From: Patescibacteria group bacterium
Lineage (GTDB): Bacteria > Patescibacteriota > Patescibacteriia > JAHJFT01
Assembly: GCA_028710985.1 (NCBI GenBank)
Contig: JAQTTB010000001.1
Location: 88,021-152,020 of the forward strand
Direction of reading: 5' to 3'
DNA length: 64,000 nt
Shown here: positions 1 through 64,000 of the stretch, in pieces
Numbering within the stretch: the stretch's first letter is position 1
Layout of the letters: each line of letters starts with the position of its first letter
Program-made: the position numbers and the translations under genes
The notes under the pieces: model-generated
The model's input: only the letters and a program-made list of their open reading frames with translations
Told to the model about the DNA's origin: nothing
The model's database searches: none

Positions 1-1093
1 AAGGTCCGACCTCGCCCGAGCAGCTGCCCCAGCGACCCATGGCACAGGTCTGGACGCCGCGAGAGCACTCGCCGAGATCCGTTCCGCATGGCTGGGTACG
101 CCCGTCCGTGCATTCGCAGTTCTCGTCGATCGTGCCGTCGCAGTCGTTGTCCAGCGTGTCGCAGGATTCGGAGTCCGGCATGGTGCCGTCGCAGAGTTGC
201 CAGAACCCACCGAGGCAGGTCTGTTCACCCGTGGTGCAGACACCCATGTCTGTACCACACGGCATATGCGAACCATCGACACACCCGCAGTCCTCGTCGA
301 TAGATCCGTCACAGTCGTTGTCGAGCGCGTCGCATGTCTCGGAATCGGCCATCACGCCGGTGCACAGCTGCCAGAAACCGTCGATGCATTCCTGGCTGCC
401 GGTTGAGCAGATGCCGATATTCGAACCGCAGGGCCGTAGATCGCCCTCGCGGCACTCGCAGTCCTCGTCCACGTACCCGTCGCAGTTGTCGTCCAGGCCG
501 TTGCAGATCTCGGCTTCGGGCGCTATCCCGTCGCAGAGACCCCAGAGGCCGTCGTCCTGGCAGCGCTGCACACCAAAGGTGCACACGCCCTCGGACACGC
601 CGCAGGGTCGCTCCTGACCGAGAGCGCATACGCAACCATTGTCCACACTCCCGTCGCAGTTGTCGTCCACGCCGTTGCAGGCTTCCTCCATATCCGGGTT
701 GATGGACTCGCCCACGCCGGGGGTGTCGTTGCAGTCGTGCAATCCGGTGTAACCATCGCCATCCATGTCCAGAAATGGCAAACAGTCGGGGTCATACGCG
801 TCCGGCAGTCCGTCGTCGTCGTTGTCCAGTCCGTCCCAGCACTCGGCCTGCGTTTCCACGCAAGCGCCGGCTTCGTCCACCGCGATGTCGCAGTCGTTGT
901 CCACGCCGTCGCAGGTCTCGACCGCGGGCACACAGTTCGGGTTCACCACATCGGTGTTCCCGTCGGGCAGGATGCCATCGCCGATCACGTCGGCATCGGC
1001 ATCCGCGTTGCCCTTCTCCATCTGGATGCCGCCGCAGTTCACCGTGAACAGGGCAGCAAGACACAAGCACAGGGTCCGATTGTTTCCCAGCAT
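1..1093 (-). CDS. Secreted/lipoprotein-like Cys- and Asp-rich repeat protein, partial (3' end runs off the window). About 57-aa tandem repeats of the type C-[ND]-G-[LV]-D-[DN]-[ND]-C-D-G-x-[VI]-D-E-x-C...PCG...G.C..G.Q.C..G.W..C, MopE-like putative metal-binding motif.
   Basis: I hand-translated the minus strand from the ATG at 1091-1093 (AAGGAGGA Shine-Dalgarno 5 nt upstream) down to position 2 without meeting a stop. The N-terminus MLGNNRTLCLCLAALFTVNCGG reads as a signal or lipoprotein peptide. The ORF is absent from the track because no stop codon lies inside the window. At least four degenerate repeats are visible; GC3 is about 85%. Confidence 0.6.
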   Translation of the reverse strand, partial: MLGNNRTLCLCLAALFTVNCGGIQMEKGNADADADVIGDGILPDGNTDVVNPNCVPAVETCDGVDNDCDIAVDEAGACVETQAECWDGLDNDDDGLPDAYDPDCLPFLDMDGDGYTGLHDCNDTPGVGESINPDMEEACNGVDDNCDGSVDNGCVCALGQERPCGVSEGVCTFGVQRCQDDGLWGLCDGIAPEAEICNGLDDNCDGYVDEDCECREGDLRPCGSNIGICSTGSQECIDGFWQLCTGVMADSETCDALDNDCDGSIDEDCGCVDGSHMPCGTDMGVCTTGEQTCLGGFWQLCDGTMPDSESCDTLDNDCDGTIDENCECTDGRTQPCGTDLGECSRGVQTCAMGRWGSCSGEVGP

Positions 1094-1420
1094 AGCATCC
1101 TCCTTGTGGTTGTTGCTGGCGTTGAAGCACATCCCGCTACGGGATTGATCGCTCGTCACTCTCTCCATCTTCTTCTCCCTTTCTGGAGTTTATTGCCGTT
1201 TCAGAATTTACAAAATAAAAACACTAGAAGTTTATGTGAAACCCTAGTCAGGCCGCAAAGGTTTGTTGTAATGAACAGATCTTTGCCTGATGAACCATTC
1301 CCTCTCCCGTTTTTCCTCCTATTTCCTCCCAAAACGGTTCATCAAGCTCAAATCTGCCTTATTCTAGCCAAAAATTAAGTCTATAGTATTAACGCAAAAC
1401 CTACATTAATTTAACACCCT

Positions 1421-1449
1421 ATTTTAGCGCAAAATGGCCTTTTTGTCAA
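1421..1449 (-). promoter_or_regulatory. Sigma70-like promoter on the minus strand: TTGACA, 17-nt spacer, TAAAAT. It sits about 320 nt upstream of the gene-1 start.
   Basis: The reverse complement of 1415-1455 reads tgcctcTTGACAaaaaggccattttgcgcTAAAATaggg. A paralogous block lies at 5080-5108. Confidence 0.45.
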
Positions 1450-1615
1450 GAGGCAGACAGGTGAATTATTTTCGCTAATTTAAGCCAAAATAATTTTATC
1501 AAAATTTTTGAGATTTGAGATTTGATTTTTAAGATAAAAAAGTGCCCGCCAAAGTATTGATTTCTCAATAACTTTGACGGGCCTTGTCGCAGGGGTCCCG
1601 GAGGACCCAGAAAGA

Positions 1616-3061
1616 TCAGTCGAAGTCGCTTCTCCAGTCACAGCCGTTACTACCGTAGTTGCGACCGTGATCGCTTCCGAGCGTAGACTTGGACACCACG
1701 TGTCCATCCGGGTAGGTTATGTCCCACTCCAGGATGGGCGACAGGATGTCGGTGTGCACTCCGCTGTCCCACCGGCAGCCCCACATGGAGCCGTCGGACA
1801 CGAGGCTGTAGAAGAAGTTGATGTTGGTGAAGTCCGCGCTGTATGGCAGGCGGAGCTCGCACGTGAACTCGCTCCGGCCGTCGGTGTACCGGCAGTGATG
1901 TCCTGCCGTATCCGAGAGACCGGTCGAGTCGGAGTAGTAGACTCCCGTGGTTCCGAGTCCGGCCGGCCAGATCGTGCCGGTCGCCACGAAGAGCGTCGTG
2001 CGGTCCGAGGTAGACAGGCGGGCGTGAATGCGGAAGGTGTAGAGGTCGCCGGGCTCCGAGCAATCGGGATCCGACATGTCGGTTGAGCCGTCGCAGTCCT
2101 CGTCCAGTCCGCTGGAGCAGACTTCGGACGAAGGGAAGACCGCGCCTTCGCAGTCTCCCGACCAGTCGCCGCTCTCGCAGTACTCGCGGCCGAACTGGCA
2201 CACGCCGAGGTCGCTCGCGGGTCCGCAGTCGCGGTAATCCCCGCTCTCGCACTCGACGTCGCAGTCCGGATCGCCGTCGCAGTCCGGATCTACGCAGTCG
2301 ATGAGCGTGTCGCCATCGTTGTCCACGTGGTCGTCGCAGTCCTCGGGGTCTGTCTCGCACGCCGGGTCGCCATTGCAGTCCGGGTCTACGCAGTCGATGA
2401 GCGTGTCCCCGTCATTGTCGGCGTGATCGTCGCAGTCCTCGTGGCCGCATTCCAGGTCGCGCGTATCGCAGTCCTGGTCGATGCCGTCCTCGCACACTTC
2501 GGTTGCGCCCGGGTGAACCGACGCGTCGGTATCCAGGCAATCGTCGCCGTCTCCGGATCCGATTGCGCAGTGTCCGTCGCCGTCCGCGTCCACGCATTCG
2601 CACTCCGAGTCTTCGCTGTCCACGTCACCGTCGCAGTCATCATCGCGACCGTTGTCGCAGATTTCATTCGCTCCGGGGTGGACGCTCGCGCGCGAGTCGT
2701 CGCAGTCATCGCCGCCATCGTCCTCGCTGCAGTAACCATCGCCGTCCGCGTCGTCGCACTCGCATTCGAGATCGCGGCCGTCGCAGTTCTGGTCGATCAG
2801 GTCATCGCAGACCTCGGTCGCGCCCGGGTGGATGTCCGCCCGGCTGTCGTTGCAGTCGTCGCCTTCCGGCTTGCGGAAGTGTCCGTCGCCGTCGGCATCG
2901 ATGCAACCACAATCGGGGTCGTCGCAGTCCGCGAGCCCGTCGCCGTCGTTGTCGTAGCCGTCGGTGCAGATCTCCTCGTCCGGACCGTGGCCCGGCTCGA
3001 GCATGATATCCTGGCATCCCATGAGGCAGAGAGCAAGGCACACCGTTATGAGCTTCTTCAT
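1616..3061 (-). CDS. Lipoprotein with about eight MopE-like putative metal-binding repeats (C-x-D-x-D-N-D-G-D-[GT]-L-x-D-C-x-D-P-D-C), followed by a roughly 200-aa C-terminal beta-rich domain of unknown function.
   Basis: Track ORF 1616..3250. The internal start MKKLITVCLALCLMGCQD has a lipobox (LMGC) and is preceded by GGAGAAGGAGGACAGG. Motifs such as DDCDDSRASVHPGATEVCDDLIDQNCDGRDLEC recur. The start coordinate is plus or minus 1 nt, taken from the track frame. Confidence 0.65.
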   Translation of the reverse strand: MKKLITVCLALCLMGCQDIMLEPGHGPDEEICTDGYDNDGDGLADCDDPDCGCIDADGDGHFRKPEGDDCNDSRADIHPGATEVCDDLIDQNCDGRDLECECDDADGDGYCSEDDGGDDCDDSRASVHPGANEICDNGRDDDCDGDVDSEDSECECVDADGDGHCAIGSGDGDDCLDTDASVHPGATEVCEDGIDQDCDTRDLECGHEDCDDHADNDGDTLIDCVDPDCNGDPACETDPEDCDDHVDNDGDTLIDCVDPDCDGDPDCDVECESGDYRDCGPASDLGVCQFGREYCESGDWSGDCEGAVFPSSEVCSSGLDEDCDGSTDMSDPDCSEPGDLYTFRIHARLSTSDRTTLFVATGTIWPAGLGTTGVYYSDSTGLSDTAGHHCRYTDGRSEFTCELRLPYSADFTNINFFYSLVSDGSMWGCRWDSGVHTDILSPILEWDITYPDGHVVSKSTLGSDHGRNYGSNGCDWRSDFD

Positions 3062-3300
3062 CCTGTCCTCCTTCTCCTCATTGGAGAAAAATGGTTGATT
3101 TCGGTCATGATTTCGGTCGCAAGATATAAAAAATCCCTCCAATTTTTTTAAACCCTGCGACCGAAACCAGATGCTTGTAAAGAACGCTTTCTTAAGAAAA
3201 TCAATCTTGATTTGCTTGAGGAAGCGGGCGGGAGAGCACGAGATGTGCAACTCCCGCCAAGCTATGTTATTGGGTTGAAGGAACGAACAATGAGGTGGGA

Positions 3301-4833
3301 TTAGAAGAAGAGGATAATCTCGACCCCGACGCTGGCCTGCACGATGCCGGTCCAGCCGCGCACCCCCTGGGGTGTAGTCGGCTCGCTCTCGTCCGCGTTG
3401 ATATTGTACTCGTAGTGATCGAGTCCAATACCCAGAGTTCCGCCGAACCGGACGTATCCCGACACCTTTGCCGGTTTGTTAGGGTCCTTTCCGAAGGGCC
3501 ACGACTTACCGACATCGATGCCGATGAGCGCAATATCGTCCTTGCGCTTCGGGTCCGGGTGGTTCCTGAACCAGAGCTCCTCGTACCCGGTTGCGAGGTG
3601 GTCGTACCCTAGGAAGAATCCGAAGATTCCTTTCGTGCCCGGGAATATTTCCACTCGCCCTCCGGCCAGCATGCCGAAGTTCTCGTCCTCGGTCAGTCCT
3701 CCCATGGGCCCCAGGTGGGCCTTGAAGTTGACCGTGACATTCGATCCGCGGATCTGCAGTATGGTCCACTGCACGACCGCGCCGGCGAAGACTTCGCCGT
3801 TGAACGTCACCATGCCGAGGGCATGGAAGCCGGGACCGGAACCGAGGTTCTTGGCCTTTGCCTTCTTGAGCTCCTCGACGTCGCTCTCCACCTTCGCGAG
3901 GCGCTTCTCCAAGTCAGCGATGCGATCTTCGAGATCGTCCAGTCGCTCTTCCACCTTGGCGAGGCGCTTGTCCAGTCCGTCGAGCCGGGCCTTGAGGGCC
4001 TTGACCTCGGCGGCGAGCGCGTCCAGCTCACCCTTGCTCGCCTTGTCAGCAAGCTGGGCCTGAAGATCGTTCACGATCTCCTGGAACCGCGCGCGGAATG
4101 CCGAGAGCTCCTTGCGAAGCATGTCCAGATCCGCCGGGCTCACACTGCACTCGCACGAAGAAGCCGGAGCCGAGTATGAGTAATCGTAGTGTATCTCACT
4201 CTCCTCGACCTTGGCAGCGCAGCACTTGCCCATCAGGGCTTCGAGCCCCTTGAGCGCGGCCGCGAGATCCTCGATGCGGGTGTCCGTATCCCATGCCCAG
4301 GCGTGAAACTGAACCAGGGTGAGACAGCGCCCGTCCATGGAGCCCTCGATGTCGCCCGGGAGTCCCACTCCATTGGGTACCCACCAGCCGTTCTTCTTGC
4401 CGCACTGGCACCGGTCATCGCACCCCTTGTGCTTCACCGGCTTGTCGTCCGCGACCTTGTCCTTCTTGCAGGACGAGTCCTTCTTGCACGCCGGATCGGC
4501 ACAGTCTTTCTTGCCGTCACCATCGTTGTCCACGCCGTCGTCGCAGTCTTCCACGCCCGGCAGTGAGGGCATGCTCGGAATCGGACACATGTCGTAGCAA
4601 GCACCGAGGTACGCAACGCAGGAATCGAGCTTGCTCTCGCATGCCTGCTTGCCGTTCTCGCAGTCCGCCACGCTGCCGTCGATCGACACGCTGGAAGTCG
4701 TGTTGGCGCACAACTTGCACGCGGCTTCGGGCTTCATCATCGGGATGTCCGATTTCTCGGCATCCTTCTGGCTGAAAGCCGGTGACGCGAACATGCACAT
4801 CGCACACCAGAGCACCATCGTGATCTTCTTCAT
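3301..4833 (-). CDS. Secreted protein with three parts: an N-terminal Cys-rich region carrying one MopE-like motif (DCDDGVDNDGDGKKDCADPAC), a central heptad coiled coil (LDALAAEVKALKARLDGLDKRLAKVEERLDDLEDRIADLEKRLAKVESDVEELKK), and a C-terminal roughly 180-aa domain of alternating-hydrophobic beta strands ending ...VGVEIILFF. The last part could be a beta-barrel, OMP-like.
   Basis: Signal peptide MKKITMVLWCAMCMFASPAFSQ. AGGAGA Shine-Dalgarno. Terminal aromatic Phe-Phe. High GC. Confidence 0.55.
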   Translation of the reverse strand: MKKITMVLWCAMCMFASPAFSQKDAEKSDIPMMKPEAACKLCANTTSSVSIDGSVADCENGKQACESKLDSCVAYLGACYDMCPIPSMPSLPGVEDCDDGVDNDGDGKKDCADPACKKDSSCKKDKVADDKPVKHKGCDDRCQCGKKNGWWVPNGVGLPGDIEGSMDGRCLTLVQFHAWAWDTDTRIEDLAAALKGLEALMGKCCAAKVEESEIHYDYSYSAPASSCECSVSPADLDMLRKELSAFRARFQEIVNDLQAQLADKASKGELDALAAEVKALKARLDGLDKRLAKVEERLDDLEDRIADLEKRLAKVESDVEELKKAKAKNLGSGPGFHALGMVTFNGEVFAGAVVQWTILQIRGSNVTVNFKAHLGPMGGLTEDENFGMLAGGRVEIFPGTKGIFGFFLGYDHLATGYEELWFRNHPDPKRKDDIALIGIDVGKSWPFGKDPNKPAKVSGYVRFGGTLGIGLDHYEYNINADESEPTTPQGVRGWTGIVQASVGVEIILFF

Positions 4834-5079
4834 GGCCTTTCTCCTTGTTTCTTTCTACCCCATCTCTGGGGATTTAGTGTTGTGTCAAAGATCATTTCCG
4901 CGCATATCAAAAATGCACGAGAATCATATTTCCAACACTTTTTTCCGGACAGGCAATGATCAAGTGTTGAGGTTGTTTGGTAAGGATCATGGAGCAAGGA
5001 GGAAATGCTCCAAATCCTTAACCAAACAGCCTCAAAACCCGCCAGACCTGCATGAAACCTATTTCATGAATAACAGGGT

Positions 5080-5108
5080 ATTTTAGCATAAATTTGCTTT
5101 TTTGTCAA
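5080..5108 (-). promoter_or_regulatory. Sigma70-like promoter on the minus strand: TTGACA, 17-nt spacer, TAAAAT. It sits about 240 nt upstream of the start of gene 3301..4833.
   Basis: The reverse complement reads ccTTGACAaaaaagcaaatttatgcTAAAATaccc. This block is roughly 75% identical to the one at 1415-1455. Confidence 0.45.
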
Positions 5109-5232
5109 GGGACGCAAGGCCAAGGCTGAATTTGCACTAGAATATAACGAAAAAAGACTGATGCTCTTTCAGTCTTCTTACCCAAAAAACTATGTTTTGT
5201 CAACCCCTCGACCTTGCTCGGGGCAGGCCTGC

Positions 5233-5859
5233 CTAGTAGCTCTCGGCCCCGAATTGCGGCTTGGCTTTCCAGACCGCGTAGACAAATCCGAGCACCAGGC
5301 CGAACGCAAAGCCCAATCCCGCATTCAGCGGAACATTCGGCTTCACTGGGAATCGGGATGAAAGCGGGTCATCCACGAGTTTTATCTGCACATCGCCGCC
5401 CACGTATTCACTCGATTCAGACGAGAGCGTTGCCGCGACCGCCTGCGCAAGCGCGAGCGACTGATTTTTGTCCGGATGATAAACCGCGATGGTTAAAAGT
5501 CCGGTGCCGCCTTCAACGTTGGAAGAAATCATGTCCGACCATTGCTTGCGGCGCTTTTCGTCATCCTGGTTGAAATAACTTTTATCAATCGCGTAATCCC
5601 CCTCCAGCATCTTGTTGAAAAAGGATGTGGTGTAAATTATTTCCGAAAGATTAATCGCCACCCGTTCCGAAGATTTCACGGCCGTGTACGGATCAAGCCC
5701 GAGCACGCTTTTTTGGATTACTAAAAATCTCACCGTGGTGCTGTACTTCAGTGGTTCAATGAAACTTAACGCCCCGGCAAAAATCATCACCAGGAGCCCG
5801 AATAGAAAAATCTTTTTCCAGTTATATTGAATGAGTTTTAAATAATTTGGACGCATCAT
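5233..5859 (-). CDS. Membrane protein with N- and C-terminal transmembrane helices and a periplasmic-type loop. Wzz/chain-length-determinant-like topology; function unclear.
   Basis: Hydrophobic segments IFLFGLLVMIFAGALSFI and GLGFAFGLVLGFVYAV flank a soluble domain. No diagnostic motif. Confidence 0.35.
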   Translation of the reverse strand: MMRPNYLKLIQYNWKKIFLFGLLVMIFAGALSFIEPLKYSTTVRFLVIQKSVLGLDPYTAVKSSERVAINLSEIIYTTSFFNKMLEGDYAIDKSYFNQDDEKRRKQWSDMISSNVEGGTGLLTIAVYHPDKNQSLALAQAVAATLSSESSEYVGGDVQIKLVDDPLSSRFPVKPNVPLNAGLGFAFGLVLGFVYAVWKAKPQFGAESY

Positions 5860-5888
5860 ACATTAATTCAAAATTAAAAATTCAAAAT

Positions 5889-7061
5889 TCAAAATTTTTC
5901 TTCACTCTCACCCAGGGTCACTGATACTATTTCAGTCTTCCCATCTCGCAATATCCCTAAGCTTATTTTATCACCTGGCGCGTATTCAAGCAAAAGATAC
6001 GCGAGCGAACCACGGCTGTTCAAGATTACGTCATTGAGCGATAAAATAATATCGCCCTCCCGAATTCCGGCGGCCTCGGCCGGAGAATCCGCCACAACCG
6101 CCGGCGGCACATCATCCTTGCCCGGCCATACGAGCGCGCCCTCTTTCTGCCCGGCCGTAATCTCGTCGTCAATTCCGGAAATCCTTGCAAGGTCGAGGTA
6201 CCGGACTCCGAGAAGAGGCCGCGTAATCCTTCCCTCCTTCAACATACTCTTCATCGCCGGAGTCAAGAGTTCGAACGAAAGACCAATCCCGCCCTCGGCA
6301 TCCTTGCCCCAAACGAGACCGATGACTTCGGCTTCGTAATTCAAGATCGGCGCGCCGAGCGGCGCGCCTCCCGCCGCAATAAGCAGCCGATTCGCCGGCG
6401 TGTCAGAATTCTGAAGATAAGTCGTTACGCCTGACGGATCATAGAACTTGCTTACGATATTTGATGAAATAAATTCATCCCGCCCGAACACGATCGCGAT
6501 CCGATCGCCGGAATCCATGAATTCTTCATCCGCAATCTGCACAACCGCGAGATTTTGAGCTGTAATTTTTACAAAAGCTGCGCCGGTTGTTTTATCGATC
6601 AGCATGCTGTCCAATGAATAAATGCTGCCTCCGATTTTGGCGAGTGCATTTCCAATTTTGGTATTTTTAAAAATTTCACCCGGCGCGATTAGCCATCCGT
6701 CCGAAGTAAAAACAACGCCATATCCAAGAATGTCGGTATCAAAATAAATTCCATCTTCAACCGCCTTGCCCGATTTCGTGGTATAGAAAACCGCGAGCGC
6801 CGGTATCACCCTCTCTCTGGCATTCTCTACCGCCGATTCAAAAGTCCCGGGCGAAACAAGCCGCGCCGTCGGGCTCGTAACGCGGGCAACCGGCTGCTCT
6901 ACCAGGCTGGAAAAATAATCTGATAAATACCCAAACGCCAAAAGCGCCCCGGCCGCACCTGCCACAATGCCGATTATCGCAAAAAGCGCCGTCCGGAACG
7001 TAAAGTGCCACAAACTCGGCTTTGTCGCCGCGGCTTCAGGTTCTTTTTTGACTTCATCCAT
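5889..7061 (-). CDS. HtrA-like trypsin-fold plus PDZ protein with an N-terminal transmembrane anchor. All three catalytic-triad positions appear substituted (LIAPGEIF where the His motif sits; AGGAPLGAP where GNSGGPL sits), so it is a probable pseudoprotease.
   Basis: Collinear with the bona fide HtrA at 18216..19496. PDZ segment: GIREGDIILSLNDVILNSRGSLAYLLLEYAPGDKISLGIL. Confidence 0.55.
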   Translation of the reverse strand: MDEVKKEPEAAATKPSLWHFTFRTALFAIIGIVAGAAGALLAFGYLSDYFSSLVEQPVARVTSPTARLVSPGTFESAVENARERVIPALAVFYTTKSGKAVEDGIYFDTDILGYGVVFTSDGWLIAPGEIFKNTKIGNALAKIGGSIYSLDSMLIDKTTGAAFVKITAQNLAVVQIADEEFMDSGDRIAIVFGRDEFISSNIVSKFYDPSGVTTYLQNSDTPANRLLIAAGGAPLGAPILNYEAEVIGLVWGKDAEGGIGLSFELLTPAMKSMLKEGRITRPLLGVRYLDLARISGIDDEITAGQKEGALVWPGKDDVPPAVVADSPAEAAGIREGDIILSLNDVILNSRGSLAYLLLEYAPGDKISLGILRDGKTEIVSVTLGESEEKF

Positions 7062-7126
7062 ATTTTTATATATTTTAATCTATAACCTACAAGCTACAAG
7101 CTAACTTCCTACAAGCTAATTCCTCG

Positions 7127-7888
7127 TCACGTCCAGCGCGCCGTTACGGCCACCAGGAAAAAAATTAATCCGCCAATAAGCGCGTAACGCTTGACCATTC
7201 GCGCATCAAGCTCATGAGAGAAGTGATAGCGCAGCAGGCCGGCTGTAAAATAATATAGTATGGTAAGCATTGCGCCGGAAACCACGAAAGCGGTCGGCAG
7301 CAGCATCAGGACGTAAAAAAATTCAAAAACCGTGAGCGTCAAAACCAGATTATAGGGCCAGCTTTCCCAAAAATTTACTTTCATAATTCGAAAAAGCTGA
7401 TAATTTAAAATCAGCGTAAGTGCGGCGATAATCGCAAGTAGCAGCGGTTTTGGCGCATGAAGAAAAATGTAAAAACCAAAAAGACTCGCTGAAAAAAGAA
7501 ACACCGAAAGAACAGTAAAGTAAAAACAAAGATTTTCCAACGCCCCCTCCTGATATCTTTTTTCCAGATAACCGTGATAAAAAAGATGCTCGGTGTATAG
7601 AAAGATCAAAAAACCTATCAATGCCGCCGCCACGATCTTGATTATCTGACTTTCAAGAAAAAGATTAAAGGCGAATCCGGACAGAAAAAGAAAAAGCGGA
7701 GTAATCAGATTGTGAAAAAAACTGGCGCTGAACCGCAGGTCGTTAAGTAAAAAAACCGCAGCCGCAATCAATAAACTCAAAAAAACAAGAAGCGGCCAAA
7801 TGAGCACCGGCGCCGCGAGAATAATGAGAAATCCGAAAACCGTGATTGTTCCAAGAATATACGGGCAGAAACGCCGTAATAGTAACAT
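7127..7888 (-). CDS. Polytopic integral membrane protein with about eight transmembrane helices; function unknown.
   Basis: Almost entirely hydrophobic 253-aa ORF in the same operon as its neighbours. Confidence 0.4.
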   Translation of the reverse strand: MLLLRRFCPYILGTITVFGFLIILAAPVLIWPLLVFLSLLIAAAVFLLNDLRFSASFFHNLITPLFLFLSGFAFNLFLESQIIKIVAAALIGFLIFLYTEHLFYHGYLEKRYQEGALENLCFYFTVLSVFLFSASLFGFYIFLHAPKPLLLAIIAALTLILNYQLFRIMKVNFWESWPYNLVLTLTVFEFFYVLMLLPTAFVVSGAMLTILYYFTAGLLRYHFSHELDARMVKRYALIGGLIFFLVAVTARWT

Positions 7889-7890
7889 AT

Positions 7891-8658
7891 TTATTTTTTG
7901 AAAGTTGTATATTCTATCGTGCCGTACAAAACTATTTTTTCACGAACAAGATCCATGCGCTCCAAATTAACAAAGCCAATGAGCGGTAATTTCAGGGCCT
8001 TAAGAACCGAATCCAGGAATGTGCCGAATATTGCATCCGCGATCCAAACCGGAACTTTCAAATCACCGAACTTTGCGCTCGTTACATTGAGCCGAATGTC
8101 GTTTTCAACCACTTCGGGCACCGCATTTATGGTGATATAGAATGATTTATCACCGCGCTTAATATGGCCGTACAATTCCATCCCGGCAGTTTCAACCGCC
8201 ACCTGCGCTTTCTCCACTGTAAACCCGCTCTGTTCGGCCAATGGAATAATATTTTGCAGGATAAAGGCCGTGATTGCCGATTCCGGAAGCGAAACACTAG
8301 CCGATGACGCTTGCAATTTCCCCGGATATTCAGTCTCCATCAAATTATTAATGTCGCTGCGCATGCTCTCCAAGAAATCAAACTTACGATAATCTTCTTC
8401 CAGCCTTACCTCGTGCACCGGCTCGGGAACATGAAACGCCCAGCTTGAAATAAAGGGTATATCATAAATTCCGGTCTTAGCGACTCCCCATGCCGCGAGA
8501 AAGGCGACCCCTCCGCCCAAAATCAAAAAAATAACCAGGCATGAACAGCAACGGAACATTTTCCGCCGCTTTGCCTCTTTGTGAATATCTACTTCAACCT
8601 GCTTGCGAATTTCTTTTTTTACGTCCTCCGGATCTTGGGCGGTTTCAACGCGCGTCAT
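7891..8658 (-). CDS. Membrane-anchored hypothetical protein with a cytoplasmic basic N-terminus, one transmembrane helix and an extracytoplasmic domain.
   Basis: KKEIRKQVEVDIHKEAKRRK, then transmembrane CCSCLVIFLILGGGVAFLAAWGV. Confidence 0.4.
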   Translation of the reverse strand: MTRVETAQDPEDVKKEIRKQVEVDIHKEAKRRKMFRCCSCLVIFLILGGGVAFLAAWGVAKTGIYDIPFISSWAFHVPEPVHEVRLEEDYRKFDFLESMRSDINNLMETEYPGKLQASSASVSLPESAITAFILQNIIPLAEQSGFTVEKAQVAVETAGMELYGHIKRGDKSFYITINAVPEVVENDIRLNVTSAKFGDLKVPVWIADAIFGTFLDSVLKALKLPLIGFVNLERMDLVREKIVLYGTIEYTTFKK

Positions 8659-8673
8659 ATATTATTATCGGAA

Positions 8674-9120
8674 TTATTCGGCTAACCACTGATTTTCTTC
8701 AAGCAATTGTTTAAACATGCCGCGGCCCTCGTCGAGATCCTCCGCGCTCCCGCCGAATCCTTTTTCCAAAAAATTCAGAGCAATCACGAAATCCAGATGC
8801 ATTGACTTTGCCTCTTCCGGCACCGCGAGCTCCAAGGCCGTCACTTTTATTTCCGAAGTCAAACCAAGATACGGCGAACGAACCGTAAGCTTATCCAAAT
8901 CCCCTATTTTGCCTGAATAATCACTGACTAATTCTTTTATCGCTTTGTCATACCGCGCTTTTACAACTTCTCGGCTCAAAGAAGCCGGCACCTCGGTACC
9001 GTTTTCGTCCGCCGAAGGCGCCGGCGACGTCATTGAAACGGCAATAACTAAAATGAGCGCCAGGCTTACGCCCGAAAGAAGCAGCCAAAATGAAAATTTT
9101 GATAAATCAAATTTATGCAT
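8674..9120 (-). CDS. Small N-terminally anchored hypothetical protein.
   Basis: Signal or transmembrane segment FWLLLSGVSLALILVIAV. No known motif. Confidence 0.35.
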   Translation of the reverse strand: MHKFDLSKFSFWLLLSGVSLALILVIAVSMTSPAPSADENGTEVPASLSREVVKARYDKAIKELVSDYSGKIGDLDKLTVRSPYLGLTSEIKVTALELAVPEEAKSMHLDFVIALNFLEKGFGGSAEDLDEGRGMFKQLLEENQWLAE

Positions 9121-10180
9121 CTTTTCGTTTCGAATCGTTTGACCAGTCGTCGAGCATGTCCTGGATAAAAACGCTCACCACCGTGGCGATCGGTATTGCA
9201 AGTATGGCCCCGGCGATACCGCCGAGCTTGGCGCCGATCAAAAGCGCGGCGATGCTCACAATGGGGTTCAGGCCCACGGTTTTTTGAGTAATCTTTGGCG
9301 TTAGTACATTATTCTCAAGCTGCTGAATCAAAATATAAACTATCAATACCAAAAGCGCCTTGACCGGCGATTGCACGAATGCGAGAAATATCGCTGGCAC
9401 GGAGGCGAGAACCGGACCGAGATACGGCACGAATTCAGCCGCTGCTGCGATAAGCGCTAGCATTAAAGCATAATGCACGCCCAAAATGGTAAGAGCAATA
9501 TATACAAGCAGCCCGACTAAAAAACTGATCAAAATCTGACCGCGCAGCCAAAGTCCGATTTTGACTTTCATGCGAGAAATCAGTTGAGCGACGTACGGCT
9601 GGTATTTCACTGGTGTTATATTATGGAAGGTGCGCTTCGCTGAGCTCTCCTCCGCAACCATATAGAAAGTCAATACTAATATAAGCACGATTGCCGCAAG
9701 GCCTCCAAAAAATCCGGTAATTGTGCCAAAGAGGCCGCTCATCGCACCGGTTAACCATTCTCCGGCCGCCACGAGCCCGCGCTCTACTCCGGATTCAATT
9801 CCGCGGGAATAGGCATATCCCTTAACGACATTAAAGCCGGATGTAATTTTTTCCCAATAATGCTCAAAATTCGCAGCAAGCTGTCCAATTTCTTCCACGA
9901 GCGGTGGAATAAGCAGAAATAGAATAACCGCGAGAAGCGCCAGAAGCACTACATAAATAAATATTACGGCGAGCGAGCGCGGAATCCGGTGTCTTTGAAA
10001 CCAGTCTGCAAAAGGATCAATCAAGGCGGCGAGGATCAATGCCACGAAAAATATGGCCAAGATATCCCTGATTATCCATAAAAAAACCAGGGTGAGCGCG
10101 ACTAACGCCACTTTGATTATTGTCATCGTGGAGATACCCACGACTCCCTGCCCCGAATGTGGAAATTTTTCAACTGTCAT
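9113..10180 (-). CDS. AI-2E family transporter (PerM/YdiK-like permease).
   Basis: About 350 aa with eight transmembrane helices and the conserved EFVPYLGPV ... QQLENNVLTPKI block typical of PF01594. Confidence 0.8.
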   Translation of the reverse strand: MTVEKFPHSGQGVVGISTMTIIKVALVALTLVFLWIIRDILAIFFVALILAALIDPFADWFQRHRIPRSLAVIFIYVVLLALLAVILFLLIPPLVEEIGQLAANFEHYWEKITSGFNVVKGYAYSRGIESGVERGLVAAGEWLTGAMSGLFGTITGFFGGLAAIVLILVLTFYMVAEESSAKRTFHNITPVKYQPYVAQLISRMKVKIGLWLRGQILISFLVGLLVYIALTILGVHYALMLALIAAAAEFVPYLGPVLASVPAIFLAFVQSPVKALLVLIVYILIQQLENNVLTPKITQKTVGLNPIVSIAALLIGAKLGGIAGAILAIPIATVVSVFIQDMLDDWSNDSKRKDA

Positions 10181-10219
10181 AGCGATTTTTTACTTATTAT
10201 TAATATATAGTATACCAAT

Positions 10220-10249
10220 TTTACAACATGCCGGTCAAACCACTATAAT
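10220..10249 (+). promoter_or_regulatory. Candidate sigma70 promoter (TTTACA, 18-nt spacer, TATAAT) ending about 8 nt before the smpB ATG. This implies a leaderless or near-leaderless smpB mRNA.
   Basis: ttTTTACAacatgccggtcaaaccacTATAATataacggtATG. Confidence 0.35.
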
Positions 10250-10257
10250 ATAACGGT

Positions 10258-10707
10258 ATGCCCGCCATCAGTATCAACAAAAAAGGCCTGCACAATTACG
10301 AAATCCTGGAACGCTTCGAGGCCGGCATTGTTTTATCCGGCCAGGAGGTTAAATCCGTAAAAGGCGGCCAGATGCACCTGGACGGCGCCTATGTCCGCGT
10401 CCGCGGCGGCGAGGCCTGGCTCGTTGGCGCCGAAATCCCAAAATACCGCTTCGCCGGCCCTCTGCCGGATTACGACGCCCAGCGCACCCGCAAGCTCCTG
10501 TTCCGCAAGCGGGAAATCCGTTATTTAACCGGAAAAACCCAAGAAAAGGGGTTGACACTCGTGCCGGTTTCAGTGTATACTTCACGAAGTAAAATTAAGT
10601 TGGAAATCGGGCTGGCGCGTGGCCGGCAAAGCCATGATAAGCGCGATGTAATGAAAGAACGCGATGTCAAGCGCCAAATTGCCCGAGCCCTTAAAAGGGG
10701 GATGTAA
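10258..10707 (+). CDS. smpB: SsrA-binding protein SmpB.
   Basis: GQEVKSVKGGQMHLDGAYV ... RTRKLLFRKREI ... KIKLEIGLARGRQSHDKRD. It lies directly upstream of the tmRNA gene. Confidence 0.9.
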   Translation: MPAISINKKGLHNYEILERFEAGIVLSGQEVKSVKGGQMHLDGAYVRVRGGEAWLVGAEIPKYRFAGPLPDYDAQRTRKLLFRKREIRYLTGKTQEKGLTLVPVSVYTSRSKIKLEIGLARGRQSHDKRDVMKERDVKRQIARALKRGM

Positions 10708-11087
10708 AAGAATCGATAGGAGATCCTTTCATTGGATGCGAACCAAGGGCGGCCCGAACCTTGCAAATCCTCGGCCAATCAACAAATGCCAATTTCATGG
10801 CGAGAGTGAAGAGCGCTTTCAGCGTTCCTTCATTCCAAATGGCTATCGCATAAAATCGATGGCCCATCCGACCCGGTTAAGCTTGCTCACCGGGAGCCGG
10901 GTGTCATATCTGCAAGCTCGGCTCCTGCCGCTGCTCGCGGCCGGAACTTAAACAACCCAGAGCTCGTTTCGGTGTAATTTTGTCGGATTTCCTACCATCG
11001 AAATTAAAAAATCAAATCCGGACATGTTCGTAGAATTCCAATGGATCGGCTCACTAGACAGGGGTGCGATTCCCCTCATCTCCACCA
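10698..11087 (+). ncRNA. ssrA: tmRNA (ssrA), standard one-piece form.
   Basis: 5' end GGGGAUG...GAAUCGAUAGG is tRNA-like. 3' end GGGGUGCGAUUCCCCUCAUCUCCACCA gives a T-arm plus acceptor strand. The acceptor pairs GGGGAUG with CAUCUCC, including a G3-U70 Ala identity pair. Length about 390 nt, adjacent to smpB; the 5' end overlaps the smpB stop. Confidence 0.65.
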
Positions 11088-11217
11088 AACAGTTCATGCA
11101 GCCAAGAGTATTCAATATTTATCGATCGGGGTATTAATAGTAGTCCAAGGAATCGCACGGGCGCGAGAGTCCCGACGAAATGTCGGGACGGTGCGCAGCG
11201 CCCCGGACCCCGAGCGG

Positions 11218-11250
11218 AGCGAGGGGCGATTCCCCTCATCTCCACCAATT
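11218..11250 (+). repeat. Direct duplicate of the tmRNA T-arm, 3' acceptor strand and CCA (23 nt identical: GCGATTCCCCTCATCTCCACCAA). It lies 135 bp downstream of the intact 3' end, the arrangement expected for an att site.
   Basis: Compare 11066-11088 with 11226-11248. Confidence 0.6.
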
Positions 11251-11262
11251 CCAATAATACCG

Positions 11263-11814
11263 ATGAGAATATCAAGAAAAAGATACAAAAAACCGGTTAA
11301 TATCGAACCCCAGTATTTTTATAACGAAAAAATCCGCGTGCCCGAAATCATGGTCATCGCGGAAGACGGCCAGAACCTCGGCGTCATGCCAACCCATGAA
11401 GCAATCCGCATCGCCGCCGAACGGGAACTCGATGTTGTGGAGGTTAATCCCAAGGCCGTTCCGCCGATTGCGAAAATAATGGATTACGGCCAATTTAAAT
11501 ACCAAAAAGAAAAAGAATTCAGAAAACTGCGCGCCGGAGCCCACCGCGTGGAAGTAAAAGGTATCCGCCTTTCCGTGCGCATCAGCGACCATGACCTTGC
11601 CATACGGTGCGAACAGGCAAAAAAATTTCTTGACTCCGGCGACCGCGTAAAAATTGAGATACTTCTGCGCGGACGCGAGAAACAGCATCCCGAACTCGCC
11701 TTTGAGCAGGTCAGCGAATTTATCAATCAGCTTTCGAACGTAATAAAATTAAAAATTGAACAACCGGCGACGCGCCAGGGAGGAATGGTAACCGCGCTTG
11801 TTACAAAAACTTAA
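11263..11814 (+). CDS. infC: Translation initiation factor IF-3.
   Basis: NEKIRVPEIMVIAEDGQNLGVM ... KGIRLSVRISDHDLAIRCEQAKKFL ... IKLKIEQPATRQGGMVTALV. The track ORF 11041.. reads through the tmRNA 3' end, so its first 74 codons are rejected. A non-AUG start further upstream is possible. Confidence 0.8.
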   Translation: MRISRKRYKKPVNIEPQYFYNEKIRVPEIMVIAEDGQNLGVMPTHEAIRIAAERELDVVEVNPKAVPPIAKIMDYGQFKYQKEKEFRKLRAGAHRVEVKGIRLSVRISDHDLAIRCEQAKKFLDSGDRVKIEILLRGREKQHPELAFEQVSEFINQLSNVIKLKIEQPATRQGGMVTALVTKT

Positions 11815-11818
11815 ATCT

Positions 11819-12010
11819 ATGAAACCGAAAACAAAAAAAGCCTATTCCAAAAGATTTACCATCACTAAATCTGGAAAAGTCTTGAAACGCTATTGCGGAC
11901 AGGATCATTTTAACGCCCGCGATTCTGGAAATCAGACCCGAAAAAAACGCCGCGATACCAGCGTTTACAAGGCCTGGGGGAAATTAATTAAAGCATCCGT
12001 AAGTAAATAA
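11819..12010 (+). CDS. rpmI: Ribosomal protein bL35.
   Basis: MKPKTKKAYSKRFTITKSGKVLKR... Follows infC in the classic infC-rpmI-rplT order. Confidence 0.85.
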   Translation: MKPKTKKAYSKRFTITKSGKVLKRYCGQDHFNARDSGNQTRKKRRDTSVYKAWGKLIKASVSK

Positions 12011-12012
12011 AT

Positions 12013-12357
12013 ATGCCAAGAGTAAAACGAGGCACAACTCATTTAAAAAGACGGCATAAAATTCTCGCGCAGGCCAAAGGCTACCGCTGGGGCCGCAAAA
12101 ACCGAATCAAACTTGCGAAAACCGCTATCACAAAAGCCGGCGCCCATGCCTACCGCGACCGCAAGAATAAAAAAAGGCTGAACCGCGGTCTATGGCACAT
12201 CAAGATAAACGCCGCCGTCCGTCCACTCGGATTATCCTACAGCCGATTTATGAACGCACTGAAGAAAAAGAAAATTGAACTGGACCGCAAGGTTCTTGCC
12301 GATCTCGCGGAAAACGAACCCAAAATATTTGAAGCAATTGTAAAAGCCGTAAAATAA
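12013..12357 (+). CDS. rplT: Ribosomal protein bL20.
   Basis: MPRVKRGTTHLKRRHKILAQAKGYRWGRKN... Confidence 0.9.
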   Translation: MPRVKRGTTHLKRRHKILAQAKGYRWGRKNRIKLAKTAITKAGAHAYRDRKNKKRLNRGLWHIKINAAVRPLGLSYSRFMNALKKKKIELDRKVLADLAENEPKIFEAIVKAVK

Positions 12358-12371
12358 TCAATTTGTAAAAA

Positions 12372-12421
12372 CATTCCGACCGCGACCTGCCTGCCGGCAG
12401 GCAGGATCGGAATGTTTTTTA
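12372..12421 (+). terminator. Rho-independent terminator after rplT.
   Basis: cattccga...cctgcctgccggcaggcagg...atcggaatg followed by TTTTTT. Confidence 0.6.
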
Positions 12422-12515
12422 TTCTAATTCAGCCATTGACATGCGGCAATCCGTGTGATAAATCAACATAATAAGTCCTTTGACCCAAACCAAACCTCAG
12501 AAGGAGGAAGCGATA

Positions 12516-13190
12516 ATGTCGGATGACGAAAAGAAAGAAGATAAAAAGGCCTCGGCTGGGACACTGATCGGAATCAAAAACCCTCCGGCCGTCCCGCCGG
12601 CCGCACCAGCGCCCGCGCCCGAACCCACGCACCTCACCCTGAAGGAAGTCGCGGACGACCCGGCTCCGGTCCGGCCAGTCACCCAGCCTCAACCCCTGGA
12701 ACCCGTCATGCCCGCGCCAACCGAAGCCCAGGTACAAGAGGCGCTGAACCGCGTCGCCACACCCGCGCCCTCGGCCAAGGCCGCCGCGCCGCCGAAAGCA
12801 GAGGAAAAGCGGCGCCTCATCCGAATCGCCGGCCAGGATCACGACCTGCTCCATCTCGTCACCGGAGCCATTATCGTGCTCTTTGTTTCGGTGATACTCG
12901 TTGCCATGATCGCCGCACTGGTGAACGATTCTATTTCTCACCACCACCCTCACCTAGCGGCTCCGATTCCGACGCACCTGACGCGCCTACTGCCCGCACC
13001 GCCGGTACTGATCTGTGACGAGCAAAGCGTCAAGACCGTCACCGCCGGCCGCATAGAATACACCGGCTGCCACTGGTTCCCACCCCGGCCCGCCGGCACC
13101 GTTCCAAAAACCCTGTACTGCGATGACAGCAATCATCCGACTGATATGCCGAACGGTAAAATCTGGTTCACTGACTGCAAACCCAAATAG
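12516..13190 (+). CDS. Pro/Ala-rich membrane protein: a low-complexity N-terminal half (PAVPPAAPAPAPEP...), one transmembrane helix and a Cys-containing C-terminal domain. Hypothetical.
   Basis: GAAGGAGGA Shine-Dalgarno before the ATG at 12516. Transmembrane segment LVTGAIIVLFVSVILVAMIAALV. GC higher than its surroundings. Confidence 0.5.
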   Translation: MSDDEKKEDKKASAGTLIGIKNPPAVPPAAPAPAPEPTHLTLKEVADDPAPVRPVTQPQPLEPVMPAPTEAQVQEALNRVATPAPSAKAAAPPKAEEKRRLIRIAGQDHDLLHLVTGAIIVLFVSVILVAMIAALVNDSISHHHPHLAAPIPTHLTRLLPAPPVLICDEQSVKTVTAGRIEYTGCHWFPPRPAGTVPKTLYCDDSNHPTDMPNGKIWFTDCKPK

Positions 13191-13202
13191 CCTCTCCTCT
13201 TC

Positions 13203-13234
13203 CAGGACCCTCTCGGGTCCTTTTGTTTTTGTTT
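13203..13234 (+). terminator. Rho-independent terminator.
   Basis: aggaccctctcgggtcct followed by tttgtttttgttt. Confidence 0.5.
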
Positions 13235-13252
13235 AAATAAAAAAATTCCACT

Positions 13253-13292
13253 GCGGACCGTACGGGATTCGAACCCGTGGTCTCCTCCGTGA
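13253..13292 (-). repeat. Copy of the 3' 40 nt of tRNA-Asp (anticodon-stem 3' half through acceptor 3' strand). It is flanked by a CTGCGG/CCGCAG inverted repeat and followed by a U-run on the minus strand.
   Basis: Identical to 13361-13400 of the intact tRNA and about 68 nt away from it. Confidence 0.55.
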
Positions 13293-13359
13293 TCCCGCAG
13301 CTCGCTCGCTTCGCTCGCGAGTGCAGGACAGGCAGGAAGGCGCAAAATAAAAAAATCTC

Positions 13360-13439
13360 AGCGGACCGTACGGGATTCGAACCCGTGGTCTCCTCCGTGA
13401 CAGGGAGGCGTGTTAAACCAGGCTACACCAACGGTCCGC
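13360..13439 (-). tRNA. tRNA-Asp (anticodon GUC).
   Basis: Reverse complement: GCGGACCGTTGGTGTAGCCTGGTTTAACACGCCTCCCTGTCACGGAGGAGACCACGGGTTCGAATCCCGTACGGTCCGCT. Cloverleaf with anticodon loop CUGUCAC. No encoded CCA. Confidence 0.85.
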
Positions 13440-13497
13440 TGAGATTTTTTTAAAGAACTAGGTTAGCGTGCTTGTCCCGCACCCTTGCGGTGCGGGA

Positions 13498-13524
13498 TTA
13501 AACCAGGCTACACCAACGGTCCGC
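13498..13524 (-). repeat. 27-nt copy of the tRNA-Asp 5' half (acceptor 5' strand plus D-arm), fused to a GC hairpin (TCCCGCACC-GCAAG-GGTGCGGGA).
   Basis: ttaaaccaggctacaccaacggtccgc is identical to 13413-13439. Confidence 0.45.
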
Positions 13525-13620
13525 GATGGAATTTTTTATGTCCATAGTTTATCAAAACAGCATCAAATTGACAAGGGGTCGGGAATAAAAAAACGCACCA
13601 AGGGGTGCGTTCTGAAGAAC

Positions 13621-14244
13621 CTAGAGGAACATGCTTCCGATGAAAGGAAACCGTCCGGCCCGCTTCAGGGTCTTAACGATGTGCAGTCCGAACATCCACG
13701 GACAGTGGTTCTCGAACCGCAGGCCGGTCCGCGCGAGAATTGACGCCGTCTCTCCGCCCAGTATGAGATGGATTGGCCCGTTCTCGTCCCGGGTAAAAAG
13801 AGAACCTTCGAGCGAACTGAAGACATTGCCCCGCAGGCCGAGAGACCAGCAGGCAAGCTGGTTCAGGTCCCACATCCAGGTCACCGGATCAAGCGCGGCG
13901 CAGGGTTCGTCGCCCATGCGGCCGGTTGGCGCGCCCGGGCACGAGAGCATCTCGTAGCACCCGCTCTTCAGTGACGCAACCAGCCACTCGACGATTTCCC
14001 AAATGTCGCGGGATTTCTTGACGATAACTCTGCCTCCCTCCTCCGGCCGCAAATAGAAACGGTAGAATCCCGGTGAAAGCAATGACCGCGGATCTGCCAC
14101 CCATTCTATCGGCGGATCGCCTAGATACCCGGCGCAGCCAAGCATGGCTTTCATGAAATTGATCGCCATATCCGCTTCGCCGCACTCGCTTTCCCTTCGC
14201 AGCCTCGCTGTGCTGCTCGCCACCGTACCCAAGATCTCTTCCAT
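13621..14244 (-). CDS. Hypothetical protein of 207 aa; no recognisable motif.
   Basis: GGAGG Shine-Dalgarno 7 nt before ATG (MEEILGTVASS...). GC-rich relative to its flanks. No similarity I can assign. Confidence 0.45.
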   Translation of the reverse strand: MEEILGTVASSTARLRRESECGEADMAINFMKAMLGCAGYLGDPPIEWVADPRSLLSPGFYRFYLRPEEGGRVIVKKSRDIWEIVEWLVASLKSGCYEMLSCPGAPTGRMGDEPCAALDPVTWMWDLNQLACWSLGLRGNVFSSLEGSLFTRDENGPIHLILGGETASILARTGLRFENHCPWMFGLHIVKTLKRAGRFPFIGSMFL

Positions 14245-14341
14245 CTCGCCTCCTGTTTTCTCTCTTTTTCTAGGTTGAGGTTCAAGGAACAAAAAAGATG
14301 TATACAACGATACATCCATCTGCGGGCATTGTCAATATTTA

Positions 14342-16732
14342 TCAGCGCCCTTTGCCTTTGCTCCGTTCCATCTCCGCCACCCGCCGCCGTGTCGCGAGTA
14401 CGGTATCCGGATTCAACGAAATACTGTCAATCCCCTCTTTTACCAAAAAATCCGTGTATTCTGGATAATCCGACGGCGCCTGGCCGCAGATGCCGACTTT
14501 ACGGCCCGCGCGGTGGGCTTCGCGGATGACCTGGCGGATCAGAATTTTTACCGCCTCGTTGCGCTCGTCGTAGATATGGCTCACGAGCTCGGAATCGCGG
14601 TCAACACCGAGCGCGAGCTGTGTCAGATCATTGGAGCCAATGCTGAACCCGTCAAAAATTTTCGCGAACTCGCGGGCGAGTATCACGTTTGAGGGAATCT
14701 CGCACATCACATAAACCTCGAGCCCGCCCTCGCCCCGCCGGAGGCCGGACTTGGCCATTTCCGCCAAGACCCGCTCGCCTTCTCTGGGCGTGCGGCAAAA
14801 TGGTATCATCATGATAATATTTTTAAGCCCCCACTTTTCCCGCGCCCGCTTAATCGCCCGGCATTCCAAGCCAAAGGCTTGTTTGAATTTTTGATCATAG
14901 TATCGGCTCGCGCCGCGCCAGCCGAGCATGGGATTATTTTCTTTCGGCTCGAAATATTTTCCACCAATAAGACTCACGTATTCATTGGTTTTAAAATCCG
15001 AAAGCCGCACGATCACCGGCTTGGGATAAAAAGCCGCGGCAATACGCGCGATTCCTTCGGCAAGCTTTGCCACCACGTACTCGCTTTTATCCGGCCAGCC
15101 GCGGGTGAGCCGCGCGATCGCCCGCCGCGAGGCGGCGTCTTTTATTTTACCCGGATTGAGAATGGCAAGCGGATGTATTTTTATAAAATTCGTAAAAATA
15201 AATTCTTCGCGCGCCAGCCCCACTCCGTCATTCGGTAAAAATGAAAATTCAAACGCAAGCTCGGGCTCGCCCACGTTCATCATAATTTTAGTTTTCGTGC
15301 GCGGTATGTTTTTTAAAGCCGTACTACGGCGGATAAACGCGAGAATTCCGTTATAGACATAGCCGGTCTCGCCCTCGCAGCAGCTTACGGTCACGCTCTG
15401 TCCCGAACGGATAACTTTTGTCGCGTCTCCGGTGCCGACCACGCACGGAATGCCGAGCTCGCGCGACACAATTGCCGCGTGCGAAGTTTTGCCGCCCTGT
15501 TCGGTTACAATCGCGCTCGCGATTCTCATCAGCGGCTCCCAGTCCGGATCCGTAATACGCGTTACAAGCACTTCGCCCGGATGAAACTTTTTCATGTCGC
15601 GCGGATCGCGGATTATTCTTGCCCTGCCCTGGCCGATGCGCGACCCGATGCTCGAGCCGGCTGTTATGACCCGCCCTCTTTTTTTAAGCCGGTATTCGTA
15701 AATCACATTCTTGTTCTTTTGCGACTGCACGGTTTCCGGCCGCGCCTGCACAATAAAAATTTCACCGGTCCGGCCGTCTTTTGCCCATTCGATATCCTGC
15801 GGCCGACCGTAATACTTTTCAATTCTTATTGCCCATCGCGCGAGCTTCAGGATATCCGCGTCCGAAAGCACCAGGCGGTCCCGGAGGGCCGCCGGCATTT
15901 TCGCCTGGCGCGTCCCGCCCTTCGCGTAAACAAGCTTCACATCCTTTGTGCCGATAATCTTGCTGATAATCGCCGGAAATCCCTTGGCGAGCGTGGGTTT
16001 AAAAACATAATACTGGTCCGGCGTCACGCGCCCCTTTACTACATATTCGCCGAGACCCCAGGAGGCATTAACCAAAACCACGTCCGAAAATCCGCTTTCC
16101 GTATCCAGCGTGAAAATGACCCCGGCCGACCCCAAATCGCTGCGCACCATTTTTTGCACCCCGATCGAAAGATAAGTGCCCATGTGGCTAAAGCCCTGGT
16201 CCTCGCGATACGAGATCGCACGGTTGGTAAAAAGCGAAGCAAAGCACATCTTGCAGCGCTGCACCAAATTTTCGGCTCCGCGCACGTTAAGATATGTCTC
16301 CTGCTGGCCGGCAAATGACGCGCTCGGCAAATCCTCGGCCGTTGCGGACGAACGGACTGCCACGTCGGTAAACGCCTCACCGTATTCGCGGGAGAGTTTG
16401 ACATAAGCCGTTTTGATTTCATGTGCAAGGTCTGCCGGCATTTCCGAATCGAGCATGAGCCGGCGGATCTCTTCACCGCATTTTGCGAGGGCGCGGACAT
16501 CATGGCTCCGCAAGCCGCCGAGAATCAGCCGGATTTTTCTATCAAGCTTGTTGCTTTTCAAAAAATGCTGATATGCGTACGCCGTCACCGCGAATCCGTT
16601 TGGAATTTTTATGCCCCCCGGCGTAAGCGAATGGTACATCTCGCCAAGCGACGCGTTTTTCCCGCCAACAAAAGAAACATCCTTCGCGCGGATGTCTTTA
16701 AACCACAAAATAAACCTCCTCTTTTTTTTCAT
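14342..16732 (-). CDS. ppsA: Phosphoenolpyruvate synthase (pyruvate, water dikinase).
   Basis: 796 aa. PEP-utilising motif GGKTSHAAIVSRELGIPCVVGTGDAT. ATP-grasp N-domain and C-terminal PEP-binding TIM domain. Confidence 0.9.
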   Translation of the reverse strand: MKKKRRFILWFKDIRAKDVSFVGGKNASLGEMYHSLTPGGIKIPNGFAVTAYAYQHFLKSNKLDRKIRLILGGLRSHDVRALAKCGEEIRRLMLDSEMPADLAHEIKTAYVKLSREYGEAFTDVAVRSSATAEDLPSASFAGQQETYLNVRGAENLVQRCKMCFASLFTNRAISYREDQGFSHMGTYLSIGVQKMVRSDLGSAGVIFTLDTESGFSDVVLVNASWGLGEYVVKGRVTPDQYYVFKPTLAKGFPAIISKIIGTKDVKLVYAKGGTRQAKMPAALRDRLVLSDADILKLARWAIRIEKYYGRPQDIEWAKDGRTGEIFIVQARPETVQSQKNKNVIYEYRLKKRGRVITAGSSIGSRIGQGRARIIRDPRDMKKFHPGEVLVTRITDPDWEPLMRIASAIVTEQGGKTSHAAIVSRELGIPCVVGTGDATKVIRSGQSVTVSCCEGETGYVYNGILAFIRRSTALKNIPRTKTKIMMNVGEPELAFEFSFLPNDGVGLAREEFIFTNFIKIHPLAILNPGKIKDAASRRAIARLTRGWPDKSEYVVAKLAEGIARIAAAFYPKPVIVRLSDFKTNEYVSLIGGKYFEPKENNPMLGWRGASRYYDQKFKQAFGLECRAIKRAREKWGLKNIIMMIPFCRTPREGERVLAEMAKSGLRRGEGGLEVYVMCEIPSNVILAREFAKIFDGFSIGSNDLTQLALGVDRDSELVSHIYDERNEAVKILIRQVIREAHRAGRKVGICGQAPSDYPEYTDFLVKEGIDSISLNPDTVLATRRRVAEMERSKGKGR

Positions 16733-16755
16733 ACGTCCTAATATATTTTTTGTAC

Positions 16756-16775
16756 GGGTCGCATATATGCGACCC
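16756..16775. repeat. Palindromic 20-mer GGGTCGCATATATGCGACCC (first copy), lying 1 nt from the pyk stop.
   Basis: The same core recurs at 47249-47268 and 52328-52349. Confidence 0.6.
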
Positions 16776-16776
16776 T

Positions 16777-18219
16777 CTATACCTCGCGAATTTCCACCAA
16801 ATTTACCCTCCCCGAGCGTCCAACCGGCTCGCCGGCGATCACAATGATGCTTTCTTCTTTTTTTACAAATTTATTTTTCTTGAGATATCCGAGCGAACGG
16901 TCAACCAGCTCCTCGATACTGCGACAGGACGGCAGCATAAACGGACGCACCGCCCAGGAAAGATTGAGCTGGTGCATTACCCTCTCGTCGTCGGTGGTGA
17001 CAAAAATCGGCAGTTCCGGCCGGTAGCGACTGACGAGTCGCCCAGCGCTTCCGGAAAGCGATGCCACGAGTATGAGCCGCGCGCCAACGCTTGCCGCCAG
17101 GAGATGCGCGCTCTGTGAAATCGCCTCCTCGATGGGCTGCAATTTTTTGACATACTTCTTAAAAACCAAATCGTCATAATGCGACGCCTCGGTCTCAACG
17201 ATAATCTTTGCCATGGTTTCCACGGTTTTCACCGGATAGGCGCCGTTCGCCGTCTCGCCGGAGAGCATAACCGCGTCGGTATGGTCAATCACCGCGTTCG
17301 CCACGTCCGAAACTTCGGCGCGCGTCGGCCGCGGATTGCGGGTCATTGATTCAAGCATCTGCGTCGCCACAATCACGGGCTTGGCCGCGTCCAGGCACTT
17401 TTCGATAATTCGCTTTTGCGCGAGCGGCACGTCTTCGGCCGGAGTCTCGATTCCCAAATCGCCACGCGCCACCATGATCGCGTCCGCCGCTTCAATTATC
17501 TCATCAATATGTTTTAGTGCCTCATGCTTTTCAATCTTGGCAATAATGCGGATCGGATGGTCCGGCGAATTCTTGAGCCGTTTCTCCGAGTCGCGGATCA
17601 TATATCTCAAATCATAAACATCCTTGGCGCTCTTTACGAACGAAAGCGCCATATAATCAACGCCGAGCGAAACCGCGAGTTTCATGTCTTTTTTATCCTT
17701 ATCCGTGATCGCCGGCACGCTCAAAGTGGCGGTTGGAAGATTAATCCCCTTGTGCGACGTCAAGAGCCCGCCGACCGTGACACGCGTCTTTATTACGCGC
17801 CCGGCCACGGCCTGGACTTCGAGTTCAATTAAGCCATCATCAAGCAAAATTGCATCCCCGGGTCCCACATCCTTATGCAAATTTTTATAACCAACCGGGA
17901 TAATTCTGTCCCGGTATTTATCCGTGGCCGTGGAAAGCGCTATTGTATCGCCCGGCCGGAGATTCACTCCCTTCCCTGGCACTTCACCAATGCGGATTTT
18001 GGGTCCGGATAAATCCGCGACAATTGCCACCGGCTCGCCGGCGCGCTTTGCGGCCGCGCGGATTGTTTTGTACAGCCGGCGGTGTTCGCTGTGGGTTCCG
18101 TGAGAAAAATTAAGACGGGCAACATTCATGCCCGCTTTTATCATCGCCTCAAGCACGGCCGGTTTTTCCGAAGCCGGACCAATGGTGCAAACTATCTTGG
18201 TTCTCTTTACTTTTTTCAT
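16777..18219 (-). CDS. pyk: Pyruvate kinase.
   Basis: MKKVKRTKIVCTIGPASEKPAVLEAMIKAGMNVARLNFSHG... MVARGDLGIE. Confidence 0.9.
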   Translation of the reverse strand: MKKVKRTKIVCTIGPASEKPAVLEAMIKAGMNVARLNFSHGTHSEHRRLYKTIRAAAKRAGEPVAIVADLSGPKIRIGEVPGKGVNLRPGDTIALSTATDKYRDRIIPVGYKNLHKDVGPGDAILLDDGLIELEVQAVAGRVIKTRVTVGGLLTSHKGINLPTATLSVPAITDKDKKDMKLAVSLGVDYMALSFVKSAKDVYDLRYMIRDSEKRLKNSPDHPIRIIAKIEKHEALKHIDEIIEAADAIMVARGDLGIETPAEDVPLAQKRIIEKCLDAAKPVIVATQMLESMTRNPRPTRAEVSDVANAVIDHTDAVMLSGETANGAYPVKTVETMAKIIVETEASHYDDLVFKKYVKKLQPIEEAISQSAHLLAASVGARLILVASLSGSAGRLVSRYRPELPIFVTTDDERVMHQLNLSWAVRPFMLPSCRSIEELVDRSLGYLKKNKFVKKEESIIVIAGEPVGRSGRVNLVEIREV

Positions 18220-19496
18220 TGATTATTCTCCTGTTTATATTCTTCGAGCGTCACGATGACCTCTTTTTCTTCGCCTTTATGCGATATTTTAAGTTTAATC
18301 TCATCTCCGGGATTATATTTCGCAATAAGCCGGGCAAGCGTATTATCTTCATCAATACGCTGCCCATCAATCTCTAGTATTATATCATTTTCAACGATTC
18401 CTGCCTTATCCGCCGGACTGCCGGGCACAATCGCGATTTCGGTTTCATTCTCCCCGCGCACCACGAGCGCGCCGTAATCGAATGCGAGATTATTTTCTTT
18501 GGCCATCTCGCTATCCACGATCACGTATCTCACTCCGAGCCACGGACGCACGATTCGGCCGTTTATTTTCACGCTCTCAACGATTTTTTTCACTGAATTC
18601 GCCGGAATGGCGAAACCGACCAATTGGCCGCGCTGGCTTACCGCTGTATTCACTCCGATGACCCGGCCGGCGAGATCCAGGAGCGGACCGCCTGAATTTC
18701 CCGGGTTGATAGCCGCGTCCGTCTGAATCGCCTCTTCGATTACCTCGCTCTGCCCAAAATTATCTCCAGCCACCACGCGCCGGTTAATGCCCGATATTAC
18801 GCCTTTGGTGACCGTGTTGCTGTATTCCGAAAGTGCGTTGCCGATGGCAATCACCGTCTGCCCGATTTTCAGATTGTCCGAATCGCCGAATTCAAGCGTC
18901 GGTAAATTCACGGCATCAATCTTAAGAACCGCGATGTCAAAGAATGTGTCCATTGCCTGAACCTTGGCATCATATTTTGCACCGTCATTCATCACTATGG
19001 AATATTTCGCTTCCTCGTCAGACACCACGTGACGATTTGTGACGATCAGGCCGTCCGGAGTTACGATAAATCCGGTTCCGCCGCCGATTTCCTGTTCCAC
19101 CGGTTCCGCGTTTTCTCCGCTGTCTTCCGGCACGGTGATGCCCGGCCACTCAAAACCGAAAAAATCAAACGGAAAAATATCTTCGCCGGTCGCGCTGGAA
19201 ACCGAAACCTTTTTTGAAATTATAATACTGACCACGGCCGGACTCGCCGCCTCAACCGTGCTCACAGTGGCCGAATCTTCCGCTAGGATCAATGAGCCCG
19301 GGCCCGAATCAGCCGAATTTTCACCGCCCAAAACGAGATTCAAATTTCTCTCAGCCCAAGGAATAATATATTTTATTGAAAACGCGCCAGTCACCGCGCC
19401 GGAAATCCCGCCAAAGATAATTCCAACCGCCAGAGCGATCGTGGCCGTTGTCAATATCAATTTAGTTCTCATATTGACTGTTTGATTTGTGGCCAT
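18216..19496 (-). CDS. htrA: HtrA/DegP-family serine protease (trypsin domain plus PDZ) with an N-terminal transmembrane anchor.
   Basis: TNRHVV ... DIAVLKI ... GNSGGPLLDLAGRVIGVNTAV. PDZ segment: GIVENDIILEIDGQRI. Confidence 0.85.
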   Translation of the reverse strand: MATNQTVNMRTKLILTTATIALAVGIIFGGISGAVTGAFSIKYIIPWAERNLNLVLGGENSADSGPGSLILAEDSATVSTVEAASPAVVSIIISKKVSVSSATGEDIFPFDFFGFEWPGITVPEDSGENAEPVEQEIGGGTGFIVTPDGLIVTNRHVVSDEEAKYSIVMNDGAKYDAKVQAMDTFFDIAVLKIDAVNLPTLEFGDSDNLKIGQTVIAIGNALSEYSNTVTKGVISGINRRVVAGDNFGQSEVIEEAIQTDAAINPGNSGGPLLDLAGRVIGVNTAVSQRGQLVGFAIPANSVKKIVESVKINGRIVRPWLGVRYVIVDSEMAKENNLAFDYGALVVRGENETEIAIVPGSPADKAGIVENDIILEIDGQRIDEDNTLARLIAKYNPGDEIKLKISHKGEEKEVIVTLEEYKQENNQ

Positions 19497-19508
19497 ATAT
19501 AAACTATT

Positions 19509-19979
19509 TTATTTCACGGATTTTTTCTTTTTCGCCATTAATTTATTGAGCTCGCGCTGAAAAGTCTGCACATCCTCAAACTGCCGGTAAACCGAGGCAA
19601 AACGGATATAAGCGACCTTGTCAAAACCCTTTAGCCGATTCATCACAATTTCGCCGATTTCCTTGCTCGTGAGCTCTCCCCGTTTCTTTTTCTGGATATC
19701 GCGCTCAATATTGTGCACCAGCTTTTTAAATTCCGCTTCGGTGTACGAACGCTTCTCCAGGGCCTTTTTCAGGCCGCGGATTATTTTTTCCCGCGAATAA
19801 GTCTCGCGCCGGCCGTCGCTTTTTACTACCGTCAAATCCAAAAGTTCCACTTCCTCAATGGTGGAAAAGCGGTAATTGCATTTTTCACACTCCCGCCGCC
19901 GGCGAATGCTCAAACCGTCCGTGGAAATACGCGAATCCACGACTTTTGTGTCTTTTGATTTACAAACCGGACAGTTCAT
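19509..19979 (-). CDS. nrdR: Transcriptional repressor NrdR.
   Basis: MNCPVCKSKDTKVVDSR ... CEKCNYRFSTIE zinc ribbon plus ATP-cone. The track's TTG-extended start is rejected. Confidence 0.85.
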   Translation of the reverse strand: MNCPVCKSKDTKVVDSRISTDGLSIRRRRECEKCNYRFSTIEEVELLDLTVVKSDGRRETYSREKIIRGLKKALEKRSYTEAEFKKLVHNIERDIQKKKRGELTSKEIGEIVMNRLKGFDKVAYIRFASVYRQFEDVQTFQRELNKLMAKKKKSVK

Positions 19980-20058
19980 AAGATGCCCATATTCTACCAA
20001 ATTTTTTACATAAAATAAAGTAGGGATCGCCGATTTGCGATCCCTACTAAAAATATTT

Positions 20059-21252
20059 TTACATCATTTTCTTCCGGATAAACGCCGGTATCTCCAAATC
20101 CTCTTCTTCTTGAGCCGGCGTCGGTTGAGCCACGTCGGCGCGCGCCGGACGCTTGGCAAACGGGAACTTACGTCCGCCCGCCGCGTCATCCGCCTTTTTC
20201 GCCTCTGACTTTCTTTCCTCAACTTCTTTGGTTTTTACGAAACTCGTCGGCTCATAGCTTGCTTTGGGCTGGCTCGGCGCCGTGTTAATCGACTTGAAGC
20301 GCTTATCAAATCCGGTCGCAATAACCGTCACCTTTACCTCGTCCTTGAGCGCCTCATCAATAATTGCGCCAAAAATGATGCGCGCATCCGGATCCGCCGA
20401 GGCGGTAATGGTCTCCGCGGCTTCGGACACCTCATGCATGCTCATATTCGGCCCGCCGGCAATGGTAAAGAGCACGCCCTTGGCGCCGTCAATCGAAAGC
20501 TCAAGGAGCGGGCTGGAAATCGCCGCTTTGGCCGCGTCCACGGCTCGGTTTTCACCCGATGCCCGGCCAATGCCCATCAAGGCCGACCCGGCGGATTCCA
20601 TGATTGACCGGATATCCGCGTAATCAAGGTTAATGAGCCCGGGCACGGTTATCACCTCGGTAATGCCCTGCACGCCCTGGCGCAATACATCGTCAACGAT
20701 GTCAAATGCGTCAAGCAAACTGGTCTTTTTGTCGATAATTTGCAAAATACGGTCATTCGGAATCGTGATAATTGTATCAACATACTCGGAAATGCGGTCC
20801 AGCGCGTCCTCGGCAATGCGCAAACGCTGTGTTCCCTCAAAGCTGAAAGGCTTTGTCACGACCGCAACCGTGAGCGCGCCCAATTCTTTGGCGATCTGCG
20901 CCACCTTTGGTCCGGCACCGGATCCCGTGCCGCCGCCCATGCCCGCGGTAATAAATACCATGTCCGCGCCTTTCAGTATCTCCCTTATTTCGTTCTGGCT
21001 CTCATCCGCGCTCTGCGAACCCAAATCCGGATTCATGCCCGCGCCTAAGCCCCGCGTAGTCGTTTTACCGATATGCAGCTTGGTCGGTGCGGATGAATAA
21101 TGCAGAGCCTGAACATCGGTATTGACGGCAATGAAATCAACGCCGCGTATCTTTGATTGAATCATGCGATTTACCGCCGATGAACCTCCGCCGCCCACGC
21201 CAACGACTTTTATCTTGGCGAACGACTCAACGTCAGGTTTAATCTCTGGCAT
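20059..21252 (-). CDS. ftsZ: Cell division GTPase FtsZ.
   Basis: [35 protein letters not shown]. Confidence 0.95.
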
Positions 21253-21426
21253 AAAATTTGTTGAATAAATTATTTATGCAATCTGCTATCTTCAAACCGC
21301 TATCCCTTATAGGATATAATTATCAAAATTCAATGTCAAGCTAATATAAACACGTAGGGGGCGCCCCGACGGATCGTCGGGGCGCCCCCTACATAATAAT
21401 ATAATAATAATTTTTTTATCAACCGC

Positions 21427-22680
21427 CTAGGGAATCAGTGATTTAAACCATTTTTTAACCTGGCCGGAAATTTTACCCACTGCCTTATATTTATTCAGAA
21501 TATTGCCGAATGATTTTGATTTCTGCCCCACGATCTCTCCCCCCCATTGCACGAGTCCGATCGCGGTCGCAAATGCCAAATCCTGGGTTTTATCCGTAAC
21601 GCTCGTGATTCCCATGGGATATCCGAGCGAAGCCGGCAACCGAAGCCTCCCCTTAGCCACGTCGATCACGCCCTTAAGCTTTGCCCCTCCGCCGGTAAGC
21701 ACCGCGCCGGCTGGCAACATACCGCTCCGGTCGATCTTTTTAAGCTCAACATCAATTTTTTCCATTATCTCTTCAACGCGCGCTTCAATTATCTCGGCAA
21801 CATATTTCAATGAAACCATTTCCTCGTCCGCGGCTCCGTAATCGGCCAGATTAATCTCCTCTTTTTTACTGATTCCGGCCGGCAGCGCCGTACCGCGCTC
21901 GATTTTTACCTGTTCAGCCACGTCAATTGAGGTGCGAAGTCCGATCGCGATATCCGAAGTGATATGATCGCCGCCAATCGGTACAATTACGGTATGAATA
22001 ACATCCCCCTCTTCGAAAACAATAAGACTCGTAGTGCTCGCTCCGATATTGATGAGCGCCACCCCCAACTCCTTCTGCCGCGGCGTAAGCACCGCCTCGG
22101 CGCACGCCAGGACCGAGAGCACCAGATCGTCAATATCCAAACCGGTGCGATAAACGCATTTTGTAATATTTTTTATTTGTGAAGTCAGCCCCTGGATAAT
22201 TTCCGCATCCACCTCGAGCCGGATGCCGGTCATACCGACCGGATCCTTGATTCCGCCCTGTCCGTCGATGGTAAAGCTTTTGGGCAAAACATGAAGTATT
22301 TCATAGTTCGAAGGGGTCGCCACGGTCCGCGCCGCTTCAATCGAGCGCTCAACGTCTTCTTCTTTGACTTCCCCATCCGAACGCGATACGCCGACCACAC
22401 CGCGACTTTCCTGAGCAATAATGTGGCTCCCGGAGATTCCCACCCAGGCGCTTGAGATCGGCACGCCGGTCACGCGCTCCGCCTGCTCCAATGCCGCGGA
22501 AACCGAAGAGACCGCGTCTTCAATGGACGTGATTGAACCCTTGGAAATGCCCTCGGACGGCACTTCAACCGCTCCGATGATATGGGTTTCTCTTTTTTCT
22601 TCGCTCGGGATTATCTGCCCCACCGCAATTCTTATGTGGGACGAACCGATATCCAAGCCGGTGATTATTTGATCAGACAT
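21427..22680 (-). CDS. ftsA: Cell division protein FtsA.
   Basis: Actin-like ATPase: ITGLDIGSSHIRIAVGQ ... Lies directly upstream of ftsZ. Confidence 0.9.
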   Translation of the reverse strand: MSDQIITGLDIGSSHIRIAVGQIIPSEEKRETHIIGAVEVPSEGISKGSITSIEDAVSSVSAALEQAERVTGVPISSAWVGISGSHIIAQESRGVVGVSRSDGEVKEEDVERSIEAARTVATPSNYEILHVLPKSFTIDGQGGIKDPVGMTGIRLEVDAEIIQGLTSQIKNITKCVYRTGLDIDDLVLSVLACAEAVLTPRQKELGVALINIGASTTSLIVFEEGDVIHTVIVPIGGDHITSDIAIGLRTSIDVAEQVKIERGTALPAGISKKEEINLADYGAADEEMVSLKYVAEIIEARVEEIMEKIDVELKKIDRSGMLPAGAVLTGGGAKLKGVIDVAKGRLRLPASLGYPMGITSVTDKTQDLAFATAIGLVQWGGEIVGQKSKSFGNILNKYKAVGKISGQVKKWFKSLIP

Positions 22681-22729
22681 AATCTAACAAAGCACATTAT
22701 ATTATAGAACAAAATCGCAATAAATGAAA

Positions 22730-23098
22730 TTATTTTATCCAAAGACCACGGATATGCGGAAAAAAAATCATTATGCCGATCACGAGCGCGCCGACTGAGG
22801 CAATAAGCACAGCCGCGGCCATCATGTCCTTAATGTCCCGGACATACGGATTCAGTCGCGGCTTGTAAATGTCAACAATGCGCTCAAAGATACTGTTGAT
22901 TATTTCAAGCACCAAGACCGCGATACAAAGCATTATGATGATAAGCCGCTCAATCAGACCGAGCGGAAAAATCATCATCAAAACAAGTGCCACAAGCGCG
23001 GCCGCGAGCTGAATACGGAAGCTCTGTTCTTCTTGAAAGACCTGGCTAATCCCCTGCCCCGCAAAAATGAAACTCTTTGTCAGTTTTTTGAAACCCAT
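22730..23098 (-). CDS. dgkA: Diacylglycerol/undecaprenol kinase family protein (DgkA).
   Basis: 122 aa with three transmembrane helices. Conserved E..N..E.. layout of prokaryotic DAGK. Confidence 0.65.
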   Translation of the reverse strand: MGFKKLTKSFIFAGQGISQVFQEEQSFRIQLAAALVALVLMMIFPLGLIERLIIIMLCIAVLVLEIINSIFERIVDIYKPRLNPYVRDIKDMMAAAVLIASVGALVIGIMIFFPHIRGLWIK

Positions 23099-23099
23099 A

Positions 23100-23528
23100 T
23101 TATATATTCTTCAGTATTTTATCCTGCAAATTAAACATTTTTTTTGATTCGGCATTCCGCGCGTGCCGGTATCCCAAAAGATGAAGAACGCCATGCGCCA
23201 GAAGATACTGCATTTCCCGAACCGTGGAGTGGCTGGCCGCCTTCGCGCCGGATGCCGCCACCGCCGGTGAAATAAAGATTTCTCCGAGCAAATTCACTCC
23301 TTTTTGATTTTTTAATTCAATCGTGGTGAAGGAAAGCACGTCAGTCGGCTTGTCCTTGCCCCGGTATCGCCGGTTAAACGCCCTCATCCGCGCCGGTGAA
23401 AGAAGCGCGACCGAGACCAAATAATCTTTTTTAATTTTCAAAACGCGATTTATTGCGCGCTCGGCAGAACGAATCCACCCCTCACCGAAGCGCTTCCCGA
23501 TGACGGGATTTAATTCGAATTTAATCAT
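23100..23528 (-). CDS. ybeY: rRNA maturation endoribonuclease YbeY.
   Basis: HGVLHLLGYRHARNAESKKM matches the H-x-x-x-H-x-x-x-x-x-H zinc motif. Confidence 0.85.
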   Translation of the reverse strand: MIKFELNPVIGKRFGEGWIRSAERAINRVLKIKKDYLVSVALLSPARMRAFNRRYRGKDKPTDVLSFTTIELKNQKGVNLLGEIFISPAVAASGAKAASHSTVREMQYLLAHGVLHLLGYRHARNAESKKMFNLQDKILKNI

Positions 23529-24565
23529 TGCTGCCCGAATTTAAAACTGTTAAGCATCATCTCGTATGTCCGCCGGAATTCAATCACCGTTTTTGCGCCG
23601 AGATTGAGCGAAATCACAAAAATCCGGCTGTCCTTTTTGAAATACGCGGTCAAGCGATCCGGACTCTGCAAACCGACGAGACCGGCCTTGTTGGTAAATG
23701 TTTTTAATTCCTCGGCATTTACTCCCGGTGCCTGGGCCAAATACCAGTCTTCAAGAGACAAATCCTGCGGATTGTCTTGCGCCAAAACCTGCAGAAACTC
23801 ACCCGACGCCGCTGAAAGAAGCACCGTGTCCGCACCTTTTTCAACATTTGCATTCCAAACCGCGGGATAATAAATCTGATAATCAAAATCTGCGTTTTGA
23901 TAATTTTTCACCAAACCGGATTCGAGCAGAGTAACCGGCGCCGTTCCGCCCGGATTATATAAATGATAAACCTCATTGCCGTCCAAAAATCCATCTTGAT
24001 CAGTATCCGGAATGCGCGAATCGGTTCCGTAGAGCGCCTCTTCAATGTCGGTCAAACCGTCGCTGTCCGCGTCCACTCCTCCGACAATCTCTTCCACAAG
24101 CGGCGGCAAAGTCACTTCCACCGTGGCCGGGAGCGAGATCTCAGCAGTGGCCGGAATGGTAACCTCACGCGTCGCAATCGGCTGTTCAACCGGCTTCGTT
24201 ACTACGGGCGTCGTGGGCTGGGTTTGCTGAACTATGGGCTTCGACGCCGGGACCCGAAGTCCCTGCAAAACGAAAAATATTGAAGCCCCCAGCGCTGCTA
24301 CTATTACAAATATTAAAATAACCCAAAACCACGGGAATTTCTTTTGTTCGCCCGGAGCGGTGGGCTTCCCCGGCTCGAGTCTTGACTCCGAAGGGCGCGC
24401 CGCCGGCACACTCATCTCCGGAATTTTCGCCTCAAGCGTGACGCCGCGAAATTTTTCCGGCATTACGCTGATTTCCGGCTCGCCCGCGCCCCCGACCGCG
24501 ATCGGGGTGACGCTTTTTGGCTTCTCAAATTGCTGCATCTCTGGCTGATCCATAAATTTAAACAC
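23525..24565 (-). CDS. Membrane-anchored, Pro/Thr-rich surface protein with thrombospondin-type-3-like Ca-binding motifs (DSDGLTDIEE...DTDQDGFLDGNE).
   Basis: Transmembrane segment FPWFWVILIFVIVAALGASIFFVL. P/T-rich linker. D-x-D-x-D-G motifs. Confidence 0.4.
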   Translation of the reverse strand: MFKFMDQPEMQQFEKPKSVTPIAVGGAGEPEISVMPEKFRGVTLEAKIPEMSVPAARPSESRLEPGKPTAPGEQKKFPWFWVILIFVIVAALGASIFFVLQGLRVPASKPIVQQTQPTTPVVTKPVEQPIATREVTIPATAEISLPATVEVTLPPLVEEIVGGVDADSDGLTDIEEALYGTDSRIPDTDQDGFLDGNEVYHLYNPGGTAPVTLLESGLVKNYQNADFDYQIYYPAVWNANVEKGADTVLLSAASGEFLQVLAQDNPQDLSLEDWYLAQAPGVNAEELKTFTNKAGLVGLQSPDRLTAYFKKDSRIFVISLNLGAKTVIEFRRTYEMMLNSFKFGQQ

Positions 24566-25200
24566 TATAATCCACTCGGCAGGGCCGGCAATTTGCCTTC
24601 GCCATTTGGATTATAACCATTATCGACTTCGGCTTTATCCGTATAGGTATCACCGTCAGTATCAATATTCAAAGGATTGGTTTTAAAAATAATCACCTCT
24701 TCGCTATCTGAAAGCCCGTCGCCGTCCGTATCCGCGAGATTGGGGTTGGTGCCGGCGATCGCTTCTTCGGTGTCCTCAAGGCCATCTCTATCCGTGTCAA
24801 CCGGCGCGACCGGTTCCCCAGTCCCTTCTTCGGCCGCTGGAATCGTCTCTTCAACCCCCTCTTCAACTATCGGAGCCTGTTCTTCGGCCTCTTCCTCAGG
24901 AGTAATAATCGGCTCTTCTTTGGCCGGTGTAACCTCGATCGGGGTTGAACTCGGAGCAATCAAGAAATACCACGCACCCACACCCGCCGCAACCGCAATT
25001 AAAGTCACCACAAGAATCGTAACGATGGTTTTTCTCGCTCCCCCACTGCTCCGCGGAGCAACCGGCGGCATGGCGCCCGGCGCGACCGCGCGAAGCACCG
25101 GCCGGCCCATTTCGGTCCCCACTGACGGCGCCGACGGCTCAATTTTTTCAAAAATGTCCTCCGTGTCCTGTGGTTGATTTTCGAAAATCATATATTTCAA
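24565..25200 (-). CDS. Membrane-anchored protein with repeated D-x-D-x-D-G-x-x-D Ca-binding-type motifs (DTDRDGLEDTEE, DTDGDGLSDSEE, DTDGDTYTDKAE).
   Basis: Transmembrane segment TIVTILVVTLIAVAAGVGAWYFLI. Start overlaps the stop of the gene upstream. Confidence 0.4.
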   Translation of the reverse strand: MKYMIFENQPQDTEDIFEKIEPSAPSVGTEMGRPVLRAVAPGAMPPVAPRSSGGARKTIVTILVVTLIAVAAGVGAWYFLIAPSSTPIEVTPAKEEPIITPEEEAEEQAPIVEEGVEETIPAAEEGTGEPVAPVDTDRDGLEDTEEAIAGTNPNLADTDGDGLSDSEEVIIFKTNPLNIDTDGDTYTDKAEVDNGYNPNGEGKLPALPSGL

Positions 25201-25226
25201 AATTATTAATGAATTTTATTTTCAAA

Positions 25227-25688
25227 TTAAGACTGCGCCGCTGTCCGCTCCGCGTTGCACAAATTCCGAAATTCTTCGGAACTAAGATACCGGCAATAAT
25301 TAACATTAAGTTCTATCCCGAGATTCGTGTAACAGTCGTCGCGCAGCGCCGGCGTAAAAATCGCCCGGCAGAGATCAATATTTTTATCTTCATACGCGAT
25401 TCCCAGATTTATTTTGTCCCCGCAGTCGCGCCGCGCCGCCAGGTCGGAAATGGACTCGCACTTCGCCGCGTCGCGCGCCCGCCGCGCTTCCATAAATATC
25501 GTTGACCATTCTTCGGTATAAGTAATTTCCGCGGCCGGCGGCTCTTGGGTTTGATTTGTAACTTGAACCTCCGCCGGCAGCTCAACGCTTGCGGCTTTTT
25601 GTTTTAAATAAAATCCCACGCTAAAAGCCAAAAATCCAAAAGCCAGCGCCAGAACCGCGATTATAATAATATTTTTATAATTCATCAT
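25227..25688 (-). CDS. Small N-terminally anchored Cys-containing hypothetical protein.
   Basis: ATGATGA overlap with the stop of the giant gene. Transmembrane segment IIIIAVLALAFGFLAFSVGFYL. Confidence 0.35.
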   Translation of the reverse strand: MMNYKNIIIIAVLALAFGFLAFSVGFYLKQKAASVELPAEVQVTNQTQEPPAAEITYTEEWSTIFMEARRARDAAKCESISDLAARRDCGDKINLGIAYEDKNIDLCRAIFTPALRDDCYTNLGIELNVNYCRYLSSEEFRNLCNAERTAAQS

Positions 25689-28600
25689 AGGCAGATTGGC
25701 GCTGAACAGGCGCAGTTGTTCTCACAGAATATTGAATTAAATACATTTCTAAGAACCGTCCGCGCCTCGGTTTCATTAGAATAATAATTCGCAATCGCGC
25801 CACTTCCCCAACTATCCCCAAAACTTATGAGACTACCATAGCTATAGATTGAATCTTCGAGTCGTGTCCAATTGCTAGGAGCTGACGTGCTGCGCGAGCA
25901 GTTTGAACTTTCTTCTCGTTTGGAAATTAAATAAAGTCTCGGTTTTTCATTTTGAGGAAATTCTTTAAAATAAACCTTGAGGGCGTTCATCGCGTCATTG
26001 TCAGCGTTCGTCCATTGCCCATTCAATGGTGTATTGCTATCAATCACCACCACGAGCCGCAACGCGCCGGTCCGCCATTCATGACCGGCCACCACGTCCA
26101 CGACCGCGCGCGCCCATGACGGCGTTTCATTTAATCCGGTAAAATGCCCGTCGGCCTGACAGTTGCCCAAATCGGACGCCCATTCCCTGCCGCACAAATC
26201 ATGGCTCGAAAGCCCCCCATAGGGTTCCAGCTCGACACTATGGAAATCTTTAAGTTTTCCGCCGATTGGAATTATGTTATCAATACAGCCTTCGATTTCG
26301 GCGGCCACGTCAGATTCATATAAAATATATTTAAAAGAGTTATTTTCATTTGCCAGATAGAATGTTTTTTTAATATCATAGTAAGGAAATCCAGAAATCG
26401 TATAATCAATCAACGGACAAATCATCTTTACATTATTCATAGTATCGCATGTCTTAACGTCAACTGAGTAGCTGGTCATGGTTGTGATAAAGACCGCATC
26501 AACTTTTCCGTCAAAATTTGCGATTCCCCAATCGCATTTTTCTCCATCGGCCTGGTCTTGGTTGCCGTCGCCACAGTATGGTGCATAAGCCGTGCAGGAA
26601 GCATTGCAATAGCGGTCAAACATATCGTTGTAATCGGGCGTGTTGTTCACCCCGGAATCGCAAACCTCGCCCTCGTTTTCAATTACCTTGACGCAACGGC
26701 TGCGCGTCGCGGGGTCTTCACAACGGTAGCAATACCCCAATGACAGCGTGCTATCGCCGGATTGTGCGCAGACTTGATCACCCGGACATGAGGCATCGGA
26801 AACACATGCCTGTAATGGATGTTCAAGCCCCCAATAAGCCTCTCCTTCTTCAGTCCCCGGCACCGGCGGATAAGGAATGCTCTGAATAATCGCATCGCCG
26901 CAGCGCGGACTCTCGCGCTTGGCAATGTGGCAGGTTGAATCGCAATACTCGGCGTTATAACCATAATCACCCGGCGCCTTTGGTGCGATGGCCGGCACAT
27001 GCCTATAAGAAATATTCTGCCCCTGGCAGACTCCTTCGTCATAACCCAAACCTGAAGTCGGTGCCATGCCTTCCCCATAAACAAACCCGCCCGGAGTAAT
27101 TGAGGTTAAAACATTAGGACACGCGTCCGCAGCATATGGATCGCATGATATATAGCCTTCCATTGGGTGATAATTGCCCGAGGTCCCCAGGGTCGGATAC
27201 CAGCAGGCAATCGGACCCTCGTCGCATTCCTCAATTCCCTCTTCTTTTATTCCGTCGCCGCAATAATCACCGGTCACGGTCGCAAATCCGCAATAGTCGG
27301 TGCAGAACGTGCAGGTATCGCCGTAGCGCGGCGTGCACGCTGTGCCATTTGCCGAACCCGCGTCGCAGGCTTCAATGCCCGCGTACTGATAACCGTCGCC
27401 GCAGCGCGATACGCGGCAGGAAACCGCAGTATCGTTTTCCCGGCCCGAAATAATGATGCAGCCGTCGGTGTTATCCGTATTGCCGTCGTCGCACTGTTCA
27501 ACGCCCTCAAGTATGCCGTTGCCGCAAACCCCGTCCGTCACGCAGCTCATGCCCCACGAATTCCATTTACAAGCATCGCTCGCGCAGGTACGCACGTATT
27601 TTAACTGATAGCCAGTACTCGGGTCGATGCCACATGGCAGATTACAGGACGTAAACGATTGTTTGACGCGGTACTCGCAATCCCCATAAGTAATATGATG
27701 GCTGCCAAACGTACAGGTCTCAAGCGTTCCCGGCCAATAATAGCCGGCCGACGATCCGGGACAATTTTCATCCGTGGTACATTTCATCTCCGGATAATAG
27801 CGGCAAACACCATCAGTTGTTTCTTGATGGTCATCGCCTTCGCACTGTTCTTCAGGCTGTAAAATATCATCGCCGCACATCGGACCCGGCACGCGGCAAT
27901 CCCAGCTGCAGCCCGAATCATACTGCCCATTCAAAACTCCGCGGTCGCATTGTTCGGCTCCGGCCATCATTGCGTCGCCGCAATATGCCGCGCTGCCCGC
28001 GCAGTCCGCGCTGCAATGTCCGTATTTTCCGTTATTTGACCCCTCGTCGCACGCCTCGCTCATAAAACAGAATGCGCCCGGGCAGTCGGTATCGCGCTGG
28101 CAGAGCAGGCCGTCAGACGCACCGCCCATGCAGAATCCTTCGCGCACGCCGTTGCCGCAAGCCGGGAGTGAATCCGCGCATTCGCCGTATCCGGATTCGC
28201 CCGAGACCGCCCAGCGGCACGCGCTCCCCTCTTTGACGCAGGAAACCGGCCGCGAGCTCGCCCCGGTGCAGCTTACAAATTTTTTGTCGCCGAGTTCGCA
28301 CTCTTCATCCGGACCGCGCACGCTGTCGCCGCATAAATTATCGTTTGCAAAAGTATTATTCGCGCAGCCCTGGTTCAGAGTTAAATGCGCGGGCAAAGAT
28401 TCCGGAGTCCAGTAATTCGGAAATTCAAGCGATGCGAGCAGTTCGTAATCTCCGGCGCCAAGCGACCGGTATTGATATACCAGGGATTCGGCCGGGCAGA
28501 AGAACCGGAGGCCCGTCGCGTCAAAGCAAGTCGCGCTGTCATAGCCCTCGCCGCAGGCCGCGAATTTATTGACCGGATCAACCGGTAAAACCTGGCCAAG

Positions 28601-31600
28601 CGCGCCGCCGAGCTCAATCTTCCATGACGGCCAGAGACTCGTGGAAAGCGACCGGAGATACGAGCCCGACGCCAAGGCCGGCATGCCGCCGCTCATTGCT
28701 TTATATGATTCAAAACTCGCCTCTAGCGACATGAGATCCGTAATCCTCTTAGTGTCGCGCCGCAGTTTGTCTTTATCCGCGTCGCAGGCCGAACGCGGAT
28801 TTGTCGCAAGACAGTCCAGATTACTGGTGCAGGAAATTATCTTTCCGTCCTCGCTCCGCAAAAAATCGCCGAATTCGTTGCGGCAAACGCGCGCATTATT
28901 TACATTGTCATAGTTCAATACGAAATTATTAAGCATCTGATTAAAAATGCCGACTGTCATTTCGTTCGCGCCTTCGTTGCGCGATAGTATATAAATATTA
29001 GTGAAAAGCGCCGGATCGCCGAATTTATTTGCTGCATTAATATACACGCTCGTGCCGACGCGCACTGCCGGATAACCGTCAACCTCCATTACCTCCGGTT
29101 CGCCGCCAAAGCCCTGGCTCCGATACCACTCTTCAGCCGAAAGATGGCTGGGATTCGGCATAACGCGGAGACCGATGGCGTCGCGCGCCCAAGCCGCGGC
29201 TGGATCCGAATTTTTATAAACCAAAAGATAATCTCTAAGCACCCCGGCCGGCGGAGATTCAACCCTCTTCACCTCCAGCTCGGGCAAAAGTTCGGGCGCG
29301 CTGTCGCGACAATAAGTAGTGGCGAAATGAAAATCAGTCGGATCTGCAAAAATCAGCCACGGATTTTCGCAAAGATTGACCATCGCGGTTACCGAATCGG
29401 TCACCGTCTCGCCGGCGCAGCGGCCCGGCGCAATTTCCGACTCCCCAACGCATAAATTTCGCGGGCAGTCCGAATCACGGGCGCATGCTTTTCCAAAAAA
29501 ATTATTAATTGTAACCTTAGCCTGCGCGCTCACCTGCTCTTCGCCGTTTAGTCCGGCCGGCGTCACCATCTGATCCGCGGCGTCGCTTGTTGTAACGTTG
29601 ACTATATTTTTATCAGTCGTCGTATCGTCTGGAATTGCCGAAGCCCAGCTCCATTCCCATTCGTATTGGCCGGGCGTTTCCTGAATCGCCGTAGGTGAAA
29701 GTCCGGCGCGCCGGCTCACTGCGAGCGCGGAAAAACTCCGCGCGCCATGCGGCTCTTCGAGGCTCGCCGCGTCTTTGGTGTCAAAGAAAAAATCTTCTTC
29801 CGGATCGGCGATGTAAACATAATCAAGTTTGCAAATTTCCGTGCCCGTGCCGAAATAACTGGCGTAATAATTATTCAACGCCACGCCGTCAACCGATTCA
29901 ACGGCTTCTAAAACCCTAATTTGGTACCATGTATCCGATTCTAAAGTTCCTTTATATCTATAATAAACCGATTTACCATCGGCCGAGAGCTCAACTGCGC
30001 CGTCAACGATATCTCCCTCGCAATAATTCAGCGTTTCCGGATCCGGCGTTTCCGGCGCCCGCGCCTGGGCAAATCTGCCCGTAATACCCGCGAATAAATT
30101 TTTAAAACTCTGCCATACGGCACGCCACCACGGCAGATAAGCATCGGCGCGCGTCACAAGCACGGATGTATAATTCACTTCTCCGGCATTACAATTTTGC
30201 GTTTTACCTTTTAACAAAATTATCCGGTTTTTTGTCGTCCCGCCTTGATCGTATTTTAACGAAGCGGCATTCAAAGCCTGCGAAAAATCAATTTTCACCG
30301 CGGCGTTGCGGCATTGATCGTTTGAACTGTTCGCCGGAATCACGGCCGAAACCCGCGGCATGGGATAACAACATGAATTATCCGCAAGTCCGAGCTCCGG
30401 ATCGATGGCGCGGCATTCAGCATCAGTCGTGAATCCGCAAAGAATTGTAAAATTAGCAGTTCCGGTTTTTTCCTCAGTCGCTGCGAAAATTTCCGTTGCC
30501 TGATTGCCCTGTTCATTAACTTCCCCGCGGCCAACCGCCTCGGCGACCTGAACCGGATCAGCGAGTCCGTCACCGTCCACGCTCTCGCAACCCGCCTCTT
30601 CGCCCGTCCCAACCACGCCGTCGCCGCAAAATGACGACATCGCGTATTCTCCCGATGAACCGAGCGCCAAACAATTTTTGCCGCATCCCTGCCTACCGGC
30701 AGGCAGGCTTTCGCCGCCGTCGCAATCCTCTCCCTGTTCCTTGAGGCCGTTGCCGCAGCAATTTGCGACCGTCGGATCGGAGCAGGGATAGGTACCTTCA
30801 TTCAGACACTTATCCGAACAGCCGTCGCCCGAACGCGGCCGGCATTGAGAGTCGCCGATACCCGCGCATTCAAGATTGGAACGGCACGTGGTTCTCATGT
30901 CCGCGCAAATTTTTCCGTTGTCGCAATCCTCACCGAGTTCGCGCTCCGCCGTACCGTTGCCGCAAACTGCGAGCGGTCCAGAATCCGAACCTTCGTTCAA
31001 GCATTCACTTGAGCAGCCGTCGCCGTTCCGACGGTTCATATCGTCGCAATCCTCACCGTCTCCCAAATCCCCGTTGCCGCAAACCGAACCGGCGAGCGTC
31101 GCTCCCTCATTCTGGCAGCCTTCGGAGCAGCCGTCGCCGGAAATATTATTGCCGTCATCGCATTCTTCGTGGCCCGTAATCCAGACGTTGCTCCATGGTG
31201 AAATATATGTCGGATCGTCAATATCTGCGTTTCCACAGGTGCCGCCCGACGCAACCGTCTCCACCGCTTCCCTGAGACACCGCGCCGAACAACCGTCGCC
31301 AACCAAAATATTTTTATCATCGCATTCCTCACCCATCGATATTTCGACATTGCCGTTGCCGCAAACCGCGATATTCATTCTTGAACCCAAGTGCAAACAA
31401 TTTGACTTGCCGCACCATGCCGAAACGCTTGCCGGCGCCGTATCAATCATTCCGGCCGCAAGCAACCGCCCGACATCCTCGTCTCCCGACGACCAGCCCC
31501 AGTTGTAGCCCCACGGATCCAGGCTCTGGCCCTTGGCACTGCATTCATCCGCTTCGCCATAAGGCACGGCCGAATACTGTACTCGCTCCCCCTGGCCACG

Positions 31601-34600
31601 CGTTATTCCGTTGACCGGCGCGACTTCAACACGATCAATGGCGCAAAGCTCAGGCGTATCCTTTGTCCTAAATATCCACGAAAAACTCTCGCCGTAATTT
31701 AAACCCGTCAGGCTCGTGTCGGTATAACTCTTAATTTGATCTGACAAAATTACCCGGTAATACGTTTTTTGTTTGAATACGGCATGATTCACCACAATTT
31801 CTTCCCAGGTTGACATGTCAACCGCGGACACGCCGGTTACGAGATTGCCGCCCGCGAATGAACGGCAATTTTCATTCTCGCATTCCAGAATCTGAATGTT
31901 TCCCGGAGCCATGAGCGAATCCGCGTCCATAAGTGTATTAAAACCAATGCGCACCCCGGCGTTGCGGCAAGCCTCGGTGCAGTTCGGTTCGTAGAAAATC
32001 ACCGTCGGATCAGTAAAATCGATCACCAGCTCTCCGACGCCACTCTTACCCTCCGCTTCCGCGGAGATCGAAACCGGTTCGCCGCGCGTTTCGGTGAGCG
32101 GCAAAACTTCCGCGAGCCAATCACTTATCGGATCCGGCACCGCAATCTGCGCTTTTAAAATATCACTTGCCGACCAGAGCCAGTCATAACCGCTCGGATT
32201 TAGGACAAGACAAATATCATCTGATGAAACCGCGGCCGCGGCATACGGAATCGAATCCTTGGATTTCGCAATTTTGTAATCCGGCGTAACCGCGACTTGT
32301 CCCAAAGCGCACGGCTCACTCGTCGCGCGGGTCTTCCATGAATAGCAATATGCAAAACCCTCACCGCACGCCGAACGCTCTTCCATATTTAAGTTTCCGA
32401 CACTCGCATCACCGCGAAGCGCGGTCGCGAGCTTAACCTCATAAACGCTTGATGAATCAAGCGCCGACGCGGGCAAAATCTGGAAACCCCGGTTGTCGCC
32501 AAGCGCGTTAATTTTTGACGTTTCAACATCAACCGTGGCTGAACATGGATCATCCGCGCCAGCTACGCATTTATAAAATTTAATATTTTCGGTCGTAAAC
32601 CTCGCCGTATCCATGGGCACATTAAATCGCACTGTCGGTACGGCATTGACGCAGGCCTCGCCGCTCCGCGCATCCCAGGGCGACGGCGATGCCGGCAAAT
32701 CCTCGGCCGCGCAGGATTCAATTACCTGCGGCGTAATCGGGATAATTCCGGTTGAAAAACGCCACACGAAAGACGCCTCGCGCGGGCCGACCGCGCATTC
32801 CTCATCCGCGCCGCGGCAGGTGCCGTCGGCGCAGCACTGTTGATCCGCGTCGCAGGCCGCCGGCTCGTCAAGACAGTTCTCAACCCGGAAATTTATGCCG
32901 TTTGACGGCAATCCTCCGGATGAAGTCGCGACCACCGGACCGGTCGCCGCGCCAGCGGGCACAACGGATGATATTTCAGTGTTTGACCATGCATTGATTT
33001 GCGCGTTTTTCAAATTATAAAACATTACCGAACCGGCCGAGCCGCCGAGCCGTTCGCCAAAAATAACAACCGCGGTTCCCGCCGGACCGGCGCTTGGCGA
33101 AATTCGGCAGACTCCCGGCGCGAGCGCCGCTGTCGTCACCGTGAACGCGGCCGCGTCGCTTGTTTTGGCGTCAGAACGCGTCACGCGTATTTCATGCGCG
33201 CCGGCCGATACCGCTCCGCCGTCCGCGTATGCGGCCGGCACTTTAACCGTAATGCTGTCCGCCATCCAAAAATCCGTGCCGCAGGCTTCGGGAAAATTAA
33301 AATCCCCGAGCGCTGATTGGCCCGTGGATGTATTTATAAAAGTCACTTTACCGACCGACGAACCAAAATTACTGCCGCGCAGCGTCACATACTCGCCGAT
33401 CGGACCCATAGCCGGACTCACTTCCGCGATCACCGGTTTGCCGCTGAGCCCCCGCTCGACAACTTGAAAATCTACTCCATTTGAAGAAACTCCCCCGACC
33501 GAAACGCGCACCGGATATTCACCTTCCCCCATCGGCGGAATAGTCGCGCGCACGGCTCCGGCCGCCCACGACTCAATCCGGCCGGCCGGCACTTCGCCGA
33601 CCGTTACCGCGCCTTCAGCCTCACCGAATCCCGAACCCGAAATTGAAATCGCATCGCCGGCTTCTCCCTGGTTCGGATTTATTTCACAGATGCCCGGACG
33701 CGCTATCGTATTCACGAGAAAATCCGCCACCACCGGTCCGCGGGTATTGTCCGTGGTGTCTGCTTCGCCGGCCAATGATACAACTTCAATCGGGCCGCTT
33801 GGCGCTGCCGCCGGGACAGTTATAATAATTTGATTATTTGACCAGACGCTCGTGCATGCCGCAAGCGGAGCTTCAATCTCATCCCCTTCGGCAGCGGCTC
33901 CCAAAAATCTTACTGTTCCGCGCGCAACTCCAAAATATTGACCCGCAATCGTGACAAGCGTACCGGGTGCGCCGTCCAGGGGATCAACACCTTCAATGAG
34001 CGGAAGCGCAACGCAAATTCCGCCCTCGCAATAACCGGATGAACATTCTTCGCTCATAGTGCAGGTTCCACCGGCGCAGGAACCGCAGTATTCCGCGCTC
34101 CCCGAATCCTCACCGCAATCAATGCCGGTCTCTTCGCTATCACGCACGCCATTAAAACAATGTTCAGCCCGAGCAACTACGGAAACCGATTCCGATGTTC
34201 CGCTATTGTCGTCAATATCATAGGCCCGCGCCTGAACCGAATGCCGCGAACCGAGCTCAAGGCCGGTCGTATCCCAGTCAACCTCGGCAGTAAAATTCAT
34301 GGGCGTCGGCGAAGGCGGCCCGTCGCTTGACCAAAGCGCGCCATCAACATCAAAATCCACGACCGAAACCCCGGCATCGTCCGTGGCCTCGGCCTGAAAA
34401 GTTATTATTGAATTTACCGGAATGCCCTGACCGTTATCTGGATAATTTAAAACAACATTCGGACCGGTTACGTCCACGAGATTGCCGGTTGAAAATGAAC
34501 CTTCGCATATCGCGCCGAATCCGCTGCAGCTCACATACATTCCGCCCGAACTCCGAAGTCCGGTCGCTATCGAAACGCGGTATTCAGTATCCGCGTCAAA

Positions 34601-35302
34601 GCATTTTTTACTCTGGTTCGGATCCGGGCACGCCGCGTCCGGCACAAAAATCACCTTGTTTCCCGCCGCGCTGAACGCACCTTCAACGCGCGTGCCATCT
34701 GCTGCGCGCGCGACTGTAATATTCCGCTCAATCGTTCCCGCGTCAACCGCGGCGTTGAATAAAATTCTGATCGCAACATTGCGGATTGGCACCGCGCCCT
34801 GCGGACTCATGCTTTCAACCTGAAATGTTCTTGTTACGCCGCCGGGGATTCCGCCTCCGCCCGGACCGGTCGGACCGGCACCCTCCTCAACCCCGGTTGC
34901 CCGGAGCAATGAATTCAGTACAAACTGAGAAATCGCAAAAGATGTCAGAATGATCGCAAGCCCGATCACCGCATTGGTCAAAACCTTTTTCGCGTTTCCA
35001 ACCTTTTCTTCGTCTCCGCCGGCCGTCATCCACAAAAATCCGCCATAAAGCACAAAGATCAGCGCGATAATACCGAGTAGACCAAGAGCGATGTTGATAA
35101 TTCTCGCGACAATCACGCGGATATCTCCGCCGCCGAGCTGGATCTCCTCTGCCACCGGCTCAATCCCCACGTCTACCGCCAAAACCGCATGCATGAACGA
35201 CAAAATGCTAACCGCAGTTATCAAAAAAATACCCGCCAAAACAAAACTTTTGACTTTTGACTTAGACTTTTGACTTTTGACTTTTGACTTTTGACTTTTC
35301 AT
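25685..35302 (-). CDS. Giant (3205 aa) cell-surface protein. It has an N-terminal signal/transmembrane segment plus a two-helix pilin-like membrane module, a Gly-rich linker, and then Ig-like domains, IPT/TIG-like domains and many Cys-rich repeats of the CGNGxxExGEECDDGNxxxGDGCSxxC type.
   Basis: Single uninterrupted ORF. N-terminus MKSQKSKVKSQKSKSKVKSFVLAGIFLITAVSIL...DIRVIVARIINIALGLLGIIALIFVLYGGFLWMTAGG...KKVLTNAVIGLAIILTSF. Repeated V-x-P-x-x-G...FS.PMD Ig-like blocks. At least 15 CxxGxxxxGEECD repeats. Confidence 0.8.
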   Translation of the reverse strand: MKSQKSKVKSQKSKSKVKSFVLAGIFLITAVSILSFMHAVLAVDVGIEPVAEEIQLGGGDIRVIVARIINIALGLLGIIALIFVLYGGFLWMTAGGDEEKVGNAKKVLTNAVIGLAIILTSFAISQFVLNSLLRATGVEEGAGPTGPGGGGIPGGVTRTFQVESMSPQGAVPIRNVAIRILFNAAVDAGTIERNITVARAADGTRVEGAFSAAGNKVIFVPDAACPDPNQSKKCFDADTEYRVSIATGLRSSGGMYVSCSGFGAICEGSFSTGNLVDVTGPNVVLNYPDNGQGIPVNSIITFQAEATDDAGVSVVDFDVDGALWSSDGPPSPTPMNFTAEVDWDTTGLELGSRHSVQARAYDIDDNSGTSESVSVVARAEHCFNGVRDSEETGIDCGEDSGSAEYCGSCAGGTCTMSEECSSGYCEGGICVALPLIEGVDPLDGAPGTLVTIAGQYFGVARGTVRFLGAAAEGDEIEAPLAACTSVWSNNQIIITVPAAAPSGPIEVVSLAGEADTTDNTRGPVVADFLVNTIARPGICEINPNQGEAGDAISISGSGFGEAEGAVTVGEVPAGRIESWAAGAVRATIPPMGEGEYPVRVSVGGVSSNGVDFQVVERGLSGKPVIAEVSPAMGPIGEYVTLRGSNFGSSVGKVTFINTSTGQSALGDFNFPEACGTDFWMADSITVKVPAAYADGGAVSAGAHEIRVTRSDAKTSDAAAFTVTTAALAPGVCRISPSAGPAGTAVVIFGERLGGSAGSVMFYNLKNAQINAWSNTEISSVVPAGAATGPVVATSSGGLPSNGINFRVENCLDEPAACDADQQCCADGTCRGADEECAVGPREASFVWRFSTGIIPITPQVIESCAAEDLPASPSPWDARSGEACVNAVPTVRFNVPMDTARFTTENIKFYKCVAGADDPCSATVDVETSKINALGDNRGFQILPASALDSSSVYEVKLATALRGDASVGNLNMEERSACGEGFAYCYSWKTRATSEPCALGQVAVTPDYKIAKSKDSIPYAAAAVSSDDICLVLNPSGYDWLWSASDILKAQIAVPDPISDWLAEVLPLTETRGEPVSISAEAEGKSGVGELVIDFTDPTVIFYEPNCTEACRNAGVRIGFNTLMDADSLMAPGNIQILECENENCRSFAGGNLVTGVSAVDMSTWEEIVVNHAVFKQKTYYRVILSDQIKSYTDTSLTGLNYGESFSWIFRTKDTPELCAIDRVEVAPVNGITRGQGERVQYSAVPYGEADECSAKGQSLDPWGYNWGWSSGDEDVGRLLAAGMIDTAPASVSAWCGKSNCLHLGSRMNIAVCGNGNVEISMGEECDDKNILVGDGCSARCLREAVETVASGGTCGNADIDDPTYISPWSNVWITGHEECDDGNNISGDGCSEGCQNEGATLAGSVCGNGDLGDGEDCDDMNRRNGDGCSSECLNEGSDSGPLAVCGNGTAERELGEDCDNGKICADMRTTCRSNLECAGIGDSQCRPRSGDGCSDKCLNEGTYPCSDPTVANCCGNGLKEQGEDCDGGESLPAGRQGCGKNCLALGSSGEYAMSSFCGDGVVGTGEEAGCESVDGDGLADPVQVAEAVGRGEVNEQGNQATEIFAATEEKTGTANFTILCGFTTDAECRAIDPELGLADNSCCYPMPRVSAVIPANSSNDQCRNAAVKIDFSQALNAASLKYDQGGTTKNRIILLKGKTQNCNAGEVNYTSVLVTRADAYLPWWRAVWQSFKNLFAGITGRFAQARAPETPDPETLNYCEGDIVDGAVELSADGKSVYYRYKGTLESDTWYQIRVLEAVESVDGVALNNYYASYFGTGTEICKLDYVYIADPEEDFFFDTKDAASLEEPHGARSFSALAVSRRAGLSPTAIQETPGQYEWEWSWASAIPDDTTTDKNIVNVTTSDAADQMVTPAGLNGEEQVSAQAKVTINNFFGKACARDSDCPRNLCVGESEIAPGRCAGETVTDSVTAMVNLCENPWLIFADPTDFHFATTYCRDSAPELLPELEVKRVESPPAGVLRDYLLVYKNSDPAAAWARDAIGLRVMPNPSHLSAEEWYRSQGFGGEPEVMEVDGYPAVRVGTSVYINAANKFGDPALFTNIYILSRNEGANEMTVGIFNQMLNNFVLNYDNVNNARVCRNEFGDFLRSEDGKIISCTSNLDCLATNPRSACDADKDKLRRDTKRITDLMSLEASFESYKAMSGGMPALASGSYLRSLSTSLWPSWKIELGGALGQVLPVDPVNKFAACGEGYDSATCFDATGLRFFCPAESLVYQYRSLGAGDYELLASLEFPNYWTPESLPAHLTLNQGCANNTFANDNLCGDSVRGPDEECELGDKKFVSCTGASSRPVSCVKEGSACRWAVSGESGYGECADSLPACGNGVREGFCMGGASDGLLCQRDTDCPGAFCFMSEACDEGSNNGKYGHCSADCAGSAAYCGDAMMAGAEQCDRGVLNGQYDSGCSWDCRVPGPMCGDDILQPEEQCEGDDHQETTDGVCRYYPEMKCTTDENCPGSSAGYYWPGTLETCTFGSHHITYGDCEYRVKQSFTSCNLPCGIDPSTGYQLKYVRTCASDACKWNSWGMSCVTDGVCGNGILEGVEQCDDGNTDNTDGCIIISGRENDTAVSCRVSRCGDGYQYAGIEACDAGSANGTACTPRYGDTCTFCTDYCGFATVTGDYCGDGIKEEGIEECDEGPIACWYPTLGTSGNYHPMEGYISCDPYAADACPNVLTSITPGGFVYGEGMAPTSGLGYDEGVCQGQNISYRHVPAIAPKAPGDYGYNAEYCDSTCHIAKRESPRCGDAIIQSIPYPPVPGTEEGEAYWGLEHPLQACVSDASCPGDQVCAQSGDSTLSLGYCYRCEDPATRSRCVKVIENEGEVCDSGVNNTPDYNDMFDRYCNASCTAYAPYCGDGNQDQADGEKCDWGIANFDGKVDAVFITTMTSYSVDVKTCDTMNNVKMICPLIDYTISGFPYYDIKKTFYLANENNSFKYILYESDVAAEIEGCIDNIIPIGGKLKDFHSVELEPYGGLSSHDLCGREWASDLGNCQADGHFTGLNETPSWARAVVDVVAGHEWRTGALRLVVVIDSNTPLNGQWTNADNDAMNALKVYFKEFPQNEKPRLYLISKREESSNCSRSTSAPSNWTRLEDSIYSYGSLISFGDSWGSGAIANYYSNETEARTVLRNVFNSIFCENNCACSAPICL
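35271..35298. repeat. Heptanucleotide tandem repeat (TGACTTT on the plus strand, AAAGTCA in the coding sense), four perfect units plus imperfect flanking units. It starts within codons 2-10 of the giant gene.
   Basis: gacttttgacttttgacttttgacttttgacttttcat. The unit length is not a multiple of 3. Confidence 0.7.
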
Positions 35303-37105
35303 CTATCGTTGCTTTACCGGAAAACTCTGACAGGCTCCGGTTGAACGTGAATTTGACGGCTGTTCATCGCAACACCACGGTGCTCCATCCCGATCCTTGG
35401 GACAACCGGGCGTCGCGGCCGGGCTGAAACAATTTTGATAAACATCTTTAACGTCAGAAAATATTTCCGGATAATATTCGGTTTCTTCAAGGAATAAACC
35501 GTGGCGCATACTGGTCAGCGTATGATGAGGAACAAGTTCTCCTTCGGCCGCAAGACCGTCTTCAGTCAAATTCTCGGAATCAAATGAATACCAGATCGCA
35601 AACTCATCTTCCTGATTATCTCCGAGCAGAATATTGGATGAATTCAAACCCGAAAAACTCATGAGCGTATCCCAGATAATTTCAACCGGCAAATCCGGCG
35701 CTACCACGCCTTCGCCGGCTGAAGGATTTACCGACACCACCGACGGCGGTTCAATCAGCACGTTATCCGTCGTTCTGAAAGTCCAAAGATAATTGTCCGT
35801 TGATGGCCCTTCGGCCGTGCCGTTGCCGTTTCCGTCAAGAGAATTGCCCGCCATATCAACCACGCCGTTATACGGGAATATCGCGGCCGGCGCCTCATCC
35901 GACGCCATGCTTGCCGCCTTGACCGTCACGCCAATGTCCGCGTTCCCCGGCAGGCAGAATACCTCTCCACCGCATGAATTAGTGCCGCAAGACTCATCCG
36001 ATAAAAATTCCACAGTTTTGTATTCATTGGAAATGCTGAATGTGCCGAGAATAATTCCGCCGCCCTCGGCCATGAGATTGCTGAAGCGACTCGTATGGCC
36101 GGTCGCGGATGTCGGGTCCACCGGTTCGGAAAAATTAATCTGAATAACCACGTTTTTGGGATATTCCTCGCTCGCGCGCGGGAATACGCTTCTTACTTCC
36201 GGCGGCGTCAAATCCACAAAAGTGCTCACCTGAAAATTCCACTGGTAACCGTCGCTCATTGAGCCCTGAAACGCATCATCACCCTCTGCATCTTTGATAT
36301 TCGGCCCGAGCGAAACGGTATAGGAAACATTTTCACTCGCCGAACCGAGCCACTCGACGGGCTGAAAAACAAAAGTTTTCAAATCGTCCGTGAACCGCAC
36401 GCACGCGCCGGTTTCGCGAAGCGCGCTTCCCTCTCCGTCGGCCGTCCTGTATATCTTGACGTTCGCGCCGTTAAGCAAGTCACTCGCCGTGTCGTCGCTC
36501 ACATCAAGCGGCGTATCATTGTCATCGTAGCCGGAAATAAACGATTCAATGGACATTTCTTTTTTAAAAGTCACGAGTATCCTGGTATTTCGCGGAATAT
36601 CGGTCGCCCCGCGCGCCGGATAATGATAGCTGATCACGCCGTTGCCAAGCGCGCTTGAGAACTGCTCGTATGTCGCCGGCGGCCCGGACGGCCCGCCTCC
36701 GGGACCAAAAATTCCGCCCTCACCCAAGAGCGCGGAAAATACAAAATAGGTAATCGCCCAGGACATAAGAATGATTGCAAGCCCGATCGCCGCGTTGGTC
36801 AAAACCTTTTTCGCTTTTTCTACCCTTTCTTCAACTCCGCCGGCCGTCATCCATAAAAATCCTCCGTACAGCGTGAGAGACAAAGCGATCACCGCGAGCA
36901 AACCGAGAGCGACATTGATAATCCGCGCGACAATCACCCGGATATCGGTCTGCGACGCGCCGATGGCTTCGCCGACCGGCTCCAAACCCACATCAACCGC
37001 TCCGACTATCGTCGGAGTCGCGAAAATAAAAAAGAACGCAAAGCTTATTACTAAAACAAATATAAGCCTCGCGTTCTTCTCGAAATTTTGTTTTCCTTTC
37101 CGCAT
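35303..37105 (-). CDS. 600-aa paralog of the giant protein's N-terminal region: the same pilin-like two-helix module and Gly-rich linker, followed by about three Ig-like domains.
   Basis: AVDVGLEPVGEAIGASQTDIRVIVARIINVALGLLAVIALSLTLYGGFLWMTAGG...KKVLTNAAIGLAIILMSW aligns residue-for-residue with the giant protein's N-terminus. Its stop codon abuts the giant gene's ATG. Confidence 0.75.
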   Translation of the reverse strand: MRKGKQNFEKNARLIFVLVISFAFFFIFATPTIVGAVDVGLEPVGEAIGASQTDIRVIVARIINVALGLLAVIALSLTLYGGFLWMTAGGVEERVEKAKKVLTNAAIGLAIILMSWAITYFVFSALLGEGGIFGPGGGPSGPPATYEQFSSALGNGVISYHYPARGATDIPRNTRILVTFKKEMSIESFISGYDDNDTPLDVSDDTASDLLNGANVKIYRTADGEGSALRETGACVRFTDDLKTFVFQPVEWLGSASENVSYTVSLGPNIKDAEGDDAFQGSMSDGYQWNFQVSTFVDLTPPEVRSVFPRASEEYPKNVVIQINFSEPVDPTSATGHTSRFSNLMAEGGGIILGTFSISNEYKTVEFLSDESCGTNSCGGEVFCLPGNADIGVTVKAASMASDEAPAAIFPYNGVVDMAGNSLDGNGNGTAEGPSTDNYLWTFRTTDNVLIEPPSVVSVNPSAGEGVVAPDLPVEIIWDTLMSFSGLNSSNILLGDNQEDEFAIWYSFDSENLTEDGLAAEGELVPHHTLTSMRHGLFLEETEYYPEIFSDVKDVYQNCFSPAATPGCPKDRDGAPWCCDEQPSNSRSTGACQSFPVKQR

Positions 37106-37137
37106 GGGAAGAAAGGATTAATTTTTATAAAGCCTAT

Positions 37138-37596
37138 TTACTTTGCAATTTCTTCTTCGACTAGGCGTTTTACTGTTCCTCCGTCGGCCCGGCCGCCGGT
37201 CTCTTTCATCACTGCGCTCATAATACGTCCAAAGTCCGCAGCCGTTACCTCGCCGGCTTCCATAATTTTATTCTTGATAATCTTTTTGAGCTCTTCTTCT
37301 CCCATTTCTTCAGGAAGATATACCGAAAGTATATCAATTTCTTTTTGATTCTTTTCCACTAAATCATCACGGCCGCCGGCCTTAAATTCCGCCATTGCCT
37401 CTTTGAGTTGCTTAACCTGCATCTTTATTATTTTCATCACCCCGTCATCCGAAAGTGCGGCGTTGCGGTCAAGCCGCTCGGCGATTATCGCGTTTTTAAT
37501 CGCGGAATTTAAAAAACGAAGAGTAGAAAGACGCTCCTCGTTCTTTTCTTTTAACGCGGCTACCAAATCCTGATTTATTTTTTCATGGAGAGACAT
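37138..37596 (-). CDS. yqeY: GatB/YqeY domain protein.
   Basis: LKEAMAEFKAGGRDDLVEKNQKEIDILSVYLPE... is typical of YqeY. Confidence 0.75.
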   Translation of the reverse strand: MSLHEKINQDLVAALKEKNEERLSTLRFLNSAIKNAIIAERLDRNAALSDDGVMKIIKMQVKQLKEAMAEFKAGGRDDLVEKNQKEIDILSVYLPEEMGEEELKKIIKNKIMEAGEVTAADFGRIMSAVMKETGGRADGGTVKRLVEEEIAK

Positions 37597-37612
37597 GCGC
37601 CTGAATTAAAGA

Positions 37613-37861
37613 TTAGCGATATCGGCGATACGCCTTTTCCAGTTCTTCTCTAATCTGGCCGGTCTTGATGAGATAATCTCTTTTTTTGCGCAGAGACTCG
37701 CGCCGTAGCGCGCTCGCCTTTCTTTTTGTGTAGCTCTTATTTTCCGGCCTAAATCTGACCTTCTTTGCCTGAAGAATCTTTCCGCTCTGTTGAACACGGC
37801 GCGAGAAACGCCGAACTAGCGTTTCGAAGCTTTCGCCCCGCCGCCTTTTAACTTCTGCCAC
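37613..37861 (-). CDS. rpsU: Ribosomal protein bS21.
   Basis: Basic 82-aa protein: VRFRPENKSYTKRKASALRRESLRKKR. Confidence 0.8.
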   Translation of the reverse strand: MAEVKRRRGESFETLVRRFSRRVQQSGKILQAKKVRFRPENKSYTKRKASALRRESLRKKRDYLIKTGQIREELEKAYRRYR

Positions 37862-37920
37862 AAATTTTCACCTTCCTTTCACGATTATTTTAGTAATTTT
37901 AGCCCAAAAAGTCAAACGAC

Positions 37921-39270
37921 TTATTCAGTTCCCTGCCCGAGCTTTTTCAGAACCTCGCGGACCGCCTTTTTCTGGTCAACGATTTCCTGGATGCCAGCCT
38001 CCATGTCCCGAATTAGAATTGTGCCGTCCAACACCTCTTTTTGACCTAAGATTAGCGAAAATTTAACTCCGAGACGATTGGCAACTTCAAGCTGGGCTTT
38101 GAGCGAATCCTTGGAAAAAGCTTCAGACAACTTGATGCCTGCCCGGCGAAAATCTTCAAAAAGGCTGATTGCCTTGATACGCGCCTGTTCGCCAAGCTGG
38201 GCAAAAAATATTTTGGGCACTTCATACTCAGGAACCGGGATATTTTTGTCTTTGAGATGACTCACCACTCTCTCCACCCCGATCGCGAATCCGCAGGCCG
38301 GGGTTGGCCGACCGCCCAGAGTTTCAACCAATAAATCGTATCGCCCGCCGCCGCCCAACGCCGACTGGCGCAATTCCTCATCTTCATCCTCAGACCATAT
38401 TTCAAAAACCGTACGGGTATAGTAATCCAGTCCGCGAACTAAGAATGGGTTAAGAATATACGGAACTTCGGCCTCATCCAGGCATTCAAGCACTTTCATG
38501 AAATGATTTTTACTATCCTCGTCCAGCCAATCCACGATCTGAGGCGCCTCGCCCCTAATCCCCTGGCAGCCGGGCTCCTTGCAGTCCAAAAGACGCAACG
38601 GATTTTTGTTCAGCCGTTTCTTGCATTCCTCGCACAACTGGCCGCGGTGCGCCCGGTAATAATTAACCAGCTCAACCTTGAACGCCTGCCTTGACTCCGG
38701 CATGCCCAGGCTGTTTATCTGCACCGTTACCGGCAGGCCCAGTTCTTTAAAAAAATTGTAAGCAATGACAATAAGTTGGGCATCAACCACCGAACTCGCT
38801 TCGCCGACTGCCTCAAGCCCAAACTGGTGAAATTCCCGATAGCGACCGGACTGCGGCCGGTCGTGGCGGAACATCGGCCCCCAATACCATAGTTTGACCG
38901 GCTGCGGCAAATTGAGCATGCCGTGATTGACGTACGCCCGGACGATTGAAGCCGTTGCCTCGGGACGCAATGAAACGTTGTCTCCGCTCATATCTTGAAA
39001 AGAATATAGTTCTTTTTCCACAATATCCGTATCGCGGCCCACCGAACGGATGAATAAAGTCGTTTCCTCCAAAACCGGGGTCTCAATTCGGCCATATGAA
39101 TAATCCCGCGCCAATTTACTTATTATATTATAAATGTGGCTCCAGTATTTTTCTTCAGCGGGCAGAACATCCTTCATGCCGCGCAAAAGCTGAGGCATGT
39201 GGCTCTGCCGTTTTGCCGGCACCGCCTTTGGCTTAGCCGGTCCTTTATCAATTTTTGCTTTTTTGACCAT
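37921..39270 (-). CDS. hisS: Histidyl-tRNA synthetase.
   Basis: LRGMKDVLP ... LRPEATASIVRAY ... GGGGRYDLL. An alternative start exists at 39198 (MPQLLRG). Confidence 0.85.
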   Translation of the reverse strand: MVKKAKIDKGPAKPKAVPAKRQSHMPQLLRGMKDVLPAEEKYWSHIYNIISKLARDYSYGRIETPVLEETTLFIRSVGRDTDIVEKELYSFQDMSGDNVSLRPEATASIVRAYVNHGMLNLPQPVKLWYWGPMFRHDRPQSGRYREFHQFGLEAVGEASSVVDAQLIVIAYNFFKELGLPVTVQINSLGMPESRQAFKVELVNYYRAHRGQLCEECKKRLNKNPLRLLDCKEPGCQGIRGEAPQIVDWLDEDSKNHFMKVLECLDEAEVPYILNPFLVRGLDYYTRTVFEIWSEDEDEELRQSALGGGGRYDLLVETLGGRPTPACGFAIGVERVVSHLKDKNIPVPEYEVPKIFFAQLGEQARIKAISLFEDFRRAGIKLSEAFSKDSLKAQLEVANRLGVKFSLILGQKEVLDGTILIRDMEAGIQEIVDQKKAVREVLKKLGQGTE

Positions 39271-39284
39271 ATCCTTGGAAATAT

Positions 39285-39893
39285 TTATATATTATACTCC
39301 GGTGATTGAAACATCTTGAGCTTATTGACCGGCCAGCCGCGCAGCCAAACCCGCCCGACGATATAATCGCGGTTTACCGGCCCGAAACTCCGCGAGTCAA
39401 GGCTCGAACCGCGGTTATCACCCAACACATAATATTCATCGCCTCTTAGTTTTACCTTCTTCTGACCGGCAGTATAGACATTTTCAAGATATTCTTCCTG
39501 CATTTCTGTGCCTTCGGCGTTACCTTCATTATAGACAAATACCTGGCCGTCTTTGATTTCGATTGTTTCATTCGGCAATCCAATCACCCTTTTTATAAAA
39601 TACTGCTTCGGATCGGCCGGATACCGAAAAACAATAATGTCACCGCGATCCGGATCGCCGAGGCGGTAACTCAATTCATCGATAATCAAATATTCGTGAT
39701 CATAAAAATTCGGCTCCATGGAAGCGCCCTTCACGTAAAAAGGCTGTATCAAAAAGTAGCGGATCGGAATAATAATTGCGAGCGAAATCGCCACGACCTG
39801 GACAATCTCAAAAATAAAACCAACTGCAACCGCGGCCGTGCTCTTTGGCCTAAGAATTTCCTCTTCCGGCTTATTTTTCTTAAAAAATCCCAT
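39285..39893 (-). CDS. lepB: Signal peptidase I (LepB, S26 family).
   Basis: GASMEPNF ... GDNRGSSLDSRSFGPV. Start taken at MGFFKKNK; the upstream in-frame segment overlaps tRNA-derived repeats and is rejected. Confidence 0.8.
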   Translation of the reverse strand: MGFFKKNKPEEEILRPKSTAAVAVGFIFEIVQVVAISLAIIIPIRYFLIQPFYVKGASMEPNFYDHEYLIIDELSYRLGDPDRGDIIVFRYPADPKQYFIKRVIGLPNETIEIKDGQVFVYNEGNAEGTEMQEEYLENVYTAGQKKVKLRGDEYYVLGDNRGSSLDSRSFGPVNRDYIVGRVWLRGWPVNKLKMFQSPEYNI

Positions 39894-39935
39894 AAAGTAA
39901 TTTTGATATTTGTTATTCTCGGGCTCGCTCCATGG

Positions 39936-40053
39936 TGGGCAACGTCCCGACCCGTCGGGACGACCTTTCCGAATGATTTTAGACAATGGGCAACGCTGGA
40001 CTCTCCGCCCGAGGCGGACCCGCCCCTGGCGGGGAACCAGCGACCTTTCCGAA
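39936..40053 (-). repeat. Two tandem degenerate copies of the tRNA-Val 3' half (anticodon-stem 3' side through GTTGCCCA). Each follows a 13-nt linker TTGTCTAAAATCA. In each copy the T-arm is replaced or interrupted by a GC-rich hairpin.
   Basis: An 80-nt periodic repeat: cgacctttccgaatgattttagacaatgggcaacgctggactc occurs at 39961-40002 and again at 40041-40082. Confidence 0.6.
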
Positions 40054-40066
40054 TGATTTTAGACAA

Positions 40067-40140
40067 TGGGCAACGCTGGACTCGAACCAGCGACCTTTCC
40101 GATGTGAACGGAACGCTCTAACCAGCTGAGCTAGTTGCCC
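40067..40140 (-). tRNA. tRNA-Val (anticodon CAC).
   Basis: Reverse complement: GGGCAACTAGCTCAGCTGGTTAGAGCGTTCCGTTCACATCGGAAAGGTCGCTGGTTCGAGTCCAGCGTTGCCCA. Confidence 0.85.
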
Positions 40141-40282
40141 GGACGATTATTCCCCAATATATCACGCCGTGAGCTAAAAATCAAGCCGTAAAATATCAGG
40201 AAATTAAGCCATCCGCCACTACTGGAAAAATATCCGGAAATGTACTATAATTTACCCAAAACAACATAATATCCACAAAGCA

Positions 40283-41758
40283 ATGAGCGTCGACCTCCTC
40301 CCGGACAACAAACTCTCCGAATCCAGAAAGGGATTATTTTTTTTCGGCAGAATATTCATTATCGTGCTGATAATCTTTGCAGTAACGGCCGGAGTTTTTT
40401 CTTATAAAATCGTCGCCTCCGAACAAGCGGCCGACGAGGGCATCATGAGCCGCATTTCCCGTTTGCCGGTGTTTAGCGGCCTCAAATTCCTGACCGGCAC
40501 AGCCGAGCGCGGCCTGCGCGGTCAGAACGAAAATCGCATTAATTTTCTTCTGCTCGGAATCGGCGGCGCCGGCCACGAAGGCCCGGATCTCACCGATACG
40601 ATCATCATGGCGAGCCTCCGCCCCTCCGACGGCCGTGTCTCAATGCTTTCCATACCGCGCGATCTTTCCGTGGATATCCCCGGATACGGATGGCGGAAAA
40701 TCAATCATGCCAATGCGTTCGGCGAATGGGACAAAGAAGGCCAGGGCCCGATCCTCGCAAGTCAGGTCGTTTCCAATATCACTGGCCAGCCAATACATTA
40801 CTACGTTCGCGTAGATTTTGACGGCTTCGTTGAATTCATTAACGAAATCGGCGGCATTGATGTTTATGTGGAAAAAAGCTTCACCGATTATTCTTACCCT
40901 AACGGCGATAATAAATACCAGGTTGTATCCTTTGAGGAGGGCCTGCAAAATATGGACGGCGAAGCGGCTTTAAAATTCGTGCGGTCGCGCCATGGCACCA
41001 ACGGCGAGGCTTCGGATTTTGCGCGAAGCCGCCGCCAGCAGCTCGTCATCGCCGCGGTAAAAAACAAAATACTGACGCCGTCGGTTATGCTGAATCCAAA
41101 AAAAATCTTAAGCCTTTATGAATCCGTACAAAAAAGCGTTGAAACGAATCTGACTACCCGCGAAATCTTGCTTCTTGCAAACATTGGATTGCGCGTCGAT
41201 GCGAATAATATCGACAACATCGTACTCGATGCCGGTCCGTCAAGTCCGCTCTACGCCACAAGCATCGACGGCGCCTACATGATATTGCCGCGGGGCGGGA
41301 CCTGGGACAATGTGCGCGCGATCGCCGCCAATATGTTTGAAAAAAATTCCGACGGATCCGCACAGACTTCAACCGGAGCGGCCGGAACCGGAGAGCCGGA
41401 AAAAATCCGCGTTGAAATCCAGAACGGCACTGCTCTTTCCGGCCTCGCCTACTCGGCATCCATGCTGCTCAAAGAAAATAATTTTGAAATCGTAAAAATC
41501 GGCAATGCCGAAAAGCGAGATTTCGCAAAAAGCGTCGTTTTTGATCTGACCCAGGGAAAAAAATCCGAAGATCTTGCCCTTCTGCGCTCGCTACTCGCGG
41601 CCGATGTCTCCATCTCTACCTCGGGCTGGATATTCACATCAACTATCGTACCGAGCGAGGTGACGCTCACTGACGAAAATTCAAAGATTAAAACCACGGC
41701 CGAAAATGTTGATTTTCTGGTTATCCTCGGCATGGAAAGTAAAAATATTCTACAATGA
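40283..41758 (+). CDS. LytR-CpsA-Psr (LCP) family cell-envelope phosphotransferase.
   Basis: N-terminal transmembrane helix. NFLLLGIGGAGHEGPDLTDTIIMASL ... LSIPRDLSVDIPGYG ... FVRSRH. Confidence 0.85.
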   Translation: MSVDLLPDNKLSESRKGLFFFGRIFIIVLIIFAVTAGVFSYKIVASEQAADEGIMSRISRLPVFSGLKFLTGTAERGLRGQNENRINFLLLGIGGAGHEGPDLTDTIIMASLRPSDGRVSMLSIPRDLSVDIPGYGWRKINHANAFGEWDKEGQGPILASQVVSNITGQPIHYYVRVDFDGFVEFINEIGGIDVYVEKSFTDYSYPNGDNKYQVVSFEEGLQNMDGEAALKFVRSRHGTNGEASDFARSRRQQLVIAAVKNKILTPSVMLNPKKILSLYESVQKSVETNLTTREILLLANIGLRVDANNIDNIVLDAGPSSPLYATSIDGAYMILPRGGTWDNVRAIAANMFEKNSDGSAQTSTGAAGTGEPEKIRVEIQNGTALSGLAYSASMLLKENNFEIVKIGNAEKRDFAKSVVFDLTQGKKSEDLALLRSLLAADVSISTSGWIFTSTIVPSEVTLTDENSKIKTTAENVDFLVILGMESKNILQ

Positions 41759-43098
41759 AAAAAAATACAAAAAAGCCGTTGATCGCCATTGTCGGCCGGA
41801 CCAACGTCGGAAAATCCATGCTCTTCAATAAACTTTCCGAGAGCAATAAGGCTTTGGTTTCCGCCATACCCGGCACGACCCGCGACCGCAATTTTGCCGA
41901 CTGCCTCTGGAGAGGCCTCCTGATTCAGATTATTGACACCGGCGGATATGAGCATGGCGGAACCGGATCAATCACCGCGGGCATAAAAAAACAGATTGAA
42001 TCCGCTCTGCGCGATGCGGATCTGATTTTTTTCGTCGCGAGCATTCAGGACGGAGTTTTGCCCGAAGATATAGAATTCGCAAAACTGGTAAAAAAATTCA
42101 ATAAAAAAGTAATCTTTCTTGCCAATAAGTCCGATAATCAGATGCTGTCCGTGCGGGTTCATGATCCCGAATGGCGCCGCCTCAACCTTGGCGTGCCGCG
42201 TCCGATTTCCGCCGCTTCCGGCGTCGGTCTCGGCGACGCGCTGGATGAGGCCTATGCGGTTTTAAAAAAAATAAAACATCCGCCCCAGCCGATTGATAAA
42301 ATCCAGGCCCTGAAGATTGCCGTCATCGGCAAACCGAATGTGGGAAAATCTTCGCTCACGAATTCCCTGCTCGGCGAAGAACGCATGATTGTGTCGGATA
42401 TCGCGTTTACTACCCGCGAACCGCAGGATACGTTCCTCTCGCTTGAGGGAAAAAATTATCTCATCGTTGACACGGCCGGCATCCGCAAACACGCAAAGAT
42501 ACAAAAAGGCCTTGAAACAAAGGGTGTGGAAAAAACCAAAACCGTTGCCGATATTGTTGACATAATTCTTTTTGTTCTGAATATTTCCGAGCCGATCGGA
42601 GTTCAGGACAAAATGCTCGCGAAACTGGTTGCCGAGTCCGGCAAGGGAGTCATCGTCATCGCGAACAAGTGGGATCTGCTCGAGCGCCACGAAGAAATTG
42701 GCGCCCGGATGAACGAATATATTCACGCCCATCTCCCCCATCTCGCCTGGGCGCCGATTAGTTTTATTTCCGCGAAGTCCGGCCGTAATGTACAAAAAAT
42801 ATTATCAATCGCTGAAACGATTCAAAAAGAACGCGAGCGCACGATTCCGGCCGAAGAGCTTGAATCATTTCTTCGGTCCGCGCTCAAACATTCGCGCCCC
42901 ATCGGCGGCGAAGGCATGACCGTCCCCCCGAAAATCTACGGCATGGCGCAAATCGGCATCGCCCCGCCGGAATTTGAAATAGTTGTAAAAACCAAACACG
43001 TCATCCATCCGAATTATCTCAAATACATAGAAAAACGAATGCGCGAAAAATTCGGTTTTCAAGGAACCCCAATTATAGTAAAATCAAGAAGCAGATAG
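41755..43098 (+). CDS. der: Ribosome-associated GTPase Der (EngA).
   Basis: Two G domains (GRTNVGKSMLFNKL; GKPNVGKSSLTNSL) plus a KH-like C-terminal domain. ATGA overlap with the LCP gene's stop. Confidence 0.9.
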   Translation: MKKNTKKPLIAIVGRTNVGKSMLFNKLSESNKALVSAIPGTTRDRNFADCLWRGLLIQIIDTGGYEHGGTGSITAGIKKQIESALRDADLIFFVASIQDGVLPEDIEFAKLVKKFNKKVIFLANKSDNQMLSVRVHDPEWRRLNLGVPRPISAASGVGLGDALDEAYAVLKKIKHPPQPIDKIQALKIAVIGKPNVGKSSLTNSLLGEERMIVSDIAFTTREPQDTFLSLEGKNYLIVDTAGIRKHAKIQKGLETKGVEKTKTVADIVDIILFVLNISEPIGVQDKMLAKLVAESGKGVIVIANKWDLLERHEEIGARMNEYIHAHLPHLAWAPISFISAKSGRNVQKILSIAETIQKERERTIPAEELESFLRSALKHSRPIGGEGMTVPPKIYGMAQIGIAPPEFEIVVKTKHVIHPNYLKYIEKRMREKFGFQGTPIIVKSRSR

Positions 43099-43100
43099 CT

Positions 43101-43652
43101 ATGATTCTTCTCATCGGCCTGGGCAACCCGGGCGCAAAATACAAAAATACTCCGCACAACCTCGGCTTTGACGCGCTCGACCGGCTGTGCCCGGATTTTA
43201 AATTGAATAAAAAATTCAAATCCCAAATCGCCAAAGGCATTTTTCTGGGCCGGGAGATGCTGCTTGCCAAGCCCCAAACATTCATGAACCTCTCCGGCGC
43301 GAGCGTCAGTGCAATTGCGAACTATTACAAAATAAAACCCAAGGATATCTGGGTTTTTCAGGATGATATTGATTTGCCGCTCGGTAAAATCCGGATCAGC
43401 CGAAACGCGTCGGCCGCCGGCCACCGCGGCGTGGAGAGCATTATTGACGCGCTCGGCACAAAGGATTTTGTCCGCTTCCGCCTGGGCGCCAAAACACCGG
43501 CTTCCGAAAAAATTCCGTCCGAGGATTTTGTGCTGAAAAAATTCTCCAAAGCCGACCGCATCAGGGCCGATAAAATGGTCGGCCTCGCGATTGAAGCGGG
43601 TGAAGCCGCGGCCCAATCCGGCCCTCCAGCGGCCATGAATAAATACAATTAA
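43101..43652 (+). CDS. pth: Peptidyl-tRNA hydrolase.
   Basis: MILLIGLGNPGAKYKNTPHNLGF... Confidence 0.9.
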   Translation: MILLIGLGNPGAKYKNTPHNLGFDALDRLCPDFKLNKKFKSQIAKGIFLGREMLLAKPQTFMNLSGASVSAIANYYKIKPKDIWVFQDDIDLPLGKIRISRNASAAGHRGVESIIDALGTKDFVRFRLGAKTPASEKIPSEDFVLKKFSKADRIRADKMVGLAIEAGEAAAQSGPPAAMNKYN

Positions 43653-43659
43653 AAACGCC

Positions 43660-43757
43660 CGCGGTCCTGCCAACAGAAGCCATTTCTTGTAGCTGGATAG
43701 GAGGGGTGCCCAGCACAAGAAAGACCAGTCGGCAGGAACGCGGGAATTTTTTTATTA
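43660..43757 (+). terminator. Long, imperfect nested hairpin (about 90 nt) followed by a T-run; probable pth terminator.
   Basis: cccgcggtcctgcc...ggcaggaacgcggg, then aatttttttatt. Confidence 0.4.
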
Positions 43758-43884
43758 TCGAACCTTAGCACGAATAGCCGTAATTTGTCAAGACCAGCGC
43801 CTCTCTTGACCAACCCGCGCATATACTATAATATATATAATCAAACCGCAATTTTGAATTTTTAATTTTGAATTTTTAATTTTT

Positions 43885-44982
43885 GTGTCTCTTCCCGAAA
43901 AAGCCTACTGGGTCGCTTTTGGCCAAATTTCACGCCTCACGCCCGTAAGGTTCAAAAAAATTATTTCCTACTTCCCGTCGCTTGAAACCGCCTGGTTTGC
44001 AAGCCGCGACGAATTTCATCGCGCCGGCCTGGATCAGGAGGCGGTGGATGATTTTTTTATTAAACGCTCCACCCTGAATCCGGCCGAACTCTGGCAAAGG
44101 GTGGTTGACGAGGATATCGCCGTCGCGACAATTAATGATCCAAATTATCCGGCCATACTTAAAGAAATCTATGATCCGCCGCCGTTTCTTTATTACCGCG
44201 GCAATCTTGAAAATCCGGACGAATTCCGCCTTGCCGTGGTCGGCACAAGAAAAACCTCGCCCTACGGACGACAGGTCGCCGAAGAACTAGTGCGCGATCT
44301 CGCGGTGCAAAAACTCTGCATCGTGAGCGGGCTCGCCCTTGGCATCGATTCTCTTGCCCATGAAGCCGCTCTTTCGACCGGTGGCCGCACCATCGCCGTG
44401 CTCGGCTCAGGCCTGGACCGCGCAAGCATCTATCCGCATACCAACCGTCGCTTAGCTGAACGCATCGTTGATTCCGGCGGCGCGGTCGTCTCCGAGCTGC
44501 CGCTTGGTAGCCTCGCGCTCAAGCATCATTTTCCGGCGCGCAACCGCATCATCTCCGGGCTTGCGCTCGGCACGCTCGTGGTTGAAGCCGGCGAAGAATC
44601 CGGTTCGCTCATCACCGCCCGCGCCGCTCTTGACCAGGGACGCGAAGTTTTTGCGGTTCCGGGTCCGATTCATTCCCCGACCGCCGCCGGCCCGAACGCG
44701 CTTATTAAAATGGGCGCCCACCCGGTCACCGAATGGCGCGATATATTGGAAGCGCTGAATTTGAATCAGGTCAAAAATTATATTGAAAACCAGAAAATTC
44801 TCCCAGCCTCGTCCGAAGAGGAAAAAATCCTCGCCCTACTCACCCGCGAGCCAACTCACATTGATGCAATTATCAAACAATGCGGCATCCCGGCCGCCGC
44901 CGTGGCGGGCGCGCTTTCACTCATGGAAATGAAAGGCAAGGTGCGCAATCTCGGCGGAATGAATTACGTACTCGGGAGATAA
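43885..44982 (+). CDS. dprA: DNA-processing protein DprA (Smf).
   Basis: Rossmann block GTRKTSPYGRQVAEELVRDLA ... VVEAGEESGSLITA. GTG start. Confidence 0.85.
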   Translation: MSLPEKAYWVAFGQISRLTPVRFKKIISYFPSLETAWFASRDEFHRAGLDQEAVDDFFIKRSTLNPAELWQRVVDEDIAVATINDPNYPAILKEIYDPPPFLYYRGNLENPDEFRLAVVGTRKTSPYGRQVAEELVRDLAVQKLCIVSGLALGIDSLAHEAALSTGGRTIAVLGSGLDRASIYPHTNRRLAERIVDSGGAVVSELPLGSLALKHHFPARNRIISGLALGTLVVEAGEESGSLITARAALDQGREVFAVPGPIHSPTAAGPNALIKMGAHPVTEWRDILEALNLNQVKNYIENQKILPASSEEEKILALLTREPTHIDAIIKQCGIPAAAVAGALSLMEMKGKVRNLGGMNYVLGR

Positions 44983-45036
44983 TATTTGCCAAACTCATAC
45001 AAAAAAATATATAATGCATAAAAATAATCATACTCC

Positions 45037-47229
45037 ATGAAACTTCTCATCGTTGAGTCGCCGACAAAAGCAAAAACAATCTCGCGTTTCTTAGGGAGCG
45101 GATTCAATGTCCAGTCTTCTTTTGGACACCTGCGCGATTTGCCGAAAAGCAAAATGGGCGTTGACGTTGAAAATAATTTTGCTCCTTCCTACGTAATTCC
45201 GGCCGATAAACGCAAACAGGTAACGATTCTCAAAAAAGAAGCGGAAAAATCCGATGAAATATATTATGCGACTGACGAAGACCGCGAAGGCGAAGCCATT
45301 GCCTGGCATCTGGCGCAGATCCTGGGCGACGATCCCGCAAAATCCAAAAGAATAACCTTTCACGAGATAACAGAAAGCGCGCTCAAAGAAGCACTCGAAA
45401 ATCCGCACCATATTGATATGAATATGGTTGATGCCCAGCAGGCGCGCCGGATTCTCGACCGCTTGGTCGGCTACGAACTTTCACCATTCTTATGGCGCAA
45501 GGTCGCCAAGGGTTTATCTGCCGGCCGCGTCCAATCCGTGGCCGTCCGCCTCATCGTTGAACGCGAGCGCGAGATCCTGGCTTTTAAACCCGAGGAATAC
45601 TGGACTATCGAAGCCATGCTCGCGAAAATAGGCGGAAAAGGCGATTTCACCGCCCGGCTGAATAGAATCGACGGTAAAACTTTGAACAAGCTCGCTTTAA
45701 AAAATAAAGACCAAGTGCTTCCAATATTGAAAGATCTCCGGTCTGCCGATTATCTGATTAACGACGTGATAAAGAAAGAAATTAAGCGGAATCCCCTGCC
45801 GCCTTACACCACCTCAACGCTCCAGCAGGATGCGAACCGCCGGCACGGATTTTCGGCCAAACAAACCATGATGCTCGCCCAGCAGCTTTACGAAGGCGTG
45901 GAGCTCAGCGGCCGCGGACAAGTCGGTCTTATCACATACATGCGTACCGATTCGGTGAACCTCGCAGAAAAATTCATCGGTCAAGCCAAGGATTTTATAC
46001 AATCCGAATTTGGAAAAGAATATCTGCCTCCGACAACGCGGCGCTTCAAGACAAAGAGCAAACTCGCCCAGGAAGCCCATGAAGCCATCCGTCCGACCGA
46101 CCCGGCTAACCGCCCGAACGATGTAAAAAAATTCTTAAACGCAAACCAATATCGGCTTTACGACCTCATCTGGCGCCGCTCCTTGGCTTCGCAAATGGAG
46201 TCCGCCCATCTCTCGCAAACCACGGCCGATATCAGCGCCGGACGCTTCGAATTGCGCGCCACCGGCTCGGTAATTGATTTCCCCGGGTTTCTCAAAGCCT
46301 ACGGCGAATATAGCGAAACAAATATTCTACCCCCGCTTGAAAAAGGTGAGAAGCTTAATCTCAAAGAACTTCTGGACAAACAGCACTTTACCGAACCAGC
46401 CGCCCGGTATTCCGACGCCACGCTCGTCAAGGCCCTGGAAGAATATGGCATCGGCCGGCCTTCAACCTACGCTCCGACCATCGCCACCATCATTGAAAGA
46501 AACTACGTGACGCGCGATGAAAAAAAACGGCTCGCACCCACAGAAATGGCTTTTATCGTGAACGACATACTCTGCGAACATTTTCCGCAAATTGTTGATT
46601 TTAAATTCACTGCCGAAATGGAAGAAAACCTTGACGGAATCGCCGAGGGCAAAAAAGGCTGGACGCCAGTATTGAAAGAATTCTACGTTCCATTCCATAA
46701 AAACCTTCTGGAGAAAGAAAAAGAACTTACGAAAAAAGAATTAACCGAAGAGCCGACCGGAGAAGCTTGTGAAAAATGCGGCAAACCGATGATTAAAAAA
46801 ATCGGCCGATTTGGCGCGTTCCTCGCCTGTAGCGGATTTCCCGAATGTCGCAACACCAAACCGATTGGCGGCGAATCCGAAATTCCGGCGACCGACGAAA
46901 AATGCGAGCAGTGCGGCGCGCCGCTCGTGACGAAGCACGGCCGGTTTGGCGCGTTCCTCGCCTGCTCGCGTTATCCAGATTGCAAGTACATCAAAAAAAC
47001 CCAAAAATCAACCGGAGTAAAATGTCCGTCATGCAAAGAGGGAGACATAATTTCTCGGCGCTCCAAGCGCGGCAAAATTTTCTACGGCTGCAGCCGCTAC
47101 CCAAAATGCGACTTTGCCCTGTGGCAAAGGCCGACCGGCGAGATCTGTCCTAAGTGCAGCTCTCTTATCGTTCAAAAAAATCAAAAGCAAGTCGCCTGCT
47201 CCAATAAAGACTGCGATTTTATAAAATAA
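45037..47229 (+). CDS. topA: DNA topoisomerase I with C-terminal zinc ribbons.
   Basis: Toprim MKLLIVESPTKAKTI. Three C4 ribbons: CEKCGKPM..C, CEQCGAP..C, CPSC..C..C. Confidence 0.9.
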   Translation: MKLLIVESPTKAKTISRFLGSGFNVQSSFGHLRDLPKSKMGVDVENNFAPSYVIPADKRKQVTILKKEAEKSDEIYYATDEDREGEAIAWHLAQILGDDPAKSKRITFHEITESALKEALENPHHIDMNMVDAQQARRILDRLVGYELSPFLWRKVAKGLSAGRVQSVAVRLIVEREREILAFKPEEYWTIEAMLAKIGGKGDFTARLNRIDGKTLNKLALKNKDQVLPILKDLRSADYLINDVIKKEIKRNPLPPYTTSTLQQDANRRHGFSAKQTMMLAQQLYEGVELSGRGQVGLITYMRTDSVNLAEKFIGQAKDFIQSEFGKEYLPPTTRRFKTKSKLAQEAHEAIRPTDPANRPNDVKKFLNANQYRLYDLIWRRSLASQMESAHLSQTTADISAGRFELRATGSVIDFPGFLKAYGEYSETNILPPLEKGEKLNLKELLDKQHFTEPAARYSDATLVKALEEYGIGRPSTYAPTIATIIERNYVTRDEKKRLAPTEMAFIVNDILCEHFPQIVDFKFTAEMEENLDGIAEGKKGWTPVLKEFYVPFHKNLLEKEKELTKKELTEEPTGEACEKCGKPMIKKIGRFGAFLACSGFPECRNTKPIGGESEIPATDEKCEQCGAPLVTKHGRFGAFLACSRYPDCKYIKKTQKSTGVKCPSCKEGDIISRRSKRGKIFYGCSRYPKCDFALWQRPTGEICPKCSSLIVQKNQKQVACSNKDCDFIK

Positions 47230-47230
47230 A

Positions 47231-47281
47231 AAATCGCCCCGGCGTACGGGTCGCATATATGCGATGCCCCGAGGCGATTTT
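47231..47281. terminator. Bidirectional rho-independent terminator between convergent topA and 47283..47804. It carries the GGGTCGCATATATGCGA palindromic core.
   Basis: AAAAATCGCCCCGG...GGGTCGCATATATGCGATGCCCCGAGGCGATTTTTTT. Confidence 0.6.
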
Positions 47282-47282
47282 T

Positions 47283-47804
47283 TTATTTCTTTTTTCCAGT
47301 CTCCAGGATATCAGCGATGCCGCCAAGATATTTCTTAAGCCAATGATCCCAAATCGTTGCCTTTATAACTTTATACGCACCGTAAATCAAAACCCCGGCC
47401 GCAATAAACGGCGCGGCAGCCAATCCCTTGCCATACCCGGAAATAACTGAGCCTCTTTTTATATCCTTGCGCACTTTTTTTTCTTCCGCCTTATCAAATC
47501 TTTGCTCAGCGTCATTTTCTCTTACCGGAAGCGCTTCAATCTGCTTTTTTACTTTAGCAACCCCTTCTTCAACCGCTTTCTCTTCAGCCTTGGCCCGTTG
47601 TTTCTTCTCTTTATTTGACTCTCCCGCAGCTTCTTTCTCCTCCCGTTCTTTCTCGCCGGATTCCTTGGCGCGCGCCAAAACATCAACCGACTCCTCCGGA
47701 GTCCCCGGTGTTTTACTTTCTTGACGCTCTTTTTCACCAGCCGCTTTGGCGCTGGCCAGGACATCAACCGACTCCTCCGGAGTCCTTGGATAACCCTCTG
47801 GCAT
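47283..47804 (-). CDS. Lys/Glu-rich protein with a C-terminal transmembrane helix (tail-anchored). It contains an internal tandem duplication of roughly 75 nt / 25 aa (PGTPEESVDVLA[RS]AK..GEKER). Hypothetical.
   Basis: Repeat visible at both DNA and protein level. C-terminal hydrophobic segment AAAPFIAAGVLIYGAY. Confidence 0.4.
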   Translation of the reverse strand: MPEGYPRTPEESVDVLASAKAAGEKERQESKTPGTPEESVDVLARAKESGEKEREEKEAAGESNKEKKQRAKAEEKAVEEGVAKVKKQIEALPVRENDAEQRFDKAEEKKVRKDIKRGSVISGYGKGLAAAPFIAAGVLIYGAYKVIKATIWDHWLKKYLGGIADILETGKKK

Positions 47805-47930
47805 AAAAATTAGAATAATTATTTATTTATATAAGTATTACATGATAAGGGTCAGTTTGTCAAAAAAATTCCCGCCCGAGAGGGGTGTGGACATTTTATC
47901 AAATCGCGGTATATAATAAAAAATACCTCT

Positions 47931-49412
47931 ATGACCATCAATGATTTGCTGAAAATCGCCAAAGAGAACAACCCCAAAGCCGATTTGGACTCAATCCGGC
48001 TCGCTTTTGATTTTGCCGAGCAAGCTCATCATGGCCAAACCCGCCTCTCCGGAGAACCTTATATTGAACACTCTCTTGAAACCGCGAAAACCCTGGCCGA
48101 AATGAAACTCAATGTTCCGATTATCCAGGCCGGCCTACTGCACGACGTGCCGGAAGATACGGACACCACTCTTGAAGAAATTGAAAAAAATTTCGGCGCC
48201 GATGTCGCCCAGATGGTTATGGGGATTACCAAGCTCGGTAAAATCAAATACCGCGGTATGGACCGCTATATCGAAAATCTGCGCAAGATGTTCATCGCCA
48301 TGGCAAGCGACGTGCGCGTAATCTTTATTAAATTCGCCGACCGCATCCATAATCTCCGCACCCTCGACGTTCATTCGCCAAAAAAACGCTACCGAATCGC
48401 TCTAGAGTCTCTTGAAATTTACGCGCCGATCGCCAACCGACTCGGCATGGGTGAAATAAAGGGCACCCTTGAAGATTTATCATTCAAGTATGTATATCCA
48501 AAAGAATATCAATGGACAATCGGACTCATGACCGAACGGCGTGAGGTTAAGGAAAAATCCCTCAAGGATATAATAAAAAAAGCGCGCCACGAAATTGAAC
48601 AATCCGGCTTTAATATTATTGATATACACGGCCGCGCCAAGCATATCTATTCGCTTTATAAAAAACTACTCCGCTACGACCGCGACATTAATATGATTCA
48701 CGATCTGGTTGCCGTCCGCATCATCGTAGAAGACATCGCCGATTGCTACGGCGTGCTTGGTATTATCCACTCAAAATGGCCGCCAATGAAAGCGCGAATT
48801 AAAGATTACATCGCCCAGCCGAAACCCAACGGATATAAATCCCTGCACACCACGGTTTTCTGCGATAACGGAGAAATCGTTGAATTCCAAATCCGCACCG
48901 AAGGAATGCACGACGAAGCCGAACTTGGTATCGCCGCGCACTGGAACTATGAAGAGTCAATAAAATCCAAACGCCGCAGCGAAAAACAAATTCAGTGGGT
49001 GAATGAACTCGCCCAAATCCAGGAACAGCTCCAGTCCCGCACGCAGTATTTAAGAAATCTCGAGGACCTGAAGATTGATGTTTTCCAGACCCATATCTTT
49101 GTTATTACCCCAAAGGGCGATGTCATCGACCTGCCCGAAGATTCCACGCCGGTTGATTTTGCGTACGCGATTCACTCGGAAATCGGCGACAAATGCGTCG
49201 GCGTAAAAATCAACGGCGAAATGACGAATCTTGATACCCGGCTAAAGAGCGGCGACCTTGTGGAAATTATTATTGATAAAAAACGCAAAGGACCGAATCC
49301 CGATTGGTTAAAATTCGCCAAGACCTCCAGCGCCAAGGCGAAAATCCGCACCAAAACAAAAATAAAAATCACGGACTGGTTAAAATCCGTGATCCCTCCG
49401 ATGAAAAAATAG
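47931..49412 (+). CDS. RelA/SpoT-homolog (p)ppGpp synthetase/hydrolase, short form: HD + synthetase + TGS, no ACT/RRM.
   Basis: HD block HHGQTRLSGEPYIEHSL...LLHDVPEDT. Synthetase block RIKDYIAQPKPNGYKSLHTTV. TGS block VITPKGDVIDLPEDSTPVDFAY. The protein is 493 aa and ends shortly after the TGS domain. Confidence 0.8.
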   Translation: MTINDLLKIAKENNPKADLDSIRLAFDFAEQAHHGQTRLSGEPYIEHSLETAKTLAEMKLNVPIIQAGLLHDVPEDTDTTLEEIEKNFGADVAQMVMGITKLGKIKYRGMDRYIENLRKMFIAMASDVRVIFIKFADRIHNLRTLDVHSPKKRYRIALESLEIYAPIANRLGMGEIKGTLEDLSFKYVYPKEYQWTIGLMTERREVKEKSLKDIIKKARHEIEQSGFNIIDIHGRAKHIYSLYKKLLRYDRDINMIHDLVAVRIIVEDIADCYGVLGIIHSKWPPMKARIKDYIAQPKPNGYKSLHTTVFCDNGEIVEFQIRTEGMHDEAELGIAAHWNYEESIKSKRRSEKQIQWVNELAQIQEQLQSRTQYLRNLEDLKIDVFQTHIFVITPKGDVIDLPEDSTPVDFAYAIHSEIGDKCVGVKINGEMTNLDTRLKSGDLVEIIIDKKRKGPNPDWLKFAKTSSAKAKIRTKTKIKITDWLKSVIPPMKK

Positions 49413-49414
49413 TA

Positions 49415-50281
49415 TCACTCCGTCAGCCGCAATATCAAATTATTGAACTCCTCGTCCGAATAATACTCAATGATAATCTGCCCGCCGTCGCGGCGTTTTT
49501 TTATTTCAACCTTGGTGCCGAGCGCGGTGCGCAGCGCGTCTTCCTTGGCCGCGAGATTCGGATCGCTCGCCGCCTCGGCCGAAACCCGGCCCATGCCGAC
49601 ACGCTTCTCCGTATCCCGAACCGTCATTTTATCGCGGATAATTTTCTTGAAAAGCTTGAGCTGAGCCCGCGGCGAATCGAGCGCGAGCAGGGTGCGGGCC
49701 TGCGTGTATGGCATCTCGCCGCTTGCCACCGCTTCCTGAATTTCAAGCGGCAGATCCAGGAGCCGGACAAAATTCGCGACCTGCGGCCGGCTCTTGCCCA
49801 CGCGCTTTGCCACCTCTTCCTGCGTCAGGCTGAATTCATCAATCAGACGCTTATAAGCCTTTGCCTCTTCCATGGGATTTAAATCCTGGCGCTGGATGTT
49901 CTCAATAAGCGCGAATTCCAGTTTTTGCTGGTCCTTGACCGTGCGCACAACTGCCGGCACGGTGCGGAGTCCGGCCATCTTTGCGGCGCGCCACCGGCGC
50001 TCGCCGGCAATAAGTTCATATTTATCATCCTTGGGGCTCAAAATCAGGGGCTGGAGGATGCCATGCTCCTTGATTGACGCAATAAGATCCTCCATTTCGT
50101 CATGATGGAAGCTTTCGCGCGGCTGGTGCGGATTGGGAACAATATCTTCAATCAAAATTTCCGCGATTTCCCGTCCCGTCGCCACCGGCCGCTTTGCATC
50201 ACCCGCCGCCTCAGCGGACGGTGAGCTAGATGGAATAAGCGAACTGAGTCCGCGTCCGAGTCCTCCTTTGCCTAGCATCAT
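49415..50281 (-). CDS. parB: Chromosome partitioning protein ParB (Spo0J).
   Basis: GLGRGLSSLIP ... ELIAGERRWRAAKMAGL. Confidence 0.85.
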   Translation of the reverse strand: MMLGKGGLGRGLSSLIPSSSPSAEAAGDAKRPVATGREIAEILIEDIVPNPHQPRESFHHDEMEDLIASIKEHGILQPLILSPKDDKYELIAGERRWRAAKMAGLRTVPAVVRTVKDQQKLEFALIENIQRQDLNPMEEAKAYKRLIDEFSLTQEEVAKRVGKSRPQVANFVRLLDLPLEIQEAVASGEMPYTQARTLLALDSPRAQLKLFKKIIRDKMTVRDTEKRVGMGRVSAEAASDPNLAAKEDALRTALGTKVEIKKRRDGGQIIIEYYSDEEFNNLILRLTE

Positions 50282-50299
50282 AAAATATTAAACAAGATA

Positions 50300-51091
50300 T
50301 TAAAATGAGTTTTGATTTCCTTCTCCGCCGCGCTCCTGAAGCAAAAACTCTTTTGCGAGTCTTTCGTACGCGCGCGCTCCCCGGCTCGTTGGATCATAAT
50401 GCAGGATTGAACGGCCGTAGCTCGGCGCTTCGGCCAAGCGCACGGACCGGGGAATTACGGAACGATAAATTTTATTTGGAAAATACTTGTACAATTCCTG
50501 AAAAACCTCGTTAGAGAGGTTGGTCCGCGGGTCAAACATGGTCACCACCGCGCCGCGCACATTAAGATTTGGCTGGAGATGCTCCTTGACGAGGTTCACG
50601 GTGTTCAGGAGCTGGCCCAAACCCTCAAGCGCGTAATATTCTGACTGCACCGGTATGAGCACCTGGTCGGCGGCCGAAAGGCCGTTGATGGTTAAGAGCC
50701 CGAGCGACGGCGGACAATCAATCAAAATATAATCATAGTCATTCCGGATCTCAAGCAAGGCGTCGCGCAGGCGGTATTCACGATTTTCCGCGTTTACAAG
50801 TTCCACGCTCGCGCCCGCGAGATTAAGATTTGCCGGCGCCACGCGGTAACCCTCCTGCTCGGTCGGCTTGATTACGTCCCTGACTTTATGCTCGCCGATC
50901 AAAACTTCATAAATGCCCTTGTCCAGATTTTGATAATCAATGCCCAGCCCCGAGGTCGCGTTGGCCTGCGGGTCCATATCCACGAGCAAAATAAATTTGC
51001 CCATTGCCGCAAGATACGCGCCGAGGTTTACGGCCGTCGTTGTCTTTCCGACTCCCCCTTTTTGATTCACCACGGTAATAATTTGCGCCAT
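50300..51091 (-). CDS. parA: Chromosome partitioning ATPase ParA (Soj).
   Basis: Deviant Walker A: VNQKGGVGKTTTAVNLG. Start taken at MAQIITVV. Confidence 0.85.
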   Translation of the reverse strand: MAQIITVVNQKGGVGKTTTAVNLGAYLAAMGKFILLVDMDPQANATSGLGIDYQNLDKGIYEVLIGEHKVRDVIKPTEQEGYRVAPANLNLAGASVELVNAENREYRLRDALLEIRNDYDYILIDCPPSLGLLTINGLSAADQVLIPVQSEYYALEGLGQLLNTVNLVKEHLQPNLNVRGAVVTMFDPRTNLSNEVFQELYKYFPNKIYRSVIPRSVRLAEAPSYGRSILHYDPTSRGARAYERLAKEFLLQERGGEGNQNSF

Positions 51092-51181
51092 ATTGCTTAA
51101 AGTATAGCCAAAACCGCCGAATTTGGCAAGCATTGACTTTTATGTAAAAATAGGCTATAATCGCAAACATACTGGCACGAA

Positions 51182-51268
51182 GCCGGAGTGGTGGAATGGT
51201 AGACACGCACGACTCAAAATCGTGTGAGGTAACCCCTCATGAGGGTTCAAGTCCCTCCTCCGGCACCA
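51182..51268 (+). tRNA. tRNA-Leu (anticodon CAA), class II with a long variable arm. CCA is encoded.
   Basis: GCCGGAG...CUCAAAA...GGTTCAAGTCCC...CTCCGGCACCA. Confidence 0.85.
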
Positions 51269-51311
51269 TGATTGACAATACGACGTAAATATAATAGAAT
51301 TCAAACTACAT

Positions 51312-51387
51312 CGCGGGGTAGAGCAGTTGGCAGCTCGCCAGGCCCATAACCTGGAGGTCGCTGGTTCAAGTCCAGCCCCCGCAACCA
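51312..51387 (+). tRNA. Initiator-type tRNA-Met (anticodon CAU) with the C1·A72 mismatch.
   Basis: CGCGGGGTAGAGCAGTTGGCAGCTCGCCAGGCCCATAACCTGGAGGTCGCTGGTTCAAGTCCAGCCCCCGCAACCA. Very close to E. coli tRNAfMet. Position 33 reads C rather than U. Confidence 0.75.
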
Positions 51388-51452
51388 AAAATATCTCATC
51401 CCCATGATGGGATTTTTTTGATAAAAAATACTCCGAATCAAGTTAGATCCGG

Positions 51453-51623
51453 AGCCGGTCAGTCGTCACTCTTATTTCCCCACCTGCTTATGGCGTAAAT
51501 GTAGCCTGTGAAGATGATTGCCATGATGCCGAGGACGCTCCCCGCGATCGCCAGGTCTTTCGCCGATATTTCTGTACAGCCAGTAGTGAGAAGGGAGAAA
51601 AGAGCAATTATCCGCCCTCTCAT
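51453..51623 (-). CDS. Possible small (56 aa) membrane or lipoprotein-like peptide.
   Basis: MRGRIIALFSLLTTGCTEI... followed by one transmembrane helix. Short and unsupported beyond its hydrophobicity pattern. Confidence 0.2.
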
Positions 51624-51760
51624 GTTTTCCTCCTTTGAAAATCATTGCTGACTTTCAAGGACATAATATACCACTTTAATGGTTTTTTGTCAATTGCCCC
51701 TTCTCCCCCATTTCTTGCAAAAAATAGCCAATTTTGCTATCATTTTATTGTAATTTTTAC

Positions 51761-51837
51761 GGCGGGGTAGCTCAGTTGGTTAGAGCGAAGGACTCATAAG
51801 CCTTAGGTCGTGGGTTCGATCCCCACCCCCGCTACCA
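51761..51837 (+). tRNA. tRNA with CAU anticodon: elongator Met or lysidine-modified Ile2.
   Basis: GGCGGGGTAGCTCAGTTGGTTAGAGCGAAGGACTCATAAGCCTTAGGTCGTGGGTTCGATCCCCACCCCCGCTACCA. Confidence 0.75.
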
Positions 51838-51847
51838 ATATTTTTCT

Positions 51848-52315
51848 ATGCTTATCGTCACTCATGCGATCACCGGCGCGGTTGTCGGCCAATTGGTAAA
51901 AAATTCATATATAAGTTTTCTCGCAAGCCTGGTCTTGCATTTTTTGATGGATATTATTCCGCACGGCGACACCGAAGAGTGCCGCCATTATCGCGAAACC
52001 AACCGCGTTTCAAAAAAACTTTTCTACCAGCTCGCCTTCGATATCATCATCATGACTGCCCTTGCCGCCTACTTGTTAATTTTTAAAATACAGGGCTATT
52101 GGTGGCCCACGCTTGCCGGAATCTTGGGCGGCATCCTTCCGGACATGATCGTTGCTTTTCATGAATATAAACCGAATCGCATTACCGCGCCGATCCACTG
52201 GATCCACTTCTGGTGTCATAACATCATCACCGACCGGGCAAAAGACATTCGGCTTCGTTACGCAATAATCCTGCAGCTCGTTGCCATCACGGTCATAATC
52301 GCCCAATTTTTATAA
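51848..52315 (+). CDS. Small polytopic membrane protein, possibly a YdjM/DUF457-like membrane-bound metal-dependent hydrolase.
   Basis: Four hydrophobic helices. HFLMDIIPHGD motif. Low certainty. Confidence 0.35.
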   Translation: MLIVTHAITGAVVGQLVKNSYISFLASLVLHFLMDIIPHGDTEECRHYRETNRVSKKLFYQLAFDIIIMTALAAYLLIFKIQGYWWPTLAGILGGILPDMIVAFHEYKPNRITAPIHWIHFWCHNIITDRAKDIRLRYAIILQLVAITVIIAQFL

Positions 52316-52362
52316 AAATAAAAACGCAGGGGTCGCATATATGCGACCCCTGCGTTTTTTTA
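52316..52362. terminator. Bidirectional terminator built on the GGGGTCGCATATATGCGACCCC palindrome.
   Basis: aaaaacgcaggggtcgcatatatgcgacccctgcgttttttt, between convergent genes. Confidence 0.65.
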
Positions 52363-53553
52363 TTGCAATTTTCTATAAACCTCAACCGTTTTTATTGCCG
52401 CGGTCTTCCAGCTGAATTCCAGCGCCTTGGCTCTGCCGAGCTCCGAATACCGGTTGCGCAATTCCTTATCTCTCAAATAATCGGTTAATGCCTTTTTCAT
52501 CTCGCCGATATCCTCCGGATTGGTGAGCACTGCCGCGCCGGCCGCGACTTCCGGAATTGACGAAACATTGGATGATATTACCGGAACCCCGAGTTTCATG
52601 GCCTCGAGCACCGGCAGGCCGAAGCCCTCGTACAGAGAAGGAAACACAAAAAATAAACAGCACGCCATCAGCGGAAATTTATCTCCGTGCGGAACATATC
52701 CCAGGTACCGCACGAGGGGTGCTCCGATCTTCGCCTTTGCCAAAATATTTATTTCATCCATTTTGTCAAAAAGCTCCTGAAACTTCCATCCCTTGACGCC
52801 GGCAATCAGATATTCTTTGCCGCGCAAAAGTTCGGGCGTTTCTTCAAGCATGTTCTTCAGCGCATCAATAACTAAAATCAAATTCTTTCTCGGCTCAAGC
52901 GTTCCGAGGCTCAGAATATATTCGCTTTTAATATCGTATTTATTTTTTATGGGCTGGCTCAGCCGGCAAAGTCCGTCCTGGCCCATTTCTCCGGGAAGTT
53001 CAACGCCCTCATATATCACGTGAATAATTTCCGGATTAACATGAAAAAGTTGGATGAGATCGCGTTTCGTGGATTCGGAAACCGTGATTATCCGGCTTGC
53101 CGCGGCAACCGCCTTGGGCACGAGCATTTTCGTGGAAACGCTTTTTGAAACGCGCCCGTCCGGAAACCACTCCGGATGCTTGTATATCGCAAGATCATGC
53201 ACCGTGATTACCGTTTTCCCGCGGTAGGTATAGGGCATAATGCCCGACGGCGCGTGAAAAACATCAAGGCTGTCGCGGCCCAGAAAACCGGAAACCAGTA
53301 TATGGGAATACGCAAACGGCAAAAATTTCTTGTATTCATGAAAAGGAAAACGGCGCGTCTTAACATTCGGCGCGCCGCTCGTCACCTCCAGTATCGCGTC
53401 ATCGGTGATCAGATCGTCAAAATATAAAAAATACTCGTTTTCCTGGTCAATCCTCAATATATTTTTTACCAGATAATACGTATAATGGCCGACTCCGGCG
53501 CCTTCGCCGAAACCGGGATTAAGTATTGTCCGGCAATCAATGCCGATTCTCAT
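52360..53553 (-). CDS. Glycosyltransferase, family 4 (GT-B, group 1).
   Basis: MRIGIDCRT N-terminus. EGFGLPVLEAMKLGVPVISSNVSSIPEV. The 47-codon upstream extension in the track is rejected. Confidence 0.8.
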   Translation of the reverse strand: MRIGIDCRTILNPGFGEGAGVGHYTYYLVKNILRIDQENEYFLYFDDLITDDAILEVTSGAPNVKTRRFPFHEYKKFLPFAYSHILVSGFLGRDSLDVFHAPSGIMPYTYRGKTVITVHDLAIYKHPEWFPDGRVSKSVSTKMLVPKAVAAASRIITVSESTKRDLIQLFHVNPEIIHVIYEGVELPGEMGQDGLCRLSQPIKNKYDIKSEYILSLGTLEPRKNLILVIDALKNMLEETPELLRGKEYLIAGVKGWKFQELFDKMDEINILAKAKIGAPLVRYLGYVPHGDKFPLMACCLFFVFPSLYEGFGLPVLEAMKLGVPVISSNVSSIPEVAAGAAVLTNPEDIGEMKKALTDYLRDKELRNRYSELGRAKALEFSWKTAAIKTVEVYRKLQ

Positions 53554-54047
53554 AATAAGAACCTTAAAAAAGAAAACACGCCGAGATAAATAAGCGTCAC
53601 GATTATTGCCGCGCCGAGCGCTCCGAGCGAAAGCAGCAAAATTGCTCGCGTCTTCGGGATGCCGAAAATAAATGCCGCCACCGCGCCGGTCCAAACGCCG
53701 GTAACTGGAAGCGGGATTGCCACGAACACCACGAGCGCGAGGGATCCGAGTTTTTCGTGCTGCCCCCAGAATTTCTCATGCGTTCTCCGGAAAAGCCATT
53801 CAAAAAATTTTTTAAATGCTTTTGAATGAGCGGAGAGTGTGCGCGAAACGAAATTCAGGGCAAAAACCCAGAAGATTCCCGGAATAATATTGCCGAGCCA
53901 GGCCCAGAAAAATGCGGATGGCACCGAAAGGTTAAAAACTCCCAGGGCAATCGGGATCGCGCCGCGGAGTTCGGCAATCGGCGTCATCGCGATAAAAAAA
54001 GTGATCAGCTCCGGCGGGATATTTAAATTCAAAAACCATTCAATCAT
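53550..54047 (-). CDS. Small membrane protein of the COG2426 / putative small multidrug export family.
   Basis: ELRGAIPIA motif near the N-terminus. Four transmembrane helices. Confidence 0.5.
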   Translation of the reverse strand: MIEWFLNLNIPPELITFFIAMTPIAELRGAIPIALGVFNLSVPSAFFWAWLGNIIPGIFWVFALNFVSRTLSAHSKAFKKFFEWLFRRTHEKFWGQHEKLGSLALVVFVAIPLPVTGVWTGAVAAFIFGIPKTRAILLLSLGALGAAIIVTLIYLGVFSFLRFLL

Positions 54048-54048
54048 C

Positions 54049-55029
54049 TTATTCCTGCCATTTATAATTACTGAACGTCCACCAGGCGAGAGACTTCACG
54101 TCCTGGAATCTCGAATCGTCATCGCGGCTGCCGAGAGATACGATTATTATGGCATTGCCTTCATTCTCCACTGCCATGGCAAGGCAGTAGCCGGCGGCCG
54201 GAAGCGAACCGGTTTTTGCCGCCACGATTGAGTAAGGCGGCTGGTTAATAAATGACGACAAGAGTTCATCCGTATTTTTTATATAATGATATTTCCCGCT
54301 CGTCGAATAGAATTCATAACTTTTTATTTTTGCGGCCTGACGAATGTCGTCATAATCGAAAGCTTCTTTTAAAATTTTCGTTACCTCGAGCGCCGTGGAT
54401 CTATTTCCCGAGCCAAGCCCGACCGGATCGGCAAAATGCGTTTTTTCAAGGCCCATCTCGGCCGCTTTCGCGTTCATCGCCTCAACAAATTCATCCTTGC
54501 TCATCTCGAGAGAAAGCGCGAGATTTTCCGCGGCCGTATTATCCGACCCGATGAGGGCGGAATATAAAAGATCCTTCGCCCCAACCTTCTCGCCGGCATA
54601 AAAATCATTATTTCCGATGTCCAGACGGTTTTTGATCTCCAGGACCCGGTACATATCCTGATTTTTTTCCAGAAAAATCAGCGCCGTCATAAGTTTGGTA
54701 ATACTCGCAATCGACCGAACATTGTCAGGATTTTTTTCAAAAAGTATTTTGCCGCTTGCCAAATCCGCGACGATCGCGCTCGGCGCCGTAATGACAACGC
54801 CAAGACTCTGGTCGCCAGTCCTTTGCGGCGCCCTGACGCTTGCCGCCTGGGGCAGTGCCGCGGCCGCAACATCCTTGGCCGCCGGCAGCTCATTTTCCCA
54901 TGAAATAACGCCGCTCACAATCTCGACGGTTGCCGTACCGGGATGCACCGCCACCTCGGTCCAGGCGCCCGGCACGAGCTGAAAAGCCACGGCCGCAATG
55001 ATTAAATTTCCGATTGCCTTAAATATCAT
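54049..55029 (-). CDS. Serine-type D-Ala-D-Ala carboxypeptidase (PBP5/DacA-like, S11).
   Basis: Signal peptide. SxxK motif SIASITKLMTA. SDN-like YSALIGSDNTAAE. KTG. Confidence 0.7.
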   Translation of the reverse strand: MIFKAIGNLIIAAVAFQLVPGAWTEVAVHPGTATVEIVSGVISWENELPAAKDVAAAALPQAASVRAPQRTGDQSLGVVITAPSAIVADLASGKILFEKNPDNVRSIASITKLMTALIFLEKNQDMYRVLEIKNRLDIGNNDFYAGEKVGAKDLLYSALIGSDNTAAENLALSLEMSKDEFVEAMNAKAAEMGLEKTHFADPVGLGSGNRSTALEVTKILKEAFDYDDIRQAAKIKSYEFYSTSGKYHYIKNTDELLSSFINQPPYSIVAAKTGSLPAAGYCLAMAVENEGNAIIIVSLGSRDDDSRFQDVKSLAWWTFSNYKWQE

Positions 55030-55031
55030 AA

Positions 55032-55580
55032 TTATTTTTCTTCCTGAAGCGCTTCCAGGGCTTTTTCAACAAATTCATGATGCCGCAAATTTTCATAATC
55101 CGGCAGCCCGCTCATGCTTGAAATTCCCAGAAAACGCATAAAATCAAAAGTCACCGAATATACCGTGGACTGGCGCTCGGCGTCCTCCTGGGCCTCAATC
55201 AGGCCGCGCGTCAAAAGATTCCGCAAAATCAAACTGCAATTCACGCCGCGGATCTGTTCAATCTCCGGCTTGGTCAGCGGACCACGATAAGCGATTATGG
55301 CGAGGGTTTCAAGCGACGGCCGGGTCAGCTCGCCGGTCGCCTCATCCTGCAAATAAGCCTGAACCGATTTTGCGTTATCCGGACTGGACATCATCTGGTA
55401 TTCCTTGCCCTTTTTTAAAACATGCACGCCGCTTTCCGCCGAGTTGTATCTTTCCATGATATTCGGCATTTCCTCCTCAATTTTTTCCGGCTCGACGCCC
55501 AAAACCTGCGCGAGCCGCGTTGCCGTAATCGGCTTATTGGTGACAAAGAGAATTGATTCGATTTGCGACGAAAGACTCAT
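55032..55580 (-). CDS. scpB: Segregation and condensation protein B.
   Basis: Tandem winged-helix protein: ESILFVTNKPIT ... IAYRGPLTKPEIEQIRGV. Confidence 0.8.
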   Translation of the reverse strand: MSLSSQIESILFVTNKPITATRLAQVLGVEPEKIEEEMPNIMERYNSAESGVHVLKKGKEYQMMSSPDNAKSVQAYLQDEATGELTRPSLETLAIIAYRGPLTKPEIEQIRGVNCSLILRNLLTRGLIEAQEDAERQSTVYSVTFDFMRFLGISSMSGLPDYENLRHHEFVEKALEALQEEK

Positions 55581-55583
55581 ATA

Positions 55584-56282
55584 TTATATTTTTTGAATGG
55601 TTATGTCTTCAAAAATTTTTTCCTGGGATGTCTGCACGACGCGCTGTTTTATGAGTTCAAGCAGGGCAAGAAAACTGACGATGACCTCGGTTTTATTCCT
55701 CGCCGATTTCAAAACCTGGCTGAAACTCGCCCTTACCGCGTTTGAAATAAGATTCCTGATGTGCTCGATCTTTTCGGTGATGGAAATTGTTTTCTTCAAA
55801 GCCTCGTTCGGCAAAGAAATAAACGGTTCAAGCTTTCGCGCGATTTTTTCAAACATTTCGCAAAGCATGCCGGCGTTAATATCATTGGGCGGGAAAAAGC
55901 CGATGACTTCATTTGCCGCGAGTCTCTCGCGGCCGTACGACCAGCGCCCCGAGCGGATCATTGAGTTAATTTTTTTGGATGCTTCGACAAACTCCCGGTA
56001 CATTTTAAGCTGCGTTTCCAGGTCCAGGCCGTCATCGTCGTCAAATACGAGATTCGGCATCAGGAGTTTTGATTTGACGAGTATCAACTTCGCCGCAATA
56101 ACTAAAAAATCCGCCAGCTCCTCCGGATGAATAGCCGGCGAATTATTAATGTGCTGCAAATAATCGTCCGTCACCTTTGCGAGCGAAACCTTTGTAATAT
56201 CCAGCTCTTCTTTCTCAATCAGCTGCAGAAGCAAATCAAGCGGCCCTTCAAACTGTTCAATTTCTACTTTATATTCGTTCAT
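55584..56282 (-). CDS. scpA: Segregation and condensation protein A.
   Basis: FEGPLDLLLQLIEKEELDITKVSLAKVTDDYL. Confidence 0.8.
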   Translation of the reverse strand: MNEYKVEIEQFEGPLDLLLQLIEKEELDITKVSLAKVTDDYLQHINNSPAIHPEELADFLVIAAKLILVKSKLLMPNLVFDDDDGLDLETQLKMYREFVEASKKINSMIRSGRWSYGRERLAANEVIGFFPPNDINAGMLCEMFEKIARKLEPFISLPNEALKKTISITEKIEHIRNLISNAVRASFSQVLKSARNKTEVIVSFLALLELIKQRVVQTSQEKIFEDITIQKI

Positions 56283-56285
56283 GTC

Positions 56286-56789
56286 TTATTTCTTCTTTTT
56301 CTTTTTTTGCGCCTTGCGGACTTCAATCAGTTTGCCGAACGCGCCGACTGCCGCGTCTTCAAGCTCCTTAATGTCTTTAATTTTCATGCGGAGCGATTCC
56401 GTATAACTGCCGGCGCGCACCACCGCATTATCCGCCCGCGCGATTCCCTTATCAATCGCCACATCAATTTTATGAAGAGCGCCGAAAGGCGTGAGCGTCC
56501 CGGGCTCAAAACCGAACAGTTTTTTCATTACGCCTTCTTTGGCAATCTCCGCGGTCTTTGCCTTGTAAAATTTCTTCACGGCCGCAAGATCGAGCTTAAA
56601 ATGGGCCGGCAGGACAATCAGCACGTATCTCTTATCAACCTTGACGAGAAGCGTCTTGGCGATATTTTTCATTTTCTCTTTTAACGTGGCCGCGAGATCA
56701 TACGCCGTAAATACGGTCTTATGCGCCAGCACCTCGTATTTTATCTTTGCCTTGTCCAGATAATTCGTTACCTTCTTTGGGATTGCCAT
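56286..56789 (-). CDS. YbaK/ProX-like aminoacyl-tRNA deacylase domain protein.
   Basis: About 160 aa. KYEVLAHKTVFTAYDLA ... LIVLPAHFKLDL. Lys-rich tail. Confidence 0.5.
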   Translation of the reverse strand: MAIPKKVTNYLDKAKIKYEVLAHKTVFTAYDLAATLKEKMKNIAKTLLVKVDKRYVLIVLPAHFKLDLAAVKKFYKAKTAEIAKEGVMKKLFGFEPGTLTPFGALHKIDVAIDKGIARADNAVVRAGSYTESLRMKIKDIKELEDAAVGAFGKLIEVRKAQKKKKKK

Positions 56790-56790
56790 A

Positions 56791-57099
56791 TTATTTATTA
56801 TTAATATTTATCGGAAGCCGCTGCTGCGAGCCGAATATGCTCTTTGCCGCGCGGCGGCCGCCCGGTGTCAACACGATTGTTTTAATGAAAAATTTTTCCG
56901 CGGTCCTGGCTCCGTTTCCGACAATCAGCGACTCGGCGATCATTTTTTCCAGCGCCTTGGTAATCGCGTTGATTTTATCTTCAAGACTCGGCGCTCCTTT
57001 CTTGCCCTTGTAATAGTCAAAAAACACGTCGCGCGATACCGGACCCCGCCGCGAACGGCAGACGATCAGAATATATTTTTGCAGAGGCCCGAGCCGCAT
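56791..57099 (-). CDS. Hypothetical 102-aa basic protein.
   Basis: No recognisable motif. Confidence 0.3.
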   Translation of the reverse strand: MRLGPLQKYILIVCRSRRGPVSRDVFFDYYKGKKGAPSLEDKINAITKALEKMIAESLIVGNGARTAEKFFIKTIVLTPGGRRAAKSIFGSQQRLPININNK

Positions 57100-57102
57100 A
57101 TA

Positions 57103-58506
57103 TTATTTTTTTCCTTTTTTTATTGAAATATGAGCCTCGTCAAGCTGCTCTTTCGAAATCGGGCTCGGCGCCCCGACCGTAAGATCGCGCGCATCGCCGG
57201 TTTTGGGAAACGCGATTGCTTCACGCAGGCTTTCTTCGCCGATTAGCGCCATAAGAAGCCGGTCAATGCCCGACGCGATGCCGCCATGGGGCGGCGCGCC
57301 GTAGCGGAAAGCCTCAAGCATGTGATTGAAATATTCCTTGTCGCTTTTGCTGAAACCGATAAGGTCGAAAATCTTGGTCTGCATCGCCGGATCATGAATG
57401 CGCAGGCCTCCCCCGCCGACTTCAAATCCGTTGAGTACCAAATCCATCTGATAGGATTTTACGCGTTCCGGATTCTTGTCCAGCATGGTTATATCTTCGT
57501 CTTTCGGGCGCGTAAACATGTGATGAGCCGGCGCGAAATGTCCGTTTTCCTTCTCCGGCTCAAAGAGCGGCCAATCCACCACCCATGTAAAGGCAAGTTC
57601 TTGCGGATTTTCTTTGTTCGTGCGCAAATCCGGCTTGTCGGATTTATATTTTTTCATGCACTCCTCCCAGGTCAGCCTGGGAAATTTATCAAATGTTAAT
57701 TTTTTGTCCGGAAAAACCTTTTTCACGAGCCCGAGCATCAGCTCTTCCACGAGATCCATGATTTCATCCTGCTGCACAAAAGACATTTCCATATCAAGCT
57801 GATAGAATTCCCCCGGGCTGCGGTCGGCACGCGCATCTTCGTCGCGCAGGCAAAGCGCGACCTGATAGTAGCGCTCCATTCCGGCCACCATCAGAAGCTG
57901 TTTGTACTGCTGCGGCGACTGCGGCAGCGCGTAAAATTCTCCGGCGTGCAGGCGCGACGGCACGATAAAATCCCTCGCCCCCTCCGGAGTGGATTTCGTG
58001 AGAATCGGCGTCGCGATCTCAATAAAATCGCACGCGTTCAAAAACTCGCGCATGTAAGTGATCGCTTGGTGGCGTTTTTTGATATTTTTTGCCATGCGCT
58101 CGCTCCGCAGATCCAAATACCGGTATTTAAGGCGCAGTTCCTCGTTCACGCCGCGCGTGTCTTTATCAACCTCAAACGGCGGAGTTTCCGAGGCATTCAA
58201 AATCTTCAGGTTTTTAGCCAAAATTTCAACATTCCCGGTCGCCAGATTCGGATTTTTATTTTTTTCATTTCTCTCCTGAACCACGCCTTCGATCGTAATC
58301 ACATATTCCGGCCGAAGATCGCCGACGGATTTTTTTGAATCCTCATCGAGCTCGGAAGGCACGAAAACAACCTGAATTATCCCCTTTCGGTCGCGAAGAT
58401 CGATGAAAGTAATTTTTCCCAAATCGCGGCGCGCATTCACCCAGCCGCATAGCGTTATGCGTTCACCGATAAGTTTTGCCGCATCGGCCGACAATATTCT
58501 TGCCAT
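57103..58506 (-). CDS. aspS: Aspartyl-tRNA synthetase, short (archaeal/eukaryal-type) form.
   Basis: OB-fold N-terminus. Motif 2: LRDEDARADRSPGEFYQLDMEMSF. Motif 3: GGIASGIDRL. Confidence 0.85.
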   Translation of the reverse strand: MARILSADAAKLIGERITLCGWVNARRDLGKITFIDLRDRKGIIQVVFVPSELDEDSKKSVGDLRPEYVITIEGVVQERNEKNKNPNLATGNVEILAKNLKILNASETPPFEVDKDTRGVNEELRLKYRYLDLRSERMAKNIKKRHQAITYMREFLNACDFIEIATPILTKSTPEGARDFIVPSRLHAGEFYALPQSPQQYKQLLMVAGMERYYQVALCLRDEDARADRSPGEFYQLDMEMSFVQQDEIMDLVEELMLGLVKKVFPDKKLTFDKFPRLTWEECMKKYKSDKPDLRTNKENPQELAFTWVVDWPLFEPEKENGHFAPAHHMFTRPKDEDITMLDKNPERVKSYQMDLVLNGFEVGGGGLRIHDPAMQTKIFDLIGFSKSDKEYFNHMLEAFRYGAPPHGGIASGIDRLLMALIGEESLREAIAFPKTGDARDLTVGAPSPISKEQLDEAHISIKKGKK

Positions 58507-58584
58507 ATTTTTATTTTATTAGTGGCCCCGATGACTATCGGGGCAATTATGTTTGATAAGGTCGGCGGAGCCGACACTTTGTCT

Positions 58585-58630
58585 AAAAAACCCGCCCTGA
58601 TACCCTGCGGCCCTGCCGCAGGGGCGGGTT
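58585..58630 (-). terminator. Rho-independent terminator of asnS.
   Basis: Minus strand: acccgccc...gggcgggt then UUUUUU. Overlaps the stop codon. Confidence 0.55.
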
Positions 58631-59925
58631 TATGGATTGAGTCTGTTTATCATTCTTGGGAAGGGAATCGTCTCTCTCACGTGCTTGAGCCCGCAAATCC
58701 ACGCCACGACCCGTTCAAGCCCGAGTCCAAAGCCCGAGTGCGGCACCGATCCGTACCGGCGCAAATCCAGATACCATTCAAAATCCTTGCGCGATAATTT
58801 ATATTCTTCCAGCCTTTTCACGAGTGTTTCGTAATCCTCTTCGCGCTCCGACCCGCCGATTATCTCGCCGTAGCCTTCCGGCGCAAGCAAATCCGAGCAC
58901 AATACCCTTTCCGGATCCTCGGGATCACGCTTCATGTAGAACGCCTTGACCGCGGCCGGATATTTTTCAATAAAAACCGGCTTGTCGTATTTTTCGGATA
59001 ATTTTGTCTCATCATCGCCGCCCAAATCCGCGCCCTCGGCAATGTCCGAACCAAGTTCGCGGACGCGCGCCACCGCCTCTTTATGCGTCAACCGGTAAAA
59101 TGGCGCCTCCACTTTTCGCAACGGCTCAATATCGCGTTCAAGTATGGCAAGTTCCGGGCTGTTTGTCTCAATCACTCTCTGCACGATGTGGCTCAGAAGT
59201 TTTTCCTGAATTTCCATGCTTCCGGCATGATGCACCCAGGCCATCTCCGCGTCCATCATCCAGAATTCGGTAAGATGGCGGCGGGTCTTGGATTTTTCGG
59301 CGCGGAAAACCGGGCCAAAATCGTAAACCGAACCGTGCGCGAAAATCGCCGACTCGCTATAGAGCTGTCCGGACTGCGAAAGATAGGCCTTGCCCAGATC
59401 GAAATAATCCATTTCAAAAAGCTCGGTCGTGTTCTCGCATGAAGTCGGGGTCAATATCGGGGAATCGATTTTTACAAACCCGTTATCATTAAGCCAGCCC
59501 ATCATGGCGTTGATTATCGTGTCGCGGATCCTCATCACCGCCCATTGCCGTTTTGACCGGAGCCAGAGGTGGCGGTTGTCCAGAAGAAAATCCGGGCCGT
59601 GTTCTTTTTTGGAAATGGGGTACTCTTCGGCAATCTGCACGATTTCAAGCTGGCTTGCATGCAGTTCAAATTCTCCGGCCCGCTTTGGATGAGCCGCGAC
59701 GCGGCCGCCGATCTTTAAGGATGTTTCAATGGTAATTTTTTCGGCCGCGTCCCAAACTTCAGCCGAAACGCTCCCCTTGTCAACAATTGCCTGGCAGAAT
59801 CCTGAACCGTCGCGCAGTTCCAGAAAAATCAAAGAACCGGACGAACGCAAATTCGCCGCCCAACCCCAAATTTCCACTTCTTTGTCGTTAAAATCCGAAA
59901 GTTGAAAAATTTTTACCAGTTCCAT
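58630..59925 (-). CDS. asnS: Asparaginyl-tRNA synthetase.
   Basis: Motif 2: FRAEKSKTRRHLTEFWMMDAEMAW. Motif 3: GFGLGLERV. Confidence 0.9.
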   Translation of the reverse strand: MELVKIFQLSDFNDKEVEIWGWAANLRSSGSLIFLELRDGSGFCQAIVDKGSVSAEVWDAAEKITIETSLKIGGRVAAHPKRAGEFELHASQLEIVQIAEEYPISKKEHGPDFLLDNRHLWLRSKRQWAVMRIRDTIINAMMGWLNDNGFVKIDSPILTPTSCENTTELFEMDYFDLGKAYLSQSGQLYSESAIFAHGSVYDFGPVFRAEKSKTRRHLTEFWMMDAEMAWVHHAGSMEIQEKLLSHIVQRVIETNSPELAILERDIEPLRKVEAPFYRLTHKEAVARVRELGSDIAEGADLGGDDETKLSEKYDKPVFIEKYPAAVKAFYMKRDPEDPERVLCSDLLAPEGYGEIIGGSEREEDYETLVKRLEEYKLSRKDFEWYLDLRRYGSVPHSGFGLGLERVVAWICGLKHVRETIPFPRMINRLNP

Positions 59926-59944
59926 ATCGAAAATTTATGCTTAG

Positions 59945-59973
59945 ATTATACATTTTTTTGCGTTTTTCGTCAA
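59945..59973 (-). promoter_or_regulatory. Near-consensus sigma70 promoter (TTGACG, 17-nt spacer, TATAAT) about 20 nt upstream of the asnS ATG; short leader.
   Basis: Minus strand: ttTTGACGaaaaacgcaaaaaaatgTATAATctaagcataaattttcgatATG. Confidence 0.5.
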
Positions 59974-60320
59974 AAATTGCCGTCCTCGCCCGCCACACCA
60001 AAATTTTGGCTAATTTTAGCAAAAAAAGACGGTTCTGCAAATAGACGGGGTTCTTCGCCAGAGGCGAATCTGCCTCAGGCATGACCCAATGCCTCCATGA
60101 ATAAAACTCGCTTGGATGAAAAAACGTAAATGTAGGAGCAGGTCTTGCGCCTGCCCCCATTCGTTTGTCATCATGTAGGGGTTGATTGCAATCAACCCCT
60201 ACGAAATGCGGTTGCTCCAAAATGCGCACACAAAAATAAAAAAAATTCCCGCGCAGACAGAATGTCCACGCAGGAAAAAGCGTACGCGTCCAAGGGCCAA
60301 GAGACCAAGGGACCGAGAGC

Positions 60321-60938
60321 CTACTCGCAGAAAGCAAGGAAACGGCAGGGCCCGTACCACCGGATGCCGCCCCAGCCCCAGTCCAGGTCGAGCTCGCGCC
60401 CGCCATCGCTCCCGCCAAGATACGGGAAGCGGCGGTAGCCGTCCGCACTGACCCACGAGGAGCCGAGGCCGACAATGGGGAACTTCCTCTGCTCATCCGG
60501 GTACGCAGCACCGAAGGCGAGAATGCCTTCTATATCTGCCGGCTTGAGGCCGCGGAGCTTCATCTCCACGAGCGCCTCGTCCGTGGTTGCCTCGCGGCCG
60601 AGGTGGACGAGAACGAGCTTGCGCAAGACTTTGCCCTTGCCCGAGATTGGGAAGTGCTCGGCCGTGATGTCCGAGTTCACGAAGTCGTAGTCGCCGACGG
60701 CGATCATCTCGGCGAGAGACTTGGAGTAGTCCACGGTGACCGAGAATGAATCGGCGACCGCAGCCACGGTCTTGCGCACGATGAGGCTGGCCATGCTCTC
60801 CACGAGCTCTGGCTCGTTGAGTATGCGCCGCAAGTCCTCATCGCCGCCGCCCTTCGCGAGCACGGCGTCTATGAGCTTCTTCAGCATCTCATAGCCCGTA
60901 CCTAATCCGCTCAAGAACTCGCTCTTTTTCCGTGCCAT
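60321..60938 (-). CDS. Hypothetical protein of 205 aa; no motif I can name. GC-rich.
   Basis: MARKKSEFLSGLGTGYEMLKK... Has its own candidate promoter (TTGACA-17-TATTAT) and a GAGGTG Shine-Dalgarno. Confidence 0.45.
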   Translation of the reverse strand: MARKKSEFLSGLGTGYEMLKKLIDAVLAKGGGDEDLRRILNEPELVESMASLIVRKTVAAVADSFSVTVDYSKSLAEMIAVGDYDFVNSDITAEHFPISGKGKVLRKLVLVHLGREATTDEALVEMKLRGLKPADIEGILAFGAAYPDEQRKFPIVGLGSSWVSADGYRRFPYLGGSDGGRELDLDWGWGGIRWYGPCRFLAFCE

Positions 60939-61083
60939 CTTACACCTCATGCTCCGTTTTCCTCCGGAGCTATCTTGGCCTACCCCTTATCCAACGCACC
61001 ATGCGCCAGACCTAAGGCTTGCCGTGCAAAGAACAAATAATACGCAATAATATCATGGTTTAGCCAAATTGTCAAGACCTTTA

Positions 61084-61662
61084 CGTCATTCCCTCCCCCG
61101 CTTTCGCGAGGGTAAACTCCAGCGGGAATCTTGCTAAAAAATCTTGGTGTCATCTGTCATTCCCGCGAAGGCGGGAATCCAAGTTCAATATACCGGGGGA
61201 ATCCTATTGAATATTATCGTACAAATCGCTCCAGAGAGGATTAAAATCTTCAATTATTCTAATTTTCCAATTACGTTTCCATTTTTTTAATTGTTTTTCC
61301 CGTAATATGGCCTCCTCAATATTATCGAATATTTCATAATAGACAAGTTTGTGCACGCCATATTGAGCCGTGAATATGCTATCTTCTCCTTGCTTATGCT
61401 CAAGAACTCGGCGCTTAAGATTATTCGTTACACCGATATAAAGAGTACCGTTTCTGTCGCTTGCGAGGATATAAATATAGAATTGTCGATAATCGGGCAT
61501 TTGTGCGATTGATGTATCTTGGCGGCTTATAGTATCTGGATTCCCGCCTTCGCGGGAATGACGGATGTGCGGTTTATTTTTATCCGTTGCAACTAAATAA
61601 ATTACCATGGGCATGGATTCCCGCTGGAGTTTACCCTCGCGAAAGCGGGGGCGGGAATGACG
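61084..61662. mobile_element. Candidate miniature mobile cassette: a GIY-YIG gene framed by nested inverted repeats. Outer 47-bp pair (46/47 identical) at 61084-61130 and 61616-61662. Inner 25-bp pair (25/25 identical) at 61156-61180 and 61538-61562.
   Basis: cgtcattccctcccccgctttcgcgagggtaaactccagcgggaatc versus its reverse complement. gtcattcccgcgaaggcgggaatcc versus its reverse complement. Extra GGGAATGAC motifs extend to 61738. Confidence 0.45.
61204..61500 (-). CDS. Small GIY-YIG nuclease-domain protein (UPF0213/YhbQ-like).
   Basis: FYIYILASDRNGTLYIGVTNNLKRRVLEHKQG ... EKQLKKWKRNWKIRII. Confidence 0.75.
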   Translation of the reverse strand: MPDYRQFYIYILASDRNGTLYIGVTNNLKRRVLEHKQGEDSIFTAQYGVHKLVYYEIFDNIEEAILREKQLKKWKRNWKIRIIEDFNPLWSDLYDNIQ

Positions 61663-61772
61663 ATAGGTTGAATAGTGTTTCTACCGTCTAAATTCCCGCC
61701 GGAGCCTGTAGTACATATGCGAATGGGGCGGGAATGACAGAGAGATGCGTTCCAATATACTCCCTTCCCACC

Positions 61773-62546
61773 CTAAGCAAACACCTCGTAAAAATATGCC
61801 TCGCTCTTGAGCTCGCGGTCCAGATGATATTTTAAGAATTCATCAATCGCTAAGTCCAAAACCCGGGCGGTTTGCGGCATAATATACGACTCAAGCGTGG
61901 CCGTAAAGCCCTGGCAGGTGAATTCGCGGAGAGTATTGATCGCCTCCCCGCTTATCGCGATCTGCCCCAGTATGCGTCCGCCGAGCCGCTCGGAACAAAC
62001 CGGACAAACAACGCCGCCGCGGGCCGCATTGAAAAAATATCCCTCTCCTTCCGCTTCCTTGCGGCAATCCAGGCAGCGCGAAAGCTCGGGTTCATAGCCC
62101 AGAAAACCGAGCAGCTTCAGGGAAAAAATCCGCGCCACCATAAAACTTCGTTCCCGGAGCAGATGGTTCTGCTCCACGATTTCCATGAGCTCGCGCGTGA
62201 GGTTAAAAATGCGCTCATCCGGCTGGCCGGCGCTTATGAGCTTATCCAGCACCTCAAAACAATACGTCATGAGCGCGATGCCCTCGAGCCGTGCGTGCGT
62301 TGCCGTAAAATTATGAATTCGTTCGCTCCCGGCAAGCTTGTCAATCTGGCGGCCGCGCGCGATCATTACATCCGTGATAATAAACGGCTCAAGATGCGCC
62401 GCCATGCGGCTCTGGAAACGCCGCGACCCGCGCGCCACGGCCTGGATCTTTCCGGCTTCGCGCGTATACAAAGTATAGAGCCGGTCGTATTCGCGCCACG
62501 GCTCTTTTTTTATCACGATTGATTCGGTGCGGAAAGTTGATGGCAT
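61773..62546 (-). CDS. recO: DNA repair protein RecO.
   Basis: OB-fold N-terminus. C-terminal zinc motif CLDCRK...VCPVCSE. Confidence 0.8.
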   Translation of the reverse strand: MPSTFRTESIVIKKEPWREYDRLYTLYTREAGKIQAVARGSRRFQSRMAAHLEPFIITDVMIARGRQIDKLAGSERIHNFTATHARLEGIALMTYCFEVLDKLISAGQPDERIFNLTRELMEIVEQNHLLRERSFMVARIFSLKLLGFLGYEPELSRCLDCRKEAEGEGYFFNAARGGVVCPVCSERLGGRILGQIAISGEAINTLREFTCQGFTATLESYIMPQTARVLDLAIDEFLKYHLDRELKSEAYFYEVFA

Positions 62547-62950
62547 TAAATTTTATCAAGATATCCCTGCAGAATCAGCATTGCCGCGACCGCGTCCTTT
62601 TTTTCTTTTGGGTATTTTTGCCCGGCTAATAATTTTTCAACCTGAGCCGATGTAAACCGCTCATCCTGCTCACGGACCGGTACGGGAGATGCGGCGCCAA
62701 GCCGCGCGATGAAATCCGAAATAATTTTTTCCTGCTCGCCGGGCGCGCCCGTGTCTTCTCCGAGCGAATACGGCATGCCGACCACGATCTCGCCGATATC
62801 TTCGTCCTTAATAATTCGCGTTAATTTATCAAGCACTGCTTCCACGCCCGGATTATCCAGAACCGTAAAAGGAACCGCGATTTTTGTTTCGCTGTCCCCG
62901 AACGCAAGCCCGATTCTTTTTCCCCCGTAATCAATCCCCAGGTATCGCAT
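62546..62950 (-). CDS. ruvX: Holliday-junction resolvase-like protein RuvX/YqgF.
   Basis: MRYLGIDYGGKRIGLAFGD. Confidence 0.8.
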   Translation of the reverse strand: MRYLGIDYGGKRIGLAFGDSETKIAVPFTVLDNPGVEAVLDKLTRIIKDEDIGEIVVGMPYSLGEDTGAPGEQEKIISDFIARLGAASPVPVREQDERFTSAQVEKLLAGQKYPKEKKDAVAAMLILQGYLDKI

Positions 62951-62955
62951 ATATG

Positions 62956-63738
62956 TTAATCGATAAATGGCGTAATCACTTTTCTGCCGCGCTCCGTCAC
63001 CACAACCGTCACTTCCGCGTGGGCCGATAAATTTCCGTCCGCCGCCACGATTGTCCATCCGTCCGGCCGGGTTTTAATCCTATGGTCGCCCATCGTAAGC
63101 ATGGGCTCAATGGCGAGGCACATGCCCGGCTCAAGCAAAATGTCGGAAAGCGACGGATCATCGTAATTCGGTACGCGCGGCGACTCATGCACCGCGTATC
63201 CCACGCCATGGCCGGTCAAATCGCGCACGATTCCAAATCCGTATCTCGTGGCATGTCTTTCAATCGTACGGCCGATATCGCCGAGATAGGCGCCCGGACG
63301 CACTGTCTTTACCGCGCGCCGGAGCGCCTGGCGCGTCGCGGCAATAAGCCGGCGAACCGATTGCGGCGGCCGTCCCAGATAAAACGTAACGGCCATGTCC
63401 GTAAAAAGCCCTTTATATTTTGCGCCGAAATCCAGGCTGACAAGATCGCCTTTCCGGAGAACGCGGTTCGGCACCGACAGGCCGTGCACAATTTCTTCGT
63501 TGATGGAAATGCAGATTGCGCCCGGATATCCTTCGCGCTCGCCGGACGGCCGGTAATTTAAAAAAGACGGCTCCGCGCCGCGCTTCGCGAGCTCGGCGCG
63601 GGCGAACATCTCGAGATCCTCTGTTCCGGATCCGGGCACCGCGCGCTCCCTGATCGCTTTAAGCGCCTCCGAAAGAATGCGGCCGCCCTCGGCCAATATC
63701 GCGATCTCTTCCGCCGATTTTTTAGTTACGTATGCCAT
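62956..63738 (-). CDS. map: Methionine aminopeptidase type I.
   Basis: DLVSLDFGAKYKGLFTDMAVTF ... HGVGYAVHESP ... EPMLT. Confidence 0.9.
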   Translation of the reverse strand: MAYVTKKSAEEIAILAEGGRILSEALKAIRERAVPGSGTEDLEMFARAELAKRGAEPSFLNYRPSGEREGYPGAICISINEEIVHGLSVPNRVLRKGDLVSLDFGAKYKGLFTDMAVTFYLGRPPQSVRRLIAATRQALRRAVKTVRPGAYLGDIGRTIERHATRYGFGIVRDLTGHGVGYAVHESPRVPNYDDPSLSDILLEPGMCLAIEPMLTMGDHRIKTRPDGWTIVAADGNLSAHAEVTVVVTERGRKVITPFID

Positions 63739-64000
63739 GCTTCTTTAACTTTGAAACAATTTCCTGAAAAACTTTTGCAATGCTCTGTTCGCCGTCTATC
63801 TTAATAAGCACGCCGCGCTTTTCGTAAAAATCAATCAGCGGCTCGGTCTGCAGGTGGTACACGGCAAGCCGTGTTTTAATCACCTCGGGCGTACTGTCTT
63901 CGCGCTGGATAAGCTTGCCGCCGCATTTATCGCAAAGCCCGGCCGACTTGGGTTTTTTATAAACAATATTGTAGGTTGCGCCGCAGCCGCGGCAGACCCG
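63722..64000 (-). CDS. adk: Adenylate kinase, C-terminal part (the gene continues beyond the window). Zinc-lid type.
   Basis: Reverse-complement translation gives ...CRGCGATYNIVYKKPKSAGLCDKCGG...LIDFYEKRGVLIKIDGEQSI...KLKKHGIRN*. The stop overlaps the map start region. Absent from the ORF track because it is truncated at the edge. Confidence 0.75.
   Translation of the reverse strand, partial: RVCRGCGATYNIVYKKPKSAGLCDKCGGKLIQREDSTPEVIKTRLAVYHLQTEPLIDFYEKRGVLIKIDGEQSIAKVFQEIVSKLKKHGIRN

What the first reader, a model, noticed from the sequence alone, without database searches (positions are those of the whole stretch)
39936..40140. tRNA-Val followed by two tandem degenerate 3'-half copies, each with a GC hairpin substituted in the T-arm
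Downstream of tRNA-Val(CAC) lies an 80-nt periodic array. Each unit is: 13-nt linker UUGUCUAAAAUCA, then UUCGGAAAGGUCG (anticodon-stem 3' side), then a novel GC-rich hairpin (CCCGCCAGGGGCGGGUCCGCCUCGGGCGGAG or UCCCGACGGGUCGGGAC) in place of the T-loop, then GUUGCCCA (acceptor 3' end). The array ends 43 nt before the lepB start. Serial integrase scars would normally enclose cargo. These units enclose only 13 nt. They may instead be a tRNA-derived structured repeat, such as a processing or terminator element or a mini-MITE.
Basis: seen in the sequence. Interest (0 to 1): 0.5.

Follow-up and report, generated by a model that had tools for sequence, protein, structure and literature searches.

The report
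Dead tRNA-Val halves carrying mobile hairpins
Behind a working tRNA-Val gene of a Patescibacteria (CPR) genome lie two orphaned copies of its 3' half, best explained as leftovers of local partial duplications, and one of them carries a 30-base palindromic mobile element that also occurs at more than 120 places in metagenome DNA, mostly in frame inside protein genes.

Summary
It lies on the minus strand: tRNA-Val(CAC) at 40140-40067, then twice a 13-nt linker plus a copy of the tRNA from T38 to A73.

- Copy 2 keeps its T-stem. It has a precise 30-nt insertion between C56 and G57 of the T-loop.
- Only copy 3 has its T-arm replaced by a hairpin.
- Only the last copy is followed by CCA.

Relatives date the array. 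Three genomes with about 80% HisRS identity have one tRNA-Val-CCA and no extra copies. A 95% relative has one extra copy with the same insertion. The window has two.

The linker resembles the ancestral trailer after CCA. I therefore read the array as partial tandem duplication with a breakpoint in the anticodon loop (37/38), not as integrase scars and not as a dedicated RNA element.

The 30-nt insert is two tandem 15-nt palindromes, TCCGCCnnnGGCGGA twice. It is a mobile element. It is present or absent as a 10-codon insertion in EngA of close relatives. It matched at least 120 metagenome stretches. It is mostly in the frame that encodes SAxGGSAxGG, or it sits in hairpin loops, including loops of other dead tRNA copies.

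Partial tRNA copies joined to GC hairpins also flank tRNA-Asp and tmRNA in this window, and 15% of tRNA genes in 2.1 Mb of mostly Patescibacteria DNA. I found no description of either phenomenon in the paper library.

The parts
40067..40140 (-). Intact tRNA-Val(CAC). It ends GTTGCCCA and has no encoded CCA.
   Evidence: ARAGORN; Rfam RF00005, 68.2 bits over the full model.
40156..40184 (-). Promoter-like site (TTGATT-17-TATATT with TG) just upstream of the tRNA. It is the likely start of a tRNA-array-lepB transcript.
   Evidence: Consensus scan only. No promoter-like or terminator-like site on the minus strand lies inside the array.
40054..40066 (-). Linker 1, TTGTCTAAAATCA. I read it as the first 13 nt of the ancestral 3' trailer.
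   Evidence: Compare the trailers after CCA in relatives: L010 TTGTATAAAAAATT, L007 TTGAAATAAAAAATT. The L014 linker is TTGTCAAAAAATA.
39987..40053 (-). Orphan copy 2: tRNA positions 38-73 (exact copy) with a 30-nt insertion in the T-loop.
   Evidence: The orthologous copy in L014 shows 0 differences in the 36 tRNA-derived nt.
40004..40033 (.). 30-nt double-hairpin mobile element, CCCGCCAGGGGCGGG + TCCGCCTCGGGCGGA, inserted precisely between C56 and G57.
   Evidence: Two perfect 6-bp hairpins. The same family occurs as a 10-codon insertion in EngA of L007, with an identical second half. At least 120 metagenome stretches match. There is a strong frame bias.
39974..39986 (-). Linker 2, identical to linker 1.
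   Evidence: It is part of the 43-nt exact repeat.
39936..39973 (-). Orphan copy 3: TTCGGAAAGGTCG + hairpin + GTTGCCCA. The T-arm is replaced.
   Evidence: This copy is absent from L014.
39944..39960 (.). Single GC hairpin TCCCGAC GGG TCGGGA(C), of the TCCCGAC...GTCGGGA family.
   Evidence: The same stem occurs beside the tmRNA 3'-end copy (11169-11189) and beside a tRNA-Thr fragment in L215. There are 5 copies in 2.1 Mb against about 0.05 expected.
39933..39935 (-). Encoded CCA after the last orphan copy only. It marks the position of the ancestral tRNA 3' end.
   Evidence: The single tRNA-Val genes of L005, L007 and L010 end CCCACCA, 23-47 nt before lepB.
39894..39932 (-). Trailer between CCA and lepB: a 15-nt GC-rich piece, then the AT-rich ancestral spacer.
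   Evidence: Alignment with L014. This stretch is much more diverged between the two genomes than the array.
39285..39893 (-). lepB (signal peptidase I), the first gene downstream, followed by hisS.
   Evidence: ORF list. Pfam Peptidase_S26 on the orthologues.

Best explanation
The array is genomic debris, not a dedicated device. Only the first unit is a working gene.

Step 1 (shown). The ancestor had one tRNA-Val(CAC) with encoded CCA a few tens of bases upstream of lepB.

Step 2 (inferred from sequence). A partial tandem duplication copied the segment from the anticodon loop (after position 37), through the 3' end, to about 13 nt of trailer. The result is an intact gene followed by trailer (now the 'linker') and an orphan 3' half. 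The proximal copy later lost CCA, which is an easy slippage on CCACCA.

Step 3 (shown). A 30-nt mobile double-hairpin element inserted precisely into the T-loop of the orphan.

Step 4 (inferred). The array reached three 3' halves in the window, with a hairpin of a second family replacing the T-arm of the last one. This happened either by a further round in the window lineage or, alternatively, by loss of one unit in the 95% relative.

Step 5 (inferred). Gene conversion with the live gene keeps the tRNA-derived parts and the 43-nt junction identical.

Step 6 (inferred). The insertions interrupt the homology, so they protect orphans from deletion by recombination. This would explain why surviving orphans so often carry hairpins.

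Step 7 (inferred). The array is probably co-transcribed between the tRNA and lepB. I see no sign that it is needed there.
For: Phylogenetic series:
- 0 extra copies in L005, L007 and L010, which have about 80% HisRS identity and the same synteny.
- 1 extra copy in L014, at 95% HisRS identity.
- 2 extra copies in the window.

CCA follows only the distal copy. The relatives' single genes encode CCA.

The linker resembles the ancestral trailer that follows CCA.

The unit junction is repeated exactly over 43 nt.

The same polarity recurs elsewhere, with 5' parts upstream and 3' parts downstream, and with breakpoints in the D, anticodon and T loops. It is seen at tRNA-Asp in this window and at 16 of 105 tRNA/tmRNA genes in 2.1 Mb of mostly Patescibacteria DNA.

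The 30-nt insert is mobile DNA:
- An exact 10-codon presence/absence in EngA, L007 against L010, L005 and the window.
- At least 120 metagenome stretches and 2 viral contigs match.
- 83 of 102 copies in long open stretches are in the SAxGGSAxGG frame, P = 2.5e-23.
- Other copies sit in loops of dead tRNA copies (L113 anticodon loop, L154 D-loop).
- None lies in an intact tRNA, 0 of 130.

No terminator-like or promoter-like site lies in the array on the coding strand.
Against: - Copy 2 and its insert are more conserved between the window and L014 than neutral sites. The insert differs at 1 of 30 positions and the flanks at 0 of 36, against 27% divergence at four-fold sites; P is about 0.001 for the insert alone. 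Gene conversion explains the flanks but not the insert.
- The last copy is followed by CCA plus a 15-nt GC-rich piece, not by a third linker. A simple duplication therefore needs extra steps.
- Copy 3 cannot be derived from copy 2 by one deletion.
- The similarity between linker and trailer rests on 13 AT-rich bases.
- Clearly nested tRNA genes with foreign inner copies exist in other genomes (L076). A cassette-replacement origin therefore cannot be excluded.
- No transcript data are available.
Confidence: 0.58

Rival explanations
1. Disrupt-and-replace by a tRNA-carrying cassette. A mobile cassette carrying its own tRNA-Val, perhaps driven by a tRNA-linked GIY-YIG homing endonuclease, inserted into the anticodon loop of the resident gene. 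Recombination between the outer and inner 5' halves then removed the left part. What remains is the inner tRNA, a 13-nt right flank and the old 3' half with its CCA. A second round added another unit.
For: - L076 holds a complete tRNA-Val(CAC) with a different sequence inside the anticodon loop (37/38) of another tRNA-Val. The insert is bracketed by complementary GC arms, CCTGCCCGCCAT/ATGGCAGGCGGG.
- The same layout (5' fragment, arm, intact tRNA, arm, 3' fragment) occurs at L215 tRNA-Thr and at the window's tRNA-Asp.
- GIY-YIG ORFs (Pfam PF01541) sit between tRNA copies in L063 and L072.
- 5 of 9 GIY-YIG ORFs in 2.1 Mb lie within 32 nt of a tRNA gene.
- The break position, 37/38, is the same as in L076.
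- The live gene lacks CCA, while the old end has it.
Against: - No GIY-YIG ORF, no GC arms and no 5' fragment occur at the Val locus.
- The window's only GIY-YIG gene lies 21 kb away, at 61204-61500.
- The linker looks like the ancestral trailer rather than foreign DNA.
- The orphan copies share the acceptor strand of the live gene.
Confidence: 0.17
2. Serial tyrosine-integrase attachment-site scars. Islands integrated into the 3' half of tRNA-Val, each displacing the old 3' end, and their cargo was later deleted down to 13 nt.
For: - The repeated block runs from the anticodon loop to the 3' end. From my own knowledge (Williams 2002, Nucleic Acids Res), this is the classic sublocation of integrase target sites in tRNA genes.
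- tmRNA, another classic target, also has a displaced 3' end in this window.
- CCA sits only on the distal fragment.
Against: - There is no integrase or cargo between the repeats.
- The two 13-nt 'cargoes' are identical and look like native trailer.
- Scans of viral contigs for both junctions found nothing.
- In this clade, upstream 5' fragments are about as common as downstream 3' fragments. Integrases do not produce that pattern.
- Precise excision would leave no scar, and random deletion to exactly 13 nt twice is improbable.
Confidence: 0.08
3. A functional structured RNA or DNA element in the tRNA-lepB-hisS leader. The orphan 3' halves with hyperstable hairpins could act in processing, in stabilising the downstream mRNA, as a decoy, or as a protein-binding palindrome.
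For: - Copy 2 plus insert differs at 1 of 66 positions between the window and L014, against 27% divergence at four-fold sites. The one difference is in a hairpin loop.
- The closing pair of the first hairpin is C-G instead of the family's T-A, so the change preserves the pairing.
- The same design, a double hairpin inserted at TTC^GAGT in a 3' fragment right after the live gene, recurs with unrelated hairpin sequences at tRNA-Lys in L138.
- The region folds better than shuffled sequence, z = -3.6.
Against: - The array is absent from the 80% relatives, which have the same operon.
- Copy number varies between close relatives.
- There is no U-tract, and no Rfam family matches beyond the tRNA itself.
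- The insert belongs to a family scattered through coding sequences and unrelated hairpin loops.
- The orphan halves lack a 5' acceptor strand, so they cannot form a tRNA-like substrate on their own.
Confidence: 0.13
4. Assembly artefact: a mis-joined repeat in a metagenome-assembled genome.
For: Short-read assemblers do break here. Logan contigs of the same strain end inside the array.
Against: - The three copies differ by large specific indels, so they are not collapsed or expanded identical repeats.
- Both edges agree base for base with independent assemblies (L001, L004).
- A different genome (L014) spans the tRNA end, the linker, copy 2 with the same insert, CCA and lepB.
Confidence: 0.03

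Closest known systems
tRNA and tmRNA gene 3'-end duplications left by integrative elements (attL/attR direct repeats). From my own knowledge: Williams 2002, Nucleic Acids Res 30:866.
   Same: The direct repeat covers the tRNA from the anticodon loop to the 3' end. The displaced old end lies downstream of a live gene. tmRNA in the same window is affected too.
   Different: No cargo or integrase is present. The linkers are identical and resemble native trailer. 5' fragments lie upstream of other tRNAs. The spacers are 13-135 nt and are made of GC palindromes.
Rickettsia palindromic elements (RPE). From my own knowledge: Ogata et al. 2000, Science 290:347.
   Same: A small palindromic repeat inserted in frame into conserved protein genes and into RNA genes, tolerated as an extra peptide loop, with presence/absence between relatives.
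   Different: This element is only 30 nt, against roughly 100-150 nt for RPE. It is two tandem 15-nt perfect hairpins. It reads the same way on both strands and gives SAxGGSAxGG in either orientation. It is found in Patescibacteria.
Very small mobile repeated elements (SDR, 21-27 nt) of Nostoc and other cyanobacteria. From my own knowledge: Elhai et al. 2008, Genome Res 18:1484.
   Same: Mobile repeats under 30 nt with a conserved hairpin structure, compensatory changes and nested insertions. L215 shows hairpins inside hairpin loops.
   Different: The sequence family and the phylum are different. Here there is a strong in-frame coding bias, and insertion into loops of dead tRNA copies.
REP/REPIN sequences mobilised by RAYT transposases
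   Same: GC-rich extragenic palindromes that occur as doublets.
   Different: The family has no GTAG head. The doublet is two directly adjacent hairpins. Most copies are inside ORFs. No RAYT was sought or found here.
Free-standing GIY-YIG homing endonuclease SegB in the T4 tRNA gene cluster (PMC2330249), and SegB-driven segmental amplification (PMC13096335, from the abstract only)
   Same: A GIY-YIG nuclease gene lies among tRNA genes, and breaks in that region promote copying or amplification of tRNA-region segments. In Patescibacteria, 5 of 9 small GIY-YIG ORFs abut tRNA genes.
   Different: No nuclease gene lies at the Val locus. The link is statistical, seen in other loci, and untested.
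Group I introns in the anticodon loops of Patescibacteria tRNA genes (PMC13011429)
   Same: Same phylum, and the interruption lies in the anticodon loop of a tRNA gene.
   Different: No ribozyme is present: Rfam finds no intron here. The interruptions here are duplications and 15-30-nt palindromes. The paper's text has no occurrence of 'duplicat', 'nested', 'hairpin' or 'GIY', and its uses of 'fragment' are unrelated.

Membership tests
Integrase att-site scar at a tRNA gene | Direct repeat of the tRNA 3' part, starting in the anticodon or T loop and running to the 3' end | tested here: met
   The copies start at T38 and end at A73.
Integrase att-site scar at a tRNA gene | An integrase gene or element cargo between the repeats, or a recognisable remnant of one | tested here: not met
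   Only 13 nt lie between the repeats, and they are identical in both units. No ORF is present.
Integrase att-site scar at a tRNA gene | A matching attP (linker fused to the 3' half) on a mobile element elsewhere | tested here: inconclusive
   There were 0 hits in viral contigs for either junction. Plasmids, islands and metagenomes were not scanned for it.
Partial tandem duplication | Head-to-tail units that include native flanking sequence | tested here: met
   The junction is an exact 43-nt repeat. The linker resembles the trailer after CCA in L010 and L007. The similarity rests on only 13 AT-rich nt.
Partial tandem duplication | Copy number varies among close relatives | tested here: met
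   0 copies at 80% HisRS identity, 1 at 95%, 2 in the window.
Miniature palindromic mobile element (the 30-nt insert) | Many dispersed copies with conserved arms in unrelated contexts | tested here: met
Miniature palindromic mobile element (the 30-nt insert) | Presence/absence at an orthologous site with clean boundaries | tested here: met
   EngA of L007 has an exact extra SAKGGSASGG. L010, L005 and the window lack it.
Miniature palindromic mobile element (the 30-nt insert) | An identified enzyme that moves it (transposase, RAYT or nuclease) | not tested
   No candidate was examined. The association of GIY-YIG genes with related hairpins (window 61.1-61.7 kb) is only a lead.
REP/REPIN | A conserved GTAG head next to the palindrome, in extragenic locations | tested here: not met
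   The flanks are TT|element|AA. 102 of 128 copies lie in open stretches of at least 100 codons.
Intrinsic terminator | A GC-rich hairpin followed by a U-tract on the transcribed strand | tested here: not met
   No minus-strand terminator-like site lies between 39936 and 40066. The hairpins are followed by GAGTCC or GTTGCC.
tRNA intron (group I) | A ribozyme core, hundreds of nt long, in the anticodon loop | tested here: not met
   Rfam finds only the tRNA in 39000-41000 at E-value up to 10, and no intron in the window at gathering score. The insert is 30 nt and lies in the T-loop.
GIY-YIG homing cassette at a tRNA gene | A GIY-YIG ORF adjacent to or overlapping the tRNA | tested here: not met
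   There is none at the Val locus. The feature is present at L063, L072, L128, L203 and L066.

The most novel reading that the evidence does not exclude
Patescibacteria may carry two previously undescribed features.

(a) An ultra-small (30-nt) double-hairpin mobile element. It reads the same way on both strands and so always adds the harmless peptide SAxGGSAxGG when it lands in a gene. It also lands in loops of DNA hairpins, including tRNA loops.

(b) A pervasive break-and-duplicate dynamic at tRNA and tmRNA genes, possibly driven by the small GIY-YIG nucleases that abut tRNA genes. This dynamic would leave nested genes, or arrays of orphan halves, capped by GC palindromes.

On this reading, the Val array is a fossil record of that process. 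The unusual conservation of the insert would reflect an activity that maintains the element, or a function the host has recruited.
Probability: 0.4. Interest if true: 0.75.

Novelty: new variant of a known kind. Interest (0 to 1): 0.6.

Why it matters
Taken alone, the Val array is a small curiosity. Following it up exposed two broader things.

1. A 30-nt palindromic mobile element is widespread in ultra-small bacteria, which are thought to be under strong pressure to streamline their genomes. It inserts in frame into conserved proteins such as EngA. This would be the shortest in-frame selfish DNA I know of. It also matters for annotation and for protein alignments of these organisms.

2. tRNA and tmRNA genes in this clade are hot spots of partial duplication, nesting and hairpin insertion. 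About 15% of them carry fragments within 1 kb. Small GIY-YIG nuclease genes are strongly enriched right next to tRNA genes.

This gives a concrete, testable system for asking how essential single-copy RNA genes survive attack by mobile DNA in minimal genomes. It also warns that tRNA fragments in these genomes should not be read as integrase scars by default.

Tried and rejected
- Tandem Repeats Finder on 39500-40600 found nothing, because the units differ by large indels.
- Searches of the window for further copies of the 13-nt linker, the start of the 3' half and each hairpin found only the array itself. The whole unit is therefore not a dispersed repeat.
- Scans of viral contigs for both linker junctions gave 0 hits.
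- An exact-protein look-up of lepB failed. The hisS, LCP and L20 look-ups returned only same-strain contigs, which break at the repeats.
- ARAGORN with introns allowed did not recover the outer genes of nested tRNAs.
- ARAGORN also missed the tmRNA that Rfam finds.
- Terminator and promoter readings are rejected on the consensus scan.
- A group I intron remnant is rejected, since Rfam has no hit and the size is wrong.
- An archaeal-type split or intron-containing tRNA was considered and rejected. The organism is bacterial, and the outer copies lack parts of the anticodon arm.
- Full-text searches found no description of the element or of tRNA fragments and nesting in Patescibacteria. One search call was malformed.
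- I could not derive copy 3 from copy 2 by simple deletions. I could not decide whether the window gained a unit or L014 lost one.

Full report
**1. What is there**

The window comes from a Patescibacteria (CPR) genome. Its HisRS and IF-3 hit proteins that NCBI names Patescibacteria, Uhrbacteria or Magasanikbacteria. An identical IF-3 sits on a 744,538-bp NCBI MAG contig.

tRNA-Val(CAC) is on the minus strand at 40140->40067 (ARAGORN; Rfam 68 bits).

Reading the minus strand, the layout is:
- The tRNA, ...GGTCGCTGGTTCGAGTCCAGCGTTGCCCA, with no CCA.
- TTGTCTAAAATCA.
- TTCGGAAAGGTCGCTGGTTC [CCCGCCAGGGGCGGG TCCGCCTCGGGCGGA] GAGTCCAGCGTTGCCCA (copy 2).
- TTGTCTAAAATCA.
- TTCGGAAAGGTCG TCCCGACGGGTCGGGAC GTTGCCCA (copy 3).
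- CCA.
- 39 nt.
- The lepB ATG at 39893.

The repeat finder reports a 43-nt exact repeat at spacing 80 and a 19-nt repeat.

- Copy 2 keeps its T-stem. It carries a clean 30-nt insertion between C56 and G57.
- Only copy 3 has the T-arm replaced.
- Only the last copy is followed by CCA.

Homology to the tRNA begins at T38, so the breakpoint is in the anticodon loop at 37/38.

Independent Logan assemblies of the same strain end at the repeats but agree on both edges. An assembly artefact is unlikely.

**2. Relatives**

Synteny is conserved: LCP (divergent), tRNA-Val, lepB, hisS.
- Three genomes with 79-80% HisRS identity (L005, L007, L010) have a single tRNA-Val that ends CCCACCA, 23-47 nt before lepB. 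They have no extra copies.
- A genome with 95% HisRS identity (L014) has the tRNA end, a 13-nt linker TTGTCAAAAAATA, and one orphan copy with the same T-loop insertion. CCA and lepB follow.

The array thus arose after the split from the 80% relatives. Copy number differs between close relatives.

The linkers (window TTGTCTAAAATCA, L014 TTGTCAAAAAATA) resemble the trailer that follows CCA in the 80% relatives: L010 TTGTATAAAAAATT, L007 TTGAAATAAAAAATT. The simplest origin is a partial tandem duplication of the segment from position 38 to the 3' end plus CCA plus about 13 nt of trailer. The proximal CCA would then be lost, which is easy slippage on CCACCA. This similarity rests on few AT-rich bases, and I treat it as suggestive.

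**3. The hairpins are mobile palindromes**

Searching fetched Patescibacteria loci for CCGCC...GGCGG hairpins showed the same design, two tandem 15-nt palindromes TCCGCCnnnGGCGGA, in several unrelated loci.

One copy lies inside the EngA gene of L007. The protein alignment shows an exact extra SAKGGSASGG that is absent from L010, L005 and the window. Its second half, TCCGCCTCGGGCGGA, is identical to the second half of the Val insert.

Among 128 copies:
- 102 lie in open stretches of at least 100 codons.
- 83 of those are in the frame that gives SAxGGSAxGG, P = 2.5e-23. Because the element has the same form on both strands, either orientation gives this peptide.
- The flanks are strongly TT|element|AA.
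- From the flanks listed, several non-coding copies appear to sit in loops of pre-existing hairpins.
- Two sit in loops of dead tRNA copies: the L113 anticodon loop and the L154 D-loop.
- None sits in an intact tRNA, 0 of 130.

The Val copy is a variant whose first hairpin closes with C-G instead of T-A, so pairing is preserved.

The copy-3 hairpin (TCCCGAC..GTCGGGA) belongs to a second small family. It has 5 copies in 2.1 Mb against about 0.05 expected. Three of them lie beside tRNA or tmRNA fragments.

**4. The phenomenon is general**

In this window, tRNA-Asp (13437->13361) is flanked by two fragments of itself:
- Upstream, an exact 25-nt 5' fragment followed by the hairpin TCCCGCACC GCAA GGGTGCGGGA.
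- Downstream, an exact 39-40-nt 3' fragment preceded by a long GC hairpin.

The tmRNA (Rfam, 10698-11087) has a second copy of its 3' end at 11221-11247. It is preceded by GTCCCGAC GAAAT GTCGGGAC.

In 207 loci (2.1 Mb), 16 of 105 tRNA/tmRNA genes have a fragment of themselves within 1 kb. 5' parts lie upstream and 3' parts downstream. Breakpoints fall in the D, anticodon and T loops.

Some cases are truly nested. L076 has a complete, different tRNA-Val inside the anticodon loop of another, bracketed by complementary GC arms. L215 and the window's Asp share this layout.

L138 repeats the Val copy-2 design, a double hairpin at TTC^GAGT of a 3' fragment right after the live gene, but with unrelated hairpin sequences.

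Small GIY-YIG ORFs (Pfam PF01541) lie between tRNA copies in L063 and L072. Five of nine such ORFs in the data set are within 32 nt of a tRNA gene. The window's own GIY-YIG gene (61204-61500) is not next to a tRNA. It is surrounded by ATTCCCGC..GCGGGAAT hairpin repeats.

**5. Interpretation**

Best-supported reading: the array consists of orphan 3' halves produced by local partial duplication, with a break in the anticodon loop. Small mobile palindromes later inserted into them.

Survivorship explains the association:
- Insertions into the live gene are lethal, so they are seen only in orphans.
- Insertions interrupt homology, so orphans that carry them resist deletion.

Gene conversion with the live gene explains the perfect identity of the tRNA-derived parts.

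The integrase reading fails on four counts:
- There is no cargo.
- The linkers look native.
- No matching attP was found in viral contigs.
- 5' fragments are abundant in the clade.

A cassette-replacement origin, as in L076, remains possible.

A functional reading cannot be dismissed. Between the window and L014, four-fold sites differ by 27% (70 of 261). The 30-nt insert differs at 1 position, in a loop (P about 0.001), and the flanks at 0 of 36. Against it stand the absence of the array from the 80% relatives, the variable copy number, the lack of terminator features and the lack of any Rfam match.

**6. Novelty**

Full-text searches found nothing on this element, or on tRNA fragments or nesting in Patescibacteria. 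The nearest paper describes group I introns in their tRNA anticodon loops (PMC13011429).

The closest known kinds are Rickettsia palindromic elements, cyanobacterial SDR elements, REP sequences and integrase att scars. These comparisons are from my own knowledge and were not tested here. SegB-type GIY-YIG activity in phage tRNA clusters (PMC2330249, PMC13096335) is a further parallel.

I rate this a new variant of known kinds. The locus itself is of moderate interest. The broader pattern it exposes is of higher interest.

Noticed in passing
window 13253-13527 (minus strand): tRNA-Asp(GTC) is flanked by fragments of itself. Upstream lies an exact 25-nt 5' fragment followed by the hairpin TCCCGCACC GCAA GGGTGCGGGA. 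Downstream lies an exact 39-40-nt 3' fragment (from the anticodon loop) preceded by a long GC hairpin. The insert ends are inverted repeats, TCCCGCA...TGCGGGA. In the relative L222 the tRNA-Asp is single but sits between CCCGCA and TGCGGG arms.
   Followed up: partly
window 10698-11247 (plus strand): Rfam finds a tmRNA that ARAGORN missed. About 135 nt downstream, just before infC, lies a second copy of its T-arm, acceptor strand and CCA (11221-11247), preceded by a GC-rich stretch with the hairpin GTCCCGAC GAAAT GTCGGGAC. This whole extra piece is shared with L222 (IF-3 64% identical), where the hairpin sequence differs but still pairs. It is absent from L219 (67% identical). It may be an old scar or a small tRNA-like-domain RNA.
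   Followed up: partly
L007:824-854 and metagenome loci L097-L218: A 30-nt double hairpin (TCCGCCnnnGGCGGA twice) is inserted in frame into EngA of one relative only. It matched at least 120 metagenome stretches. 83 of 102 copies in long open stretches are in the SAxGGSAxGG frame. The flanks are TT|..|AA. In several listed copies the 3 nt just before the element are ATG.
   Followed up: yes
L076:1-330 (minus), L215:6430-6850 (minus), L138:4830-5040 (minus): Nested or decorated tRNA genes in other Patescibacteria. L076 has a full tRNA-Val inside the anticodon loop of another tRNA-Val, with 12-nt GC arms. L215 has tRNA-Thr with two tandem 5' fragments, complementary arms, and a 156-nt cluster of hairpins, one nested in another's loop, before a 3' fragment that starts in the T-loop. 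L138 has tRNA-Lys followed by a T-loop double hairpin of unrelated sequence.
   Followed up: partly
L063:5836-6090, L072:4117-4377, L128, L203, L066: Small (about 85 aa) GIY-YIG nuclease ORFs abut or overlap the 5' end of tRNA genes, 5 of 9 in 2.1 Mb. In L063 and L072 they lie between an intact tRNA and partial copies.
   Followed up: partly
window 61085-61735 (minus strand): The window's only GIY-YIG gene (about 61204-61500) is surrounded by five copies of a hairpin repeat of the type GTCATTCCCGC...GCGGGAATGAC. No tRNA fragment was seen there.
   Followed up: no
window 20019-20048, 21354-21392, 60175-60202; 16756-16775 and 52320-52359: Long perfect palindromes of the form GTAGGG...CCCTAC occur, with up to 18 bp of stem. 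The core GGGTCGCATATATGCGACCC occurs twice. These may be further repeat families or terminators.
   Followed up: no
L022 (downstream of tRNA-Val at 2375-2448) and L072:4345-4413: Pseudo-tRNAs in which the anticodon arm is replaced by a perfect GC palindrome: CCCCGCAGTACTGCGGGG in L022 and CCCGCCTAGGCGGG in L072. This is the same kind of arm-for-hairpin substitution as in Val copy 3.
   Followed up: no
L018-L027 and other loci from the species-representative genome collection: Many contigs whose HisRS is 55-62% identical to this Patescibacteria protein, and which have the same gene neighbourhood, are titled 'uncultured Gammaproteobacteria bacterium'. The record titles look wrong.
   Followed up: no
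L014:118-132 compared with window 40141-40160: In the 95% relative, the 15 nt after the distal CCA (TGGGAATCGTCCGGG) resemble the sequence just upstream of the live tRNA-Val in the window (GGGGAATAATCGTCC|GGG). This may be a trace of a whole-gene tandem copy.
   Followed up: no

Follow-up and report, generated by a model that had tools for sequence, protein, structure and literature searches.

A Patescibacteria GIY-YIG nuclease gene of probable Ssn type enclosed by nested, convergent NTS-like hairpins

The DNA analysed in this study, a 64-kb stretch from a 744,538-nt contig of a Patescibacteria MAG that is referred to as the window, carries at positions 61084-61739 a cassette composed of one small gene and five related palindromic elements. 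The gene, here called ssn, is recorded at NCBI as MDD4994972.1 and the adjoining RecO protein as MDD4994973.1. A 136-aa ORF at this position results from read-through of the upstream hairpin, and the NCBI annotation is identical to the 98-aa form of the protein. The cassette is located between recO (61773-62546) on one side and a GC-rich ORF (60321-60950) without a family match on the other, in agreement with a preliminary description of the locus that had placed it between recO and a GC-rich orphan gene. The repeat search, the PF01541 match and the NCBI record also confirmed the further statement of that description that a 98-aa GIY-YIG gene lies within an inner pair of inverted repeats pairing at 25/25 positions and an outer pair pairing at 46/47 positions. 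The features of the cassette are listed below.

61084-61133, + strand: long SRM hairpin, left outer copy, CGTCATTCCC-T-CCCCCGCTTTCGCGAGGGTAAACTCCAGCGGGAATCTTG
61151-61195, no strand given: extended inner arm, left, 45 nt, 84% complementary to 61523-61567
61155-61182, + strand: short NTS-like hairpin, left inner copy, TGTCATTCCCGCGAAGGCGGGAATCCAA, agreeing with the NTS consensus at 26/28 positions
61204-61500, - strand: ssn gene for a 98-aa single-domain GIY-YIG nuclease (SsnA-like; PF01541, E 1.5e-17)
61523-61567, no strand given: extended inner arm, right, partner of 61151-61195
61536-61563, - strand: canonical NTS, right inner copy, CGTCATTCCCGCGAAGGCGGGAATCCAG, agreeing with the NTS consensus at 28/28 positions
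61613-61662, - strand: long SRM hairpin, right outer copy, CGTCATTCCCGCCCCCGCTTTCGCGAGGGTAAACTCCAGCGGGAATCCAT, with an intact 8-bp outer stem
61688-61739, - strand: third right-hand copy, TGTCATTCCCGCC-(26 nt of other sequence)-GGCGGGAATTTAG, with flank and stem kept

The terms used for these features come from work on the Ssn family, a group of GIY-YIG proteins that consist of one domain and fall into CDD family cd10448 (Chenal et al., Nat Commun 2025, PMC11893778). The SsnA protein of N. meningitidis (NMV_0044/NMB0047) binds a 28-nt oriented hairpin, the NTS, with the sequence CGTCATTCCCGCGMAVGCGGGAATCYRG, which includes the older dRS3 repeat; binding is restricted to single-stranded DNA, and a nick is introduced a few nucleotides upstream (PMC11893778). 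The C following the palindrome was reported to be the base most important for binding, removal and extensions of the loop are both tolerated by SsnA, and the characterised family members cleave in a strand-specific manner (PMC11893778). In Neisseria, the activity of SsnA reduces the recombination of incoming NTS-flanked DNA (PMC11893778). Among bacteria, 71% of the ssn genes have at least one flanking Ssn-related motif (SRM) and 42% have SRMs on both sides; the published SRM search pattern allows a loop of N0-5 (PMC11893778).

In the window, the outer arms (61084-61130 and 61616-61662) were recovered by the repeat search as 47-nt sequences with 98% complementarity, the sole mismatch being the T at position 61094. 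The inner arms are formed by GTCATTCCCGCGAAGGCGGGAATCC at 61156-61180 (+) and 61538-61562 (-), and their extension to 45 nt at 84% complementarity indicates that the similarity continues for ~15 nt beyond the NTS towards the gene. The outer repeat consists of the NTS flanks and the NTS stem ATTCCCGC/GCGGGAAT with a 26-nt insert instead of the 4-nt loop; in the left outer copy, the 5' flank CGTC, the stem and the 3' C are present and the T at 61094 disrupts one stem pair. The right inner NTS is positioned 35 nt 5' of the ssn start codon and is oriented as the sense strand of the gene, and another hairpin lies 21 nt past the stop codon. Two bases of the left inner copy, the first and the last, depart from the NTS consensus, and the last is the sole position that fails the published SRM pattern. 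The third right-hand copy carries a T where the others have the C after the palindrome, and since SsnA binding reportedly depends most on this base, the copy is probably degenerate. Long elements on the + strand read CGTCATTCCC...GGGAATC and short ones TGTCATTCCC...GGGAATC, and the right-hand copies read likewise on the - strand. All five copies are directed towards the gene, the left ones being + and the right ones -. The GTC flank that is needed for cleavage is kept in all of them, and the 3' C that is needed for binding in four.

The association of these motifs with the cassette was assessed against the complete window. The sequence GGGAATGAC occurs five times in the 64 kb, exclusively at the cassette (0.65 occurrences expected; none of 100 shuffles reached five), and the same holds for the five occurrences of ATTCCC-N(4-34)-GGGAAT (0.32 expected). 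Within the window, only the NTS at 61536-61563 (-) satisfies the NTS and SRM search patterns of Chenal et al., shuffled sequences yielding a mean of 0.29 SRM matches. Hairpins occur no farther than 500 bp from the gene on either side, with the strict published expression being matched on the 5' side only; the long-loop copies fall outside the published SRM pattern, and one of the five copies conforms to the published patterns. Each repeat copy forms a hairpin by itself, and the preliminary description had likewise noted that the repeats are palindromic. Folding as single-stranded DNA gave -8.9 kcal/mol for the inner copies (z -4.25 for the left and -3.4 for the right one), -11.9 kcal/mol for the right outer copy (z -2.95) and -8.9 kcal/mol for the third right-hand copy (z -2.57); the left outer copy reached merely -6.5 kcal/mol (z -0.5) because of its stem mismatch.

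The deduced protein was compared with an SsnA reference from N. gonorrhoeae (L135 1504-1788, 94 aa), used in place of the N. meningitidis protein CAX49033.1 and carrying Y6, Y17 and E64 in agreement with the description of N. meningitidis SsnA. The two sequences are 51% identical over 92 aa in a gapless alignment (pairwise E 2e-32), and a tblastn search with the ssn protein detected the gonococcal orthologue with E 3e-15 in 7.3 Gb. With this reference, the protein lies within the BLASTP limits that define Ssn proteins (E < 1e-10 to Neisseria SsnA, query coverage of at least 75%; PMC11893778). Its residues Y10, Y21 and E68 correspond, with identical spacing, to the catalytic Y6, Y17 and E64, and these three together with R31 and H35 are invariant across the alignment. 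The PF01541 domain spans residues 45-118 of the 136-aa ORF and accordingly nearly all of the 98-aa protein, which has the architecture of the Ssn family, namely a single GIY-YIG domain in a protein of ~90-150 aa and no added DNA-binding domain. As a side observation, PLSDB, the source of the Neisseria orthologue, holds N. gonorrhoeae chromosomes that are mislabelled as plasmids.

The preliminary description had called the protein YhbQ-like. Identity to E. coli YhbQ amounts to 25% (E 1e-7), the Ssn-specific blocks YILAS-RNGTLYIGVT and REKQLKKW-R-WK are not present in YhbQ, and the kinship therefore holds at the superfamily level only. The best matches among solved structures are the UPF0213 proteins BH0048 (E 3.4e-6) and EF2693 (E 4.3e-4), and neither PADLOC nor PHROGs returned a significant match. 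Since the protein is 51% identical to Neisseria SsnA and 25% identical to YhbQ, the gene is assigned to Ssn rather than to the YhbQ orthologues. It is highly probable from these sequence comparisons that the gene is a member of the Ssn family flanked by its cognate NTS/SRM hairpins in the published NTS-ssn-NTS arrangement. The earlier idea of a nuclease gene residing inside its own repeat system is thereby upheld, with the repeats apparently representing Ssn-type NTS/SRM sites. Accordingly, a family published in 2025 accounts for the locus, and what is added is an example from the Patescibacteria. The new pieces are the nested short and long sites, a 47-nt long-loop variant that is kept in very different genomes, gene-less convergent doublets and the apparent presence of three paralogues in a genome of ~0.9 Mb.

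The link between gene and repeat was further examined in 80 homologue loci (55-66% identity, one genome per species) from Alpha- and Gammaproteobacteria, Patescibacteria, Planctomycetota, Bacteroidota, Nitrospirota and other groups. In 42 of these loci, the strict motif GTCATTCC[CG]-N(4-45)-[CG]GGAAT was found no more than 400 nt away from the gene, and 15 loci had it on both sides; its density near the gene was 35 times that of the rest of the +/-10 kb. The orientation of the motifs relative to the gene was biased as in the window, with a ratio of 25:9 in favour of '+' upstream and of 24:11 in favour of '-' downstream. One locus (L052) shows the same nested layout of two + copies, the gene and two - copies, and variants with long loops, in which 13-36 nt separate the two halves of the stem, occur commonly. 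The asymmetric flanks of the hairpins are kept across phyla.

The cassette differs from its surroundings in nucleotide composition, the ssn gene having 35% GC and a GC3 of 34% as compared with 51.5% GC for the window and a GC3 of 65% for recO. Relatives with a RecO protein of 63-66% identity keep the order RuvX-RecO-...-tRNA-Asn-small lipoprotein-like gene-AsnRS, and neither ssn nor an NTS is present in their syntenic RecO-AsnRS interval. The corresponding interval of the window has no tRNA-Asn and no small gene and contains the cassette and the GC-rich ORF instead; with RecO just 63-66% identical, these relatives are too distant for defining an empty site. The MAG, with a genome of ~0.9 Mb, apparently has two further ssn paralogues of 97% (MDD4995542.1) and 81% (MDD4995577.1) identity, both on one contig of 159,616 nt. 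Their accession numbers fall in the same block as MDD4994972.1, from which we infer a common assembly. Apart from these, the most similar homologues (72-74% identity) are found beside a uvrC-like gene and beside glycosyltransferase genes, in both cases with an NTS(+) upstream and an NTS(-) downstream. To judge from these sequence features, the Patescibacteria genome gained the module by horizontal transfer, as an island within its variable RecO-AsnRS interval.

The ends of the cassette were inspected for signs of transposition. It is bounded by terminal inverted repeats, the 46/47 and 25/25 pairs, as an IS would be. The positions for which a target-site duplication had been proposed read TTTAC (61080-61084) and GATAG (61662-61666), none of six end pairings of the cassette revealed such a duplication, and the longest string common to the left and right flanks is 3 nt. 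The lack of a target-site duplication is not exclusive, as some IS families make none. No transposase of the DDE, HUH, serine or tyrosine type was detected in the cassette, GIY-YIG being the sole domain and no other ORF having a family match. An all-versus-all DNA comparison of 84 cassette regions returned one orthologous pair and one paralogue pair; in the latter (L035/L071, on one Alphaproteobacteria contig) the DNA similarity is confined to the CDS, and consequently no discrete element boundary was recovered. Logan contigs carrying recO and the orphan ORF all end within the outer repeat. A reading of these ends as the sign of a multicopy repeat was dropped, since an inverted repeat longer than the k-mer would be expected to break a de Bruijn assembly anyway.

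Copies of the 47-nt element outside the genome were sought by an exact search of JGI metagenomes with 30 nt of its sequence. This resulted in 45 contigs, ranging in GC content from 32 to 69%, in which the remainder of the element is nearly identical and the flanks are unrelated. No Ssn homologue was detected on these 45 contigs, 16 of which extend for at least 700 nt on either side of the element. Of 31 distinct copies, 10 have an inverted partner downstream, in most cases separated from it by ~22-24 nt, whereas an upstream partner was found for two of 36. On several contigs, the resulting convergent doublet is framed by TIR-like extensions, GAGACCTTTGAA...TTCAAAGGTCTC. The 64-kb window itself contains no gene-less convergent doublets, and viral contigs and phage records yielded neither the 47-nt element nor close ssn homologues. 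In two sequence variants the stem carries compensated changes: in one of them (L097, positions 6190-6238) the stem ATTCCCGC/GCGGGAAT is replaced by ACTCCTGC/GCAGGAGT with just one base changed in the loop, and in the other (L138) a C:G pair of the inner stem is replaced by T:A. The sequence of the 26-nt loop is exactly conserved, and a second factor or an Ssn protein specific to one paralogue may recognise it. Open-frame length proved an unreliable guide to whether solo copies are intergenic in high-GC contigs. Clustering of the ORFs on the 45 contigs for a recurrently linked gene recovered only artefacts of repeat translation (WIPAGVYPRESGGGND) and generic TPR proteins.

The preliminary description had suggested a search for further copies of the 47-nt repeat and had named a unique repeat in a conserved, syntenic locus as the observation that would speak against a mobile cassette. 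The repeat is not unique, being present on 45 metagenome contigs, and the cassette is missing in the relatives; the comparative sequence data therefore fit a horizontally moving module. This part of the proposed MITE-like or IS-like selfish cassette is retained as a hypothesis, whereas generic terminal inverted repeats around a captured YhbQ gene and a target-site duplication are not. A classification as MITE was rejected in view of the intact gene in the cassette and of gene-less doublets that are seen in contigs of other organisms and not in the window.

From the homology of the protein to Neisseria SsnA and to three further homologues with experimental data, a mode of action can be proposed in which the cleavage of single-stranded DNA, the cut positions and the biological role are predictions. 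When DNA containing an NTS turns single-stranded, for example in DNA uptake, replication or repair, the 8-bp ATTCCCGC/GCGGGAAT stem would fold, and the 98-aa protein would bind both this hairpin and the oriented flanks on either side of it (5' GTC and 3' C). The bound strand is predicted to be the one that reads CGTC-ATTCCCGC...GCGGGAAT-C, with a nick being placed a few nucleotides 5' of the element; double-stranded DNA, RNA and the complementary strand would not be cut. Predicted nicks on the + strand are situated just left of 61084 and 61155, and those on the - strand just right of 61563, 61662 and 61739. As the copies converge on the gene, the nicks are predicted at the outer edges of the cassette and on opposite strands. 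The long copies are plausible substrates since SsnA tolerates loop extensions, according to experiments on that different enzyme, and cleavage beside them may reasonably be expected. Points against the proposal are the weakened stem of the left outer copy, the agreement of just one of the five copies with the published patterns, and the outcome of a promoter search, which recovered no promoter-like site between recO and ssn, so that expression of the gene is presumed. The ssn gene is the sole NTS-flanked gene in 64 kb, and this fits a self-associated, possibly selfish module better than a domesticated genome-wide system as in pathogenic Neisseria.

Two other views of the gene itself concern its relatives in the GIY-YIG superfamily. 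The Pfam domain and the size class are shared with the YhbQ/UPF0213 proteins, which also provide the best solved structures, and the gene might be a housekeeping DNA-damage nuclease gene that has been bracketed by REP-like intergenic palindromes by chance; given an identity of 25% as opposed to 51% to Neisseria SsnA, the missing Ssn blocks in YhbQ, the exact match of a repeat to the Ssn consensus and the absence of the gene at the syntenic site of the relatives, this is hardly conceivable. A free-standing homing endonuclease gene of the I-TevI type is indicated by weak matches to the group I intron endonuclease model TIGR01453 and to PHROG homing endonucleases (E ~1e-3), but the former scored 22.9 bits, far under the cut-off of 56.05, and the protein is no more than a catalytic domain, lacking both a linker and a C-terminal DNA-binding domain. 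Moreover, no intron or intein context was seen, an Rfam scan of 60000-62800 at E <= 1 gave only a weak, sub-threshold RcsR1 match inside recO, and the viral contigs and phage records provided no relatives, which makes a homing function extremely improbable. With regard to the hairpins, a mainly transcriptional or regulatory role, in which they would terminate or attenuate transcription between ssn and its two neighbours, recO and the downstream ORF, or act as operators through which ssn controls itself, would agree with their intergenic positions close to the start and stop codons, and regulation was also the role that Chenal et al. initially weighed (PMC11893778). Terminator-like sites with a T-run numbered 0 as against 1.3 expected, the asymmetry of the flanks is preserved from phylum to phylum, the characterised Ssn proteins show strand-specific cleavage, and solo copies occur far from any ssn gene, so that regulation as the main role of the hairpins is judged to be very unlikely.

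A further alternative bears on the module's action on its own behalf and is for this reason compatible with membership in the Ssn family. The cassette might be an autonomous IS-like element with the convergent hairpins as its ends, the GIY-YIG protein as its mobiliser and the gene-less doublets as MITE-like or REPIN-like derivatives. The similarity of NTS-ssnA-NTS to IS and RAYT/REP arrangements has been remarked upon and the hypothesis of mobility raised by the authors of the Ssn study (Chenal et al. 2025, PMC11893778). In the data presented here, it is favoured by the apparently three paralogues (100%, 97% and 81% identity) in a MAG of ~0.9 Mb, by the low-GC island that is missing from the syntenic site of the relatives, and by the NTS(+)-gene-NTS(-) order shared by homologues of 72-74% identity in unrelated contexts. 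The dispersal of the 47-nt element over 45 contigs with unrelated flanks and no detected ssn, and the excess of inverted partners downstream over upstream (10/31 versus 2/36), some with TIR-like extensions, point in the same direction. GIY-YIG enzymes hydrolyse DNA without a covalent intermediate, and strand transfer is not known for such enzymes, which argues against mobilisation by the nuclease. In addition, no end pairing gives a target-site duplication, the convergent sites would lead to nicks on opposite strands, unlike the single-strand excision of IS200/IS605 elements, no boundary was recovered from the paralogues L035/L071, and neither close homologues of the gene nor copies of the repeat were found on viral contigs or in phage records. 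On balance, an IS-like element of this kind is considered possible though rather unlikely. We tentatively note that SRM(+)-ssn-SRM(-) would in that case be the autonomous and the gene-less doublets the non-autonomous form, mobilised by the GIY-YIG protein via single-stranded DNA, and that such a system might constitute a cross-phylum analogue of RAYT/REPIN based on an unrelated enzyme.

Regarded as an Ssn-family gene with its cognate hairpins, the locus adds a Patescibacteria example to a family that is of interest as a site-specific tool for cutting single-stranded DNA, and it offers a ready pair of enzyme and site, the latter in a short and a long-loop version, for tests of specificity. The apparent three paralogues, the lack of the cassette at the syntenic position of relatives, the 47-nt hairpin that is identical in contigs of 32-69% GC and the convergent gene-less doublets also have a bearing on the mobility of Ssn modules, without settling it.

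A comparison with known systems places the cassette closest in its components to SsnA/NTS of Neisseria, with which it shares a single-domain GIY-YIG protein of ~95 aa (51% identity, the same Y/Y/E spacing), one identical NTS, hairpins that converge on the gene from both sides and a family distribution across phyla. It differs in its host, a MAG of the Patescibacteria (CPR), in the nesting of a short NTS and a 47-nt long-loop variant on each side of the gene, in having no NTS elsewhere in 64 kb as compared with hundreds in pathogenic Neisseria, and in the apparently three paralogues in a genome of ~0.9 Mb. The RAYT/REP-REPIN systems, in which domesticated HUH Y1 transposases of the IS200/IS605 type are flanked by repetitive extragenic palindromes, resemble the cassette in that a small nuclease gene is located between inverted copies of a hairpin that would be recognised as single-stranded DNA, and in the dispersal of gene-less hairpins as singlets and convergent doublets. 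RAYTs are thought to propagate REPINs; the enzyme encoded here is a GIY-YIG hydrolase and not an HUH tyrosine transposase, strand-transfer chemistry is unreported for it, and the hairpin sequences are unrelated. Elements of the IS200/IS605 type likewise are small, lack a terminal target duplication and carry subterminal hairpins that are recognised in single-stranded DNA, but both of their ends are situated on one strand, which is the strand that TnpA cuts, whereas the sites of the cassette are inverted, the predicted nicks fall on opposite strands, and neither TnpA nor TnpB is encoded. YhbQ/UPF0213 (E. coli b3155; PDB 1zg2 and 1ywl) corresponds to the ssn protein as a stand-alone GIY-YIG domain of ~100 aa and is distinguished from it by the low identity of 25% and by lacking both the Ssn-specific motifs and an association with NTS/SRM sites. 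The NIMEs, in which neisserial dRS3 repeats bracket RS segments, are similar as intergenic arrays of ATTCCC-N8-GGGAAT-type hairpins around variable segments; the Neisseria arrays are non-coding, whereas the segment bracketed in the Patescibacteria genome is the nuclease gene itself.

The interval between the recO and AsnRS genes that contains the ssn cassette (window 59925-61773) was compared with the syntenic intervals of two relatives (L131 6777-8062 and L133 6774-7442), which carry a tRNA-Asn(GTT) gene together with a lipoprotein-like gene of 71-72 aa. Neither of these genes is present in the window interval, and no tRNA-Asn was detected in the entire 64 kb of the window; of the interval, just some 100 nt on the upstream side of AsnRS remain alignable. 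The RecO-AsnRS interval is a variable spot that adjoins a tRNA gene in the relatives. The following features of the window lie beside the cassette or adjoin recO:

60321-60950, minus strand, 209-aa ORF with 62% GC and a GC3 of 83% (window, 51.5% GC)
61075-61047, minus strand, promoter-like site with the near-consensus TTGACA-17-TATTAT and an extended TG
62546-63058, minus strand, RuvX ORF of 170 aa counted from the first ATG

The 209-aa ORF yielded no matches in Pfam, NCBIfam, PHROG or PADLOC. Since this ORF and the ssn cassette represent opposite extremes of composition, they look like two separate acquisitions within one interval. The promoter-like site directly adjoins the left outer hairpin. 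The RuvX ORF shares a single base with the start of recO; its Pfam match begins at residue 37, and therefore the true start is probably internal to the 170-aa ORF, the protein being called as 134 aa on Logan contigs.

Five Logan contigs from SRR22315506, SRR22315508 and SRR22315509 (L001-L005) are 100% identical to the window over the compared parts, and all of them end within the outer inverted repeat (window 61622-61626 on the right and about 61124 on the left), as would be expected where an inverted repeat exceeds the k-mer length of the assembler. The ssn gene is absent from the Logan collection because the contigs stop inside this repeat. ORF calls frequently run through these hairpins (P0003, P0029, and 61204-61614 and 60980-61153 on the minus strand of the window), yielding spurious N-terminal peptides, among them VIPAKAGI, MPAFAGMT, HSREGGNP and IPAGVYPRESGGGND; these hairpin-derived strings then link unrelated ORFs in all-against-all protein searches.

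The 47-nt hairpin is identical across 45 metagenome contigs (L086-L130) of 32-69% GC with unrelated flanks, as exemplified by the regions L114 2123-2212 and L130 1324-1368.

In about one third of the distinct copies, a second SRM completes a convergent doublet, usually at a spacing of about 22-24 nt, and some of these doublets are framed by GAGACCTTTGAA...TTCAAAGGTCTC. With this frame, the doublet makes up a unit of about 170 nt that resembles a MITE or REPIN. Compensated stem changes are seen in some variants of the long hairpin. The copy at L097 6190-6238 differs by two swaps in the outer stem (T:A to C:G and C:G to T:A) and by just one base in the loop, and the copies at L138 2943-2986 and 3035-3078 exhibit a C:G to T:A change in the inner stem. 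These L138 copies belong to a 92-nt tandem array, with 2.8 copies at 99% identity, that is located downstream of an ssn homologue.

Two ssn paralogues (L035 and L071) occupy the same Alphaproteobacteria contig (CAVZHM010000009.1), separated by 490 kb; their DNA identity of 81% is confined strictly to the CDS, and strict-motif hairpins were found near neither paralogue. The ssnA locus of Neisseria (L135) was taken from two 2.17-Mb N. gonorrhoeae chromosomes that are filed in PLSDB as plasmids (NZ_CP119140.1 and NZ_CP119142.1), and it is flanked on both sides by NTS (L135 1294-1321, 1373-1398, 1792-1818 and 1866-1892).
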